Counted from the stretch's first letter, positions 1 through 64,000 are shown. The stretch is 64,000 bases of DNA from a bacterium (GCA_031385045.1 JANNBC010000009.1:1-64000); one strand, 5' to 3'. Translations and numbers: made by a program. Notes: generated from the letters alone by a model not told the origin.

Positions 1-1
1 C

Positions 2-382
2 CTTTCCAATCATTTTATTTAAGTTTTTAACAGCTAAGTGGGTTCCTTTTCCAATACGACAAGAATAGGAGTGAAAAAATAACTTTGGCTCGAAGATTAA
101 CGCCAATTGATTATAAACACTTTGGTGGACTACGCGATCTCGTACATTTGCTTTCCGAATATGACGAACCTTAGGATCGTTAATAAAAAAAGAATGATAT
201 GTACCATGTTCATAAATTTCAGTCTTTAGATCATGATTTAAATCAAAAATATTCCTTTCAAGATTTCGCTCAAAAGCCTGAACGTCATAACGATCCCGCT
301 TACCTTGTCGAAATTGCTCCCAAGATGCGAACAAGCTTTCTATTGAAATTATTTTCTGGAAAAGACTGTCAGGTTCTTTCAT
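2..382 (-). CDS. DGR reverse transcriptase, N-terminal part (runs off the left edge)
   Basis: Manual translation from ATG at 382: MKEPDSLFQKIISIESLFASWEQFRQGKRDRYDVQAFERNLERNIFDL...YHSFFINDPKVRHIRKANVRDRVVHQSVYNQLALIFEPKLFFHSYSCRIGKGTHLAV. Contains RT N-terminal motifs (DPKxRxI, RDRVVH, SYSCRxGKGTH). Adjacent to avd and TR. Catalytic YxDD lies outside the window. Confidence 0.93.
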   Translation of the reverse strand, partial: MKEPDSLFQKIISIESLFASWEQFRQGKRDRYDVQAFERNLERNIFDLNHDLKTEIYEHGTYHSFFINDPKVRHIRKANVRDRVVHQSVYNQLALIFEPKLFFHSYSCRIGKGTHLAVKNLNKMIGK

Positions 383-397
383 CAGATAAGGAATAAC

Positions 398-763
398 ATG
401 AAAACACTAGAAGTCCCAATAATTTTTAAAACTTATGAGCTATATAAAAGCTTACAAGGATATCAAAAGAATATTCCAAAATCAGAGCGATATACTATCT
501 GGCAAAAAATTCAGACCTGCAACTTAGATACTCTGGAATTACTGATTCGAGTTGGATACCTAACTCCTATCGAAAAATTATCAACACTAATTAAGGTAAG
601 TGCAAATGTGGATCTATTAAGAATTCTTTTGCGCTTGACTTATGAAACTAAGGTAATTCCTAGTAAGAATTATCTGGAATACCAAACTATATTAGATGAG
701 ATTGGCAGAATGCTTGGAGGCTGGATAAAAAATCTTAGGTTAAACTTAGCAGAAAGAAAATAA
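398..763 (+). CDS. avd: DGR accessory variability determinant Avd (four-helix bundle)
   Basis: 121 aa with PKSERYT and C-terminal EIGRMLGGW motifs typical of Avd; AAGGA SD upstream; located between RT and TR. Confidence 0.9.
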   Translation: MKTLEVPIIFKTYELYKSLQGYQKNIPKSERYTIWQKIQTCNLDTLELLIRVGYLTPIEKLSTLIKVSANVDLLRILLRLTYETKVIPSKNYLEYQTILDEIGRMLGGWIKNLRLNLAERK

Positions 764-779
764 AAAAGGAGACAGAAGT

Positions 780-886
780 TCCGAGAAACGCCAAGCCCGA
801 CATTGTCATTACAATTTTCAGGCGCGTAATCGTTCGCGTTAGCCTTGTCATTGTAGTTGTCGCCAACCACCAAGCGCGGGGACGAG
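780..886 (-). ncRNA. DGR template repeat (TR)
   Basis: Ungapped 107-bp match to 1256-1362 with 13 mismatches, all at T on + (A on the coding strand); rich in AAC/AAT codons. Confidence 0.95.
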
Positions 887-1156
887 AATGCTAGCATTAT
901 TTTGCCTGTCTCCTTTTTATCTCCACCATCAAGAGATCCCTCCCCAGATTGTATTTTATTCGGAGGCTTACACCTCACTAGAGTCAGACAAGAATTTCTG
1001 TCTCCGTAAAGACCTGCACGCTAAGAAAATTTGTAACTTTCTTAATTCAGGCAGTGTTCTAAACGAACCACTCTATGAAAGAAACCCTTAAGCATCTTTA
1101 CATTATAGAGCAGAATAACCTTATCTTAAGAATTTGAGATCTCCAAGTAAAATCTG

Positions 1157-1186
1157 CTATTTTTTGGGGCATCCCCCAAAAAATAG
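1157..1186. other. Hairpin/cruciform downstream of VR (candidate DGR target-recognition element)
   Basis: Perfect 13-bp stem CTATTTTTTGGGG / CCCCAAAAAATAG with 4-nt loop, 58 bp past the target stop codon. Confidence 0.7.
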
Positions 1187-1244
1187 AAACCAAGAACCAA
1201 AATTCAATTTTCCAAGTTAGATCAAAGTTCCAAGTACCAAGTAC

Positions 1245-2057
1245 CTATTTAGAAATCCGAGAAACGCCAAGCCCGACAAGGTCATTACAACCGTCAGGCG
1301 CGTAAGCGAACGCGTAAGCCTTGACATCGTAGAAGTCGCCAACCACCAAGCGCGGGGACGAGCCACGTGCCCAAGGAACTTTAAAGTACGAGTCTTGTCT
1401 ACCAGACTCAAGTCTCTTTAATGCTACAGCCATGTACTGCTCAGCAGGATTACCCGCTTCAAAATCTTCTGGGATTTTTGTAATGGCAGCATCTCTAGAA
1501 ATTCCAGTAGTATCTGGTAATACTTCTCTTAACATCAGGACGAATCGATCCCCTGCTCGACTACTTCCGATTTGCTGTGAATACGAATCAAGATAGGCAA
1601 CATTAGCAAGCTTTTGCTCAGTTGCTTCAGCATTTGCTTTGCCACCAAACTCATGTGCTGAATAATCTCCTGGAATTGGAACTATTGCTACTAAGTTACG
1701 TAGCTCGGGAGTAAGACTTTCTACAAACTTCAGATCATCTACGCTTAGTAGTGTTTTTGGATTGAAGGGTCGACCAATTACTTGCTCGCAAACATTGGCA
1801 GCAATCACATCTACCCCTAAAGATTGTAGTTTAGTAACTATTTCTGCGTCTGGTTTATGACCTACTATTTCTTTTGCTACAACAGGTTCTTCTTGTTGTT
1901 GCTCTTTAGCTACAGGAACTAAGGCGGCGAGGCCAAGAACGATTTGTTTTACTTCATCAGTTGGACGACCTAAAAGTGCATTCACGGTTGCATCGGCATT
2001 CGGACCCCTTAACTCTCTAGCCAAATCCGCTGATGATAATTCCTGTACTGCGCCCAT
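1245..2057 (-). CDS. DGR target protein with C-terminal VR (probable C-type-lectin-like display fold)
   Basis: ORF track 1245..2069 uses a TTG start; ATG at 2057 gives 270 aa. VR occupies the last ~38 codons and ends VGLGVSR, like the GFR-type terminal strand of CLec-fold targets. Fold is inferred. Confidence 0.88.
   Translation of the reverse strand: MGAVQELSSADLARELRGPNADATVNALLGRPTDEVKQIVLGLAALVPVAKEQQQEEPVVAKEIVGHKPDAEIVTKLQSLGVDVIAANVCEQVIGRPFNPKTLLSVDDLKFVESLTPELRNLVAIVPIPGDYSAHEFGGKANAEATEQKLANVAYLDSYSQQIGSSRAGDRFVLMLREVLPDTTGISRDAAITKIPEDFEAGNPAEQYMAVALKRLESGRQDSYFKVPWARGSSPRLVVGDFYDVKAYAFAYAPDGCNDLVGLGVSRISK
1256..1362 (-). repeat. DGR variable repeat (VR) at the 3' end of the target gene
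   Basis: Adenine-only substitutions relative to TR 780-886; encodes SSPRLVVGDFYDVKAYAFAYAPDGCNDLVGLGVSR. Confidence 0.95.
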
Positions 2058-2110
2058 CTTAATTCTCAAAAAATAAAAATCTTTAATAATCTAACACGAA
2101 TAACGGCTTA

Positions 2111-2138
2111 CTCAAGATGTTATGCATAACTACTTGAG
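2111..2138. promoter_or_regulatory. 28-bp near-perfect palindrome upstream of the DGR target gene (candidate operator)
   Basis: CTCAAG-AT-GTTATGCATAAC-TA-CTTGAG; overlaps a possible -35 (TTGAGT) on the minus strand. Confidence 0.45.
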
Positions 2139-2577
2139 AATGATAACTAAATTTTTTCTTGGGGAAGTGATTTTGGTGTATAAAAAGGATAGCTTTGGTC
2201 ATAAAGATTCATTTATGATAAAGCCACTAAATAAGAACTTATAATAAAATTGAGTAGTTAAGGATTAAATAGGATAAGCTCGGTTTAAAACGCTACATAA
2301 GATTTTCTGAATAAGAGTGGTTAAAAAAACATTTAATACCTCTCAATCGAAACCCTCTTCCCACTATTCTGCTTATACCCATCAAGAACATGCTTCATTC
2401 TATTTTGTGAAATACTAGCTCCAGTATTTAATTGCATTAGGTAATTACCATGAGCTGTGTTGTATGTTGCAAACTGGGCATTTTTTATTAGAAAACAAAC
2501 AAAAACCAAGTTACAGTTTATATTTTCTGTATAATCATTACTTCTTAAACTAAACAATAAATTAGTGTAACGAAAAA

Positions 2578-3504
2578 TTATAGTCCCAAAACTGCCCTCA
2601 AGCTTTCTAGGAGTGCCGCATGTTTCTTCTTATCCATTTTAGAAATATTAGCTAACTTCCACTGAATCGCAGGAAGTTTTTCAATTCCATTAATCTTTAT
2701 TAAGTTCCAATTAGGTTTACCCATTTTGATTGAAAGTAAAAAATTTCGCTCCTCTAAACTTAGCTCCATATTAATTTTACTGATAAGCTTTTCTCTAACT
2801 TCTTCTAACTCTTCACAGGTAACATTCTCCTCCGTCATGCCTTTAAACTGTGCATCAAATAACTTTCTGATATCTTGGAGTCTTGGCCTTAACAACTCTT
2901 GAATTGGGCGACCATGACCAGCTAAATAAACTACAAAAGCAGAACGAATCTGATCTGTTAATCCATACTTGTTAAACATCTCTTTTACATCAAATAAGTC
3001 CCTTGGATGTTGCCTATCTAATGCGGCACAAATCTTTCCCCCATAAACATCTGGAATAGACATAACTTTTGCTTCAAATTGAAGTCCATATTCTTTAACT
3101 ACTGCATCTGAAACCATTCTATTTTCTGACGGAAAAAGCTCTCCTCTAATTATTAAGTTTGGTTCAATTTTGACCAGAGCTTTTTCAGTTGAAACAAAAA
3201 GTTTAGAAGCATCTGAATTAGGTCTATCTGATCTGATTTTTATCTTTGGGTATCTACCTTTTAAATCTTTTGTAATATCTTTGGAAATATTTAGAAGTGC
3301 CTGACTAATCCCCTCTAGGGATTTTCCTCGGGTTTGTATTGGAAGATAAGTTAAATCGATATCCACAGATAATCTTGGAATTTTATGACTTAGGAAAAGA
3401 TTAATTGCCGTGCCACCCTTGAGGGCAAAGCATGATTGCCTAGCAACTATTGGCATAATTTCAAGGAGAAGCTTTACTTGTTCTAAATAAGAATTATTAA
3501 ACAT
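2578..3504 (-). CDS. abiEii: AbiEii-family nucleotidyltransferase toxin (type IV TA / abortive infection)
   Basis: FALKGGTAINLF...PRLSVDIDL and GKICAALDRQHPRDLFD motifs. Confidence 0.92.
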   Translation of the reverse strand: MFNNSYLEQVKLLLEIMPIVARQSCFALKGGTAINLFLSHKIPRLSVDIDLTYLPIQTRGKSLEGISQALLNISKDITKDLKGRYPKIKIRSDRPNSDASKLFVSTEKALVKIEPNLIIRGELFPSENRMVSDAVVKEYGLQFEAKVMSIPDVYGGKICAALDRQHPRDLFDVKEMFNKYGLTDQIRSAFVVYLAGHGRPIQELLRPRLQDIRKLFDAQFKGMTEENVTCEELEEVREKLISKINMELSLEERNFLLSIKMGKPNWNLIKINGIEKLPAIQWKLANISKMDKKKHAALLESLRAVLGL

Positions 3505-3509
3505 AATAT

Positions 3510-4259
3510 TTAAAGAAAATCATCATTTGATTTTACAGTTATTTTATATTTTGAGTTTGTATTACCACCACGATCTATGACCCTATTTCCCTGCCCAAAA
3601 TCTATTCTACTCAAATCTAATTTTCGAACCCAAGGATAGTTTAATTCCTCAGCTTTAACCATAAATAGTCTTTTGACTTTGATTGACTGACAATCTTCTA
3701 GAAGTTTTTGGATTACTTCATACCGAAGCGTTTGTAAGCCTTGAAACAAATATCCAGCATCAACAAATGAATCATGCTTAGGCACTAAGTATAATTGCTC
3801 AAAGAGAGCTCTTTCTCTAGAAGATATTTTTAATACTAAATTATCTGCTTTGTGATTTACTATTCCAAGATCTGATGAAAATAATTTTGTACTAAAATAT
3901 TTTATTTGAACTCCCCAGTCATAAGACTTAAACCACCTAGGTAATCTTAATTTTTCTTCACCAAAAAGCAGTAACTGCTCTTCTTTTCTTAAAAAATGAG
4001 ATACTCCATATAACTTAAGGGCACTACTAGCTCCGATATGAACTTCAAGGTTTAATTGTTTCTGGATAGCATTTAAACCTCCCTGCCAACTAAAGGAATC
4101 GCCTTTTCTAGCTACAGCACCATTACCCACTTCTACTATCCAGTTATTTTTCTTATACTGTGCTAATAATGCAGGGCTATAACCAAGCTTACTTAAATAA
4201 GAGCTTGTATAGACGACTCCACTCTCCCAGTTTGTTAAAAGTTTATTTAATTTAGTCAT
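3510..4259 (-). CDS. abiEi: AbiEi-family antitoxin / transcriptional regulator
   Basis: 249 aa, 5 bp upstream of abiEii; N-terminal wHTH-like region, SSRERALFE and CQSIKVKRLF motifs. Confidence 0.88.
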   Translation of the reverse strand: MTKLNKLLTNWESGVVYTSSYLSKLGYSPALLAQYKKNNWIVEVGNGAVARKGDSFSWQGGLNAIQKQLNLEVHIGASSALKLYGVSHFLRKEEQLLLFGEEKLRLPRWFKSYDWGVQIKYFSTKLFSSDLGIVNHKADNLVLKISSRERALFEQLYLVPKHDSFVDAGYLFQGLQTLRYEVIQKLLEDCQSIKVKRLFMVKAEELNYPWVRKLDLSRIDFGQGNRVIDRGGNTNSKYKITVKSNDDFL

Positions 4260-4410
4260 AGTATATAATTTAGATTAAATATAAGCGAAACTGATTCAAT
4301 AATTACTTATAAATATATCATAAATATATATTGTTGCACTAAAATAAACTATTATTAATATTAACTTAGTAATATTAATAAGTTAAATGCCATTTACAGG
4401 ACAATCCAAT

Positions 4411-4632
4411 TTACTTGTTCTTACTATCCACCCACTCAAAAAATGCCTGCTCATCAATTAAAACTCTTCTACCAACTCGCTTTATTACTTCCTTAAATCC
4501 ATTCTGCTCAGCATAAAAAATCAAATGGCGAAGCCCCCCTATTGGTGGCCACTCGTGATGCTTATTCCAATTAACAATTGGTATTAACTTTCTTTCCTTC
4601 TTCTCACTTTGATTGCTCATAAAAACTCCCAA
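4411..4632 (-). CDS. Small DNA-binding protein, excisionase/AlpA-like
   Basis: WPPIGGLRHLIF...IKRVGRRVLIDEQAFFEWV resembles the wing motif of Xis-like proteins; lies in an integrase island. Confidence 0.65.
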   Translation of the reverse strand: MGVFMSNQSEKKERKLIPIVNWNKHHEWPPIGGLRHLIFYAEQNGFKEVIKRVGRRVLIDEQAFFEWVDSKNK

Positions 4633-4689
4633 AAAAATAAAATTTCAAAAAAATTATTACTGTTTCTAATCTCCAAATCAGATCAAAGA

Positions 4690-5019
4690 CTAGACATCTT
4701 CTTTCTTATTCCAGATAAGACTTCGAACATTTTCACTAACCCAATTATCAGATTCCCCAACTTTCATTCCACCAACTTCTAGGATCTTTTTGACAGAGAA
4801 AGCGAGATCTAGTCCAACAGTTTTTAGGTTCTTATGAAGCTCTTCAAGTTGTTCATTGACCTGTAAGAAATCAACATTCCCTGTAAGGTAAGAAGCCACA
4901 ATTTGCTTTGCTGCAAGGCTAGTACTAATGCTTTTTAAAGTAGAATATTCCCTAAGCATGCATAGCATTTCTTCATCTAACCTAAAGCTAATTATTTGCT
5001 GATTTTTTTGATTATTCAT
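4690..5019 (-). CDS. Ribbon-helix-helix protein, putative relaxosome accessory (TrwA/MobC-like)
   Basis: QIISFRLDEE beta-strand-helix-helix pattern followed by a coiled coil; likely start ATG 5019 (ORF track 5064); adjacent to an oriT-like site. Confidence 0.55.
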   Translation of the reverse strand: MNNQKNQQIISFRLDEEMLCMLREYSTLKSISTSLAAKQIVASYLTGNVDFLQVNEQLEELHKNLKTVGLDLAFSVKKILEVGGMKVGESDNWVSENVRSLIWNKKEDV

Positions 5020-5139
5020 TTTTATGTTTACAGATAAATTAAATCTTCTTAGATAGTTATCCATATTTCTGTATACAAACTAAATTTTTTGTAGACAATT
5101 TCATTTAATATTTCCAAATATTTAACTTTTTATTGTTTA

Positions 5140-5166
5140 CACTTTTAGGTGCGTCGGGTGTGTATG
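5140..5166 (+). other. MOBF-like oriT nic site
   Basis: GGTGCGTCGGGTGT^GTATG; 11/12 identity to the F-plasmid nic core TGCGTGGGGTGT; degenerate inverted repeat immediately 5'. Confidence 0.5.
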
Positions 5167-5217
5167 TAAAAATAGATAAAACTATCCTGTAAATTTCCTC
5201 CTCCCCAACAGAAAATT

Positions 5218-5487
5218 TTAGTTCGACGCCTGCTTGCCATTTAGACATTTTATAAAGTCAATTGTTGTTCTATCTAAGTAAGAAACAATGGGATGGCTTA
5301 AATATTTTAGTAGTCCAGAATTGGAAAGTCTTTCGAGTCTATGCAACAATTCTTGGCTAACTGGAAGCTCAAACCGAATATAGTTTTGATCTTCACTAGC
5401 TGGCTTATTTGGAGTCAGAAGCAATAACTCATTTTTCTTTTGTACTTTCAATTGATTCATAGAATATCCCTGATTATAAAATAACAA
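5218..5487 (-). CDS. Hypothetical protein
   Basis: 89-aa ORF with no recognisable motif. Confidence 0.3.
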   Translation of the reverse strand: MLFYNQGYSMNQLKVQKKNELLLLTPNKPASEDQNYIRFELPVSQELLHRLERLSNSGLLKYLSHPIVSYLDRTTIDFIKCLNGKQASN

Positions 5488-5794
5488 GGAGGTATTCGTG
5501 GATAATTTTAGAAAGTTGTCTTTGATTGTGAAGATTTATAATTAGTAGAGACTTCCGAAAATCAGCTTCTTTTTTCAGCACACTTGGGCTCACGTTCCAC
5601 TGCCGATTATCATCACTAATTAAGCTCACTGTCTTTTTATTATATTTAGTAACAATTCCAAAATTAGGAACTCCAACATTGTCATAAAAGCCGAACCTTT
5701 CCCCAATGCTAAAAATTAACATTCCCTGATGTGCCTTAAGCTGGGAGATCATTCTAAGCCGTTCGACGATTTTACGATTCATGTCATAAATCAC
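5474..5794 (-). CDS. Hypothetical protein (possibly a fragment; SH3-like beta region)
   Basis: FSIGERFGF...GIVTKYNKKTVSLISDDNRQWNVSPSVL looks protein-like; GTG start. Confidence 0.45.
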   Translation of the reverse strand: MIYDMNRKIVERLRMISQLKAHQGMLIFSIGERFGFYDNVGVPNFGIVTKYNKKTVSLISDDNRQWNVSPSVLKKEADFRKSLLIINLHNQRQLSKIIHEYLLVIL

Positions 5795-5863
5795 CCCAAA
5801 CTCATCAGCACTATTTTAAACTTTAACAGCAATCTTACCCCGTAAAACTGCGATTACCCCGAT

Positions 5864-6292
5864 GTGTCAAACCATTGGGAAAGATCAAGAGAGCAAAAGC
5901 TAGAATACTCCAGAAGGTGTCCAGAAAAAACAGAACTGTACAGAGTTACTTACCACAATCATGAATTTCTAGAAGAATTCTGGGAACAAAGATTCCAACA
6001 AAAGTACGGTAGCTTCCGCTTTGTAGTAAAAGAAACTCTGGAAAAGTATCTAAGCTGTGGCATTCTGGCACATGGCGTAGCCAGAGCGAGTTGCCCAGAT
6101 TGCAATCATTCTAGGCTGATTGCTTTTAGCTGTAAGTGCCGAGGATTTTGTCCTAGCTGTGGAACTAAAAGATCTTTAATCTTTGCTGAAACTCTTCATA
6201 ATTCTATTCTATCTTATAAAACGCGCGGCTACCCCCCGTATATAACTATGACAAAAGGTTTTCCTTCCCTTAGTGACATACTTGAAATTTAA
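5864..6292 (+). pseudogene. IS91-family transposase zinc-binding domain, truncated
   Basis: YLSCGILAHGVARASCPDCNHSRLIAFSCKCRGFCPSCGTKR motif; ORF ends before any HUH/Y2 catalytic domain. Confidence 0.82.
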
Positions 6293-6369
6293 AATTAGAT
6301 ATTCCTTAATCGAATTTTTGTTGGCGGAGTTCTGGGTGGCACAAGAAAAACAAAAAAGGGATAGCCCAC

Positions 6370-6474
6370 TATGACAATTTATGTCATAATCATGAACTTT
6401 GTCACAAAGGAAATGCTATAAATCTGTGTTATTAGTATTTAATTATTAATAATTTAATTGGCATACAAATTGCA
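6370..6474 (+). promoter_or_regulatory. sigma54 promoter with upstream activator palindrome for the pilin gene
   Basis: TGGCATACAAATTGCA (GG-N10-GC) at 6459-6474; TATGACA-N5-TGTCATA palindrome at 6370-6388; AT-rich spacer between them. Confidence 0.72.
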
Positions 6475-6509
6475 CTAATCCATTCGGATATATTTTTAAT
6501 GACTCTATT

Positions 6510-6977
6510 ATGTTAAACTCAAAAGCCTTTACACTAGTTGAATTACTCGTTGTTGTAGCAATTATTGGTATACTCGCTGCTGTTGCTATCCCAGGTTATA
6601 GTAGCTACAAGCAAAATGCTAGGGTAGCATCTGTTGTCAGTGACTTGAAAAACATCCATTCTGCCCTTGAAGCTTACAGAACAGAAAGCAACTCCTATCC
6701 AGATGATGTCGCTGGTGGCTCTACTCCTCCTGGATTGGCTCCGTTTTTAAAAAGTGACTTTTTTACTTCAGATACTCCAGTTGGTGGAAGATATGATTAC
6801 AACGCACAACCTGTGTGGGGAGAAGTCAGTATTAGAATTGAAAATGCAACTTATATCACTGACGATGCGGGTTGGGAGAAAGTCGATGGTGTACTTGATG
6901 ATGGTGATTTAGGTGGAGGAAAATTTAGAAATATCGCAGATGGTAAAGCTTACGTAGTAAGTGAAGATATCTATTAA
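6510..6977 (+). CDS. Type IV pilin / pseudopilin-like protein
   Basis: KAFTLVELLVVVAIIGILAAVAIP prepilin N-terminal motif. Confidence 0.9.
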   Translation: MLNSKAFTLVELLVVVAIIGILAAVAIPGYSSYKQNARVASVVSDLKNIHSALEAYRTESNSYPDDVAGGSTPPGLAPFLKSDFFTSDTPVGGRYDYNAQPVWGEVSIRIENATYITDDAGWEKVDGVLDDGDLGGGKFRNIADGKAYVVSEDIY

Positions 6978-6985
6978 ATTATTAT

Positions 6986-7366
6986 CTGCATTCAGGTCAG
7001 CAACAATCTGGATTCTTTCTTGTTGAATTATTAGTTACTGTTTTGGTACTATCAATTCTGGTAACACTTACTGTCACAGAATTTACAGAATATAGCGAAC
7101 AAGCATTTGATATTAGAGCCTATGCTCAACTTAAAGGTGCACATACTGCGGTTGTTAACTGGTTTATAGATCACACAGCAGACGGACTCTCTTGCACCTC
7201 AGTAGAATTAGCTACAAACGGAGTTATTTTTGGAGATTCCAGTATCCTTCGGGGCTTTCAGCACGATGAGGGCGCTCGCGTTGCGATGACAATAATTATT
7301 CGATGGAAGGATTTTATGATTTCCTATCTTATTTTGTTATTTTCGATAATTGTAGATATTTTTTAG
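6986..7366 (+). pseudogene. Second pilin-like gene, degenerate (no ATG; CTG in the start position)
   Basis: In-frame extension of ORF 7043..7366 reads (CTG)HSGQQQSGFFLVELLVTVLVLSIL, a prepilin motif. Confidence 0.6.
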
Positions 7367-7383
7367 TCTTAAGAAATACTACC

Positions 7384-8481
7384 TTACCTCAAAAACCTAT
7401 CATGCATCCGCATCAACGCATTGTCAGCATGACCCTCAGACATATGACTATACCTCTTAACCATGGCTAAGGTCTTATGTCCTAAAACTTCGGCAATCTC
7501 AGCAATAGAAGATCCACTCATTAGTAAATAAGAAGCTGTTGTGTGTCGTAAATCATGAAATCTGAAATCTTCTATTTCAGCAATTTTTAGAGCATTTTCC
7601 CAAGCTGTTTTAATACTAGCTGGCTTATGCTGATCTTGAGAAGGAAAAACAAAGTTAGAATTAATATTTCTTAACTTAGAATGTTCCAAAAGTAAGCTAT
7701 GAACATCAGGCACTATTCTAATTGATCTTTGTTCCCCATTTTTAGATTCACGAATTAGAAGTCTTCCAGTTATAAGGTCAACATCTTGCCAAGTTAAGCC
7801 TAATATTTCCCCCTTCCTCATACCTGTAGATAAGGCAATTCTTACAATCAGACTTAAATATGGACTGGCTGATTCAGTACAAGCTTTTAGAAGTCGCACT
7901 TTTTCATCAGCTGTTAAATATCTTACTCTTCCCCTTGGTTCTTTAAGTTTAGAAACATTTTTTACAGGGTTAAATTCAATCCAGCCCCACTCCTTTAAGG
8001 CAATTGTAAATAAATGAGAAATGGTAGCAAGGTATCTGTTAACTCTAGCTTTACTAAAGGTTTCTGGCTCAATAATCTCTTTTGTCTTAGATTGAAGTCG
8101 TTTGTTAATTTTCTTCTTAGCTTTGGCTAATAGATCTCTTTTTTCGGTAATAAGGGCTGGTGTAATATCTGCAATAAACCGATGTCCGATTTCGTTACCC
8201 CACCATCTAAGAATTGCTTTTTTATTTTCGAAGTTCTTTTGGGATATGATGTTTGGATCCTCAATGTAACGCTCAATAGCTTCACTAACAGTTTTTCTCT
8301 TACCTTCTTTAGTTCCAAAAAATCTATTTTCTCTTAATTCAGTTTCAGTCTTTTGAATCCACTTAACAGCATCAGTTCTTCTTTCGAAAGTTAAAGACTG
8401 TGGCTCCTGCCCTTTAAGTCTTACCTGAGCACGATAAACAATAGATCCATCTGACCTTGTTCGTTTGGTAATTGAAGCCAT
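7384..8481 (-). CDS. int: Tyrosine recombinase / phage-type integrase
   Basis: STGMRKGEILGL (R), FRFHDLRHT (HxxR), LGHKTLAMVKRYSH (H, Y); N-terminal arm-binding-like region; GGAGG SD; beside a tRNA 3' end. Confidence 0.95.
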   Translation of the reverse strand: MASITKRTRSDGSIVYRAQVRLKGQEPQSLTFERRTDAVKWIQKTETELRENRFFGTKEGKRKTVSEAIERYIEDPNIISQKNFENKKAILRWWGNEIGHRFIADITPALITEKRDLLAKAKKKINKRLQSKTKEIIEPETFSKARVNRYLATISHLFTIALKEWGWIEFNPVKNVSKLKEPRGRVRYLTADEKVRLLKACTESASPYLSLIVRIALSTGMRKGEILGLTWQDVDLITGRLLIRESKNGEQRSIRIVPDVHSLLLEHSKLRNINSNFVFPSQDQHKPASIKTAWENALKIAEIEDFRFHDLRHTTASYLLMSGSSIAEIAEVLGHKTLAMVKRYSHMSEGHADNALMRMHDRFLR

Positions 8482-8624
8482 GTATTTAATCCTCCATTTA
8501 AGACAGATTTAGCCTACAATATGACTAAAAATGTTTCAATAGGAGATTCAATCCCAAGTGTCTAAGGCTTAACTTATTAATAATATTAAGAATACCACTG
8601 TGCCATTTTGCATGGTGCAATCTG

Positions 8625-8759
8625 GGCACACTCTCGGCACACTAAAGGTGCATTTTTGTCATTTTAGTTAGTAATAACTATCGTTTTTTAACTTTGAAAG
8701 TTTGTTATTAATTGTGCCTGATGGTGATTTTTTGTGCTGAATTGTGCCGAGAGTGTGCC
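8625..8759. repeat. 17-bp perfect inverted repeat (candidate integrase arm-type sites)
   Basis: GGCACACTCTCGGCACA (8625-8641) / TGTGCCGAGAGTGTGCC (8743-8759); further TGTGCC/T hexamers at 8599, 8713 and 8733. Confidence 0.7.
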
Positions 8760-8844
8760 AAGGATGATTTTTTGAGAGCAACTACTAGCTCAGTCCTTAT
8801 TCTCAAAGGACTATATCTTATTGATTTTAAAGGAGAAAAAGAAA

Positions 8845-8928
8845 TGCGAGAGGCGGGAATCGAACCCGCACGAGGTTACCCTCACAGGATTTTAAGTCCT
8901 GTGTGTCTACCAGTTCCACCACTATCGC
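8845..8928 (-). tRNA. tRNA-Leu (TAA)
   Basis: GCGATAGTGGTGGAACTGGTAGACAC-ACAGGAC-TTAAAA-TCCTGT...GGGTTCGATTCCC...TCGCA cloverleaf with long variable arm; CCA not encoded. Confidence 0.95.
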
Positions 8929-9011
8929 ATAGTTGTTAGTTTTCAAAGTATTGAAAACTGAGGGTAATTATTAAATTATCTTGAGATAAATGTCAAAAAC
9001 AAGGGGTTAAT

Positions 9012-10799
9012 TTAAGCAACTTCTTTTTTAGGAACTACAATATCAATATGTACTTCTCTCAGTTGCTTTTTACTAACATTAGATGGTGCACTCATTAGTA
9101 AATCTTCCCCGTTCTGAGCTAATGGAAAAGGAGTTACATCACGAATTGCTTCTTCACCGGATAAAAGCATTACTAAACGCTCGACACCATGAGCAATACC
9201 GCCGTGCGGTGGAGCACCAAATTTGAAAGCTTTTAACAAGCCGAAAAACTTTTCTTCTACAACCTCTGGACCATAACCAGCGATAGAGAAAGCCTTATAC
9301 ATAATCTCTGGAGAATGATTACGAATCCCTCCGCTGGCAAGCTCATAGCCATTTAAAATCAAATCATATTGAATAGCTTTAATCTCTAAAGGATTAGAAT
9401 TATTTAATGCTTCCATTCCACCTTGGGGCATAGAGAAAGGATTATGTGAGAAATCAATTTTGCCAGTCTCCAGATCTTCCTCATAAAATGGGAAATCTGT
9501 TATCCAACAGAAATTGAATTCATTTTTGTTGATTAAATCAAAATCATTACCTAATTGTGTTCTTAGTCTACCTAAGTGAGCCAGCATCGTTTTGGGGTGT
9601 CCTGCAGCAATAAATACTAAACTTTTATCTCCCACAGACATCATTGTTTTTAAGGCGGCAGCTTCTTCAGGAGTTACAAGTTTTTGAAAAGAGCCCCGGT
9701 GCTCCCCTGCTTCATAAATTAAATAACCTAAACCTGAGCCAGAATTTTTGGTAAATTCAGCAATTAGATCATCAAAATATTTACGAGAAGGAACATCTTT
9801 AGGATCTAATTTAATTGCCCAAATTTTCCCAGCATCCGCTAAGATTCCTTGAAAAACTCGGAAAGCAGTATCACTAAAAACTGAACTAACATCAACTAAC
9901 TTTAAAGGATTTCTTAAATCTGGTTTGTCAGATCCATAAGTATTAACAGCCTCGTTATAAGGCAAATGTGGGAATGGTGCAGAGGTAACTGGCAGTTCAG
10001 TAAATGCCTTAACCACAGTAGTCATCATCTCTTCATTAACTTTGAAGATATCATCTCTTTCCACAAAAGATAATTCCATATCAAGTTGATAAAACTCACC
10101 AGGAGAACGATCGGCCCTAGCATCTTCATCACGAAAACACGGAGCAATTTGAAAATAGCGATCAAATCCAGAAACCATCAATAATTGTTTAAATTGTTGC
10201 GGTGCTTGGGGAAGTGCGTAAAATTTACCAGGATGTAAGCGAGAAGGAACTATAAAATCACGCGCACCTTCAGGTGAACTGCTAGTCAGGATTGGAGTTT
10301 GAAATTCCATAAAACCAAGCGAGTTCATTACTTCACGCATTTTAGAAATAACCTTGGAACGAAGAACAATATTCTTATGTAGCTTCTCTCTTCTTAATTC
10401 TAAAAATCTAGATTTTAAACGAATAGCTTCGGGAGCATTATCATCTTCGTCAATTAAAAATGGTAACACATCGGACGAAGATATAACTTCAATTTGAGTA
10501 GCATGAACTTCTATCTCCCCAGTTGGGATTTTAGTATTAGCCATCTTGGCATCACGAAGTCTAACTTGTCCTTTTACTGTAATCACTGATTCAATCCGAA
10601 TATCTTGAAGAGTAGTAGCTGGTTCACCAGAAATTACAATTTGCGTTACTCCGTAGTGATCACGAAGATCAATAAACATAACTCCACCATGATCCCGCTT
10701 TCGTAAGATCCATCCAGACAAAGTAACAGTGGTATCAACGTCCGTTGATCTTAAATCGTGACAAGTATGTGAGCGGTATAAGCTAGCTAAGTTATTCAT
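9012..10799 (-). CDS. aspS: Aspartate--tRNA ligase (likely non-discriminating)
   Basis: YRSHTC, RDHGG, SSPEGARDF, LPQAPQQFKQLLM, GAPPHGG motifs. Confidence 0.97.
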   Translation of the reverse strand: MNNLASLYRSHTCHDLRSTDVDTTVTLSGWILRKRDHGGVMFIDLRDHYGVTQIVISGEPATTLQDIRIESVITVKGQVRLRDAKMANTKIPTGEIEVHATQIEVISSSDVLPFLIDEDDNAPEAIRLKSRFLELRREKLHKNIVLRSKVISKMREVMNSLGFMEFQTPILTSSSPEGARDFIVPSRLHPGKFYALPQAPQQFKQLLMVSGFDRYFQIAPCFRDEDARADRSPGEFYQLDMELSFVERDDIFKVNEEMMTTVVKAFTELPVTSAPFPHLPYNEAVNTYGSDKPDLRNPLKLVDVSSVFSDTAFRVFQGILADAGKIWAIKLDPKDVPSRKYFDDLIAEFTKNSGSGLGYLIYEAGEHRGSFQKLVTPEEAAALKTMMSVGDKSLVFIAAGHPKTMLAHLGRLRTQLGNDFDLINKNEFNFCWITDFPFYEEDLETGKIDFSHNPFSMPQGGMEALNNSNPLEIKAIQYDLILNGYELASGGIRNHSPEIMYKAFSIAGYGPEVVEEKFFGLLKAFKFGAPPHGGIAHGVERLVMLLSGEEAIRDVTPFPLAQNGEDLLMSAPSNVSKKQLREVHIDIVVPKKEVA

Positions 10800-10876
10800 C
10801 TAAATGACAATTGTTTATGTAAAGGACTGAAGATACTGATAGTATTTGTTCAGGATATAATGTCAATACCAGTGGT

Positions 10877-11947
10877 CTAAGAAACTAAGCCTACCAACCT
10901 AACGGCAATTTGCTCACTCCCATTAATGACCGCAAGCCTCTTAGGACGATATGATTGAATCCCTTCGGCGATCCCTCTTATTTTAACTTCTAAATCACTG
11001 CTTAACTGCTCAGATTCAGAAACCACTTCAGCTAGAAACTGTCGTTGATAAACCTCAGCATTCTCTCGTTGTTCAGGGGCTTTAGGTAGTGGTACGAAAA
11101 TAGCTGGTTTACCAATTAACTCTAGTTCGCGAACAGTATTCAAACCACTACGGGTAATAATTAAATCAGCCCATTGATAGAGTGTCGGAATATCATCACT
11201 AAAACTAAAGACTTCTGCTTCAATATTCTTTTGCTGATAGACAGATTTCAAATGATCAATATTCTCTGGTCTTGATTGATGCTTAATGGCAATCCCTTGT
11301 GCTGCGAAAAAATCGGCTAAACCAGCAATGCCAAGGTCTAATTTATTAGCGCCTTGAGAACCACCTAGAATTAAAATTCGCTTTAGATCTTTGGGGAAAG
11401 GATAACTCAAATTAAAAAGTTTTGGATTTAAAGGTTGCCCTGTATAAGCTTTAGTAACTGTTCCTGGAAATTGAGTTTCGGGATTGGCAAGTGTTGCTAA
11501 ATCAGCAAAATATGACAAATAACGATTCGCCATTCCAGGATGTAATTCAGCTTCATGAATAACGGTTTTAGCAAAAGCCACTTTACCAAGGATTATTGGC
11601 AAAACTGAAATGTAACCCCCAACACCTAAAACTAGATCTGGCTGAAAGCGAAAGATTAAATAAAGTGTCTTGATAAATGCCCAAGGGAGCTTAAAGATAA
11701 ATTCTAATTTACCAAGCAATCCTCTTCGACTAACTCCGACAATCGGAATAATATTAATTGGATAACCGCGACGCCCAATTAGTTTTTCTTCTAAAGGTCG
11801 CCCCGAGCCACAGAACTCAATTTTAGAATCTGGTAATAACTTTTGAAACTCTTCCGCAATGTATAATGCTGGTAGTAGATGCCCCCCACTTCCGCTAGCT
11901 GCAATTAGTATTTTCTTAGATCGCATTTCGGTAACAATGTTTAGCAA
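10877..11947 (-). CDS. murG: MurG glycosyltransferase
   Basis: SGSGGHL and GGSQGA motifs; follows ftsW. True start may be the ATG at MRSKKILIA. Confidence 0.93.
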   Translation of the reverse strand: MLNIVTEMRSKKILIAASGSGGHLLPALYIAEEFQKLLPDSKIEFCGSGRPLEEKLIGRRGYPINIIPIVGVSRRGLLGKLEFIFKLPWAFIKTLYLIFRFQPDLVLGVGGYISVLPIILGKVAFAKTVIHEAELHPGMANRYLSYFADLATLANPETQFPGTVTKAYTGQPLNPKLFNLSYPFPKDLKRILILGGSQGANKLDLGIAGLADFFAAQGIAIKHQSRPENIDHLKSVYQQKNIEAEVFSFSDDIPTLYQWADLIITRSGLNTVRELELIGKPAIFVPLPKAPEQRENAEVYQRQFLAEVVSESEQLSSDLEVKIRGIAEGIQSYRPKRLAVINGSEQIAVRLVGLVS

Positions 11948-13055
11948 GCGCTAATAGAATTCCAATAATAATTAAACTACTAATCATACTAGAACCTCCA
12001 TAACCTAACATCGGCAAAACCAGTCCTTTAGTAGGTAGAACTCCTGTCACAACTCCAATATTTAGTAACATTGGAATAATTAGTAGCATAGTCAAACCAA
12101 AGGCTAATCCAAAGAGGAATTGATCTGGTAATAAACGTTTGGCAATCCGAGTTCCACGCCAAAAAATCATTAAGAAAGCTGCGATAATTACAATACCACC
12201 TAGAAATCCCCATTCTTCAGCGATTACGGCAAATAGAAAATCAGTGTGCGCCGCAGGTAAGAAATGTAATTTTTGTTTTCCAGCACCTATCCCAACTCCA
12301 GTCCAAGAACCAGCGCTTACGGCAATCAGTGATTGACTAAGCTGATATCCACGACCTAAAAGATCTTCATCAGGAGAAAGGAATGCCATAATTCTTTTCA
12401 TTCGGTAGCTAGAAGTTGCCACTAGGTAAACTCCAGCAATTACAACTGGCACAAAGCTATAAATTAAATGTTTAGGTTTTACACCAGCAAGTAAAATCAT
12501 AGCAAAAGTTACTGAAGCAATAATCGCAGAACTACCAAAGTCTGGTTGCTTAAGTAGCAAAGAACAAAGCATGATAATAAAAATTAATGGAATTACAATT
12601 GAATATAACCAATGCCCAAGCTTATCTTCCCGACGAGAGAAGTAGCCCGCTAGAAAAATTACATAAAAAATCTTGGCAACTTCTGCCGGCTGAAAACTAA
12701 TTAATGGCAAGTTAATCCAACGTTGCGCCCCACCAGAGGAACGACCGACTCCGGGAATGAATGTGATCAGCACTAGCCCCATAGCAATCCATAAACAATA
12801 TGGAGATAACTTGCGAATACTCGTAAGCTTAATATTTGTTGCTAAATATAAACCAGTAAATCCAATAATTACAGCAACACCTTGACGTTTTACAAAATAA
12901 TAAGCATCTCCAAATTTATCAGCCGCGGAGACTCCCGTAGTCGAATAAATCATCAATAAACTTAAGCTTGAGATAATTACTGCAGTTAGCAACAGTGTTA
13001 AGTCAATTAAGAATGGAGGTTTTAACTGGCGATTTGAGGTAATACTATTATTCAC
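11916..13055 (-). CDS. ftsW: SEDS protein FtsW
   Basis: GAQRWI, FQPAEVAK, QPDFGS, HTDFLF, PTKGLVLP motifs. Confidence 0.95.
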   Translation of the reverse strand: MNNSITSNRQLKPPFLIDLTLLLTAVIISSLSLLMIYSTTGVSAADKFGDAYYFVKRQGVAVIIGFTGLYLATNIKLTSIRKLSPYCLWIAMGLVLITFIPGVGRSSGGAQRWINLPLISFQPAEVAKIFYVIFLAGYFSRREDKLGHWLYSIVIPLIFIIMLCSLLLKQPDFGSSAIIASVTFAMILLAGVKPKHLIYSFVPVVIAGVYLVATSSYRMKRIMAFLSPDEDLLGRGYQLSQSLIAVSAGSWTGVGIGAGKQKLHFLPAAHTDFLFAVIAEEWGFLGGIVIIAAFLMIFWRGTRIAKRLLPDQFLFGLAFGLTMLLIIPMLLNIGVVTGVLPTKGLVLPMLGYGGSSMISSLIIIGILLALAKHCYRNAI

Positions 13056-13058
13056 AAC

Positions 13059-14135
13059 TTATCTTAATTTTAAGGTAGCCAAAGCTAAGATTGCCAGCAT
13101 CAAAGAGACAATCCAAAAACGAACAATTACTTTTGGCTCTGGCCAACCAAGTAACTCAAAATGATGATGAATCGGTGCCATGCGAAAGATTCTTTTCTTC
13201 GTTAACTTATAATAGTACCGTTGCATGATTACGGAAACAGCTTCAATCACAAAAATCCCGCCAGCAATTGCCAATAAAAATTCTTGTTTTACAATCACAG
13301 CAATTGTCCCAAGTAATCCACCAAGAGCCAGTGCCCCAACATCTCCCATAAAGACTTGTGCTGGGTAGGAATTATACCAAAGAAAAGCTAAGCCCGAGGC
13401 AAGAACCGCCGAAAGAATAATACAAAGTTCTCCTGCTCCTGAAACGTAGGTAATATTTAAATATCTAGACCATTCTACATTTCCAACTAAATACGAGATG
13501 ATTCCAAAAGCAAGTGCTACAGTAATTACTGGTCCGATAACTAGGCCATCTAGACCATCAGTCAGATTCACGGCATTGGAGGAACCAACAATTACAATCA
13601 TTGTAAAGACTACGAAAAAAAGTCCCAATGGAATTGCTAAATGCTTAAAGAAAGGTACATTTAAAAAAGTTGGGAAGGACTGCTCTAAAAGTATTAGACC
13701 TACTAATAATGAAATTGAGGTTTGAGTTAAAAGCTTAATCTTACCACTAACACCTTTGGGATTTTTATGTTTAATCTTTAACCAATCATCAGCAAAGCCT
13801 AAACAAGCCATTCCCAGGAAAACCATTAGTACTAACCAAATAAAATAAACATCAAGGTTGGCAAATAAAAGCGTTGATAGAAAAACTGAAAAGATAATCA
13901 CAATTCCTCCCATTGTAGGAGTTCCAACTTTAACGGCATGTGACTCTGGGCCATCATCTCGAATTGGCTGGCCAGACTTAAACATAGCTTGGATAATACG
14001 AATGAAGATTGGCTGGAGGATAATTACAGTTAAGAAGGACAAAGTGAAGGCTAAAAAAGAGCGAAAAGTGATATATCTAAAGATATTCAGCCATGTATAA
14101 TCAGCCCCTAGATAATACCAAAGATAATAAAACAT
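13059..14135 (-). CDS. mraY: Phospho-N-acetylmuramoyl-pentapeptide transferase
   Basis: GTPTMGG, NAVNLTDGLDGL, FMGDVG, MAPIHHHFEL motifs. Confidence 0.97.
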   Translation of the reverse strand: MFYYLWYYLGADYTWLNIFRYITFRSFLAFTLSFLTVIILQPIFIRIIQAMFKSGQPIRDDGPESHAVKVGTPTMGGIVIIFSVFLSTLLFANLDVYFIWLVLMVFLGMACLGFADDWLKIKHKNPKGVSGKIKLLTQTSISLLVGLILLEQSFPTFLNVPFFKHLAIPLGLFFVVFTMIVIVGSSNAVNLTDGLDGLVIGPVITVALAFGIISYLVGNVEWSRYLNITYVSGAGELCIILSAVLASGLAFLWYNSYPAQVFMGDVGALALGGLLGTIAVIVKQEFLLAIAGGIFVIEAVSVIMQRYYYKLTKKRIFRMAPIHHHFELLGWPEPKVIVRFWIVSLMLAILALATLKLR

Positions 14136-14142
14136 ACTTGCC

Positions 14143-15639
14143 TTAAATTACTTGCAAAAATTTTCGTATAATTAATTGATCACTAAAAGGATACTTAGTC
14201 TTGTTAATTTCCTGATAGTCTTCATGCCCCTTACCAGCAATTAAAATCAAATCTCCCATTTCAGCTTTAGCTAATGTTTGCTGAATTGCCAACTCCCGAT
14301 CTACTTGGATAAAATCAGCGGAGATCCCTTCCGAAATATCCTGAATAATTTGCTCGGCATCTTCGGTGCGCGGGTTATCGGAAGTCACCACAACCCGATC
14401 GGCAAACTTACTAGCGATCTCCCCCATCAACGGACGCTTTCCTTTGTCTCGATCGCCACCACATCCAAATACGACCCATAACTTAGAATCCTTAGGGGTG
14501 ATTAAACGCAAAGTTGTTAAAGCATTCTCTAAGGCATCTGGGGTATGAGCATAATCAACAAAGGTACTAAGTTTTGAATTACTAATTGGTTCTAATCTAC
14601 CCGGTACAGGTCGAATCTGAGGTAAAATATCTAAAATCTTTTCCATTCCATAATGCTCAGCAACAAAAGCTAAAACTACCGCTAAATTCTCTTCATTAAA
14701 TTTCCCAATAATCTTGGAGTGAAATTTAAAATCCTGTCCTTGGTAGCTAAAGTGATAATCAGCACCTTTTGCTGTTTGGTGACTTGGTAATATTTGCAGA
14801 TTAGAACTTGCTGTTCGACCAATAGTCACAATTTGTACATTAGTATTTTGCAGTAGTTCCATTAATCCTGCGGAATATGGGCAATCCTGATTAATAATAG
14901 CAACTTTCTTAGGCTTAGAAGAATGAATTAAAGATTCAAATAACTTTTTCTTGGCTAGAAAATAATTTTCATAATTACCATGGTAATCAAAGTGATCTCT
15001 AGTGAGATTAGTATAAATTGCCACATCAAAATCAATCCCTAACACCCGATCTTGGGCTAGCGCATGAGAGGAGACTTCAATTACAAAATTTTCACAGGAA
15101 CCTTTCAGTGCTTCCTGCAAATAATAATAATTACTTAATAAATCAGGAGTAGTGTAATCACCTGGCCAGCTTTTCTCCTGAGTGGCAATACCTAAAGTTC
15201 CAACACGCATCGCCTTGCTCTGTAATAGATTACAAGCTTCATAAATCATCCAGTTGATCGAAGTTTTCCCATTAGTTCCAGTCACGCCAATGACACGCAA
15301 ATTTTCTGCTGGGCTATCAAATAAAAAATTCAAAATCTTTGGTAGAACCACTGCTTGTCGATTGAATTGAAGGTGCGGGATACTATGGCTGATTAAGTCA
15401 TGGTCAAAATGTAGCACTGCTGAGGCACCATGCTCGATTGCAGTTGGAATATAATCAACTCCTCGTCCGAGTGCTACAAATAAAGTATCTTGAGTAACAT
15501 CCCGACTATCGGTTGTTAAATATTGGAAACTTGTTGATAGATCTTGAGATTCACGTAAACTGCTCTCACCTAAATCAGTAAGCTCACTCAATGTAAAAGT
15601 TTTTGATAATTTAATTAACATTTGATTCTTATTTTTCAA
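14143..15639 (-). CDS. murE: UDP-MurNAc-tripeptide synthetase (meso-DAP ligase)
   Basis: GVTGTNGKTS, EVSSHAL, VDYAHTPDA, DNPR, GKGHE motifs. Confidence 0.95.
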   Translation of the reverse strand: MKNKNQMLIKLSKTFTLSELTDLGESSLRESQDLSTSFQYLTTDSRDVTQDTLFVALGRGVDYIPTAIEHGASAVLHFDHDLISHSIPHLQFNRQAVVLPKILNFLFDSPAENLRVIGVTGTNGKTSINWMIYEACNLLQSKAMRVGTLGIATQEKSWPGDYTTPDLLSNYYYLQEALKGSCENFVIEVSSHALAQDRVLGIDFDVAIYTNLTRDHFDYHGNYENYFLAKKKLFESLIHSSKPKKVAIINQDCPYSAGLMELLQNTNVQIVTIGRTASSNLQILPSHQTAKGADYHFSYQGQDFKFHSKIIGKFNEENLAVVLAFVAEHYGMEKILDILPQIRPVPGRLEPISNSKLSTFVDYAHTPDALENALTTLRLITPKDSKLWVVFGCGGDRDKGKRPLMGEIASKFADRVVVTSDNPRTEDAEQIIQDISEGISADFIQVDRELAIQQTLAKAEMGDLILIAGKGHEDYQEINKTKYPFSDQLIIRKFLQVI

Positions 15640-15645
15640 AAAGAA

Positions 15646-17373
15646 TTATAATTTTTTACGCATTGCTAATGTGTAAAAAACATTTTTCATAATTCTTCGA
15701 AACACCGGAGCAGCAACAGTACCACCATAGATACTGGATCCGTGAGGTTCGTCCACCATTACTAATAGCACATAATTTTGATTGATTCCGATTTTTTGTC
15801 CGTCTGCAAAACCCATAAAGGAAGAGATATAGGCTCCAGATTGATAACCTCGACCATCAGTTTTCGCTTTCTGAGCTGTTCCAGTTTTTCCACCGACAAT
15901 TAGACCAGGGATTTTCGCATTTTTACCTGTGCCGTTAGGCTGTTCCACAACAGCAACCAAAGTCTCTCGCATCTGCTTACTAACTTCTTCTGAAATCACT
16001 CGTTTATTGGTAATTGGGCGATTGGCTACTAAGGTCAAGTCTGGCAACAAGCCACCATTTACTAATGCTGAGAAGGCTCGGGATAATTGCATACCTGTGA
16101 CAGCAACCCCTTGTCCAAAAGAGTGTGTGGCAATATCAATTTCGGCCCAAGTATCCATGTGTCTTAGAATACCAGAGGCTTCTCCTGGAACTCCTAGCTT
16201 GGTACTTTGCCCAAAACCAAAATCTCGCAGGCCGTTATAAAGATTTTCTTTACCCATCTTGAAAGCAATTTTGCTCATGCCAATATTAGAAGACTGCACA
16301 ACAATATCTTTAACACTTAGCTGAGCAGAACCATGCACATCTTTTACTGTTCGTCGGCCAATTCGAAAGCGACCATTTTCCGTATTAAAAATTTCATCTA
16401 ATTTTACAGCCTGAAGGTTAAGCGCCATAGCTGCAACCATTGGTTTCATTGTTGAACCCGGCTCATATGATCCTTGTAGGGCAAAATTAAAAAAAGCATC
16501 TCGTGAGCTTACCTGATCTAAGTTAAAATTTTCTGATGGGGCCTGCCCGAGGGCAATAACTTCACCACTACTTGCATTAAGTAAAACGGCAAAGGCACGC
16601 TTTGCCTTATGTTCGATCACAACCTTCTCGAGTTCCTGACTTGCGAATTGCTGAAACTCAGCATCTAATGTCAGTTGTAAGTTTTCTCCTACAACTTGCT
16701 GATGATTAAAATTTTCTTGGATAATTTTTTTCCCTAGTGCATCCTTATAAACGGAAACCTCTAATTGCTCTGGACTCAGTAACTTTTCATGAATAGCCTC
16801 TAAGCCTGACAAGCCATTACCATCTACTCCAACTTTTCCAATTAAAGTACTTGCCGATTGCGCAAAAGGATAAACTCTTCGAGATTCTTCAATCTCACCA
16901 ACCCCTTTCAAATTATAAGCACTGATCTTTTCTGAAATATGTCGATGGATCTGCCTTTTGATCCAAATAAAAGGACTATCGGATTGCAACTTTTTTAAAA
17001 TTAATTCGGGATCCATTCGTAGTTCTTCGGCTAGAACTTTAACTACTAAATCCTTATTTTCAAATTCAGCTGGGCGAACAAAGATTGATGATGCGGGAAC
17101 AGAGACAGCGAGTTCTAGTCCGTTACGATCTAAAATCTTTCCGCGCTGTGCAGCAATTTTAATCTTGGAGAGATGTTGACGATTAGCCCATTCAATCCAT
17201 TTTTCAGGGCTAAGAACTTGTAAACTTAGTAAGCGGAAAACAAGAACGACAGTCCAAATTAAGATTAGGAAACTTATTAACCGCAGGCGAAGTAGCGGAT
17301 TATAACTAATCTTATTACGATTACTATCTAAACTATAAAAACTGGAATTTGCTTTCGACTTAGCAGACTTCAT
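15646..17373 (-). CDS. ftsI: Penicillin-binding protein 3 (FtsI)
   Basis: RGKILDRNG, EPGSTMK (SxxK), SSN, KTGTAQK motifs. Confidence 0.95.
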   Translation of the reverse strand: MKSAKSKANSSFYSLDSNRNKISYNPLLRLRLISFLILIWTVVLVFRLLSLQVLSPEKWIEWANRQHLSKIKIAAQRGKILDRNGLELAVSVPASSIFVRPAEFENKDLVVKVLAEELRMDPELILKKLQSDSPFIWIKRQIHRHISEKISAYNLKGVGEIEESRRVYPFAQSASTLIGKVGVDGNGLSGLEAIHEKLLSPEQLEVSVYKDALGKKIIQENFNHQQVVGENLQLTLDAEFQQFASQELEKVVIEHKAKRAFAVLLNASSGEVIALGQAPSENFNLDQVSSRDAFFNFALQGSYEPGSTMKPMVAAMALNLQAVKLDEIFNTENGRFRIGRRTVKDVHGSAQLSVKDIVVQSSNIGMSKIAFKMGKENLYNGLRDFGFGQSTKLGVPGEASGILRHMDTWAEIDIATHSFGQGVAVTGMQLSRAFSALVNGGLLPDLTLVANRPITNKRVISEEVSKQMRETLVAVVEQPNGTGKNAKIPGLIVGGKTGTAQKAKTDGRGYQSGAYISSFMGFADGQKIGINQNYVLLVMVDEPHGSSIYGGTVAAPVFRRIMKNVFYTLAMRKKL

Positions 17374-17684
17374 TTCCTTAGGTAAACAATCTGCTTAGGA
17401 GAAATATTTTGCATACCAAGGGCAAGTGCTTTGGCTTTAAAATGATCGGCACGAAGTAAAATTGCTTTTTGCAATTCTAATTCATTCTTTTCTTTAATCA
17501 TTGTTTGGTTAAGTTTTTTATAATCAGCTAAATCATAACCATACTCAACAGCACTAGCTTTCAAAGAAATTTTAAAAATACACACTACAATTAATAAACT
17601 AATAGAGAGTGCCCAAGCGGTAACTGGTTTCATCACTCTTTCACGAGGACAGTATACTGTTTGATATTGTAAGCTAATTGACAT
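17370..17684 (-). CDS. ftsL: Cell division protein FtsL-like
   Basis: Single TM plus coiled coil, between rsmH and ftsI. Confidence 0.75.
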   Translation of the reverse strand: MSISLQYQTVYCPRERVMKPVTAWALSISLLIVVCIFKISLKASAVEYGYDLADYKKLNQTMIKEKNELELQKAILLRADHFKAKALALGMQNISPKQIVYLRK

Positions 17685-17692
17685 CTGCTCTC

Positions 17693-18631
17693 CTAGTGAA
17701 AAATAAAATTTCTAAGTTTAGCGCTTCGACTACGAGGATTTATTGCAATCTCGTCTTCACTTGGCGTTAAAGCTTTTTTTGTTACTAGTTGTCCCAGCGG
17801 CCTTGCCTGCTGAGCATTCCCAGTACCCCCCCATAAAGCGGGCTTTTGTGGGGGGTTGGCCCAATTGCGCATCGCGCGAGCAACCAGTTGATCTTCGATC
17901 GAATGAAAGCTGATAATCACTAGCCGACACCCAGCTGAAGCAATTTGTGGCAAAACTTCCAAAAGACGTTTGATTTCCCCTAACTCATCATTTACTTCAA
18001 TTCTGATCGCTTGGAAAGCCAGAGTTGCAGGATTTATCTTTTTTTTTGGATTAAATTTTGCAGCGGAGTTTATTACTCGAGCTAACTGCTCGGCATTTTC
18101 GATTGGACGTGCCTTAACAATTGCAGCAGCAATTTGCATCACACTTTGAGTTACACCACCAACTCTAAGTACTGTCATTAACTCCTTCTGGGAGTATGTA
18201 TTTACAAGGTCATGCGCTGTCTGCCCAGAGGTTGGATCCATCCGCATATCTAGCGAGTCTTGATCTTTAAAAGAGAATCCCCGACCCGTTAAAAGTTGGT
18301 CACTGGAAATTCCTAAGTCTGCTAAGATGCCATCAAACTTTTGAGTCTTAAAAACTACTGGTAATTCTGAAAAGCTTGATTTTACTGGATGAAATCGATT
18401 AGGAAATTGTGCTAAAATATCACTGGCACGGTCAATTGCTAAGGGATCGCGATCCCCTGCATAAACTATATTTTGATAATTAGCTTCAAGAATTAGTCGA
18501 GTATGACCTGCTCCACCCAAGGTGCAATCTAAGTATTTTCCAGCTAGTTCAGCCTGCAAACAATCGAGAACTTCCTTGGGCATCACTGAGAGATGGACCG
18601 ATGGTAAATTATCTGAATGTTCTGTTTGCAT
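17693..18631 (-). CDS. rsmH: 16S rRNA m4C1402 methyltransferase
   Basis: DCTLGGAGH, DLGISS, LDMRMD, FQAIRIEVNDEL, NPRSRSAKLR motifs. Confidence 0.96.
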   Translation of the reverse strand: MQTEHSDNLPSVHLSVMPKEVLDCLQAELAGKYLDCTLGGAGHTRLILEANYQNIVYAGDRDPLAIDRASDILAQFPNRFHPVKSSFSELPVVFKTQKFDGILADLGISSDQLLTGRGFSFKDQDSLDMRMDPTSGQTAHDLVNTYSQKELMTVLRVGGVTQSVMQIAAAIVKARPIENAEQLARVINSAAKFNPKKKINPATLAFQAIRIEVNDELGEIKRLLEVLPQIASAGCRLVIISFHSIEDQLVARAMRNWANPPQKPALWGGTGNAQQARPLGQLVTKKALTPSEDEIAINPRSRSAKLRNFIFH

Positions 18632-18683
18632 TACTACTGTTCAAACTTAAAAGCTTAATTATAGCTATTTACTAATCCTCACC

Positions 18684-18836
18684 TCTACCTTCGCTTCCAC
18701 CTTCGCTAAAGCTACGGCGGACGAGAAAGCTACGGTGAATGGAGTTTAGTTAGGGAGTGTCCAAACAAACCACTACCTGCTACCAATCCGCCTCCACCTT
18801 CGCTAAAGCTACGGCGGACAAGAAGGCTACGACGGA
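18684..18836. repeat. Two nested REP-like palindromic repeats
   Basis: TCCACCTTCGCTAAAGCTACGGCGGACRAG units at 18696-18725 and 18793-18822, each flanked by half-units. Confidence 0.8.
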
Positions 18837-18867
18837 TGGTTATTTAATTAGGCTTGTCCAAGCCTAA

Positions 18868-19389
18868 TTAAATATCCACATCTTCAAATAGATCTGGGTT
18901 TTCCATGAGAGCAGCTTCGGCCTCAGCGAAAACCATCTCCCAGACTCGCTTATCCCAAATCCTAAAGCCATGAATAGAGGAAGTAAACGTTGCTTCCTCT
19001 TCAATCCCTGCATAAACTTTTAAATGCTTTGGAATTAAAATCCTACCTGCGGCATCAATCCGACACTCGGCTGCGCGACTAAGATAAAAGTTCTCTAACT
19101 TTTGTAGTTTCGCACTAAAACGACTTTTTTCTCGTAAACGTTGCTCAAATTTCTCCCAATCGCAAAGAGCAAATCCCTCTAAGCATCTAGCTCCATCACT
19201 AATATAGTTAGTTAGGACAATTTGAGTTTGAGTTTTTTCAGTTAGAACCCGACGAAAATCGGCAGGAAGGCTGATCCTTCCCTTATTATCAATTGAATTT
19301 ACGAAATTACCGCGAAAAGAAAGCGAGGAGCTAAACCCCTCACCATCTTCTCTATCAAAACCTTTTGATGAAACCTGATCATTTTTCAT
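18868..19389 (-). CDS. mraZ: Transcriptional regulator MraZ
   Basis: IDNKGRISLP and IDAAGRILIP duplicated motifs; first gene of the dcw cluster. Confidence 0.95.
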   Translation of the reverse strand: MKNDQVSSKGFDREDGEGFSSSLSFRGNFVNSIDNKGRISLPADFRRVLTEKTQTQIVLTNYISDGARCLEGFALCDWEKFEQRLREKSRFSAKLQKLENFYLSRAAECRIDAAGRILIPKHLKVYAGIEEEATFTSSIHGFRIWDKRVWEMVFAEAEAALMENPDLFEDVDI

Positions 19390-19518
19390 ACGGAGGTATT
19401 AAATACTACATGACCTTCGTTGAGACATACTGCCTTGAATACGACATCATCTCTCAACAAAGGAGAACTTATTAACCCTACTAATTGAGTGGGGTTAGAA
19501 ACAAATGTGAGCTGCCAT

Positions 19519-19600
19519 CCTACCTTCGCTTCCACCTTCGCTTCCACCTTCGCTTCCACCTTCGCTAAAGCTACGGTGGACAAGAAAGCTCCGGTGGGTC
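19519..19600. repeat. Nested REP-like repeat with four tandem 12-bp left halves
   Basis: (TCCACCTTCGCT)x4 (first copy variant) followed by AAAGCTACGGTGGACAAG and AAAGCTCCGGTGG. Confidence 0.8.
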
Positions 19601-19766
19601 AAATATTTCGTGTTTGAAAACAGTTTCCCGCCTCCCATAACTTTGGGAGACGAGAATAAAACCTTAAGAAAACCTGGGTCAGCAATAACCTCTCAAAACA
19701 AGCTAAAAAACTAGTTATATTGAAAGCTTATCCTGTTCGAAAGCCTATTAAGCTATCAGCTTAACT

Positions 19767-19828
19767 TCCCACTTAATACCACTTTCTACCACTTCTTGAT
19801 TTATAGATTACAAAATCTAACACCGCAA
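19767..19828 (-). promoter_or_regulatory. dcw promoter with three MraZ boxes
   Basis: Minus strand TTGCGG-N17-TATAAA (19828-19800) followed by three AGTGG repeats at 10-bp spacing (19793-19769). Confidence 0.75.
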
Positions 19829-20058
19829 TATACTTTTTTATAAAATCTTAAATTATTTTTAGAGGCTTGAATTTATTAATGAAATTATCGAAATTAGGTT
19901 GAGGCTTAGCTCGCTGGGCGATACGATGAATAAAGCTTTAGAAGAAAAGCTGAGGTAAATGCTCCCCCTGCACATCAAGCAAAGGATGCAACTCTCAGAA
20001 CAATGCTCCGAAACAAGTATTCGAACTTATTCTCTTAGAATGTAATTTAAAATAAAAA

Positions 20059-21900
20059 TTACTCTACAGTAACACTCTTCGCCAAATTTCTAGGACAATC
20101 AATTTCTCTACCAAGCTTACGGGCAGTTTCATAGGCAAACACCTGTAGTGGTATTGTAGTAAGAATCGGAGTTATGAAATGATTGATAAAAGGAACAAGT
20201 ATTAAATCATCAGCAACGCTTCGCAACTCTTCTTCTCTCTCAGAGGCATCACTAATTACAATAATCTTACCCTTACGAGCTTTAACTTCGGAAAGATTAC
20301 TTAGTGTCTTACTAAAATAAGGCTCCTCTTTTTGAACAACAGCAACAGTTACAACGCTTGGATCAATTAAGGCAATCGGCCCATGTTTTAACTCACCTGC
20401 AGGATACCCCTGAGCAGAAAGATAAGTTACTTCTTTTAATTTTAATGCCCCTTCTAAAGCAATTGGAAAAGCAACTCCACGACCTAAGAAAAAGTAATTT
20501 TTATAATCTAAATATTTATCAGCTAATTTTTCAACTTCAGAATTACTTTGTAAGATCTCATGAATAGTTGAGGATAATAAAGTTATATCGCTTAACTGCT
20601 TTTCTAGTTCCTCAGGGTTAATTTGTTCACGCAACTTGGCAAACTTAAGCGCTAAAAGATACATAACTAAAGCTTGGGTAATAAAAGCTTTAGTTGAGGC
20701 GACGCTGATTTCTGGTCCAGCTTGAGTTAACATCGAGGCTTTCACTTTTCTAGATAAGCTGGAGCCTAAAACGTTAGTAATACCTAGTGTTAAACACTGG
20801 CTGCCAATCAAGTCAATCGCAGCAAGAGTATCGGCAGTCTCTCCAGATTGAGATACGCAGATTAACAAATCATTCCCTTGAAAAATTGGCTCTTGGTAGC
20901 GAAACTCAGAGGCCACCTCGACATCGCATGGAATACGAGCGATGCGTTCGAAGTAATGCTTACCAACTTGCGCTGCGTGCCAAGCAGTGCCGCAAGCAAT
21001 AATTTTAATTCGGTGAAGATCTTTAATTTGAGTTGCCCAATCAGCAATTTCCAATAGTTTAAAATCTGCATGTGAAGCAACTAAGCGCCCTGACAAAGTA
21101 TCATTGATTGCTTTTGGCTGATCAAAAATTTCCTTAATCATAAAATGTGCAAAACCACCACGCTGAGCTTGAGTTAAATCCCACTTAATTGTGGAAATAT
21201 CCCGAGTAACCTTTTGACCAGCGTTATAAATAGCGATTTGATTACTATCCAAAACGGCGTAGTCATTATCTTCTAAATAAATGACTTGTCTAGTATATTC
21301 CAAAATTGCGGTCACATCAGATGCTACGTAAAACTCTTTTTCCCCAATCCCGATGATTAGCGGACTAGCTCTTCTAGCTACTAACAGCTGATCTGGATTA
21401 CGATCACAAGTAGCCACAAAAGCAAAGCTTCCTTCTACTTTCTCCATCAACTTTGCTAAAGCAATTTCCGGCAGATTATGATCCTTAATTAAATATTTAT
21501 TTAAGAGATGCGCGGCTACCTCAGTATCAGTTTCTGAATTAAACTTATAACCCTCAGCCTCTAAGTTCTTTCGAAGAATTTGGTAGTTCTCAATAATTCC
21601 ATTATGGACCAAGGCTAGTCCACCAGAAACATGCGGATGCGCATTAATCTCCGAAGGACCACCATGCGTCGCCCAACGAGTATGACCAATACCACATGCG
21701 GAATCCTGAAGTTTGGCTTTAGTAGATGTATTATTTTTGAGATTAATTAAGCGACCAACGGCTCGCTCTAAGGAAATTTGATGATTAAGATTTAAGGCAA
21801 CGCCAGCAGAATCGTAACCACGATACTCTAGCTTTTCTAAACCTGATATTAAGATATTAAGTGCTGGTTTGCTACCAGTGTATCCTACGATTCCACACAT
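20059..21900 (-). CDS. glmS: Glutamine--fructose-6-phosphate aminotransferase
   Basis: MCGIVG, LEYRGYDSAG, GHTRWATHG, PRNLAKSVTVE. Confidence 0.98.
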   Translation of the reverse strand: MCGIVGYTGSKPALNILISGLEKLEYRGYDSAGVALNLNHQISLERAVGRLINLKNNTSTKAKLQDSACGIGHTRWATHGGPSEINAHPHVSGGLALVHNGIIENYQILRKNLEAEGYKFNSETDTEVAAHLLNKYLIKDHNLPEIALAKLMEKVEGSFAFVATCDRNPDQLLVARRASPLIIGIGEKEFYVASDVTAILEYTRQVIYLEDNDYAVLDSNQIAIYNAGQKVTRDISTIKWDLTQAQRGGFAHFMIKEIFDQPKAINDTLSGRLVASHADFKLLEIADWATQIKDLHRIKIIACGTAWHAAQVGKHYFERIARIPCDVEVASEFRYQEPIFQGNDLLICVSQSGETADTLAAIDLIGSQCLTLGITNVLGSSLSRKVKASMLTQAGPEISVASTKAFITQALVMYLLALKFAKLREQINPEELEKQLSDITLLSSTIHEILQSNSEVEKLADKYLDYKNYFFLGRGVAFPIALEGALKLKEVTYLSAQGYPAGELKHGPIALIDPSVVTVAVVQKEEPYFSKTLSNLSEVKARKGKIIVISDASEREEELRSVADDLILVPFINHFITPILTTIPLQVFAYETARKLGREIDCPRNLAKSVTVE

Positions 21901-22014
21901 AAAAGTTTAATTTATAAAATGATTTAAACTTTAGTAGGAAGATACAAAAAGCTCTGGCTTACTAAGATAAGCTGAATTTTATCAATCCTAGGGGCAAAGG
22001 TCAAGAAGCCTGTA

Positions 22015-22311
22015 TCAACTAGCTTTGGAGTTACGAAGATCAACCAACCTGCCGGTTGAAAACTTATGTAAAATACTTGCTATGAAAGTCTGATACGGAA
22101 GCCCCTCTTCACTCGCTTTTAACTGTAAATCTTCCAATAACTTTGCCGAGATACGAATATTGATGCGAGAATCTTTAGCTAAACTCAATTTAGCAGCAGA
22201 TCTTATTTTTTTTATTGCCGCAGTTTGGTTCTTAACTGACTTCCACTCTCCTTGCTCATACGACTTTAAAAGCTTCTGTTCTTGAATGGTTAATTTACTC
22301 TTTTTTTTCAT
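22015..22311 (-). CDS. Antitoxin (BrnA/CopG-like, C-terminal RHH)
   Basis: KDSRINIRIS...KASEEGLPYQTFIASILH; downstream of a BrnT-like toxin. Confidence 0.8.
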   Translation of the reverse strand: MKKKSKLTIQEQKLLKSYEQGEWKSVKNQTAAIKKIRSAAKLSLAKDSRINIRISAKLLEDLQLKASEEGLPYQTFIASILHKFSTGRLVDLRNSKAS

Positions 22312-22317
22312 TTTTCT

Positions 22318-22602
22318 TTATCCTAAATAATCCTTTGTTGCTTTTCTACTGGGGATAATTGTCTTTAAAAAATACCGCTCAGAATCTTCCACAAATGGGA
22401 CTAAATAAACATAATCCTGTATGTAGACAAACATTACCTTTTGCCCTCTATAACGCTCAGAATTATGATGTTCGCGCACCTCAAGCAATTGTCCCGCTTC
22501 CAATGCAACTAAAACATCATCAAATGAAATCCCTCTTTCTTTTTGAAGCTTTACATTCTTAGCTAAATCCCAAGAAATTAGTTTTTTAAAATTATAATAC
22601 AA
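22318..22602 (-). CDS. brnT: BrnT-family toxin
   Basis: WDLAKNVKLQKERGISFDDV...YVYLVPFVE...LKTIIPSRKATK; start codon uncertain. Confidence 0.82.
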   Translation of the reverse strand: MYYNFKKLISWDLAKNVKLQKERGISFDDVLVALEAGQLLEVREHHNSERYRGQKVMFVYIQDYVYLVPFVEDSERYFLKTIIPSRKATKDYLG

Positions 22603-22738
22603 TGTGTGCCTTTTGTATACAAATTAGAATGATTGAAATTAATCATTTAGGATCAGTGAATCGAAGATTACGGAAAGATGTTGGATTTTTTAGAAATTTA
22701 TTTGAAAAAAACTTGGAATATAGGGAAGTTTTACTTAT

Positions 22739-22922
22739 AGCAAAACGATTCGGCTTTGTCCTCCCTGCGGGTAAGGGGTTCGAATCCCGCAAAGAACTTA
22801 TAAATATATATGCGACCAGAGGGAGGTTTTGCTTCCAGCAAAACTATTCGGCGTTGTCTTCCCTGCGGGTAAGGGGTTCGAATCCCGCAAAGAACTTATA
22901 AATATATATGCGACCAGAGGGA
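22739..22922. repeat. 98-bp-period direct repeat overlapping the tRNA-Arg 3' end
   Basis: 22739-22824 vs 22837-22922: 86 bp with 3 mismatches; includes 14 bp of the tRNA 3' end. Confidence 0.9.
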
Positions 22923-22982
22923 TTCGAACCCCCGACCTACTGGTTCGAAGCCAGTTGCTCTATCCAGCTGAGCTATAATCGC
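22909..22982 (-). tRNA. tRNA-Arg (TCG)
   Basis: GCGATTATAGCTCAGCTGGATAGAGCA-ACTGG-CTTCGAA-CCAGT-AGGTCGGGGGTTCGAATCCCTCTGGTCGCA cloverleaf. Confidence 0.95.
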
Positions 22983-23263
22983 GTTAAGTTTGGACATCTT
23001 TGTATACCAACTGGAAGATGAAAAGTAAAAGGGGGAATTAGATAGAACCTGGAGGAGGTAGGTGCATGTACAAGTAACCTAATGTTATCTCTCTAAGCGG
23101 AACTTCTGGATTTACTGTTACAGGGTCCCCACCACAATGGTCACGGAGGAAAGATGCTACGCTAAGATCTACACCACCACCAATACCTAACAGTTCCTCT
23201 TTAAAAGTTTCAGTAACTCCTGGCGAAGCAGAATATGGCTGTTGTAAACTAGCAAATCCAAAT

Positions 23264-23785
23264 TTAGTGTTTGACATACGACTTAAAGCTAAATTTTGTA
23301 AAATCCTCTTGGGCAACTAGCTTAAAGTCTTGCTCAAAGCTAGGAATATAAGCATCACCAGAGTGCTTACCAGAAACTAGTGTAAGCTCTAGTCGATCCC
23401 ATAGTGAGCTAGTTAGCTCATAAATCTGAGCACCTCCAATAATCCAGAGTTGCTGAGATTCGTACTCACCTATGCCATCTTTAAACTTCTTAATAAAGTC
23501 TACAGGATCGGTAACTATAGTTATGCCGGACTCCGACTTAAGTGATGCAGGATTTCTACTAATTACAAAATTTTTTCGATTTGGAAGTGGTCTAAACTTA
23601 GTAGGCAGTGAAAAATAGGTTTTACTGCCCATTAAGACATTATGGCCCGAGGTTAACTGCGAGAAGTGCTTTAAATCTTCAGGTAGATGCCAAGGAATTT
23701 GGTTATTTTGACCAATTAAATGCCCTTCATCACAAGCAACAATAGCAATCACTTCGCGCTTAGATTCAGAATCTTTAGTAAGCAT
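23264..23785 (-). CDS. folA: Dihydrofolate reductase
   Basis: IPWHLPEDLKHF, RPLPNRKN, IIGGAQIY; follows thyA. Confidence 0.96.
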   Translation of the reverse strand: MLTKDSESKREVIAIVACDEGHLIGQNNQIPWHLPEDLKHFSQLTSGHNVLMGSKTYFSLPTKFRPLPNRKNFVISRNPASLKSESGITIVTDPVDFIKKFKDGIGEYESQQLWIIGGAQIYELTSSLWDRLELTLVSGKHSGDAYIPSFEQDFKLVAQEDFTKFSFKSYVKH

Positions 23786-23787
23786 AT

Positions 23788-24594
23788 TTATACCGCAATC
23801 GGAAATTTAATTGCTGGATCTGGATAATAATCGGTAATCTTAAAATCCTCGAATTTAAAACTAAAGATGTCTTTTACTTCTGGATTAATTTCAATACCAG
23901 GCAATGACCTAGGGGTTCTTTTTAACTGCTCATGCACACCATCAAGATGATTGGAATAAATATGCACATCGCCAAAAGTATGAATAAATTCATGAGCCTC
24001 ATAGCCTGTTACTTGGGCAATCATTTTCAACAACAAAGCATAGCTAGCAATGTTAAACGGTACACCTAACATCAAATCAGCAGAACGCTGATACAACTGC
24101 ATACTTAATTTATTTCCTGTTAAGTAGAGCTGAATTAAAGTATGACAACCTTGGGGAGCCACTTTTGGTTGATCAGAAGGATTAAATCCTAAGATAATAT
24201 TTCTTCGACTATAGGGGTCATTCTTTAGAAGATTAATGCACCGTTGTATTTGATCTGTCTTCCCAGTTGGGCCTTCCCAATTACGCCACTGTTTTCCATA
24301 AACAGGTCCAAGATCACCATTCTCATCAGCCCATTCATCCCAAATAGAAACGCCTTGATCGTTTAAATATTTAACATTGGTATCACCATTTAAGAACCAG
24401 ATTAACTCATGGATAATTGATTTAAGATGCACCTTTTTAGTCGTGAGCAATGGAAAACCATCGGCTAAATGAAATCTTAACTGCCGGCCAAAAACAGAAT
24501 AAGTACCCACTCCTGTCCGGTCTGATCTAAAATCAGTATCTGCGGGCTTACCGTTTTCCAAAACATCACGAACTAAATCCAAATATACTTTCAT
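23788..24594 (-). CDS. thyA: Thymidylate synthase
   Basis: [42 protein letters not shown]. Confidence 0.97.
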
Positions 24595-24739
24595 ACTAAT
24601 TTATTTTACGAAAATTCTCTTGCAAATCTTTAGGTTTATTGTTCATAAATATTCTTGCCAATCTTGGTGCAACCAAGTTGGAAAGAATCAATAACAACAA
24701 AGAATTGTGTCCATTTACCGATTATAATTTCTGGGTCAT

Positions 24740-26989
24740 TTAGACACAATTCAAAGCTGCACCAGCTTTAAACCATTCAACTTGCTCCGAAGTTAATGTG
24801 TGGTTTAGAATACAACTTACTTGAGTGCCGTCAACTTTTTTCACTACTAAAGTAATTTTAGATTCTGGCTGAAGTTCTTTTAATCCAATTAGATCAAAGC
24901 GGGCATCCGCCGGAATTAAATCATAATCCTTGCTACTCGCAAAAGTTAATGGCAAAACGCCTTGCTTCTTTAAATTTGTCTCAGCAATACGGGCAAAACT
25001 TTTAGCGATTACAGCTAGACATCCTAAAAAGCGCGGTTGCATAGCCGCATGTTCCCGAGAAGATCCTTCTCCGTAATTCTCATCAGCAACAGCTATCCAT
25101 CCCTGCTTGGCAGCTCGATATTGGAAACCAATCTCCGGGAAAGTAAAACCACCTTGTCCAGTTAAAACATTGACCCCAAGACCAGTTTCATTGGTAAAAG
25201 CATTTACTGCCCCAAGATATGTATTCTTAGCAATATTTTCTAGGTGCCCGCGATACTTAAGCCACGGACCTGCTTGAGAGATATGATCGGTGGTACACTT
25301 GCCCTTAGCTTTTAAGAGCAAAACTAAATCATGATAATCATCCCCGTTCCAAGCTGGAAATCTTTCTAAGAATGCTAAGCGATCGCTCTTTGAATCAATC
25401 ACAACTTGAGTTTTAGAATCAACCTGTGGAGGAAGATATCCTTCCTTACTAAGCATAAATCCTTTTGCCGGAAGCTCCTGACCTACAGGGGCAGTAAACT
25501 TAAAGACAGAACCATCTGGCTTCTTCAGCTCATCCTTAACTGGGTTAAAGGACAATTTACCACTAAAAGTCATGGCAGTTACTAACTCCGGAGAACCAAT
25601 AAACGCCATGGTTTCTTCATTTCCATCATTTCGTTTTTTAAAATTACGATTATAACTTGTGATGATTGTATTTTTTTCTCCAGGCTTAATATCCTCTCTT
25701 TGCCATTGTCCAATACATGGCCCACAAGCATTGGCCAACACTGTGGCACCAGCTTGATTTAGCACATCCATCATGCCATCACGTTTAATAGTTTGAAAAA
25801 CTTGATCACTCCCTGGGGTAACCATTAGTGGAATCTTTGCTTTTAAACCAGCATCAAGTGCTTGCTTAGCAACACTAGCCGCCCTGGAAATATCTTCATA
25901 CGATGAGTTAGTACAACTTCCAATTAAGGCAAAACGAATATCGTCAGGATAATCCTCTGCTTTAACAGCAGCCGACATTTCCGAAACAGTTCGATAAAGA
26001 TCTGGAGTATGCGGACCCACCCAAGCAGGCTCTAATTTACTCAAATCAATCTCCACTAATTCATCGTAATATTTAGCTGGCTCACTTAAGACTTCTGGAT
26101 CAGGAGCTAGATTAGCAAGGTTCTTGTCAGCCAGCGTAGCAACTTCTTCTCGCTCAGTGAGCTTCAAATAAGCTGACATTTTTTGATCGTATGGAAAAAC
26201 TGAAGTTGTCGCGCCAAGCTCTGCTCCCATATTTGTAATCGTAGCTTTACCTGTACAACTTAAACTCTCAGCACCTTCTCCAAAGTACTCAATAATCTTA
26301 CCTGTACCACCCTGAACAGTTAGCACGCCTGCTACTTTTAAAATAATATCTTTTGGTGATACCCAACCACTTAACTTTCCTTTTAAGTGAACACCAACAA
26401 CTTTAGGATTTAATAATCCCCATGGAATACCTGCCATGACATCAACAGCATCTGCCCCCCCGACGCCAATTGCTAACATCCCTAATCCACCTGCATTTGG
26501 TGTATGAGAATCAGTTCCCACCATCATCCCACCTGGGAAAGCATATTGCTCTAGAACAACTTGATGAATAATTCCCGATCCAGGCTTCCAAAAACCAACT
26601 TGATACTTTTCTGCTGCTGTTCTTAAGAACTCATAAACTTCAGCATTTTCATCAATTGATTTTAATAAGTCAGAAGCTGAACCAGAATGTGCACGGATTA
26701 AATGATCACAGTGAATTGTGGCCGGAACCTTGGAGGACTTAAGCTTTGTCGTCATGAACTGCAGCATCGCCATTTGCGCGGTAGCATCTTGCATTGCCAC
26801 ACGATCAGGCTGAAAGTTAAGCGTATCTTCACCCCGAACTGGCTGGGTCTCAGGAAACTCAGCAATGTGAGAAAATAAAATTTTCTCAGTGAGTGTTAAG
26901 GGACGACCAAAGTAATCTTTGGCTTTCTTAATCTTAGTACCTAACTCCTGATAAAACTTTCTAACTAATTCTAAATCTCTAATTTCCAT
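24740..26989 (-). CDS. acnA: Aconitate hydratase (mitochondrial ACO2-like type)
   Basis: DRVAMQDATAQMA, GSCTNSSYED, NACGPCIGQW, NYGEGSSREHAA. Confidence 0.93.
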   Translation of the reverse strand: MEIRDLELVRKFYQELGTKIKKAKDYFGRPLTLTEKILFSHIAEFPETQPVRGEDTLNFQPDRVAMQDATAQMAMLQFMTTKLKSSKVPATIHCDHLIRAHSGSASDLLKSIDENAEVYEFLRTAAEKYQVGFWKPGSGIIHQVVLEQYAFPGGMMVGTDSHTPNAGGLGMLAIGVGGADAVDVMAGIPWGLLNPKVVGVHLKGKLSGWVSPKDIILKVAGVLTVQGGTGKIIEYFGEGAESLSCTGKATITNMGAELGATTSVFPYDQKMSAYLKLTEREEVATLADKNLANLAPDPEVLSEPAKYYDELVEIDLSKLEPAWVGPHTPDLYRTVSEMSAAVKAEDYPDDIRFALIGSCTNSSYEDISRAASVAKQALDAGLKAKIPLMVTPGSDQVFQTIKRDGMMDVLNQAGATVLANACGPCIGQWQREDIKPGEKNTIITSYNRNFKKRNDGNEETMAFIGSPELVTAMTFSGKLSFNPVKDELKKPDGSVFKFTAPVGQELPAKGFMLSKEGYLPPQVDSKTQVVIDSKSDRLAFLERFPAWNGDDYHDLVLLLKAKGKCTTDHISQAGPWLKYRGHLENIAKNTYLGAVNAFTNETGLGVNVLTGQGGFTFPEIGFQYRAAKQGWIAVADENYGEGSSREHAAMQPRFLGCLAVIAKSFARIAETNLKKQGVLPLTFASSKDYDLIPADARFDLIGLKELQPESKITLVVKKVDGTQVSCILNHTLTSEQVEWFKAGAALNCV

Positions 26990-27127
26990 ATTTTTATAGT
27001 AAATCTCAAAAATTCTTAACGAAATAACCGAATTTACGGCGAGTATGAATATTGGATTTATCCAATTTCATGCCGCTATAACAACATCATATAGTGCTTA
27101 AGATAATAATCATAACCGCAAATACGT

Positions 27128-27904
27128 TTAAGAAGCACTATCACCTCTAGTAAAAACCAAATTATTGGCAGTCGATAATTTAGCATTAAAGCTATAATTT
27201 TGACGAGTAAACTTTTTTATTCCATTTAAATCATTAACACGATTTCGTACAATGTAATCAGTCATCTCGCCTCGGGCCTTTTTTGCTAAAATTCCAACGA
27301 TCTTGTGGCTGCTACCTTTTTTCTCTTTAAAATCAACCTTAATCACAGGAAGATCAAGCTTTGAAGTGATAACTTTAAAGTATTCTTCAGATGCCAAGTT
27401 AATGATAAATTTTGCTGCTAATTTCTTGGCATCCTTGTTTAATTGTAGAGAAACTTGATCCGCCCAGAATTCATATAAGTTTTTCCCTTTTGGATTAACA
27501 AGGCAAGTACTCATCTCTAATCGATAAGGTTGCATTAAATCTAAGGGAGAAAGCAATCCATAAAATCCCGATAAAATACGAACCTTATTTTGTAAAACTT
27601 GAAAGTCTTCCGCTTGATATTTTGCAAAATCAAAAGCTTGATAAACATCTCCCTTAAAGGCTAAAATCGCCGGCTTAGAATTAGCATTAGTATCAGAATC
27701 TTGATAATTTTTTATGAACAGCAAGACCTGTTCTGCTAATTTTTCACTAATTGACATTAACTTTTTAATCTCAGCTAAGGATAGTTTTTTTAAAACCTTG
27801 GCCAGTTCAGTAGTCTCATTTTTAAAAACTCTTTTGCTAGTTTTTAGCTTAATAGCAGACTTAGAATAATCAAGAGTCTTTGCTGGTGAAATCAAAATAA
27901 TCAT
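27128..27904 (-). CDS. yaaA: Peroxide stress protein YaaA (UPF0246)
   Basis: ILISPAKTLD, ILSGFYGLL, YRLEM, NLASEEY, AKKARG. Confidence 0.93.
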   Translation of the reverse strand: MIILISPAKTLDYSKSAIKLKTSKRVFKNETTELAKVLKKLSLAEIKKLMSISEKLAEQVLLFIKNYQDSDTNANSKPAILAFKGDVYQAFDFAKYQAEDFQVLQNKVRILSGFYGLLSPLDLMQPYRLEMSTCLVNPKGKNLYEFWADQVSLQLNKDAKKLAAKFIINLASEEYFKVITSKLDLPVIKVDFKEKKGSSHKIVGILAKKARGEMTDYIVRNRVNDLNGIKKFTRQNYSFNAKLSTANNLVFTRGDSAS

Positions 27905-27912
27905 GGATTAAA

Positions 27913-29124
27913 TTATACCTTAAAGAGCTTTTTAGCATGCCACAATGCTTTTTCTAATTGTAACAAATCAGATTCCTGACTGTAGATTCCAAAACTTATT
28001 CGAGCAGTGGAGTGGAGCCCCAAAGCTTCTAATGCGGGCATGGCACAATGATATCCAGCGCGAATCTGGACATTAAACTGATCACAAATACTAGCTAGGT
28101 CATGCGGATGAACTCCAACTAAGTTAAATGCTAATATGGAAGAGGTAATCTGAGAATCTTTTAGGCCATAAACTTCCACCCCTACGAAGTTATTCAGCAA
28201 ATTGGTAGCATTTAAGAAAAGCTGCCGATCGTTTTGTTCAATGGTATCCCAGCCAACTTCTTCCACAAAATTAATTGCTGCTCCTAGTCCAATAGCTTCA
28301 GCAATTGCTGGTGTTCCAGCTTCAAATTTAGCAGGAATCTCCGCCCAAGTGGAACCAGCAAGACTGACTGAGCTAATCATATCTCCTCCTCCTTGATAGG
28401 GCTCAAATCTATTTAAATGCTCTGACTTACCGTACAAAACTCCAATCCCAGTTGGGCCATAAATCTTATGTCCCGAAAAAACTAGGAAATCTACATCTAA
28501 ATTTTGGACATCAATAGGTCCATGTAGAACTGCTTGGCAAACATCTAAAAGAACCAGCGCCCCAGATAACTTCGCAATTTTAATCATCTCCAGATATGGG
28601 GTGATTGTTCCAAAGGCATTGGACTGCATTGTAAAACTACAAATCTTTGGCTTAAACTTTTGAACTTTAAGTTTAAAATCAGCTAGATCAATCTGCGCCT
28701 CAGGATTGATTTTAGCATATTGAATCTCTAGCCCATTGCGCTTTGCTTGAATCTGCCAAGGGACAATATTACTATGATGTTCCAGTTCAGTAAGCAGGAT
28801 AGTGTCTCCCGTGGAACATTGTTGGGTAATTGAAGAAGCTACTAAATTAATTCCCTCCGTAGCATTACGAGTAAAAATAATCTCTTTTGCACTGACCGCA
28901 TTGAGAAATTTTGCAATCTTCTCTCTTGATTCTTCATATTTAAGCGTAGCAGAGGCCGAGAGCAGATATGCGCCTCGATGAATGTTAGCATACTCTCGTA
29001 AATAAAAGTTCTGTAAAGTATCCGTGACTATCTTAGGCTTCTGGGCACTAGCAGCGGTATCAAGATAAGCTAAGTTATCCCCCTGATTAGAAAATATTGG
29101 AAACTGTTGGCGGATTTTATTCAT
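27913..29124 (-). CDS. sufS: Cysteine desulfurase, SufS type
   Basis: YLDTAASAQKP, EHHSNIVPW, FSGHKIYGPTGIG, RAGYHCAMP. Confidence 0.93.
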   Translation of the reverse strand: MNKIRQQFPIFSNQGDNLAYLDTAASAQKPKIVTDTLQNFYLREYANIHRGAYLLSASATLKYEESREKIAKFLNAVSAKEIIFTRNATEGINLVASSITQQCSTGDTILLTELEHHSNIVPWQIQAKRNGLEIQYAKINPEAQIDLADFKLKVQKFKPKICSFTMQSNAFGTITPYLEMIKIAKLSGALVLLDVCQAVLHGPIDVQNLDVDFLVFSGHKIYGPTGIGVLYGKSEHLNRFEPYQGGGDMISSVSLAGSTWAEIPAKFEAGTPAIAEAIGLGAAINFVEEVGWDTIEQNDRQLFLNATNLLNNFVGVEVYGLKDSQITSSILAFNLVGVHPHDLASICDQFNVQIRAGYHCAMPALEALGLHSTARISFGIYSQESDLLQLEKALWHAKKLFKV

Positions 29125-29344
29125 CTAGCTTTTATATTATTAATAATTCTAACAAAAGAAATTATAATTGTTGTGACTTTGGACGATTTAAGCTGTTTAA
29201 ATTTTACTAAAAATCTTATATTAATGATATTAGATAAAAGGTAAGATATAGCAACTTTTCCCCCACTTCTTGAAATAATTCGCTTGTAAAAATTAGTTTC
29301 ATTAAAATTGCTAATTCTTTGAAATGGACTATAAACTCTAGATT

Positions 29345-30337
29345 ATGTCATCATATACAATCAAAAAGGTTTCATCTTCTGTCGATATTAGAAACGATCG
29401 AAGTAATAAGAATAAACAAGTTAAATTTGCAATTATCCTAGTATTTGTTGCTATTATACTCTCTCTTCTCTTCACATTCTTTAGCGTTAGTACTAACCAG
29501 GCGTATGATAAATTTGTACAAAATCTAAAAGTTAATAATTTCACAAATGCAATTGTACACTTAGAAGCCTTTGATCGAATTTTTAAATCTAAATACTCAA
29601 AATTTAACTCTAGCGATTCTGTAAACTTACCAACGGCCCGAGAGAGAAAAGATTTCGTTGTAGCTTTAATTAAGGTCTTAGGGCAACTTGGTCATAATGA
29701 CCGACAGGAACAGCGTAAAGCACTTTTGACCATCAAGGGAATAATCACTAATATCAATAAGTTAACTGCTGGAGTCAGCGGTAGAAATGCCAGATTTAAA
29801 CAAACGATTAAACAACAATATGCTACCTTAGTTGCTGATTATAAAGAACTTAGGAAAAAAGAAATTGTTGGGCCATTTAGAAGAAAAGAGAACCAAAACA
29901 GGATTTATCAACAAAGTATCCTTTCTCAGGATTTAGCTAATGAATTCGGTGCCTTAATGGGCATTGCGCCACAAACACTTCGAGGCCCGACTGACCAGAC
30001 GAAGTTTTACGAATCTGGCGTACTTAAAGGCCTCCCAGTTCTAAACGGACTTCCTGATAATATTAAGGATATGAAACAGCTTAAAGATGAACTGCGAAAG
30101 CTTAGTGGCGAAGTTAGTCTTCGAGGAGGTGCCGAGACTCCTGAATTATTCCTGAAGAGACTAGAGGAAATTAGGGCTAAATGTGATGTATTTTCACAAC
30201 AAATCAAGAAGCTTACAATAGAATCGGATGATTACAGTATAGATATCAGCAAACTAGAAGAAGCCTTCTTAAAATCTAGCACTAAATTTGTAACAGAATC
30301 AAAAAATTTCCTTGTCGATTATGTTCATCCTTTATAA
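29345..30337 (+). CDS. Hypothetical membrane-anchored helical protein
   Basis: 330-aa ORF with one N-terminal TM segment. Confidence 0.7.
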   Translation: MSSYTIKKVSSSVDIRNDRSNKNKQVKFAIILVFVAIILSLLFTFFSVSTNQAYDKFVQNLKVNNFTNAIVHLEAFDRIFKSKYSKFNSSDSVNLPTARERKDFVVALIKVLGQLGHNDRQEQRKALLTIKGIITNINKLTAGVSGRNARFKQTIKQQYATLVADYKELRKKEIVGPFRRKENQNRIYQQSILSQDLANEFGALMGIAPQTLRGPTDQTKFYESGVLKGLPVLNGLPDNIKDMKQLKDELRKLSGEVSLRGGAETPELFLKRLEEIRAKCDVFSQQIKKLTIESDDYSIDISKLEEAFLKSSTKFVTESKNFLVDYVHPL

Positions 30338-30474
30338 TGGTAAATAAGTTAGGTTTGTTGATCTGAATCATAACTCTTTAAAAGGGCTAGAATATTGTAT
30401 TTATTAATCAATATTCCAAGGGTAAATCACTTTCCCCCGAATTACTGATTTTTTTCTAGATATTTTTTTTTTTA

Positions 30475-30503
30475 TTGACTGGCACTACCCTGTACAGTAG
30501 TAT
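30475..30503 (+). promoter_or_regulatory. sigma70-type promoter
   Basis: TTGACT-N17-TAGTAT upstream of ORF 30573. Confidence 0.55.
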
Positions 30504-30572
30504 GCCCATCCGGCTTCGAAAAAGTTGTAAAATTTTCGTAATTTTTTGCTATTTTAAATCAATAAAATCAAT

Positions 30573-30872
30573 ATGAAAGCATGGTCTAACTCCGACACTT
30601 CCAAGAATCTAGGTTTCGTTCCAGAAAAGAAGCTATTAGTAGCTGTTTTACAAAGAGCTGTAACTGATTTCGTAACTGGTGATGAAGAAATGAAATCTGA
30701 ATCATACGATTGGATTATGGATGAAGCTTTATTTGATGAAGAGATTCCACTAACTTTCCGATTTATCTGTGAGGCTTTAGACTTTGACGTTGATAGCCTA
30801 AGAACTGCGATCAGATTACATGCTGACACGCAAGGCGCTGATGCAATCAACGCTTTAAAACTAGCGGTCTAA
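30573..30872 (+). CDS. Hypothetical protein
   Basis: 99 aa (PEKKLLVAVLQRAVTD...FRFICEALDFD) with its own promoter and terminator. Confidence 0.75.
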   Translation: MKAWSNSDTSKNLGFVPEKKLLVAVLQRAVTDFVTGDEEMKSESYDWIMDEALFDEEIPLTFRFICEALDFDVDSLRTAIRLHADTQGADAINALKLAV

Positions 30873-30902
30873 TTATTAGTAAGTAAATTGCTTGCTTCAT
30901 TG

Positions 30903-30949
30903 AGCCCGATTAGATTTTATAGTAAATCTAATCGGGCTTTTTGTTTTTT
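30903..30949 (+). terminator. Rho-independent terminator
   Basis: 15-bp stem AGCCCGATTAGATTT / AAATCTAATCGGGCT followed by a T-run. Confidence 0.85.
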
Positions 30950-31114
30950 AAGCTTTGCTTAAAAAACATCACGTCGAAGCCTTCTTGCTCGGCATAATCT
31001 TCCATGTGCAATAAGGCGAAGACGGATTGTCAATAAATATCATTACCTAAGTAGATACATTAAATTCTAATTTAAAAGAGTTACGATAAACTTTAAACTG
31101 AAAAATTAATCCCC

Positions 31115-32905
31115 ATGGAACCCCTAAAAGACAACCTCTACAAAATCCGCCACTCCTTAGCCCACGTAATGGCTCAAGCCGTATTAGAGATTCGTCCTAA
31201 CGCCAAGCTTGCTTTCGGGCCAGCAATCGATAATGGCTGTTACTATGACTTTGATTTCGACCAAGCAATCTCTTCTGAGGATTTTCAAGACATTGAAAAA
31301 CGGATGAGAAAAATCATCAATCAAAAACAAGTCTTCGAAGCTTCTAAAAAAACTCTAGCAGATGCCGTTAATTATCTTGATGAACAACAAGAAAATTATA
31401 AAGTAGAATACTGCCAAGAGCTTGGAGAAAGAGGTGAAACTGAGATTGGATTCTATACTAACGGATCCTTCACTGACATGTGTGCCGGACCTCACGTGGA
31501 ACACACTGGACAAATCCCCCACGACTGCTTTGCAATCGATACTCTAGCTGGCGCCTACTGGCGCGGAAGTGAAAAAAATAAACAGCTAACTCGAATCTAC
31601 TGTTTAGTATTTAATAACAAAGCTGAGCTGAAAGACTACTTAGCAAAACGAGAACTTGCGAAACAACGTGACCATCGAAAACTGGGCAAAGAACTGGAGT
31701 ACTTCATGATTTCAGATCAGGTAGGACAAGGACTTCCACTTTGGTTACCAAACGGAAATGTAATTAAAGAATCACTAGAAGTTTTTGCTAAAGAGATTGA
31801 AGCTCGAAATGGCTACAAGCGAGTAACAACTCCAGTAATTGCTAAAGAAGATCTGTTTTACACTTCTGGGCACTTACCCTACTACGCCGCTGACATGTAC
31901 CCACCGATGGAACTGGAAGGCGAATCAAAATACTATCTAAAGCCGATGAATTGTCCGATGCACCATCAGATTTATTCTCATCGCCCGAGGAGCTATCGGG
32001 AGCTTCCATTACGCCTAGCAGAGTACGCCCCTGTTTATCGCTACGAGTCTTCAGGTAGTCTTTCCGGACTGCTACGTGTTAGATCAATCTGTCAAAATGA
32101 CGCCCATATTTATTGCGCAGTCGATCAATTAAAAGCTGAGTTAATCAGAACTTTTCAAATGACAATTGATTACTATAAAAAATTTCGCTTTGATCAGATC
32201 ACCTTCCGTTACTCTACTCATAATCCTGAGAAAAAAGAGAAATTCGTGGATAACCCAGAGATGTGGGCCTTTACAGAAAAAGTTGTCAAAGAAGTAATCG
32301 ATGACCTAGGAGTAGACTACATTTTAGGTGAAGGTGAAGCTGCTTTTTATGGACCAAAAATTGATTTTCAAGCAAAGAGCGTTTTAGGCAGAGAAGAATC
32401 AATTGGTACAACGCAACTTGATTTTGCTCAGCCAATTAACTTTGATCTTAAATATACTGGAGAAGACGGCGCAGAGCATCGTCCATTTATCGTCCACCGT
32501 GCCCCATTAGGCTCTCATGAGCGCGTAGTAGCATTTCTAATCGAGCACTTTGGCGGAGCATTCCCAACCTGGATGAGCCCTGTACAGGTGAAAATTGTTC
32601 CAGTAAATGCTAGTTGTGCCGAGTATGCTGCTAAGTTAGCAGAAGATCTACAACAACAAATGGTGCGCGTTGACGTTGATTATTCAGACAATTCTTTTAA
32701 CAAAAAAGTACGTGAGGCAATTATTTCCAAGACTCCTAATATTCTAATTATTGGTAACAAAGAGGTCGAGGAAAATCAGGTAACTTGGAAGAAATATGCC
32801 TCTCAGAAGGAACAAGAAACTATTAGCTTTGCCGAATTCCAAACAAGACTTCAAACGGCAATCACAGAACGTTTAATGGATAATTTTGTTGATGTAAAAG
32901 TATAG
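31115..32905 (+). CDS. thrS: Threonine--tRNA ligase (no N-terminal TGS domain)
   Basis: RHSLAHVMAQA, RDHRKLGKEL, KPMNCP, GEAAFYGPKID. Confidence 0.97.
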   Translation: MEPLKDNLYKIRHSLAHVMAQAVLEIRPNAKLAFGPAIDNGCYYDFDFDQAISSEDFQDIEKRMRKIINQKQVFEASKKTLADAVNYLDEQQENYKVEYCQELGERGETEIGFYTNGSFTDMCAGPHVEHTGQIPHDCFAIDTLAGAYWRGSEKNKQLTRIYCLVFNNKAELKDYLAKRELAKQRDHRKLGKELEYFMISDQVGQGLPLWLPNGNVIKESLEVFAKEIEARNGYKRVTTPVIAKEDLFYTSGHLPYYAADMYPPMELEGESKYYLKPMNCPMHHQIYSHRPRSYRELPLRLAEYAPVYRYESSGSLSGLLRVRSICQNDAHIYCAVDQLKAELIRTFQMTIDYYKKFRFDQITFRYSTHNPEKKEKFVDNPEMWAFTEKVVKEVIDDLGVDYILGEGEAAFYGPKIDFQAKSVLGREESIGTTQLDFAQPINFDLKYTGEDGAEHRPFIVHRAPLGSHERVVAFLIEHFGGAFPTWMSPVQVKIVPVNASCAEYAAKLAEDLQQQMVRVDVDYSDNSFNKKVREAIISKTPNILIIGNKEVEENQVTWKKYASQKEQETISFAEFQTRLQTAITERLMDNFVDVKV

Positions 32906-33050
32906 TGTTTTTGTAAATGCTTTTAGCTATTTAGCAACGAGAAAAACACTATTTATGTTCTTTTTGCGGTGCGAGACTGGATACCTCCAGTTTCGCACTC
33001 GCCGTAAGTTACTGTTATTTTGACAAGAATTTTTGAAATTTACTTAAATA

Positions 33051-33233
33051 ATGACTACAAAAACCTACTGCCCAAGATGTGAACAAAGAGTTATTGAATC
33101 AAAATTCTTACCCTTCTGCTCCAAACAATGTGCGGATCACGATCTGGGAAAGTGGATTAATGAGGAACATACCATAGCAGGAGAGATTTCCTATGATGAT
33201 GTTGAGATTCTAATTAATGAAGAGGAAGCCTAA
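33051..33233 (+). CDS. yacG: DNA gyrase inhibitor YacG
   Basis: CPRC...PFCSKQC..DLGKW zinc motif. Confidence 0.88.
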
Positions 33234-33234
33234 A

Positions 33235-33264
33235 TTATTTGCAGTAGTCACCTACTGCAAATAA
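33235..33264. terminator. Hairpin between convergent yacG and dedA
   Basis: 13-bp perfect stem TTATTTGCAGTAG / CTACTGCAAATAA. Confidence 0.6.
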
Positions 33265-33277
33265 ACTAATAAGATTA

Positions 33278-33946
33278 TTAGCTCTCTGTAGATAGCGGCG
33301 CTTGTTTATTCTTTCCAAATTTAGCTCGTAGCACTTCAATTACTGCTGGAAGAATAGAAATAATAATAATTGCGATAATTACCATTGAGAAATTATTCTT
33401 CACAAAAGGTAGTTCGCCAAAAAGATATCCGGCGCCAACCATCAAACCTACCCAAAGTGCTGCTCCAGAAATATTATAGACAGCAAATTTTCCATAATTC
33501 ATCGAACCTACCCCTGCTAGGAAGGGAGCAAAGGTACGAATTATTGGAATAAAGCGAGCAATAATAATCGCCTTTCCACCATATTTTTCATAAAACTTTT
33601 GCGTCTTATGAAGGTATTCTAATTTAAAAAACTTAGAGTCCTTCCTCTGCCAAACTGCTGGCCCCATCATTGAGCCAATTTTATAATTAAGCGCATCTCC
33701 CAGCACAGCTGCAACAAAGATAGTTAAGCAAATGAGACTCAGACTAACTGAACCTTTAGAGGCAAAAGCACCTGCCGCAAAAAGCAAAGAGTCCCCTGGC
33801 AAAAATGGCGTAACTACTAAACCTGTTTCGCAAAAAACTATCAGAAATAATATTAAGTAAGTCCAGGCGCCATAGTTGGCTATAATCTGCGCTAAATGAT
33901 CATCAATATGCAAGATGAAATCAAAGATAAATAAGATAAAATCCAT
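33278..33946 (-). CDS. dedA: DedA family membrane protein
   Basis: FCETGLVVTPFLPGDSLLF and ARFIPIIRTFAPF; start reassigned to ATG 33946 to avoid overlap with pit. Confidence 0.93.
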   Translation of the reverse strand: MDFILFIFDFILHIDDHLAQIIANYGAWTYLILFLIVFCETGLVVTPFLPGDSLLFAAGAFASKGSVSLSLICLTIFVAAVLGDALNYKIGSMMGPAVWQRKDSKFFKLEYLHKTQKFYEKYGGKAIIIARFIPIIRTFAPFLAGVGSMNYGKFAVYNISGAALWVGLMVGAGYLFGELPFVKNNFSMVIIAIIIISILPAVIEVLRAKFGKNKQAPLSTES

Positions 33947-33954
33947 GGTTTTAG

Positions 33955-35031
33955 TTAGAAAGTAAAAACAAAAGCAGAGAGAACATAGCCCAATCCTAAA
34001 CAAACTGGAAGTGTGAAGATCCAAGCCCAAACCATCCGTTCCACCACTCCCCAGCTAATTGCCCGAAAGTTTTTAGCTGCACCAACACCAGTGATAGAAC
34101 TAGATATGACATGGGTTGTAGATAAAGGTATTCCTTGATTGCTAGCTAATTGAATTAAAATTGCAGCTGTTGTTTCCGCGGCAAAACCATGGACTGGCTT
34201 TAATGTGACCATTTTATGTCCTAGCGTTTTAATAATCCGCCAACCACCCATCCAAGTTCCAGCAGCCATTGTAAAAGCACAAACTAATTTGATCCAAAGA
34301 TCAATTGTTAGTGGCTGTCCTGGGGCCGAAGGCTCTATTGTTAAAAAGGAAAGCCCTGCCGGCAAGTTGGAAAGTTCCCCACTTTTTGTTGCGGCGACTA
34401 AAGTTAAAGCAATAATTCCCATCGTTTTCTGGGCGTCATTTAAACCATGAGAGTAGCCCATCCAGGCACTAGAAACTAATTGTAATTTACCAAAGACACG
34501 ATTTACCGTTTGTGGTTTCCACTTTCGAAGTCCTATGTAAAGCAGAATCATCACAAAGAATGCTAGAAAACCTCCAAGCAGTGGAGAGATAAACATCGGT
34601 AGAATTACTTTTGGTAAGATACCCTCAGCAGCACCGCTAGCACTTAGTGAATTAAATTTAACGACTGACCAATCCCCATGAGCGGAAACAATTGTTGCTC
34701 CGACAAGTCCACCTATTAAGGCATGACTAGAGCTAGATGGTAATCCAATTCTCCACGTGAATAAATTCCAGATAATACCAGCAACTAATCCTGAGCAAAT
34801 TGTGGCAGTAGTTACAAAATCAATATTAACCAAACCCTGACCAATTGTACTAGCAACCGCAGTTCCAGCTAATGCTCCAAGTAAGTTAAAGACTGCTGCC
34901 AGAACCACAGCCTGTCTTGGTGTTAAGACTTTTGTTGCCACAACAGTGGCAATGGAGTTTGCGGTATCATGGAAGCCATTAATAAATTCAAAAACTAAGG
35001 CAACTACAATAACACCAAGCACTAACTCCAT
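33955..35031 (-). CDS. pit: Inorganic phosphate transporter (PiT family)
   Basis: NGFHDTANSIAT, GLPSSSSHA, HGLNDAQKTMG, PLSTTH. Confidence 0.95.
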   Translation of the reverse strand: MELVLGVIVVALVFEFINGFHDTANSIATVVATKVLTPRQAVVLAAVFNLLGALAGTAVASTIGQGLVNIDFVTTATICSGLVAGIIWNLFTWRIGLPSSSSHALIGGLVGATIVSAHGDWSVVKFNSLSASGAAEGILPKVILPMFISPLLGGFLAFFVMILLYIGLRKWKPQTVNRVFGKLQLVSSAWMGYSHGLNDAQKTMGIIALTLVAATKSGELSNLPAGLSFLTIEPSAPGQPLTIDLWIKLVCAFTMAAGTWMGGWRIIKTLGHKMVTLKPVHGFAAETTAAILIQLASNQGIPLSTTHVISSSITGVGAAKNFRAISWGVVERMVWAWIFTLPVCLGLGYVLSAFVFTF

Positions 35032-35034
35032 ACT

Positions 35035-35664
35035 TTATGAATTTTTTAAGATGATCTGATAAACCACATCTCCTGCATTACGACAGCGGTCAATGGCACT
35101 TTCTAAATGAGATAATAAATCTTTAGTAACAAATAGACGGATGGCATCTGTTTCTGACTTGTAAAGTCTTTCGATAGACTCATCTAATAATTTATCCGCT
35201 TCATATTCACACTGATCAAGTCGATCTTTTAGTAATTTAGCGTTTTTTAGATCCGTAATCTTTTTTAAGCAGGCAATCAGCTCAATCAAAACAAGTGTGG
35301 CATCAGTTAAATACTCCAGCTGTTGTAAGAAATAACTTTTATCAGTTAAGTGCTGTGCCGCTTTAAATCGTTCACCAAACTTATTGATTGTCTTTGCAAT
35401 CTTCAGGAGTGAGTTAGATAATGACTCGATATCTTCTCTTTCTATGGCAGTAATGAAAGTTGAAACAAGCAATTCTCGAATTTTCTCTGTCAATTGCATA
35501 TCACCAAATTCAGCCTTCCGAAAATATCGAACCGATTCAATGGAATCAGGACGTTGAATCATCTGCTTTAACGACAGAGCCATGGAGTTTGTTTGAGCGG
35601 CACTACCCTCTAATAATCTGATAAATTCATCGTCTTTTGAGAAAAAAGATAAGATTGAAAACAT
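35035..35664 (-). CDS. DUF47 / PhoU-like phosphate transport regulator
   Basis: TFITAIEREDI and LESAIDRC motifs; directly upstream of pit. Confidence 0.9.
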   Translation of the reverse strand: MFSILSFFSKDDEFIRLLEGSAAQTNSMALSLKQMIQRPDSIESVRYFRKAEFGDMQLTEKIRELLVSTFITAIEREDIESLSNSLLKIAKTINKFGERFKAAQHLTDKSYFLQQLEYLTDATLVLIELIACLKKITDLKNAKLLKDRLDQCEYEADKLLDESIERLYKSETDAIRLFVTKDLLSHLESAIDRCRNAGDVVYQIILKNS

Positions 35665-35688
35665 TTAGAATTTTCCTAATCGAAAGAA

Positions 35689-37578
35689 CTAAAATTCTAG
35701 CAGTGAGTTTAATTTCTTTCGTAAAAACAAAACGAAAATAAAGACTACAAAAGATGCTAACTGTAGCGCAACAAAAGGATAAGAAAATAAAACAAGTACT
35801 AGCAAGCTGGTAATTCCTAACGCCAAGATTAGATATTTACGAAGCTCAAGATATTCAATCGTTTTCTTAAACGGCAAATCCAGTAAACTTAAGGAAACTA
35901 AATTAAAGACCAAGAGATATTTGCGTTGCTCGGCAATCATCTCTGAAAAACTTTGTTCAAAGAAAATATTAATTGCATCAGGAGCAACCGTTGCTTGTTC
36001 AGCTTGAATATTGGGACTTCCTCCAATAATCTGAAGGTTTTTGCCTAAATGTTTGCGGTCAACGATGGGTAAAGTAACCTCTGAAGAAGTTGTGAGTGGC
36101 TGACTAAAACGAACTTGTGCTGGCTCATTGCGACACTCACTAAACAAGCGATCACTTACTTCTACACCAGCATAAACTTCACGATTAAGTGCTAAATAAT
36201 AGGCATGCTTGCTTTTTGCTCGCCCCATTACTTCACTCGTATTCAAGACAATCCCATTTTCTAATAAAAATTGTTCTGAACCAAAGCACAGAGCAATTCC
36301 TTCTAATTCTCCAAGAAAACCATTGGAATAAACGCGAACTTTTTCTAGGGGATTATTTAAATATTTTTGCAAATAGTTAGATTGCATTTCTTCATGAATC
36401 GCTTGAAAGTCAGGTTCATTGCTGTAACTTGTAAGATAAAAAATTAGCAAAGCAACTCGATCTTCCGCAATTAGATCGCTTAGAATCATTAGACTACTAA
36501 CTTTTTTAATTTGAAAATCTGGTGAAATGCTTTCCCAGGAGACTGATTTTTTTCCAAGCGCTAAAAAATCATTACAAAAAATAGCCCTGGAGGCTAAGCG
36601 CTCTTTTAATGCCGGATAGGCTTTTTGAATTAAGCTAGCTAAATCTAAAAAATAAGCAAAAGATAAAAAAACTGTGTGACTTAAAATAAAATTTGTCAGA
36701 CTAAAACCTGATATACTCAAATAATAGTAAACACCTAGAATGTAGGCGCCGATCAAATAATAATAAAACTTATTAGCAAGAGAGTTGCGATCAGAGAAAA
36801 GATAGTCTTTTAGAAACGATAGGTAGGCTTCGTCTTTTAAATTCTCGACTGCTAAATCAATCTTTCCGGCAACTAAATAAGAACCAGCTGGGATGGCGTC
36901 GCCAACCGTCACGTAACTACGACTCCATCGAAAAGGTTGTTTTAGAAGTGCAAAAACTGCGGAGCCAGAATCTACTAAGCAATTCTTAGTTATAATCTGA
37001 TTTTTTTGAGGTTGAAAAATTGTTCCAGTTGTTAATTCACAATGAGCTATTTTTTGAGCTTCAGAACTTAACTGTTGGTAAGATGTCAGTTCACTCCAAT
37101 TAAAACGAATTAAATGTTCGTTAATTAGATTTAATAAATTTGATCTTAAAAAAATATATAAAGCAGAAAAGAGACTACTAAAAACTGAAATTTGCCAGAA
37201 GCGATAGCTAAAATTAGTGCTGTAATCTTCTAGCGAAAAAACTGCCAAGAAAAAAACGGGAGTTAGCCCGCTAAGAATCAAGAGTATTGGTTTTGATTGT
37301 TCTTCTTGGTAAGTAGAGAGTAAGCGAGTTAATGAAAATGCATATCCAAGAAGGAGGATAATCAGGGCAAAGAAACGGAGTGGCACATCTACTCCAACTG
37401 GAGCAAGACTAAATCGAATACCCTGAACTAGGATTATTAGGGTGATAAAAAAAATGAAAAGTTTATATTGTTTGAGGAAGCTCCAAGATTTTATACCAAC
37501 TGGACGTAAGGTCATCTGTTTAAATCCCAAAAATTTATATCGCCACCAATTTAAAAACTGGTGGCAACATCCCTTCAA
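35689..37578 (-). CDS. Divergent P1B-type ATPase homolog lacking catalytic motifs
   Basis: TM segments plus A- and N-domain-like stretches in P1B order; TGES, CPC, DKTGT, HP and GDGxND are all absent. Start uncertain. Confidence 0.6.
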   Translation of the reverse strand: MKGCCHQFLNWWRYKFLGFKQMTLRPVGIKSWSFLKQYKLFIFFITLIILVQGIRFSLAPVGVDVPLRFFALIILLLGYAFSLTRLLSTYQEEQSKPILLILSGLTPVFFLAVFSLEDYSTNFSYRFWQISVFSSLFSALYIFLRSNLLNLINEHLIRFNWSELTSYQQLSSEAQKIAHCELTTGTIFQPQKNQIITKNCLVDSGSAVFALLKQPFRWSRSYVTVGDAIPAGSYLVAGKIDLAVENLKDEAYLSFLKDYLFSDRNSLANKFYYYLIGAYILGVYYYLSISGFSLTNFILSHTVFLSFAYFLDLASLIQKAYPALKERLASRAIFCNDFLALGKKSVSWESISPDFQIKKVSSLMILSDLIAEDRVALLIFYLTSYSNEPDFQAIHEEMQSNYLQKYLNNPLEKVRVYSNGFLGELEGIALCFGSEQFLLENGIVLNTSEVMGRAKSKHAYYLALNREVYAGVEVSDRLFSECRNEPAQVRFSQPLTTSSEVTLPIVDRKHLGKNLQIIGGSPNIQAEQATVAPDAINIFFEQSFSEMIAEQRKYLLVFNLVSLSLLDLPFKKTIEYLELRKYLILALGITSLLVLVLFSYPFVALQLASFVVFIFVLFLRKKLNSLLEF

Positions 37579-37614
37579 ACAAGTATGCTAACTTAAATTA
37601 GCGACTCTGTTTGT

Positions 37615-37845
37615 TTACGCCGCTTGTTGAGCGACTTCTTTAACAACAGGTTTAAATTTTTTCTTTAAACGGGAAAGCTTTCCTTCTTTATAAAGAACTT
37701 TCTTTTGAGCGATTGGATCGTACTTCATTAGCTCTAACTTAGTAGTAACACCACCTTTACGTTTTTTATTGCGACGAATTGTGTAAAAATGACCAGTTCC
37801 GGCAGAGGAAACCAGCTGAACGCCTTCTTTAGATACTTTTGCCAT
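37615..37845 (-). CDS. rpmG: 50S ribosomal protein L33 with C-terminal extension
   Basis: LVSSAGTGHFYT...KLELMKYDPIAQKKVLYKE; ATG at 37845. Confidence 0.93.
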   Translation of the reverse strand: MAKVSKEGVQLVSSAGTGHFYTIRRNKKRKGGVTTKLELMKYDPIAQKKVLYKEGKLSRLKKKFKPVVKEVAQQAA

Positions 37846-37947
37846 TGTAAAAATCCAGTTTAAATTGAAATCTATTAACAATAGTTTTTTGAATATTATC
37901 AAAAACTATTATATAAAGGTGATATTATTATCAATAAATTCAACTAA

Positions 37948-39204
37948 ATGCAAATTATACAAGATCTTCAAAACCGTGGATTAATTCAGGATATATCCCT
38001 TCCTGAGCTGGATCAAAAACTTCAAATTGGCAATAAATTCTATGCTGGATTTGATCCTACCGCGCCTAGTCTCCATTTAGGCAATTTTGTCATAATTATG
38101 ACAATGTTACGCCTGACTAAGGCGGGACTGAAGCCAATTATGTTATTTGGAGGTGCCACAGGACAAGTTGGAGACCCTTCGGGAAAGGCCTCGGAAAGAC
38201 CCATTCTGGACTTAAATGAGATTAATAATAACGTCTTGGAGCAAAAAAATCAGGTCAATCAAATCTTCCTTCGCCTTGGTTTTGAGGTCGAGTTTGTTGA
38301 TAATGCTGACTGGACAACACCAATTAGTTTTACCACATTTCTAAGAGAAGTTGGTAAATACCTGACAATTAATTACATGCTAGCTAAAGAGTCAGTCAAA
38401 CGGCGTGTCGAAGGAGATGGTATGTCTTTTGCTGAATTTAGCTACATGCTAATTCAAGCTAATGACTTTTTGCACCTCTACCAAACTAAGGGTGTCGTGA
38501 TGCAAATCGGAGGCTCCGATCAGTGGGGTAATTTAACTTGTGGAATGGAATTAGTTCGTAAGAAGCTTCATCAAGATGTCTACACTTTTTCAGTCCCACT
38601 ACTTACTGATTCTAATGGTAAAAAGTTTGGTAAATCAGAGAAAGGAGCTCTTTGGCTTGACCCTGAAAAAACATCCCCTTTTGCTCTACATCAATTTCTA
38701 CTTAACTCGGCAGATGCTGATGTCATTAATCTAATTCAGAAACTTACATTTGCTGATGGTCCCCAAATAACTAACCTTCAAAATAGTTTAAGTACTGAGC
38801 CAGAAAAAAGAATCGCCCAAACATTTCTGGCTGATGAGGTTTGTGCATTAATCCACGGACAAGAATCCGTGGAATCAGCAAAGATCGCTGCTAAAGTTCT
38901 TTTTGGAGGAGACCCAACAGGACTTCCAGTAAAACAATTACTAGAAATATTTAGTGAAGTCCCATCACACTCGATTGCCAAATCAGAATTACTTGATACA
39001 AAATTTCTAGATTTGCTTGTGACAGTAGAAGCTTGCACCTCCAAGGGTCAAGCACGCAAGCTAATCGAAAGTGGTGGTGCCTACTTAAATAATCAAAGGA
39101 TTACAGATATAGATCTAAAGATTACCTTAACTAGTTTGATTGAAGGTCAATTATTAATTCTGCGAACAGGCAAGAAATCTTATTTCTTAGTTAACGTAAT
39201 TTAA
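37948..39204 (+). CDS. tyrS: Tyrosine--tRNA ligase
   Basis: GFDPTAPSLHLGN, QIGGSDQWGN, KFGKS, C-terminal S4-like domain. Confidence 0.97.
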   Translation: MQIIQDLQNRGLIQDISLPELDQKLQIGNKFYAGFDPTAPSLHLGNFVIIMTMLRLTKAGLKPIMLFGGATGQVGDPSGKASERPILDLNEINNNVLEQKNQVNQIFLRLGFEVEFVDNADWTTPISFTTFLREVGKYLTINYMLAKESVKRRVEGDGMSFAEFSYMLIQANDFLHLYQTKGVVMQIGGSDQWGNLTCGMELVRKKLHQDVYTFSVPLLTDSNGKKFGKSEKGALWLDPEKTSPFALHQFLLNSADADVINLIQKLTFADGPQITNLQNSLSTEPEKRIAQTFLADEVCALIHGQESVESAKIAAKVLFGGDPTGLPVKQLLEIFSEVPSHSIAKSELLDTKFLDLLVTVEACTSKGQARKLIESGGAYLNNQRITDIDLKITLTSLIEGQLLILRTGKKSYFLVNVI

Positions 39205-39213
39205 GGAGTTCTA

Positions 39214-39672
39214 TTGAATTTTAGTAGTGGTCAAAAAGTACTCGTTAAATCCTTGAAAAAACCTGGGATTTTTTTATCTTTACTAAATACAAAATCGGCC
39301 TTGATTAGCCTCGGTAAGTTAGAATTAAAAATTCCCTTAAGCGATCTAGAAATTATTACTTCCCCTATAAAGACAAAAAAAGAATCAGCTGTTGCTAAAA
39401 AATTTAAACCCCAGAAAAAACTTCCCGGAGCCGCTTATAAAAAATCTCTTAAAATTGACTATCATGGTTTTACAAAAGCAAACTGTCTAGCTGATTTCGA
39501 ACAACGTCTAAACCAAGCTTACTTAGATCAAGTCAAAGAAATTGTTGTTGTTCATGGCCGTGGTCAAGGAGTCTTAAAACAAGCTTTAATTGCATATCTT
39601 CAAAAGATTAATCTTAAACTTAGCTTTCGTAGTAGTGCAATTAATGAGAATGAGCTTATAGTTAATTTATGA
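39214..39672 (+). CDS. Stand-alone KOW + Smr domain protein (MutS2 C-terminus-like)
   Basis: IDYHG and VVHGRGQGVLK Smr motifs; N-terminal GQKVLVKSL KOW-like segment. Confidence 0.85.
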   Translation: MNFSSGQKVLVKSLKKPGIFLSLLNTKSALISLGKLELKIPLSDLEIITSPIKTKKESAVAKKFKPQKKLPGAAYKKSLKIDYHGFTKANCLADFEQRLNQAYLDQVKEIVVVHGRGQGVLKQALIAYLQKINLKLSFRSSAINENELIVNL

Positions 39673-40178
39673 AGATAGTATTACTAATTTTCTTAATCAT
39701 TTTTAATAATATAATATTTGCAGAACCACCTACTCGTTCTCCCAATCCTGGCTGGAGCGAAATGCAGGTACAAGAAACAACAAGACCGACAGTCTTAACC
39801 CAAGTATTACTTTGGGTCCCAAATCGAATCGCTGATCTTGTGGATATTATTCGTGTCGATGTCGGCGCTGGCCCTTCAGTTGGTGCTGTTGTGCGGCTTA
39901 GTGAAAACTTTCAATTTGGATATCGCGTCATGCACCCAATGTCTGTTCGAGTTGGAGCATTTGGCCGAAACTATCCTTGGCTAATTGAAACCTCTGATGA
40001 AATGGGTGTAACTCCCCGCTTCCAAGAATCTTTACAAAGAAAAGTTTGCGGATCGGAAATTGGAGTTGGCGCTGATTTACTAATCGTTGGTGGATATGGT
40101 GGAATTTGCCTGCAAGAAATCGCTGATTTCTTTGCCGGCGTCTTCTTTATGGACTTAAATGATGATGATTGGCAATAA
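39669..40178 (+). CDS. Hypothetical exported protein
   Basis: Signal-peptide-like N-terminus; 169 aa; ATGA overlap with the upstream gene. Confidence 0.7.
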   Translation: MKIVLLIFLIIFNNIIFAEPPTRSPNPGWSEMQVQETTRPTVLTQVLLWVPNRIADLVDIIRVDVGAGPSVGAVVRLSENFQFGYRVMHPMSVRVGAFGRNYPWLIETSDEMGVTPRFQESLQRKVCGSEIGVGADLLIVGGYGGICLQEIADFFAGVFFMDLNDDDWQ

Positions 40179-40182
40179 ATAA

Positions 40183-40986
40183 TTAATCGATAGTACGCAA
40201 CGCTTTAATCTCGTTAATTTTATCCATTGTTAATTCTTTGATTGATTCAATAATCATTTTTGGCTCGTAGGCATACTTCGCTAAATGTTTACGTTGCGAG
40301 ACGCCAGTCAGTGTCATGATTGTATAATAGCCCATTTGCGTTCCTCCTAGAATATCCGTAACCATTGTATCTCCAATAATTACTGTTTCCGCAGTTCGTG
40401 TTCCCAAGTAGTTTCTAGCTTGGCGCATCATTACAGGACTTGGCTTACCTACACTAAACGCTTTAACGCCGGTCGCTTCTTCCAGCATGGCAACTGTGGC
40501 TTTAATGCCGGGCTTAGTCCAGCCAACAATTTTTGGTGAGGGATCCAAATTAGTTGCAACTAATTTAGCACCCTCTAAGATCATATCAATTGCACTACTA
40601 ATCCGATCCATTGTAAAACTAACACCCTCACCAACGACAACATAATCCGGATTTTTATCAACAATTGAAAAGCCATTTTGATAAAGACTTTGAATCAAAC
40701 CACCTTCACCAATAACATAAGCTGTGCCATTTGGTTTTTGTTGCGCTAAAAATTGGCCTGTGGCCATGGCACTTGTAAAGATATTATGCTCAGCAACAAA
40801 GATTTCCATCTTCTGAAGTTTTAGGACAACCTCTCGCTGAGTGCGTTGACTATTATTTGTAAAGAACAGAAATGGAATATCATTATCCTGCAAAGTCTTA
40901 ATGAACTCGTTTGTTCCAGGGATCCGCTGAGCACCACTATAGATCACACCATCCATATCAATTAGAAATCCGATCTTATCAATCAT
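40183..40986 (-). CDS. HAD-IIA hydrolase (NagD-like)
   Basis: DMDGVIY, TNNS, GKPS, IGDTMVTDI. Confidence 0.9.
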   Translation of the reverse strand: MIDKIGFLIDMDGVIYSGAQRIPGTNEFIKTLQDNDIPFLFFTNNSQRTQREVVLKLQKMEIFVAEHNIFTSAMATGQFLAQQKPNGTAYVIGEGGLIQSLYQNGFSIVDKNPDYVVVGEGVSFTMDRISSAIDMILEGAKLVATNLDPSPKIVGWTKPGIKATVAMLEEATGVKAFSVGKPSPVMMRQARNYLGTRTAETVIIGDTMVTDILGGTQMGYYTIMTLTGVSQRKHLAKYAYEPKMIIESIKELTMDKINEIKALRTID

Positions 40987-41273
40987 TGTATTTTACTTTT
41001 TTGAAATTTTAGAGAGAAACTGTAGCAAGTTAAAAAACTATTGCGACAAAACACTTAAGAGGGATAATTGATTAGCAAAAACCAAGACAGACAATTAAAA
41101 ACCCTATGCTAATACTTATAGCATAAGTTTTTTATAGAGATAAATAGTTGTTTGATTTTTTTCTGTTTTATTTTGCTATTTTAAGAAATTGACTAAGGGT
41201 CTATAGTTAATCAAGAATCAAAGATATGGCTGATGTCTAGCGCCAGTTAATTTACTACCAAATAATAAAGACA

Positions 41274-42557
41274 ATGACTAAGAAAACTAAATACTCCATC
41301 CCCACTCAATTGATATATGGCAAATATTCCACTGAAAAATGGAACTTTGCAAGTCATATAGTTCCGCCGATGACTCTGAGCAGTTCCTTTCGTCTTCAAT
41401 CAGCAGAACGTGGAGCAGAAGCATTCTCCCACTTTGGACAATTAGACCAACCGGAAGCGCAATATTTCTATGAGCGAATGGGCGAACCAAATAAGGATAT
41501 GCTAGAGGAGACCTTGGCCATTGCGGAAGGCGGAGAATGTTGTTTAACATTTGGAAGTGGTATGGGGGCGATTTCTGCGGCAACAGGCTTTGCTCTTAAT
41601 GAATCTGCTAGTGAAATTATCTCCCATAAAACAATCTATGGTTGTAGCTTTTCTCTATTCACTAATTGGTATCGAAAAATTGGATTGAAAGTTAATTTCT
41701 GTGATTTAAAAGATCCTGAGTCCTTTCTACCTTTTGTGACTGAACGGACTCGTATTCTATATTTAGAAGCTCCAGCCAACCCAACTCTCGATCTTTTAGA
41801 TCTCGATGCCATCTCAAAGTTAGTTGCAGAGCTTAATAAAACGCGCAACACCGAAAACAAAATTATCACCGTAATGGACAATACCTTTGCAACCCCTTGG
41901 GGACAACGCCCGATGGAACATGGGATTGATGTAGTGGCTCACAGCATGACCAAAAACCTTTCTGGATTTGGAGCCTGCTTAGGCGGTGCTGTAATTACCA
42001 AGAAAGAACACTTTGCTAACCTTTCCCTCTACCGTAAAGATTATGGTGGAAACTTATCCCCGCAAACTGCTTGGCAAATTTTGGTTTATGGAATTCCAAG
42101 TTTAGGAATTAGAATTAATAAACAAACTGATAACGCTAAAATAGTTGCAAAATTTCTAGAAGAACACCCAAAAGTTGAAAAAGTGTACTACCCCGGCCTA
42201 GAATCTTTTCCACAGTATGAATTAGCTCAGCGAATGCTTAAAGATTATAATGGCAAGTTTATGCCAGGAACATTAATCTTCTTTCATCTGAAAGGAAAAG
42301 ATTTAGATTCGGCAAGGGATGCGGGAAGAAAACTAATGAATAGTCTGGCTGATAATGCTTATTGCTTAACTCTAGCAGTTAGTCTTGGACAATTAAAAAC
42401 TTTAATTGAACATCCAGGATCAATGACTCATTCCGCTTATAGCTCAGAGCAACAGCTTGAAGTTGGAATCCACCCAGGAGGGATTAGACTTTCCTTAGGT
42501 ATTGAAGAAGTGGAAGATATTATTAGAGATCTTACTGCCGCACTCGATACTTTATAA
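41274..42557 (+). CDS. Methionine gamma-lyase / trans-sulfuration PLP enzyme
   Basis: FGSGMGAI, EAPANP, DNTFATP, HSMTK, AVSLG, RLSLGIE. Confidence 0.88.
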   Translation: MTKKTKYSIPTQLIYGKYSTEKWNFASHIVPPMTLSSSFRLQSAERGAEAFSHFGQLDQPEAQYFYERMGEPNKDMLEETLAIAEGGECCLTFGSGMGAISAATGFALNESASEIISHKTIYGCSFSLFTNWYRKIGLKVNFCDLKDPESFLPFVTERTRILYLEAPANPTLDLLDLDAISKLVAELNKTRNTENKIITVMDNTFATPWGQRPMEHGIDVVAHSMTKNLSGFGACLGGAVITKKEHFANLSLYRKDYGGNLSPQTAWQILVYGIPSLGIRINKQTDNAKIVAKFLEEHPKVEKVYYPGLESFPQYELAQRMLKDYNGKFMPGTLIFFHLKGKDLDSARDAGRKLMNSLADNAYCLTLAVSLGQLKTLIEHPGSMTHSAYSSEQQLEVGIHPGGIRLSLGIEEVEDIIRDLTAALDTL

Positions 42558-42574
42558 GATTATTTTTCTAAAAA

Positions 42575-43087
42575 ATGAATTTTCAAGTAAATAAAAATTT
42601 ATATATAATTACAGGTGCTCCGGCCTCTGGCAAAACAACCTTTGGTTATAAATTAGCCACTGAAATCAATGCCTGCTTTTTAGATAGTGATCAAGTAACA
42701 GAGGGCTTGATTCAAGCAAGCCTAACTGCGATGAATAGAGATCCAGGAGATCGCGATAGTGATTTTTATAAACAGACTTTTAGAGATGTGGTTTACGAAA
42801 CTCTTTTAACATTAGCTGAGATTAATATCAGAAATGTTCCTGTAGTGATCGCTGCCCCATTTACCAAGGAAATTCAAAGCTTGAACTGAAAGGAGGAGTT
42901 AGGATTACGTTTCAAGTCCGAGATTTCGATCTATTATTTATCTTGCTCAGCAGAGAAAAGACTCAAAAGAATTAAAGAAAGAGGAGCTAAACGAGATCAA
43001 GCGAAGCTAGAGAATTGGGAACAATCTCGAGCATATTATGGACTTGAGAAAGAGCCAGTCTTTGATTTTATTTTGATTGAAACCTAG
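42575..43087 (+). pseudogene. P-loop (AAA_33-like) kinase interrupted by in-frame TGA
   Basis: GAPASGKTT Walker A; the frame stays open after TGA (42887-42889) through RLKRIKERGAKRDQAKLENW to TAG at 43087. Confidence 0.8.
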
Positions 43088-43195
43088 TTTGCCTAGGAAT
43101 ATTTGTGGTGCTACACGAAGTGTAGCACCAGTTTTAACTTTATCTGAGAATCCGCCTACGCTTAAGCTACGGCGAGATAGTTTCGCTAGGCGAAA

Positions 43196-45292
43196 CTACA
43201 TTCCCATATCAGCCATTGCTTCACGTCGAGAAAGTTTGATCTTTCCGTTAGAGTCTACATTTAGAACTTTAACTGGAACTTGATCACCTTTAGCTAATAC
43301 GTCATTAACATCTTCTGTTCGCTCATCAGAGATTTCAGAAACGTGTAACAATCCATCCGTTCCTGGAAGAATTTCTACAAACGCACCGAAAGACTCAATT
43401 CGCTTAACAATCCCTTGATAAATCTTACCAATTTCAGCTTCTGCTGTGTGTGCCTTAATAACTTTTAAACCAGCAGACATTTGCTCAGCATTAGAACCTG
43501 AAACAGTAACTGTTCCATCATCTTGAATGTCGATATTGATCTTGTAGACATCAGTAATTGATTTGATAGTTTTACCACCAGAACCAATCAAGTCGCGAAT
43601 CTTACCTGGATTAATCTTAATAACTTCAATTTGTGGAGCTTTAGGATTAATAATGGATCGTGGCTCAGCCATAGCTTCTTTCATCACAGAAAGAATATGA
43701 AGTCTTGCAACTCGAGCTTGCTCTAGCGCTTGAGTCATAATCTCTTTAGAAAGACCAGCAATCTTGATGTCCATTTGAATTGCAGTTACACCAACATCAG
43801 TTCCACAGATTTTAAAATCCATATCACCTAAATGATCTTCATCTCCTAGAATGTCAGTTAAAACTACGAAATCTTCTTCACGCTTTAATAATCCCATCGC
43901 GACCCCTGCTACTGGAGCTTTGATTTTAATACCAGCATCCATCAGTGCCATTGTTCCACCACAAACTGACGCCATAGAACTGGAACCATTTGATTCAGTA
44001 ATATCAGATACAATTCGGATTACGTATGGATTTGATTTATCAGTTGGAACAACTGGAATCAAAGCACGTTCAGCTAAAGCACCATGTCCAACTTCACGTC
44101 GACCCACTCCGCGCATTGGCTTAGCTTCCCCAACGCTATATCCCGGGAAGTTATAATGGAGGCTAAATCTTTTTTGATAATCTTGATGAAGAGTTTCAAT
44201 TCTCTGCATACTGTCGTTACCAACAGCAAGAGTTGCAGTGACAATCCCCTGAGTTTCCCCACGAGTGAACAATGCTGAACCATGAACTCTAGGCAAAAAA
44301 CCAACTTCGATATTAATTGGGCGAACCGTTACGAAATCGCGACCATCAATTCGCACCTTTTTATCAAATGCTAAGCTACGAACTTTTTCGTAAACTTCAT
44401 CTTCAAAAATTGCTTTTACTTCTGTTGTGATTTTTTCTGCATTAGCATCATCAGCCTTAACGATTGCTGCTACACATGATTTTTTAAGAGCAGAAATTGC
44501 TTCTCCCCTAGCATGCTTATGCTCAGTCATGATTGCTGTTTCTAATTTATTGCTAATTTCTGCTTTAACTTTAGCAACCAAAGCAGCATCTTTAGGAGGA
44601 ACAGGAGCAATTACTACTTTTTCCTTACCACACTGCTTAGCAAGATCTAATTGCATATTAATTAATGCCTGCATCTCTTGATGAGCATAAAAAATAGCAT
44701 CTAAAACTTCAGCTTCAGGAACGATCTGAGCACCACCTTCAACCATTAAGATTGCATCGCGAGAACCAGCTACAATAACTTGTAATTCAGCTTTGTTTGA
44801 CAGTTCCATTGATGGGTTAATCATTAACTTACCATTAACACGACAAACTCGAACACCAGCGATTGGGCCATTAAATGGAATATCAGAAACCGTTAAAGCA
44901 GCAGAGGCACCAGTCATTGCTAATACATCAGTTGGAACTTCAGGATCCGCTGATAACACTGTAGCAATTACTTGTAATTCATTAGACATTCCTTCAGGGA
45001 ACATTGGACGACATGGACGATCGATTAACCTAGAAGTTAATACTTCACTATCAGATAACTTACCTTCGCGTTTGAAAAACCCACCAGGAATTTTACCTCC
45101 AGCATAAGCTTTCTCGATGTATTCGATTGTTAATGGCAAGAAATCAAACCCTCTTGATTCTCCCATACAAACAGTTACTAACACGACCGAGTCTCCACAA
45201 GTGACCAAGGCTGTTCCATTTGTTTGCTTGGCGATACGGCCAGTTTCGATTGTAAGAGTTTTTCCATGAAACTCTGTTGTTACGGTATACAT
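43196..45292 (-). CDS. pnp: Polyribonucleotide nucleotidyltransferase
   Basis: GKIPGGFFKREG, SRLIDRPCRP, RREVGHG, SNGSSSMAS, KH and S1 domains. Confidence 0.98.
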   Translation of the reverse strand: MYTVTTEFHGKTLTIETGRIAKQTNGTALVTCGDSVVLVTVCMGESRGFDFLPLTIEYIEKAYAGGKIPGGFFKREGKLSDSEVLTSRLIDRPCRPMFPEGMSNELQVIATVLSADPEVPTDVLAMTGASAALTVSDIPFNGPIAGVRVCRVNGKLMINPSMELSNKAELQVIVAGSRDAILMVEGGAQIVPEAEVLDAIFYAHQEMQALINMQLDLAKQCGKEKVVIAPVPPKDAALVAKVKAEISNKLETAIMTEHKHARGEAISALKKSCVAAIVKADDANAEKITTEVKAIFEDEVYEKVRSLAFDKKVRIDGRDFVTVRPINIEVGFLPRVHGSALFTRGETQGIVTATLAVGNDSMQRIETLHQDYQKRFSLHYNFPGYSVGEAKPMRGVGRREVGHGALAERALIPVVPTDKSNPYVIRIVSDITESNGSSSMASVCGGTMALMDAGIKIKAPVAGVAMGLLKREEDFVVLTDILGDEDHLGDMDFKICGTDVGVTAIQMDIKIAGLSKEIMTQALEQARVARLHILSVMKEAMAEPRSIINPKAPQIEVIKINPGKIRDLIGSGGKTIKSITDVYKINIDIQDDGTVTVSGSNAEQMSAGLKVIKAHTAEAEIGKIYQGIVKRIESFGAFVEILPGTDGLLHVSEISDERTEDVNDVLAKGDQVPVKVLNVDSNGKIKLSRREAMADMGM

Positions 45293-45605
45293 TATAGTTC
45301 TCCTATTTTTTGTTGATATGACTTCGATAGGTCAGGCCCAAGAAAATTATTGGGATATTGAAAACTACTTAATTTTTGACTCGGGTAGCAATTTTGATTT
45401 TTAAGCTTTGACTTAAAAATCAAAATCGCCGGCCGCTATAGACTAAGGAGTTTTGTAACTGACTAATCGAAAAGTCACTAAATTTTATGTTGTTATTGAC
45501 TAGTTGGAAACCCAGTAAATTTGAATTTCCAACTAGCCCGCATTGATTATCTTGATTAATAATAGACCTGAGATCGGTATTATTTTCAAGAAATATTCTC
45601 TGAAA

Positions 45606-45875
45606 CTACTTACGAATTCCTAATTTGCCAATTAAAGCAGTATATCGCTCGTAGCTTTCACCTTTTAAGTAAGCTAACAATCTTTTACGACGAGAAATGA
45701 TTGCCATCATCCCTTTCTTAGAATGGTGATCCTTAGCATTGGAATTAAAATGACCAGTAAGGTTATTAATTCTTTCTGTTAGCATAGCAACTTGTACTTC
45801 AACTGAACCAGTATCAGTTGCATGATGACCATGATCGGCCATTACTTTTTTCTTATCAGAGTTTGTGAAAGACAT
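45606..45875 (-). CDS. rpsO: 30S ribosomal protein S15
   Basis: DTGSVEVQVA, KDHHS, upstream of pnp. Confidence 0.97.
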   Translation of the reverse strand: MSFTNSDKKKVMADHGHHATDTGSVEVQVAMLTERINNLTGHFNSNAKDHHSKKGMMAIISRRKRLLAYLKGESYERYTALIGKLGIRK

Positions 45876-46153
45876 ATTTAGTTTATGTAATTATAATAAA
45901 CACCTGCAACCTAATAAATCGGCAGAGCCAGATTCAAAGCAACAGAGAGGGCAAACTACCAGGAAATACATTTTTTCTATCTAGTTTGGGCAAATTATTA
46001 ACAATTTAAGGCCTTTAAGTCAATAGTTGGGCAAAGGCCTTAAAATAGCGAAGTTCTTCTTTTGCCCCTCTAATCTTACTCCCCGACATCCCTGATACCT
46101 GAAAAACAAATCCCCTTGTCCTAATGCTAATGTCACTCTAAATTTAGCAAACT

Positions 46154-47095
46154 ATGTCCAAAAACTTCCTTAATATCCTAGACCATGATCGCAACATATT
46201 GATTAATCTCATTAATTCTGCGTTGGAGTTTAAACAAAAAACGTCTCAGGGAACTCGTGTGGAACCGAAGTATCAGGGAATGTCGGCCGCCTTAGTGTTT
46301 GAAAAGCCCTCTTTAAGGACAAAAATTACATTTGAGCTGGCCTGTACCTATTTTGGGATTACCCCTATTTTCCTATCTAGTTCCCAGATTCTTGCCAGCG
46401 GTAATAACCAACAAGGTCGAGAGTCAATTCCCGATATTGGTCGAAACCTAGAGAGATTTGTCGATGTGATCATCGCCCGAGTTTATCAACATGAAGGACT
46501 ATTAGAATTATCGGACTCAGTGAAGTGCCCCGTAATTAATGCCCTTTGCGATCGCTATCACCCAACTCAAGCAATCGCCGACTTAACGGCAATCAAATGG
46601 CATAAAAAATCTTTTGATAATTTAAAGGTGACGTTTATTGGAGATGGCAACAATGTCGCAACTTCCCTACTACATTGCTGTGCCCTACTAGGTATTAATT
46701 TTACGATTGCCTCACCACCAGGCTATGAGATTAACTCTAAAGAAAAAAGCTTCGTAGAAACTATCGCGGAAGAGACGGGTTCTAAATTAGCATTTATTAC
46801 AGACCCACAAGAAGCTATAAAAAATTCTGATGTAATTTACACCGATACTTTTACATCTATGGGACAAGAAGCCGAACATCAACTGCGTTTAAAAGCTTTT
46901 GCTAATTATCAAGTTAATCAAAAGTTACTGTCTCTAGCTAAGGTTGATTGTTTATTTATGCACTGCCTACCAGCACACCGTGGTGAAGAAGTTAGTGACG
47001 AAGTGATGGATGGAACGAACTCGATTATTTTTGATCAGGCAGAGTGCAAATTACATGCCGCCAAAGCTGTGATTGATTGGATCTTAAGCAAATAA
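46154..47095 (+). CDS. argF: Ornithine carbamoyltransferase
   Basis: FEKPSLRT, HPTQ, SMG, FMHCLPAHRGEE. Confidence 0.92.
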   Translation: MSKNFLNILDHDRNILINLINSALEFKQKTSQGTRVEPKYQGMSAALVFEKPSLRTKITFELACTYFGITPIFLSSSQILASGNNQQGRESIPDIGRNLERFVDVIIARVYQHEGLLELSDSVKCPVINALCDRYHPTQAIADLTAIKWHKKSFDNLKVTFIGDGNNVATSLLHCCALLGINFTIASPPGYEINSKEKSFVETIAEETGSKLAFITDPQEAIKNSDVIYTDTFTSMGQEAEHQLRLKAFANYQVNQKLLSLAKVDCLFMHCLPAHRGEEVSDEVMDGTNSIIFDQAECKLHAAKAVIDWILSK

Positions 47096-47103
47096 TTTAG
47101 CAC

Positions 47104-48288
47104 ATGAAAAATATTTATGACGTAATTGTAGTTGGCCTTGGGGCAGTAGGAAGTTTCACAATATTTCAACTCTCAAAAAGCAACAAGAAAATCTTAGGAT
47201 TAGATCAATACTCACCTCCACATACTTTAGGCTCTAGCCATGGAGAAACGCGGATCACAAGACAAGCTATTGGCGAAGGCGCAAGTTATATTCCAATAGT
47301 CCTCAGATCAAATGAAATCTGGGCAGAACTAGAAAAATTAGCTGGGGCAAATTTGTATAAACCTTGTGGTGGATTAATCTACGGTTCCCTAGATAGTAAA
47401 GTTATCAATCATGGTTGTTCCGATTTTATGAACAATACAATTTCACTTGCAAAGGAATTTAACATTGAACATAAGCTTTTTAATTCCAGAGAACTGAAAG
47501 ATAATTTCCCTCAATTTGAGTTTTCCCCTGAAGAAATAGGCTATTATGAACCAAAAGCTGGATATTTGATCCCAGAAAAGTGTATCCAAATTCAGCTCGA
47601 ACTTGCAAAACAAAATGGCAGTGTCATCTTACCAAATACGCCTATTAAATCATTTGAAACGAAAAATGGTTTAGTAATATTAGAAACCGATAATGAAGAG
47701 TTTTATGCCGAGCAAGTAATTATCTGTTCGGGAAATTGGATGTCTTCCTTGCTTAAAATGCAAACAGCTAATATTTTTCAAGTTACTCGGCAAATCCTCT
47801 ATTGGTTTGAAGGTAAATTACCAATAAATAATTACTACGAAGATAAAATGCCAATTTTTATCAAGATTGGTAACCAATTAGAAGATTCTTTTTATGGATT
47901 TCCCGCTGTTCAAGGGATGACACCAGGAATAAAATTGGCAACAGAGCAAAGTATATCTTCAAAAACCCCAGAAGAAGTTGATCTAGTCGTGTCGGCAGAT
48001 GAGATCAATAAATTCTATGAATCATTTAACAAATCTATTAAAATTAAGAATAATTGTATTAAATCACATGTCTGTTGTTATACAACGACTCCAGACTCTG
48101 GGTTTGTGATCGATTACCTTCCAAATCAACCGCAAGTTCTAATAGCTTCTTGCTGTTCGGGGCATGGATTTAAACATTCAGCAGCAATCGGAGAGATTCT
48201 TGCGGAAATTTCTCTTTTAGGAAAAAGTAAAATTTCTATAAAGGACTTTAGCTTAAGCAGATTTAACAATTTTACGAATAGCAATTAA
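47104..48288 (+). CDS. solA: N-methyl-L-tryptophan / monomeric sarcosine oxidase family
   Basis: VVGLGAVGS, GSSHGETRITR, CSGHGFKH. Confidence 0.88.
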   Translation: MKNIYDVIVVGLGAVGSFTIFQLSKSNKKILGLDQYSPPHTLGSSHGETRITRQAIGEGASYIPIVLRSNEIWAELEKLAGANLYKPCGGLIYGSLDSKVINHGCSDFMNNTISLAKEFNIEHKLFNSRELKDNFPQFEFSPEEIGYYEPKAGYLIPEKCIQIQLELAKQNGSVILPNTPIKSFETKNGLVILETDNEEFYAEQVIICSGNWMSSLLKMQTANIFQVTRQILYWFEGKLPINNYYEDKMPIFIKIGNQLEDSFYGFPAVQGMTPGIKLATEQSISSKTPEEVDLVVSADEINKFYESFNKSIKIKNNCIKSHVCCYTTTPDSGFVIDYLPNQPQVLIASCCSGHGFKHSAAIGEILAEISLLGKSKISIKDFSLSRFNNFTNSN

Positions 48289-48298
48289 AAAAGTAATT

Positions 48299-49336
48299 CT
48301 ATAAGCGACGTAACCCATCTTCTTTCATTGGATTAGGAATCTCTTCGTCTAGCTGATTAATTTTGCGAAGCATTGATTTATCAATTTCTAAGTTGGCACC
48401 TTGCATGCTCTCGGCTAATTGGCTGATGCTATTAGCACCAACAATCGTAGAAGCCACAAAATCATGCTGCTTGCTCCAAGCAAGTGCCAAGGCTGAAACT
48501 GGTACATTAATCTCCTTAGCCAGCTCCATGATTCTAATTGTGGTAGCAATAGTTCGGTCATTTACAAAACGCCTAGCCATTTTCTGTTGGCGCTTAGCAC
48601 CTTCTTTTAAGTAATGAGTGAATCTAGCTCCTTCCGGAAAAGATTCGTTATACTTACCAGTTAAAACTCCACCACCTAGCGGTGAGTAAGGTAGTAGGCT
48701 AACTCCTTCATTGCGGCAGACCTGAGCTAGCTCGCTTTCGGCACGGCGATTAATTAAGCTAAAATTATTCTGAACTGTATCAAAACGAATTAATTTATGA
48801 TTCTCTGATGCTTGTAAACTTTTCATCACCCCCCAAGAGGTTTCATTACTACATCCAGCAACACGAATTTTACCAGTTTTTTTCAGTTGATCTAAAGCAC
48901 CTAAAGTTTCCTCATAGGGAATTCCATGATCGGGCCAATGGGTTTGATAAAGATCTAGGTAATCAGTATTTAAACGACGAAGGCTTCCCTCGACTGCTTT
49001 AATAATTTGGTGTTGATCTAAGGTAGTCTTGCCATTTCTAATTGGTGGAGTAAACCAACCATGAGCTGGGCCGGCAATCTTAGAAGCAATAATTACACTA
49101 TCTCGAGGTTTAGTTTTAAGCCATTCGCCAATAATTTCTTCGGATCTTCCAGCATAATCAAACTGTGGTGGCACGGGATAAAGTTCTGCCGTATCAAAAA
49201 AATCGATTCCTTGATCATAAGCATAATCCATAATTGCCAGAGATTCTTTTAGATCACAACGAGTTCCAAAAGTCATTGTTCCTAAACAAACCGAGGAAAC
49301 TACTAAACCACTACGACCAAGTCGGCGACGTTCCAT
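48299..49336 (-). CDS. Aldo/keto reductase (Tas-like)
   Basis: LGTMTFG, DTAELYPVP, SLRRLNTDYLDLYQTHWP, YSPLGGGVLTGKY. Confidence 0.92.
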   Translation of the reverse strand: MERRRLGRSGLVVSSVCLGTMTFGTRCDLKESLAIMDYAYDQGIDFFDTAELYPVPPQFDYAGRSEEIIGEWLKTKPRDSVIIASKIAGPAHGWFTPPIRNGKTTLDQHQIIKAVEGSLRRLNTDYLDLYQTHWPDHGIPYEETLGALDQLKKTGKIRVAGCSNETSWGVMKSLQASENHKLIRFDTVQNNFSLINRRAESELAQVCRNEGVSLLPYSPLGGGVLTGKYNESFPEGARFTHYLKEGAKRQQKMARRFVNDRTIATTIRIMELAKEINVPVSALALAWSKQHDFVASTIVGANSISQLAESMQGANLEIDKSMLRKINQLDEEIPNPMKEDGLRRL

Positions 49337-49341
49337 AATAT

Positions 49342-50379
49342 TTACTTGATAATAAACTTTGCGGCTTCTAACAAATCCATAGAGATGTAATCAGCTTGTA
49401 CTTCATATAGATTGTCACTGCCAGCATTACCAGTCTGAACTAAAATAGTTTTGCAGCCAGCATCTCTTCCCATTTTAATATCTCCACTGGAATCACCTAT
49501 GACAACAGAATTTTTTAGATCCAGATTAAGTTCTTTTTCGGCACGTCGGATTAAACCTAAATTTGGCTTCCGACAGTCCGTACCAGCAGCTTTGGTGTAT
49601 GGAGAAAAATATATTTTATCTACTAAGATACCCTCTGCACTTAATAATTTTAGCATCTTTTTATTAACTTTGAATAAGTCTTCAAATTGGAAATATCCAA
49701 AATCTACCCCTGGCTGATTTGTAATAATCACCACTCGATATCCCGCATCTTGAAAAGCTTTAATCCCAGCAATTGCATTTGCTAACAAAACAAATTTATC
49801 TGGTTCAAATAAATACTCAACATGCTCATTAATGGTGCCATCACGATCTAAAATTACGGCCTTAGAAAGTGGCAACTTATCTTTTGGAGTATAGGCCTGA
49901 AGACCTGCAGAATATTTCTCTAAAATAGAATTAATAATTTCAGAACTTGAGCTTGATTCCACAAGATCAATTAACTTCACTTGCCCACCATAACTTTCCA
50001 CTATTGGGGCAGAGCTTAAAGTTTTCTTACTGTAATCTGCCGCCTTAATATAAAAGTCCGGCTTTAGCTGAGAAATATTTTCATTGTTATTTAATTCATC
50101 AAAAATAAAAACATAATCTACAGACTCTAGTCCAGCAACAACTTTGGCTCGTGACTCAGCTGGAACAATCGGCCGCAGTTCACTTTTATAAGCTTTAATT
50201 GAGGCATCGGAGTTAACTCCCACAACTAAGCACTGACAAAGCTCCTTAGCTTTATTTAAATAATCAACATGCCCTGGGTGAATTAAATCAAAACTTCCAG
50301 AGGTAAAGCCAACTTGACTCGGACGATTAGTTTTAAAAAGTTCTAGCAATCCTTCACGTGTAATAATTTTATTTCTCAT
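49342..50379 (-). CDS. Fusion of heptose-1-phosphate adenylyltransferase-like domain and GmhB-like HAD phosphatase
   Basis: N-terminal GSFDLIHPGH / VGVNSDAS; C-terminal LDRDGTIN, ITNQ, CRKP, IGD. Confidence 0.85.
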   Translation of the reverse strand: MRNKIITREGLLELFKTNRPSQVGFTSGSFDLIHPGHVDYLNKAKELCQCLVVGVNSDASIKAYKSELRPIVPAESRAKVVAGLESVDYVFIFDELNNNENISQLKPDFYIKAADYSKKTLSSAPIVESYGGQVKLIDLVESSSSSEIINSILEKYSAGLQAYTPKDKLPLSKAVILDRDGTINEHVEYLFEPDKFVLLANAIAGIKAFQDAGYRVVIITNQPGVDFGYFQFEDLFKVNKKMLKLLSAEGILVDKIYFSPYTKAAGTDCRKPNLGLIRRAEKELNLDLKNSVVIGDSSGDIKMGRDAGCKTILVQTGNAGSDNLYEVQADYISMDLLEAAKFIIK

Positions 50380-50717
50380 TTCTCTAGTCCTTTCTGAGCA
50401 ATTTCATATAAGAGCGTATAAGGATAAATGCCACTGTCATGCCCATCTGCCCAACGAATCCCAATTGCATAATTACCAACTCCCCAAATTTCTTGGAGAG
50501 ATGTCTGTTCATCTGCTGTATGCATAATTACCTTCAAACTACTTTTCTTAGGAGTGAGCGGTGTATCATGAGACAAATCTCCTCTTTCTAATTTACTATC
50601 TGCCGAGGGACAGTTTTGCCTAAGTAACTGACTAGATAGTTGGTGCACTTCACCATTTTGCCAGGTTATTTCTAATCCTTCCGTTCCTAATCTTTTAATT
50701 TTACTGGGAGTAATCAT
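50376..50717 (-). CDS. DUF971 domain protein
   Basis: LRQNCPSA and VGNYAIGIRWADGHDSGIY. Confidence 0.88.
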   Translation of the reverse strand: MITPSKIKRLGTEGLEITWQNGEVHQLSSQLLRQNCPSADSKLERGDLSHDTPLTPKKSSLKVIMHTADEQTSLQEIWGVGNYAIGIRWADGHDSGIYPYTLLYEIAQKGLEK

Positions 50718-50722
50718 AACGA

Positions 50723-52198
50723 CTATTCTTGATAAGCTTCAATTAAAGCAGGCATTTCTGCTAATCGTTGCAGTGTTTTTTCCTTACCAAGGGCTAAAAT
50801 TGATTCGGAAAGTGGCGGAGTTGCTTTCTTTCCTGTTACCGCAATTCGCACTACTGGAAAAACTTGTCCAGTTTTCAATCCTGATTCAGCAACAACTTCT
50901 TCCAATGCTTTGTGAATAGAATCGACAGTAAAAACTGCCACGCTGGAAAACTTCTGAGCAACAACTTCTACAACCTGCTTAGCAATCTCTTTGTTAACAT
51001 TCTTGTTAAAGATGGCATTCATTTCGCGAGGCAGATCATTAAGACAAAGAAACTCAATGTTTTCTATGATTTCTGGCAATGTCTTAATTCGCTCTTGAAC
51101 ATGGGGAGCAATAATTTCCCAAGATTTGGCAGGACAACTTGTAATATATTTATTTGCTAACTCCGTAAATTTTTCGGAACTTAAGGAACGTAGGTAGACA
51201 CCATTCATCCATTGTAATTTTGCTGGATCAAAAACACCGCCAGAAGAGTTTAGACCATCTAAACTAAATTTTTGAATCAGTTCGTCCCTTGTAAAGACTT
51301 CCTGTTCATCACCAGAACCAACAGACCAACCGATTAAAGAAACATAATTTAACAAAGCTTCCGGTAAAATACCTTGTTCTTCATATTGAGTTAAGGCATC
51401 GGCACCATGTCGTTTAGAAAGTTTCTTTCCGTCTGGACCTAAGATATGAGATAAGTGAACAAACACAGGTTTTTCCCAGCCAAAAGCTTCATAAAGCAAA
51501 ATATGAATTGGCGTTGTTGGTAACCATTCCTCTCCACGAAGGACATGAGTTATTCCCATATAATGATCGTCAACAACTGAAGCTAAATGATAAGTTGGGA
51601 AACCATCGCTCTTTAAAATCACCGGATCACGCAGCGGTGGATTGTCCCAGGTGATTACCCCACGAACAGCATCGTTCATAGAAAGTTTAATTTGATCTGG
51701 CAAGCGAAAGCGAACAACTGTCTTGGCACCTGCGGGTAAATTCCTTGTACGACAATATCCACTATAACCGGGACGTTCGCGACGAGCCATTTGCTCTAAA
51801 CGTTCAATCTCTAATCGTTCCGAAGAACAATCACAACGGTATGCCTTACCCTCAGAGATTAATCGCTCTACTTCTTTTTGATACAAAGAAAGTCGCTCAC
51901 TTTGAATATAAGGACCGACCTTGCCCGCTTCCACTGGAGCAAATTCAGAAAATTCATTAATTGCTTTTAAATCAGCCTGATTTGGCCCTTCATCATAATC
52001 TATTCCTAACCAATGTAAGGAATCAACTAAGTATTTAATAGCTCCAGGAACTAATCTTTCCCGGTCAGTATCTTCAATTCGAAGTAGAAATTGACCACCA
52101 TTTTGCTTAGCTAAAAGCCAAGCGTACATCGCGGTTCGAAAACCACCAATATGTTGAAATCCTGTCGGGCTGGGAGCGAAACGAGTTCTAACTGTCAT
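50723..52198 (-). CDS. gltX: Glutamate--tRNA ligase
   Basis: RTRFAPSPTG, LRIEDTD, ITHVLRGEEW, KKLSKR. Confidence 0.97.
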   Translation of the reverse strand: MTVRTRFAPSPTGFQHIGGFRTAMYAWLLAKQNGGQFLLRIEDTDRERLVPGAIKYLVDSLHWLGIDYDEGPNQADLKAINEFSEFAPVEAGKVGPYIQSERLSLYQKEVERLISEGKAYRCDCSSERLEIERLEQMARRERPGYSGYCRTRNLPAGAKTVVRFRLPDQIKLSMNDAVRGVITWDNPPLRDPVILKSDGFPTYHLASVVDDHYMGITHVLRGEEWLPTTPIHILLYEAFGWEKPVFVHLSHILGPDGKKLSKRHGADALTQYEEQGILPEALLNYVSLIGWSVGSGDEQEVFTRDELIQKFSLDGLNSSGGVFDPAKLQWMNGVYLRSLSSEKFTELANKYITSCPAKSWEIIAPHVQERIKTLPEIIENIEFLCLNDLPREMNAIFNKNVNKEIAKQVVEVVAQKFSSVAVFTVDSIHKALEEVVAESGLKTGQVFPVVRIAVTGKKATPPLSESILALGKEKTLQRLAEMPALIEAYQE

Positions 52199-52382
52199 AA
52201 TCTAAATATAATTTAATCAGCTAGAATTATGCCCTTAAAATTCATTTACTGCAATCAATTCAAGTTATTGAAATAAATTCAAACAGCACCCGGCACTCAG
52301 CTAGTTAATTATAGATTTCAAATGCTATATTTTTAAGATTTTTTATAGAATATGGACTACCACAGCTTAAGATACTTGCTAA

Positions 52383-52787
52383 TTATGATTTAGCTTGAAC
52401 TTCCTTACCAACTAAAGATAAAATTGATGCTATTCCAATAGTTATTAAGAGCGCTGGGGCCGCCTCGATTTTCGCTAAAGCTTCTGGAAATTTCAACATT
52501 AGTCCCGTTGCAATGAAATGACCGGCGCAGATATTAAAAGATCGAGGCCCAACCTCCGGACTTCTTACTTGGAGAAATTGAGCGATGCCTAGTACAACTA
52601 CAGCATTTGCAAAGCTTTGCTCGGGGGAAATCCCTAGTTGACTATAATCTTTACCCATATATTTGATGGCAACAAGACTGATTCCAGCCCCTGAAATTAC
52701 ATCATTCGCTAGACAAACCAGATCATGCACCATCGACTTTGGCTTTGAGGTATGAATTAGTTGATTATAAATAATACCTTTAGACAT
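52383..52787 (-). CDS. Hypothetical membrane protein
   Basis: 134 aa with several hydrophobic segments. Confidence 0.55.
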   Translation of the reverse strand: MSKGIIYNQLIHTSKPKSMVHDLVCLANDVISGAGISLVAIKYMGKDYSQLGISPEQSFANAVVVLGIAQFLQVRSPEVGPRSFNICAGHFIATGLMLKFPEALAKIEAAPALLITIGIASILSLVGKEVQAKS

Positions 52788-53092
52788 AATTTTTAATTAT
52801 ATTTATTGTTAATACCAAACGATCCTTATCCTTTACTTAGCTTAGGCTAAACTAGTTATAATCTGTTTTAAATCTATGTGACATTTTAAAAGTAGCCCTT
52901 AAGTAAGTCTTCTTAGGCCTTTGATCTATTTCAGTCTTTTGCTTTAAAACTCTAATCTCCCCGACTCCGTTCGTAGTGTATATAAAATGACACATCCTTA
53001 AAAAATTGTTAATAACACCTCTGCTGCTTGCAAGCCTTGGCTTTTAAAGTGCCCTATTTGTTTCAGTAATATTAGCTCATTGAATTAATCGC

Positions 53093-55030
53093 ATGTCGTT
53101 ATCGCCAATTATAGAAATTCCTACCCCAGCAATAATCCTTGCTGATATGCAACTTAATGGAGCTCCGCCTGAGGCTGGACGGCCCAAGGCTGCCCTAAAA
53201 GCAATTGAATTAATAGTCTCGGGAGCTAAGGAATATCTTCAGCAATTAGAACCTCAAGTCCAAAGAGATTTATTAATGATTGTGGACAAGGTTAGTAAAC
53301 GAGTTTTATTAAAGAAAAATCTACAGGCCTTGATCAAAGATAATTTTGACGTTACTCAAAAAACAATTGAACCCAAAGTTCATTCTAAATTATTAGAATT
53401 TGGTGCTGAACTTGCTAAGATAATTGAAAACCGTGCTCCTAAATTACTAGAATTAGGATTTAAACCGGAGCAAATAGGCAATGCTTTGGTCAAGATGAAT
53501 TTCGATCAAATTGAGCAATGTTTTGTGAATCAACATTTTTTAGTTGCTGGAAAGATAGAGGCTAGTCGAGTTGATTCAATTTTAAATGCCCGTGATGCAC
53601 TAGAACTTTATCAACGCTTTGCAAAGACTTATCAGCAACCGGAGCTTGGACCTTTAGCTGTGCATCAAAGAATTGTATTAGTGCGAAGTTCCGAACTGGC
53701 AAATGAGAGGATCGCTGTAGCTAAGGATATTTTATCAGCTGGATTTGAATCCAGCATAGCTTTAGACTATGCCTTAGCAAATCAGGAAGAGCGAGCTTGG
53801 TTTAATCGAAAAATCCAAGAACCGATATTTTTCACTAGCCCCTCAGCTCTAATCCGGTTAGCAAAAACAGAGCCGGAGCAAAGAGAGAAAGACTTACAGA
53901 AAATAGTTAATTTTATCTTGCACGGGGCGACGGCTACTGATGCAATTGGAATAGTTCTACGAAAAGATCTTAAAGAGAATAGTGAAAGAGCGCTAATGGT
54001 CTTTGAGATTGCCCTTGATGCGGGACTAAACTCCACCGCAGCTCTTGATTTTGCATTATCAAAAAAAGGACAACAATCACCCAACTCCCGCGTCGGTTCA
54101 ATCAATACGCTAAAAGCATTGCCGCTTGGATTCTCTGATGAACATATTGTAGCTCTGGTAACGGGAGGACAAAAAAGATACCAACCCAATTCAGTCAAAG
54201 ACAATTCAACTAAAACCGAAGCAGAAAAATTCAAAGATCATTTAACAAAAATGGTTTTAAATAAATTTATGATTGATCGCAAAGATCCCGAAGCTTATCA
54301 AACAAGAAGGCTATTTGCCAAGCTTGACGTTGTGGAGATGATTGATTTATACAAAGTTTTTTTTAATTCTCAAGAGTTACCAGACTTAATTAAAAAAGCT
54401 CATCATCAAAATGGACTTTATTCATATATTGATGATCTACTGATCAATCAAGCGGCATTAGATCAACAAAATTTCCAAAAACTATGTCGACAATATAAAC
54501 AGCTAATCAATCAACCGGAACAATTTACCTCAAAAAAATTCTCTCCTGAATTTCAAGAATTAAATCAGGCCTTAAGTGACTTTCTAATTAGTATTGATCC
54601 AGATATCCGTTATCGAGCTAAGCTAACTTTTAATACTTGGCTAGTCGCTGTTGTTAAAAAATATTACACCAAAGCATTAGATCTTAGCCCTGAAGTTGTA
54701 GAAAGTATTATTGACTGGACGATCAATCATTACGATCCAATAAAGCAACAATTAAATGGGAAAAAACCAGTTAATATTCTAAAATCATTTGGCGCAGCAA
54801 TGCAACATTTCTATCATCATTTAATTGAACATAAACTGAGTGAAAACCCGAAAGCACTTAGAGCATATGTTGTCTTTAGTAGGGCTAAGACCAAGGAAAA
54901 GACTAGCGAAGAGCCGATAGCGGATCAAAAGATTTGGGAAACACTCAGAAAGCAACAACCTGGCAATGAAGTGGCAATTAATTTCGCAGAGGCTATTTAT
55001 AATGAAGTCAAGGCACTCTACAAGAAATAG
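53093..55030 (+). CDS. Hypothetical alpha-helical protein with degenerate internal repeats
   Basis: 645-aa ORF; recurring (L/I)xxGF..A(L/I)..(A/V)L segments. Confidence 0.7.
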   Translation: MSLSPIIEIPTPAIILADMQLNGAPPEAGRPKAALKAIELIVSGAKEYLQQLEPQVQRDLLMIVDKVSKRVLLKKNLQALIKDNFDVTQKTIEPKVHSKLLEFGAELAKIIENRAPKLLELGFKPEQIGNALVKMNFDQIEQCFVNQHFLVAGKIEASRVDSILNARDALELYQRFAKTYQQPELGPLAVHQRIVLVRSSELANERIAVAKDILSAGFESSIALDYALANQEERAWFNRKIQEPIFFTSPSALIRLAKTEPEQREKDLQKIVNFILHGATATDAIGIVLRKDLKENSERALMVFEIALDAGLNSTAALDFALSKKGQQSPNSRVGSINTLKALPLGFSDEHIVALVTGGQKRYQPNSVKDNSTKTEAEKFKDHLTKMVLNKFMIDRKDPEAYQTRRLFAKLDVVEMIDLYKVFFNSQELPDLIKKAHHQNGLYSYIDDLLINQAALDQQNFQKLCRQYKQLINQPEQFTSKKFSPEFQELNQALSDFLISIDPDIRYRAKLTFNTWLVAVVKKYYTKALDLSPEVVESIIDWTINHYDPIKQQLNGKKPVNILKSFGAAMQHFYHHLIEHKLSENPKALRAYVVFSRAKTKEKTSEEPIADQKIWETLRKQQPGNEVAINFAEAIYNEVKALYKK

Positions 55031-55068
55031 CATTTATAGTAAGTCCAAAAAGTAATTTCCGTTAAGAA

Positions 55069-58289
<3,221 letters not shown>

Positions 58290-58447
58290 CGGAGAATGTT
58301 ATATCAAGCAAGGACTGTTTTTACCAGTCGTGCATTATTTTACTTAGTGCTTTTAATCACTTAAGAAAAGAAACTGAATATTAAAGGAATGCATCTTATC
58401 ATTCTAACTACTTATATGCATTAATGATTGCTTAAAAGATCTTTTTA

Positions 58448-60133
58448 TTGGTAAAGGAGACTCCAATTTCAACCTCAATTGAACCACAATCAAAATCTGA
58501 AAATCAGTTAATTGGCAAAGTAATTCGTGTCTCTGCTGATAATGTTGGAATTCAACATAATTTAAATTTTGGTGAACAACTAAATCCTACGGATCATAAT
58601 TTAAAGATTGGAACTTTTATCATAATTCCTGGAACTGATTATATTTCACTAGGACAAATTACAGAGCTAAAAACAATTAGCTCGGAAGAATCTAAAATTC
58701 AAACAGAGGTGATTGTCCAATTACTCCTTAGTATTCAATTAAAGACGGCCAAAGTAATCCACGGAATTATCGAACAACCGCAGATTGGAGCAAATGCGAT
58801 AGTTGCTACTGCAGAAATTCTTAAATTAATTACTAACCCTGCGGCTAGTGCCTCGATTAAGGAAAGTCCCGTAAGCTTTTTAATTGCAAACTTACAAAAT
58901 GCCATTAATGTACCAGTTGCCATCTCCCCAGAAACTTTATTTGGTCGCCACTGCGCAATCATTGGTACAACAGGTGCTGGGAAAAGCTGGACTATTGCTA
59001 GAATCTTAGAAGAAGCCGCTCGTTATAATTCAAAAATCATTCTTTTTGATGCCACAGGCGAATATCAAGATATTTCTACAAAGGTAAGACATGTTTACTT
59101 AGGAAACGATCCCGAGCCTGCGCTTAATTCTCAGGAGGTTGTCCTACCCTTTTACAACCTAACAGAAAACGATCTTTTTGCTATTTTTCAACCAAATGGA
59201 GAAAGCCAAGCGCCGAAACTGCGCGCTGCAATTAAAAGCCTAAAACTTGCTAATTTAAAGCCAGAAATTGCAATTTCTGGTAAAATTATTAAAGCCAATC
59301 GATCAAAACTAGCCTATGAAAATGCTTATCAACAATTTGCAGAAGAACTAGAAAAAAATGGTATTTACTTTGAGATTGATTCTCTTGCTAGACAAATTGA
59401 AAATGAATGTGTCATTCCAGTACAAAGCTCTGTAGAAAGTAACTCCTGGGGAGCAATTGATCCAACTGACCGTTCTGCCTGTGTTTCATTAGTCTCTCGG
59501 ATGGAAGAGATGCTTCGCTCCGATACACTAGCACCAATCTTTCGACCCCAAGGTAAAAAATCACTGCTTACTGAGATTGAGGAATTTCTAAAAGATGATT
59601 CTAGTGCCATCCTCAGAATTTCTTTGCAATATTTATCTTATGATCATCATGCTAGAGAATTAATTACAAATGCTGCTGGTCGCTACCTTTTAAATTTAGC
59701 TCGTAAGAATTATTTTAAACAACAACCAACTCTTATCTTACTAGATGAAGCTCATCAATTTTTAAATTTAGAAATTAATAACGAAGATCTTAATTATGCC
59801 TTGGATTCTTTTGCGATCTTAGCAAAAGAAGGTCGTAAATATGGAGTAAACCTTTGTATTGCTACACAACGACCAAGAGATATTCCCGAAGGAGTCATCA
59901 GTCAGATGGGAACTTTGATTGTGCATCGTTTAATTAATGATTACGATCGCAGTCTGGTGGAACGAGCCTGTGGACAATTAGATCACCGCACAGTTCAAAT
60001 GCTACCAAATCTTACAGCGGGTGAAGCAATTTTAGTTGGCGCAGAATTCCCTATCCCATTAATGATTAAAGTTATTCCTGCCAGATGCAAACCAAATTCA
60101 GCTGGGCCGGATTATCAAAACTATTGGAAATGA
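58448..60133 (+). CDS. HerA-like (DUF87) ATPase
   Basis: HAS-barrel-like N-terminus, RHCAIIGTTGAGKS, LDEAHQF, AKEGRKYG, TQRP. Confidence 0.9.
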   Translation: MVKETPISTSIEPQSKSENQLIGKVIRVSADNVGIQHNLNFGEQLNPTDHNLKIGTFIIIPGTDYISLGQITELKTISSEESKIQTEVIVQLLLSIQLKTAKVIHGIIEQPQIGANAIVATAEILKLITNPAASASIKESPVSFLIANLQNAINVPVAISPETLFGRHCAIIGTTGAGKSWTIARILEEAARYNSKIILFDATGEYQDISTKVRHVYLGNDPEPALNSQEVVLPFYNLTENDLFAIFQPNGESQAPKLRAAIKSLKLANLKPEIAISGKIIKANRSKLAYENAYQQFAEELEKNGIYFEIDSLARQIENECVIPVQSSVESNSWGAIDPTDRSACVSLVSRMEEMLRSDTLAPIFRPQGKKSLLTEIEEFLKDDSSAILRISLQYLSYDHHARELITNAAGRYLLNLARKNYFKQQPTLILLDEAHQFLNLEINNEDLNYALDSFAILAKEGRKYGVNLCIATQRPRDIPEGVISQMGTLIVHRLINDYDRSLVERACGQLDHRTVQMLPNLTAGEAILVGAEFPIPLMIKVIPARCKPNSAGPDYQNYWK

Positions 60134-60363
60134 CAATTGTTTTGTTTTTCTGAACCTTCTGCCTAATCTTTGTTGATTAGTAAAAACAGCAGGAGACTCT
60201 CACAAAATGCATTTATTCTATAAGAATTACTAACTAATATCTACTGTTGATCAAGTTAAAAATTACCAACATTTTAAAAATTACTTAATATAAATTACAG
60301 AAGCTTATACATTAATGACAAATCACCATTGTTCGAATTTAAGACAAGCTAAGAAAATAATAT

Positions 60364-60627
60364 TTAGTTTTTAGAAATCGCCATGCAGATTAACAAGATG
60401 ATAGATCTACTTGCAAGCAATAATCCTAATAAAATAATTGGTATCCAAAAATATCCTACATTTGAATTAATTAAATAACTACAATTCTGAGGAGCAATAG
60501 ATTCGAAATCTACGCCATACTCCCGAGCACATTCATGGAGTAGAATAATTGGTGTGTATGCTTCCGCAACAAAAGCATACAGAATCAGGCCTGTTCCGAT
60601 AATTACTTGTATCAGATTTTTCTTCAT
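60364..60627 (-). CDS. Hypothetical small membrane protein
   Basis: 87 aa with two hydrophobic segments. Confidence 0.5.
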   Translation of the reverse strand: MKKNLIQVIIGTGLILYAFVAEAYTPIILLHECAREYGVDFESIAPQNCSYLINSNVGYFWIPIILLGLLLASRSIILLICMAISKN

Positions 60628-60686
60628 AAAGACTCATCCAGGAGAAACTTGGTAACTAGACTTTAAATGACAACTTTTAAATGCAG

Positions 60687-61994
60687 CTATTTGTTCCATG
60701 CTAATTCTTTAAACTGTTCTTTAAGAGTACTCTCCCAAGAAAACTCTGTGGGGAAATCTTTCATTTGCTGATTCATCAAATTAGCAACTTCATTAATCAA
60801 ATTCCTCTTAGCATCATGAGAAAAGTCAGACCAATTAGCATAGAACGTTTGATAAGATGGTAAATTCTGAGTAATTAATTGTAACAGCTCACTAGCTATT
60901 AATTCTTTTGAAAAATTCTCAGTAGCATAATTTTTTACATCAGGACTAATTAACAATTTAGGATTAACTTGAAATTCTTTAAGCAATTGGGCCAAGGTTT
61001 CCACCTCTTCCACCCCAGGAGCAATCTTATAGATTAAATTCTCAGGCAAATAATCGATCAATCCATAATCACTGGCCAGAATGACTTTAGAGTTAGCCAT
61101 GCTCACAGCTAAATATGGGCAAGGTTGCTCATAAACACTAAACAGTAAATGCATGGCGACTGAACTAGACTCGAGAATTAGCTCCCAATTTTTCAGTGTC
61201 CGACCAAAGCTTAGCGCAACTTGAGACTCAACTCTAAATTCTTTAATTAAAGACTCAGCAAGGTCTTTTTCCGTAGGTTCAATCAACCAATTTAATTTCC
61301 AATCTGGATTTGCTTGCAAAGATTTTAGTAATTGTGGTGTGCGCTCAGCGATTGTTGGTTTAGCAGAACTAGCCAAGGCTAAACTTTTAACTACTTGCTG
61401 ATTACTAGAAATTGTCACTGGAAAAGCTAAATGCTTTGGTTCTAAATTGCACTGCCGACTAATACTATCTACAAACATAGAACGTTTATATTCGCTAAGA
61501 TTTTGAGGATTAGTGAATAACGCTTGTAGTGCATAGCCTGCTTCCCGATTACCAAAAGGTCCGACCGGTAAGTATTTATTACTGCGACTTGGCCAAACAA
61601 TCTCAGGTTTTTTTAACTCTGGTAATACTTTCGTCCAAGGACTATTTAGAAAAGACTCCGCTCCATAATCAACAAAATTTAAATGATGAAAAATTACCAA
61701 TCCCGGGATAAGACCTAAATGTGCTCGAGAAAAATGACTACTAGTATGGTTTTCAACTTGATAAATAAATAAGTCAAATGGATTTAGCTGATGTTCCTGA
61801 ACGGCAGTTAAATAGTGAGCTGAAGGATAATTTTCATACGGTTCAAAACTATCAGTAAAAACTTTTATCTCTAGATTTAGAGACAATATAGGTAAAAGCT
61901 CTGCCGAAAAAATTTCACTGATACTTTCTGTGGAGGACTTACTTGGTGTAAACCAAGCAATGCGCATCTTCTTTAGAACATCTGAACTATTCAC
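60687..61994 (-). CDS. Divergent GT-B fold glycosyltransferase-like protein
   Basis: MRIAWFTP...ISEIFSAELLP N-terminus; in an operon with a GT4 gene; canonical EX7E motif not evident. Confidence 0.65.
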   Translation of the reverse strand: MNSSDVLKKMRIAWFTPSKSSTESISEIFSAELLPILSLNLEIKVFTDSFEPYENYPSAHYLTAVQEHQLNPFDLFIYQVENHTSSHFSRAHLGLIPGLVIFHHLNFVDYGAESFLNSPWTKVLPELKKPEIVWPSRSNKYLPVGPFGNREAGYALQALFTNPQNLSEYKRSMFVDSISRQCNLEPKHLAFPVTISSNQQVVKSLALASSAKPTIAERTPQLLKSLQANPDWKLNWLIEPTEKDLAESLIKEFRVESQVALSFGRTLKNWELILESSSVAMHLLFSVYEQPCPYLAVSMANSKVILASDYGLIDYLPENLIYKIAPGVEEVETLAQLLKEFQVNPKLLISPDVKNYATENFSKELIASELLQLITQNLPSYQTFYANWSDFSHDAKRNLINEVANLMNQQMKDFPTEFSWESTLKEQFKELAWNK

Positions 61995-63060
61995 AATTTA
62001 AGGGTGATAATAAACGTTCAATAATTCTATCCCATCCGGTAGAATTAAGACCTGACTGATCAATCCAAGCAAGACCATTTAAACCCAAATGTTTTGCCCA
62101 ATCTTTATCTTCGACAAAACGATTTATACCATGACCAATACTATCAGGATTTGGGTCAACAATTAAACCATTCTCTTCATGCTTCACAAATTCAAGTGTT
62201 CCCCCACTATCATTAGCTGTTAGTACTGGCTTACCAGAAGCCATTGCCTCTAGAGTTACGTAACCATAATCTTCATTATAAGGCGCATAGTAAACAGCTA
62301 GAGATTTTGCAAAGAGATCTACTAAATCTTCATTACTTACCCGGCCTAAAAATTCTACCCGATCTTGCAAATGGTGTTTGGCAATTTCGTTCTGATAGTA
62401 CTCCATAATTCCAGGTTCATCTGGTAATCCAACAATTTTAAGCTTAACTTGCTTATGTACTATCGGAAGTGCCTTGAGCATCAGATCCACTCGCTTAATA
62501 CTACACAGTCTACCAACTGATAAGATATACTCCTCAGCAGGTGCATTATAGTATTTACCAACTTGTGGCAAAGGCGGATACAAAACTTCAGCCTGTAAAT
62601 GATTGTAATGATTTAGGCGGTCGACAACATTCGCAGAGATTCCCGACAAATAGTCAGCCTCAGCCAGACATTTTTGATCAGCCGTAGCTATCATTGATCT
62701 TAATGCCTCGTCTCGTGGGTCATCTGAAAAATCAGCGAAGCGAGTTCCAAATAAATCATAAATAGCTCGGTGTTGATGAACTAACCAAACACTTTTTTTC
62801 GTATGCTTAGCAAAATAATTTGGAAATTTCGTGGCAATTACTAAATCTGTTTTAACTGCACCCAACGTTGAGAAATCAATTGATCGATAATAAGCCGCTT
62901 GATTTAAGATCGATTCTTTAGGTAACACGGTGTAAGGCAATTCAATTAAGTCAGCGTTATGACCCCGAAGCTTTAACTCTCTTAGTAGATCTCTAACTAA
63001 GACTTCCATTCCACCAGAAGTGTAAGGAACTTTAACACCAAGAACAATAATATTTGCCAT
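61987..63060 (-). CDS. Glycosyltransferase family 4
   Basis: SVGRL..KR and EDYGYVTLEAMASGKPV. Confidence 0.92.
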   Translation of the reverse strand: MANIIVLGVKVPYTSGGMEVLVRDLLRELKLRGHNADLIELPYTVLPKESILNQAAYYRSIDFSTLGAVKTDLVIATKFPNYFAKHTKKSVWLVHQHRAIYDLFGTRFADFSDDPRDEALRSMIATADQKCLAEADYLSGISANVVDRLNHYNHLQAEVLYPPLPQVGKYYNAPAEEYILSVGRLCSIKRVDLMLKALPIVHKQVKLKIVGLPDEPGIMEYYQNEIAKHHLQDRVEFLGRVSNEDLVDLFAKSLAVYYAPYNEDYGYVTLEAMASGKPVLTANDSGGTLEFVKHEENGLIVDPNPDSIGHGINRFVEDKDWAKHLGLNGLAWIDQSGLNSTGWDRIIERLLSPLNCE

Positions 63061-63071
63061 GTTTTACCTAT

Positions 63072-64000
63072 CTATTTCACTGAACCAATAATGGCATAGT
63101 CCATAAAACCATACAGTAAGTTATTTAACTGTTGGATATTAGCATTAATTGTATCCACTGTACCTTGCCAACGCGGAGGCATTTGTTCATCAAGTGGAAT
63201 TGTTCTTAACACTCCAGAAACCGGTGATAAGTATTTTACCTCATCAACTTGCAAACCTTTTAACTCCATTTGATACCTTAAAGTATCTGGATGCATTGGC
63301 CAAACGTGTGTCGGATCGCGAAAATAATTAGAAGACAAGGCTAATAATGATTGCGGATTGATTGTTTCAAAAATGATCTTAGCACCAGGAACAAGTTTCT
63401 CTTTAGCTAGATTAATTAATTGGTCTAAATAAGTTCGCTCCAGGTGCTCAACCACCTGCACCGCAATTAAACCACCAAGTGATGCATTTGCTTGTGTCGA
63501 TAGAAATTTTACAGCATCAACTAGTTGCACATTAAAGCCTTTCGTAGCGCAATGCTCAACCATGGCAGCATCAATATCAACTCCCAGAGCTGGAATATTA
63601 TTAGCTTTAAAAAGCTCTAATAATTCACCACGCCCACTTCCGATCTCCATCACCGGCTTAGAAACATTTTGGAAATAAGGTAAATAAACTTGAAGTCGTT
63701 TAGTAATTTCTTCCTCACTACCTCGGAAGCGATTTTCTAATAAAAGATATGAGTAGTCTGGCAATTCACCAGCTTGATTCTTTTTACTGTTTGTTTCAAA
63801 ACTAGAATCTTCCGGCTTACTAGTCACCTTCGCAACAAGTCCTTCTAGGCCCCGACAAACAGAATCAACAGTTTTAAAACTCTCTTGGTTCTGCTCTGCT
63901 AATCCCCGAACAACAGTGACTTCTTTTTGTAAGTTTTGAATATGAAACTGTAAATCTTTGCCAAAATTTTTCTCAGTGGAACGAAGGCTAGCCATCTGCT
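63072..64000 (-). CDS. Class I SAM-dependent methyltransferase (polysaccharide-related), probably 5'-truncated by the window edge
   Basis: ENRFRGSEEEI, MEIGSGRGE, QVVEHL, ETINP, DPTHVWP; the frame is open to the window end. Confidence 0.85.
   Translation of the reverse strand, partial: QMASLRSTEKNFGKDLQFHIQNLQKEVTVVRGLAEQNQESFKTVDSVCRGLEGLVAKVTSKPEDSSFETNSKKNQAGELPDYSYLLLENRFRGSEEEITKRLQVYLPYFQNVSKPVMEIGSGRGELLELFKANNIPALGVDIDAAMVEHCATKGFNVQLVDAVKFLSTQANASLGGLIAVQVVEHLERTYLDQLINLAKEKLVPGAKIIFETINPQSLLALSSNYFRDPTHVWPMHPDTLRYQMELKGLQVDEVKYLSPVSGVLRTIPLDEQMPPRWQGTVDTINANIQQLNNLLYGFMDYAIIGSVK

Follow-up and report, generated by a model that had tools for sequence, protein, structure and literature searches.

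The window analysed here, the whole 64,000-nt stretch JANNBC010000009.1:1-64000 of bacterial assembly GCA_031385045.1, has a diversity-generating retroelement (DGR) at its start. Its template repeat (TR), variable repeat (VR), target gene, accessory gene avd and the first part of its reverse transcriptase (RT) lie together with a structured leader upstream of the TR and a short periodic array after the VR. The features referred to below are:

1-1690, no strand assigned: window part of a tract of about 2 kb that is near-identical between DGR cassettes A and B
2-382, minus strand: N-terminal 127 aa of the DGR reverse transcriptase, running off the contig
398-763, plus strand: avd, inverted, lying head to head with the RT at a distance of 15 bp from its start
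762-781, minus strand: 3' tail of the TR RNA, with the P1 partner strand (781-768) and a U-tract, ending at the avd stop
780-886, minus strand: TR, 107 nt, base 817 probably C and not A
902-913, minus strand: P2 partner strand just 5' of the TR, proposed cPRT-stop equivalent
924-978, minus strand: leader 3' part, with stem-loop 978-962, AATAAAATWCA and stem-loop 953-924
980-1005, minus strand: leader core, P1 arm (1005-992) followed directly by P2 arm (991-980)
1012-1052, minus strand: leader 5' stem-loop, covarying, proposed Avd-binding equivalent
1102-1129, minus strand: sigma-70-like promoter match TTAAGA-16-TATAAT preceding the leader (10/12, tied best)
1157-1186, no strand assigned: perfect 13-bp DNA hairpin, 69 nt after the VR
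1186-1255, minus strand: YTYGR array, six copies with a 7-8-nt period, directly after the VR, candidate target-recognition signal
1245-2057, minus strand: target gene TP1, 270 aa, no Pfam family
1256-1362, minus strand: variable repeat VR1, target residues 233-268
2578-4259, minus strand: AbiEi/AbiEii type IV toxin-antitoxin pair, island cargo adjoining the DGR
7384-8929, minus strand: tyrosine integrase (7384-8481) and tRNA-Leu (8844-8929), island left end

The identity of the element as a DGR, proposed by an earlier sequence-only reading, was confirmed: TR and VR differ at adenines only, avd is present, and the RT is intact and falls among DGR RTs. An RT gene overlooked by the ORF track had been placed at 2-382, and its N-terminus is indeed encoded there. 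The window starts at a contig end, and its positions 1-141 recur exactly at the start of contig C40 and at the end of contig C31 (G000), in which the RT continues as RT-a and RT-b, respectively, to about 343 aa in all with a YADD motif. The complete RT anticipated left of the window therefore exists in two forms, both open through YADD to the stop codon and free of frameshifts, with a match to RVT_1 of 73 bits and with C-termini that are 86% identical. NCBIfam intron, retron and DRT models all scored below cut-off. The neighboring Avd gene passed both relevant cut-offs, scoring 69.6 bits against Pfam bAvd (cut-off 40) and 83.8 against NCBIfam DivGenRetAVD, NF033474 (cut-off 80). In a quick tree search of 109 rows, from which a quarter of the same-strand rows as well as short and identical rows were left out, 105 DGR-like rows were set off from four other RTs (SH-aLRT 97; long branches), which bears out the phylogenetic placement that had been suggested as a check. 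RT-a and RT-b fall in a 23-row clade (SH-aLRT 99) with Bdellovibrionota RTs and two Peribacteria RTs.

The avd gene is antisense to the target, the TR and the RT; this reverse-strand avd and the order TR-(avd)-RT match architecture B3. Both DGRs as such and the B3 layout are already known, and an inverted avd is thus not new. Among 178 RT loci examined for avd strand, some of them near-duplicates, avd was inverted in 64, undetected in 11 and on the same strand in none of the 75 loci with RT identity of at least 43%, while below 43% the corresponding counts were 6, 5 and 92. Six rows without inverted avd nest among inverted-avd rows in the tree, on a long branch. According to the available parts of the respective papers, B3 makes up 90% of the CPR DGR set of Wu et al. 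and is nearly absent elsewhere (PMC5758913), and CPR bacteria account for about 40% of the distinct DGRs (PMC8632793). The present genome (2.83 Mb, 94.9% complete, 0.31% contamination) does not belong to the CPR DGR set, which is defined by a Patescibacteria or DPANN host. The host phylum is probably Bdellovibrionota, because the closest titled RT records are from Bdellovibrionales/Bdellovibrionota. RT matches with at least 40% identity over at least 170 residues were found in 8 of 40 relatives.

The genome carries two DGR cassettes. Cassette A, consisting of the window and C40, lies in a tRNA-Leu island, while cassette B lies between ftsA and ftsZ in the order ftsA, TP3, hipA, TP2, core, RT-b, ftsZ. 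Contig C3 starts with window 1044-1184 and carries the second target (TP2) and a third paralogue (TP3). The core (142-1043) was assembled once for both cassettes, and it is synteny, not a spanning read, that links C55 to C40 and C3 to C31. The two cassettes are near-identical from about position 1690 through the core to about C40:360, whereas likeness of the homologous flanks outside this tract is only 60-80%, dropping abruptly near 1690 (Fisher p 2e-11 for the target side and 2e-6 for the RT side). Synonymous differences follow the same division: TP1 and TP2 differ at 30/69 in the N-terminal half versus 3/103 in the C-terminal half, and RT-a and RT-b at 5/67 versus 43/110 in the two RT parts, while TP3 has no such step. 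We infer that the tract of about 2 kb underwent conversion or recombinational replacement between old paralogues. Several DGRs per genome are reported for about 10% of genomes in the available parts of PMC5758913. The island is about 13 kb long, extending from the tRNA-Leu and integrase as far as the end of C40, at which the tRNA 3' half is repeated, and contains an AbiE pair on each side of cassette A. These toxin-antitoxin neighbors hint at a defence setting, though islands collect such genes anyway.

TR and VR1 align without gaps over 107 nt and match through the last base before diverging (IMH/IMH* test); the alignment and the translations given in the sequence-only reading were reproduced. 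As assembled, VR1 differs from the TR at 13 positions, 13/13 at minus-strand TR adenines (7 A>T, 3 A>G and 3 A>C; 25 A in the TR), with a chance probability of 2.9e-10. One of these sites is doubtful. Contigs of four public runs (Logan) were placed on window 1-2400, and the three that span 817 (X1, X2 and X5, from three studies, X1 probably being the source run and hence not independent) all read G on the plus strand, corresponding to C in the TR; both VRs also carry C at this position, TR base 70. Most likely, TR base 70 is C rather than A, though A may be present in this one TR copy, since Logan contigs pop bubbles. With 817 read as C, the VR1 mismatches number 12 (p = 1.1e-9) and the internal adenines 23, and the GAA/GAC change drops out, leaving 8 changed residues. 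The A-only pattern described earlier stands, while its figures of 13 mismatches, 9 changed residues and 24 internal A in 15 codons, or 4^24 variants, hold for the sequence as assembled and are contradicted at 817 by the three runs; the corrected space is 4^23 = 7.0e13 nucleotide variants or 3.6e13 protein variants. VR2 differs from the TR at five sites, all of them adenines, as assembled and at four after correction, three of which carry the same base as VR1. No non-A changes occur in VR1 or VR2, in contrast to the VR of TP3 with 16 A changes, 11 non-A changes and a 3-nt gap. An ORF across the TR (670-978) matched no family and was rejected as a gene.

The target gene most likely starts at ATG 2057 and not at TTG 2069, because all three paralogues begin with MGA. 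In TP1 hydropathy does not exceed 1.55, and the protein has neither a membrane nor a signal stretch. Its model shows a short helical N-terminus, a low-confidence linker and a C-type-lectin-like domain, with a pLDDT of 85 for residues 66-270. Structural comparison of this domain gave a best Z of 6.5 and none of at least 8, the list consisting mostly of chains that we take to have the lectin/FGE fold. It aligns with the domains of TvpA (2y3c; Z 6.3, rmsd 3.7, 138 residues), Mtd (1yu0; Z 5.6) and TaqVP (5vf4; Z 4.4), and the VR is located at the C-terminus in TP1 as in these proteins. TP1 differs from them in its low identity (about 10%) and in lacking a Pfam family and any membrane or signal stretch. 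We read TP1 as a predicted soluble lectin-fold binder. Relatives are few, comprising two paralogues and three remote singletons, the latter added by a HMMER scan; word-index searches for homologues returned only the paralogues and one remote protein, and a match to TP1 was found in 0 of 60 relatives. Foldseek gave no match at E 0.001 for the full-length model against the PDB or for the domain model against viral models. The Atlas yielded only unnamed clusters, two of the three listed being mostly Minisyncoccota, and nothing for residues 1-70. A first metagenome scan gave no match, and a shorter-fragment search for VR alleles found none.

The well-studied Bordetella BPP-1 element, invoked as the paradigm for this locus, fits with respect to mutagenesis. 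It does not fit in RNA layout: the TR is separated from the antisense avd stop by 16 nt without a hairpin, so that no BPP-1-type 3' spacer of about 140 nt supplying the primer lies here, and the structured RNA is found upstream. The distance from the TR end to the avd stop has a median of 40 nt (range 1-85) across 39 B3 loci, namely those with a TR/VR pair, window included, loci without a detected pair being left out. Upstream of the TR lies a leader of about 200 nt. In P1, the TR 3' end and tail pair with an arm that lies 190-350 nt upstream from where the TR ends, this arm being the proposed primer strand, and in P2 the 12 nt right behind the P1 arm pair with a segment just 5' of the TR. Adjacent duplexes resembling a template:primer and a stop duplex thus occur on one strand, but 5' of the TR, and would carry these roles. 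The AATAAAATWCA motif (about 961-950) is conserved and single-stranded. The promoter match before the leader is weak, with 10 such sites found against 7.3 expected.

Covariation was analysed in an alignment of 20 loci chosen for an anchor motif. These loci are related, so that counts against shuffles are not probabilities. In P1 and P2 together, 94.7% of cells are paired and 15 of 25 pairs show two-sided change; none of 500 shuffles scored as high, and slid registers reached 43-56%. P2 alone is 98.8% paired, while P1 (90.9%) is less regular and bulged in one subgroup. Unaided, RNAalifold recovered P2, the outer part of P1 and three stem-loops. Among the 39 B3 loci, a blind pipeline located the anchor in 33 and the A-rich motif in 28, and it placed P2 within the top 5% of its own null in 26. 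In 66 controls with same-strand avd, the anchor was located in 7, the A-rich motif in 0 and such a P2 in 0. The mean best-P1 energy barely separates the two groups (-14.8 for B3, -13.5 for controls), and own arms outdo foreign arms 88-90% of the time. Covariance model R1, built on the leader core, detected 40 of 51 held-out inverted-avd loci, missing 11, and 0 of 49 controls. Among genomes of the host's order, the leader model matched 7 of 41, with one weak match; among genomes sampled from the phylum to which a Peribacteria record belongs, it matched 28 of 151. For 25 loci fetched from this last, RNA-only genome search, a TR began -3 to +29 nt from the leader end in 24, with mismatches almost all at A; avd was inverted in 23 and on the same strand in none, and an RT was present in 22. 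Rfam gave no match in window 1-2600, the one RT-7 match scoring 24 bits against a cut-off of 117. A 13-bp stem between 919-904 and the tail was considered as a conserved clamp and rejected, 919-904 being the P2 partner, which in the window also matches the tail. The idea of a spacer within antisense avd was dropped.

The target side of the system carries its own recurrent element. At least three YTYGR occur in the 70 nt after the VR in 37 of 39 B3 loci versus 2 of 66 controls, with a mean of 4.8 per B3 locus compared to 0.9 in shuffled sequence and 0.4 after the TR, and with 7-8 nt as the commonest spacing. The array also occurs in 22 of 24 independent loci from the RNA-only search. It is strand-specific, runs from the stop codon over about 70 nt and is also present behind VRs far from a leader (L027, L071 and the second target of L049). 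In the present genome, six copies follow VR1 and VR2 and one follows the decayed TP3. By way of background, 7-mer repeats are known beside Avd-like four-helix-bundle genes. We consider the YTYGR array a candidate target signal in homing. A perfect hairpin of at least 8 bp after the VR is found in only 5 of 39 B3 loci, and the hairpin at 1157-1186 was therefore rejected as a conserved signal. It was rejected as a terminator as well, the T-tract lying before the stem on either strand.

The BPP-1 element depends on a spacer of 140 nt located 3' of the TR (10.1101/2023.10.23.563531; PMC6182149), which corresponds to Rfam RT-10 (PMC5737381). As given in the available parts of 10.1101/2023.10.23.563531, its elements follow the order Sp3-33, Sp47-56, Sp59-70, Sp71-78, A80-A81 with the Thumb Ring, and Sp95-139. 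Both RNAs hold the TR in a clamp of two adjacent long-range duplexes, of which one is at the TR 3' end and the other lies just 5' of the TR, and the clamp comes after a stem-loop and before a short stem-loop, unpaired As and a further stem-loop. The differences are as follows: the whole block lies 5' of the TR here and 3' in BPP-1, the stop partner is non-coding here and consists of avd codons in BPP-1, the TR RNA and RT are not joined by a spacer here, no Rfam family matches, and the pairing leaves none of the two unpaired bases that BPP-1 has between primer and stop duplex. Because its elements follow the order of the BPP-1 Sp, the leader looks like a circular permutation of the Bordetella spacer. 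The leader elements were assigned their roles from order and geometry and not because their sequences resemble Sp.

We hypothesize that the TR is transcribed as its own RNA of about 330 nt, from about 1095 to the U-tract at about 762, in which the leader, with its elements in the same order, would stand in for the Bordetella Sp RNA and act from the 5' side. The 5' stem-loop would bind Avd, the P1 arm and the TR 3' end would form the template:primer duplex, and the P2 arm, paired just 5' of the TR, would act as the stop, followed by a short stem-loop, an unpaired A-rich strand and then a stem-loop binding the RT. RT-Avd would use as primer a 2'-OH located at the P1 arm's inner end (996-991), with C992 as the best guess and G782 as the first template base, copy the TR with errors at A and halt at P2. 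The cDNA would then replace VRs marked by the YTYGR array. Inter-cassette recombination would keep the TR, leader, avd and lectin-like half of the target alike, and TP3, lacking the array, would have dropped out of targeting. This arrangement is reminiscent of retron msr-msd RNA, in which a primer strand located 5' of the template is paired to the 3' end of the RNA. Unlike a retron (available parts of PMC8867640), the present system has a DGR RT, Avd, TR and VR and no msd.

The leader could instead be a real structured RNA that does not prime and that stabilises or masks the TR RNA, with priming from the tail, a terminator hairpin or antisense avd. Many B3 loci do have a hairpin between TR and avd stop, and the lowest-energy fold of the window lacks P1, pairing the tail with the P2 partner, the fold with P1 and P2 lying 1.6 kcal/mol higher. 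In addition, putative Avd-binding stem-loops downstream of the TR are described for 207 of 278 DGRs, CPR included (10.1101/2023.10.23.563531, available parts). That survey folded 40 nt upstream and 100 nt downstream of the TR, so the leader could not be seen there, and the space downstream is short throughout B3, with 16 nt and no hairpin here. Together with the adjacent P1 and P2 arms followed by a stem-loop and unpaired As, which is the BPP-1 order, this makes a non-priming leader improbable in our view. A stronger contender concerns the array, which may instead serve transcription or protein binding where the target gene ends, without any part in homing. Its strand specificity and its start at the stop codon would suit such a role. 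The array nevertheless goes with live VRs wherever these are located and is down to one copy behind TP3, although TP3 is still an open gene, and we regard a homing-independent element as possible but the less plausible reading of the array.

Two further doubts bear on the cassettes and on their current state. The absence of non-A drift had been taken to suggest recent activity, a claim that gained support from another study, if only indirectly: in X2/X3, the contig that spans the VR (1021-1382) shows 17 differences in 362 nt at depths of 2-5, while other contigs of this near-identical strain differ once over 1,010 nt and not at all over 929 nt. The 17 differences are known by letter class, 12 from non-T and 5 from T on the plus strand, close to the 12 non-T and 11 T sites that an independent VR would give, and at least one of them must lie outside the TR-A sites. 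In X5, which is more distantly related, the VR contains a 3-nt insertion. Taken as a hint of recent mutagenic activity, these data compete with the reading of the element as an inactive relic whose clean A-only pattern is old. VR2 with its four corrected sites, three shared with VR1, would agree with a relic, and VR variation is known here from contigs alone; yet all genes are open, the non-A changes and gap of TP3 are absent from VR1 and VR2, and the classes of the 17 differences resemble those of an independent VR, so that we think a relic unlikely. Even less probable to us is that the two cassettes are a two-strain assembly artefact or one recent duplication instead of converted old paralogues. 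The shared core was assembled once, no read spans a cassette, and the depths in X1, the probable source run, are per-contig means and not copy numbers. Those depths are nonetheless 26.1 for the core versus 11.9 for unique flank, and 11.4 and 8.6 over the two VRs. Moreover, the four unique flanks come from two separate sites on the chromosome, bin contamination is 0.31%, and flanks of 60-80% likeness with a sharp step near 1690 are not a pattern that one duplication gives.

As a whole, a B3 DGR in two cassettes with a leader-first RNA and array-marked VRs is in our judgement the best explanation of these sequence comparisons, and a quite probable one. The more far-reaching proposal, that B3 DGRs run on a permuted stand-alone RNA with the primer strand upstream and use an array rather than a hairpin, and that this non-CPR genome holds twin cassettes kept at one template by conversion, appears to us slightly better than an even prospect. 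The B3 DGRs described by Wu et al. (PMC5758913) share the gene order, the inverted avd, the A-only TR/VR differences and a C-terminal VR in a target without known domains; no upstream leader or periodic array is described in the available parts of that paper. The literature searched likewise contained no account of a leader upstream of the TR, of a permutation, of a periodic array or of a DGR from Bdellovibrionota, and neither leader, array nor Bdellovibrionota DGR appears in the available parts of PMC12875486, PMC6602519, PMC8144416, PMC8867640, PMC8632793, PMC7159879 and 10.64898/2026.09.22.753630. Within that scope, the upstream leader and the YTYGR array appear to be new.

The only worked-out DGR mechanism needs a downstream spacer, and the B3 DGRs of CPR bacteria are without one. 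The leader would provide a base-level, testable model for priming and stopping in B3 systems, and the array is a candidate for target finding where the hairpin is mostly absent. A self-contained RNA of about 330 nt, independent of the avd and RT genes, would also suit targeted mutagenesis tools as a cleaner part.

The island that holds cassette A at a tRNA-Leu gene carries a small ORF encoding a helix-turn-helix, excisionase-like protein (window 4411-4632). A decayed copy of this ORF, 89% identical, is found at G000:C40:939-1108, directly after RT-a, on the opposite side of the DGR. Also within the island, window 5864-6977 contains a fragment of an IS91-type transposase zinc-binding domain together with a pilin-like gene carrying an N-methylation motif. 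An additional copy of the tRNA-Leu 3' half overlaps the C40 end at G000:C13:46124-46178 and marks either the point at which the island flank continues or a second island.

The DNA hairpins of the two cassettes differ by one base in the loop (window 1173 vs G000:C3:130), and in cassette B, located between ftsA and ftsZ, the entire 30-mer forms a perfect palindrome. A family of intergenic repeats, each 37-73 nt long, occupies window 18683-19623, one more copy being located directly after ftsA on contig C3. Adjoining tRNA-Arg, a 98-bp segment that carries a tRNA-like T-arm is duplicated in tandem (window 22722-22917). Close to cassette B, a very acidic, repetitive protein of 1,329 aa is encoded (L003:2323-6312). 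The same genome encodes a third, unrelated RT (G000:C10:23104-23628; 446-aa frame, 29% identity), which is probably of the group II intron type.

At two loci, L028 (positions 1060-1250) and L045 (ahead of the avd stop), both leader and TR are absent, and a long target ORF whose end resembles a VR continues directly into the TR tail and the avd stop; these two cassettes have apparently collapsed through VR-TR recombination. A TR is likewise missing at the corresponding place in L034. In the related cassette L037, the RT is split across two frames (L037:6361-6985), despite which leader, TR and VR are intact.

The target genes of five related cassettes (L021, L022, L035, L037 and L040) could not be assigned to any Pfam family and did not match TP1, the target of cassette A, when compared with it. 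Targets are therefore replaced more quickly than RT and leader among the related cassettes.
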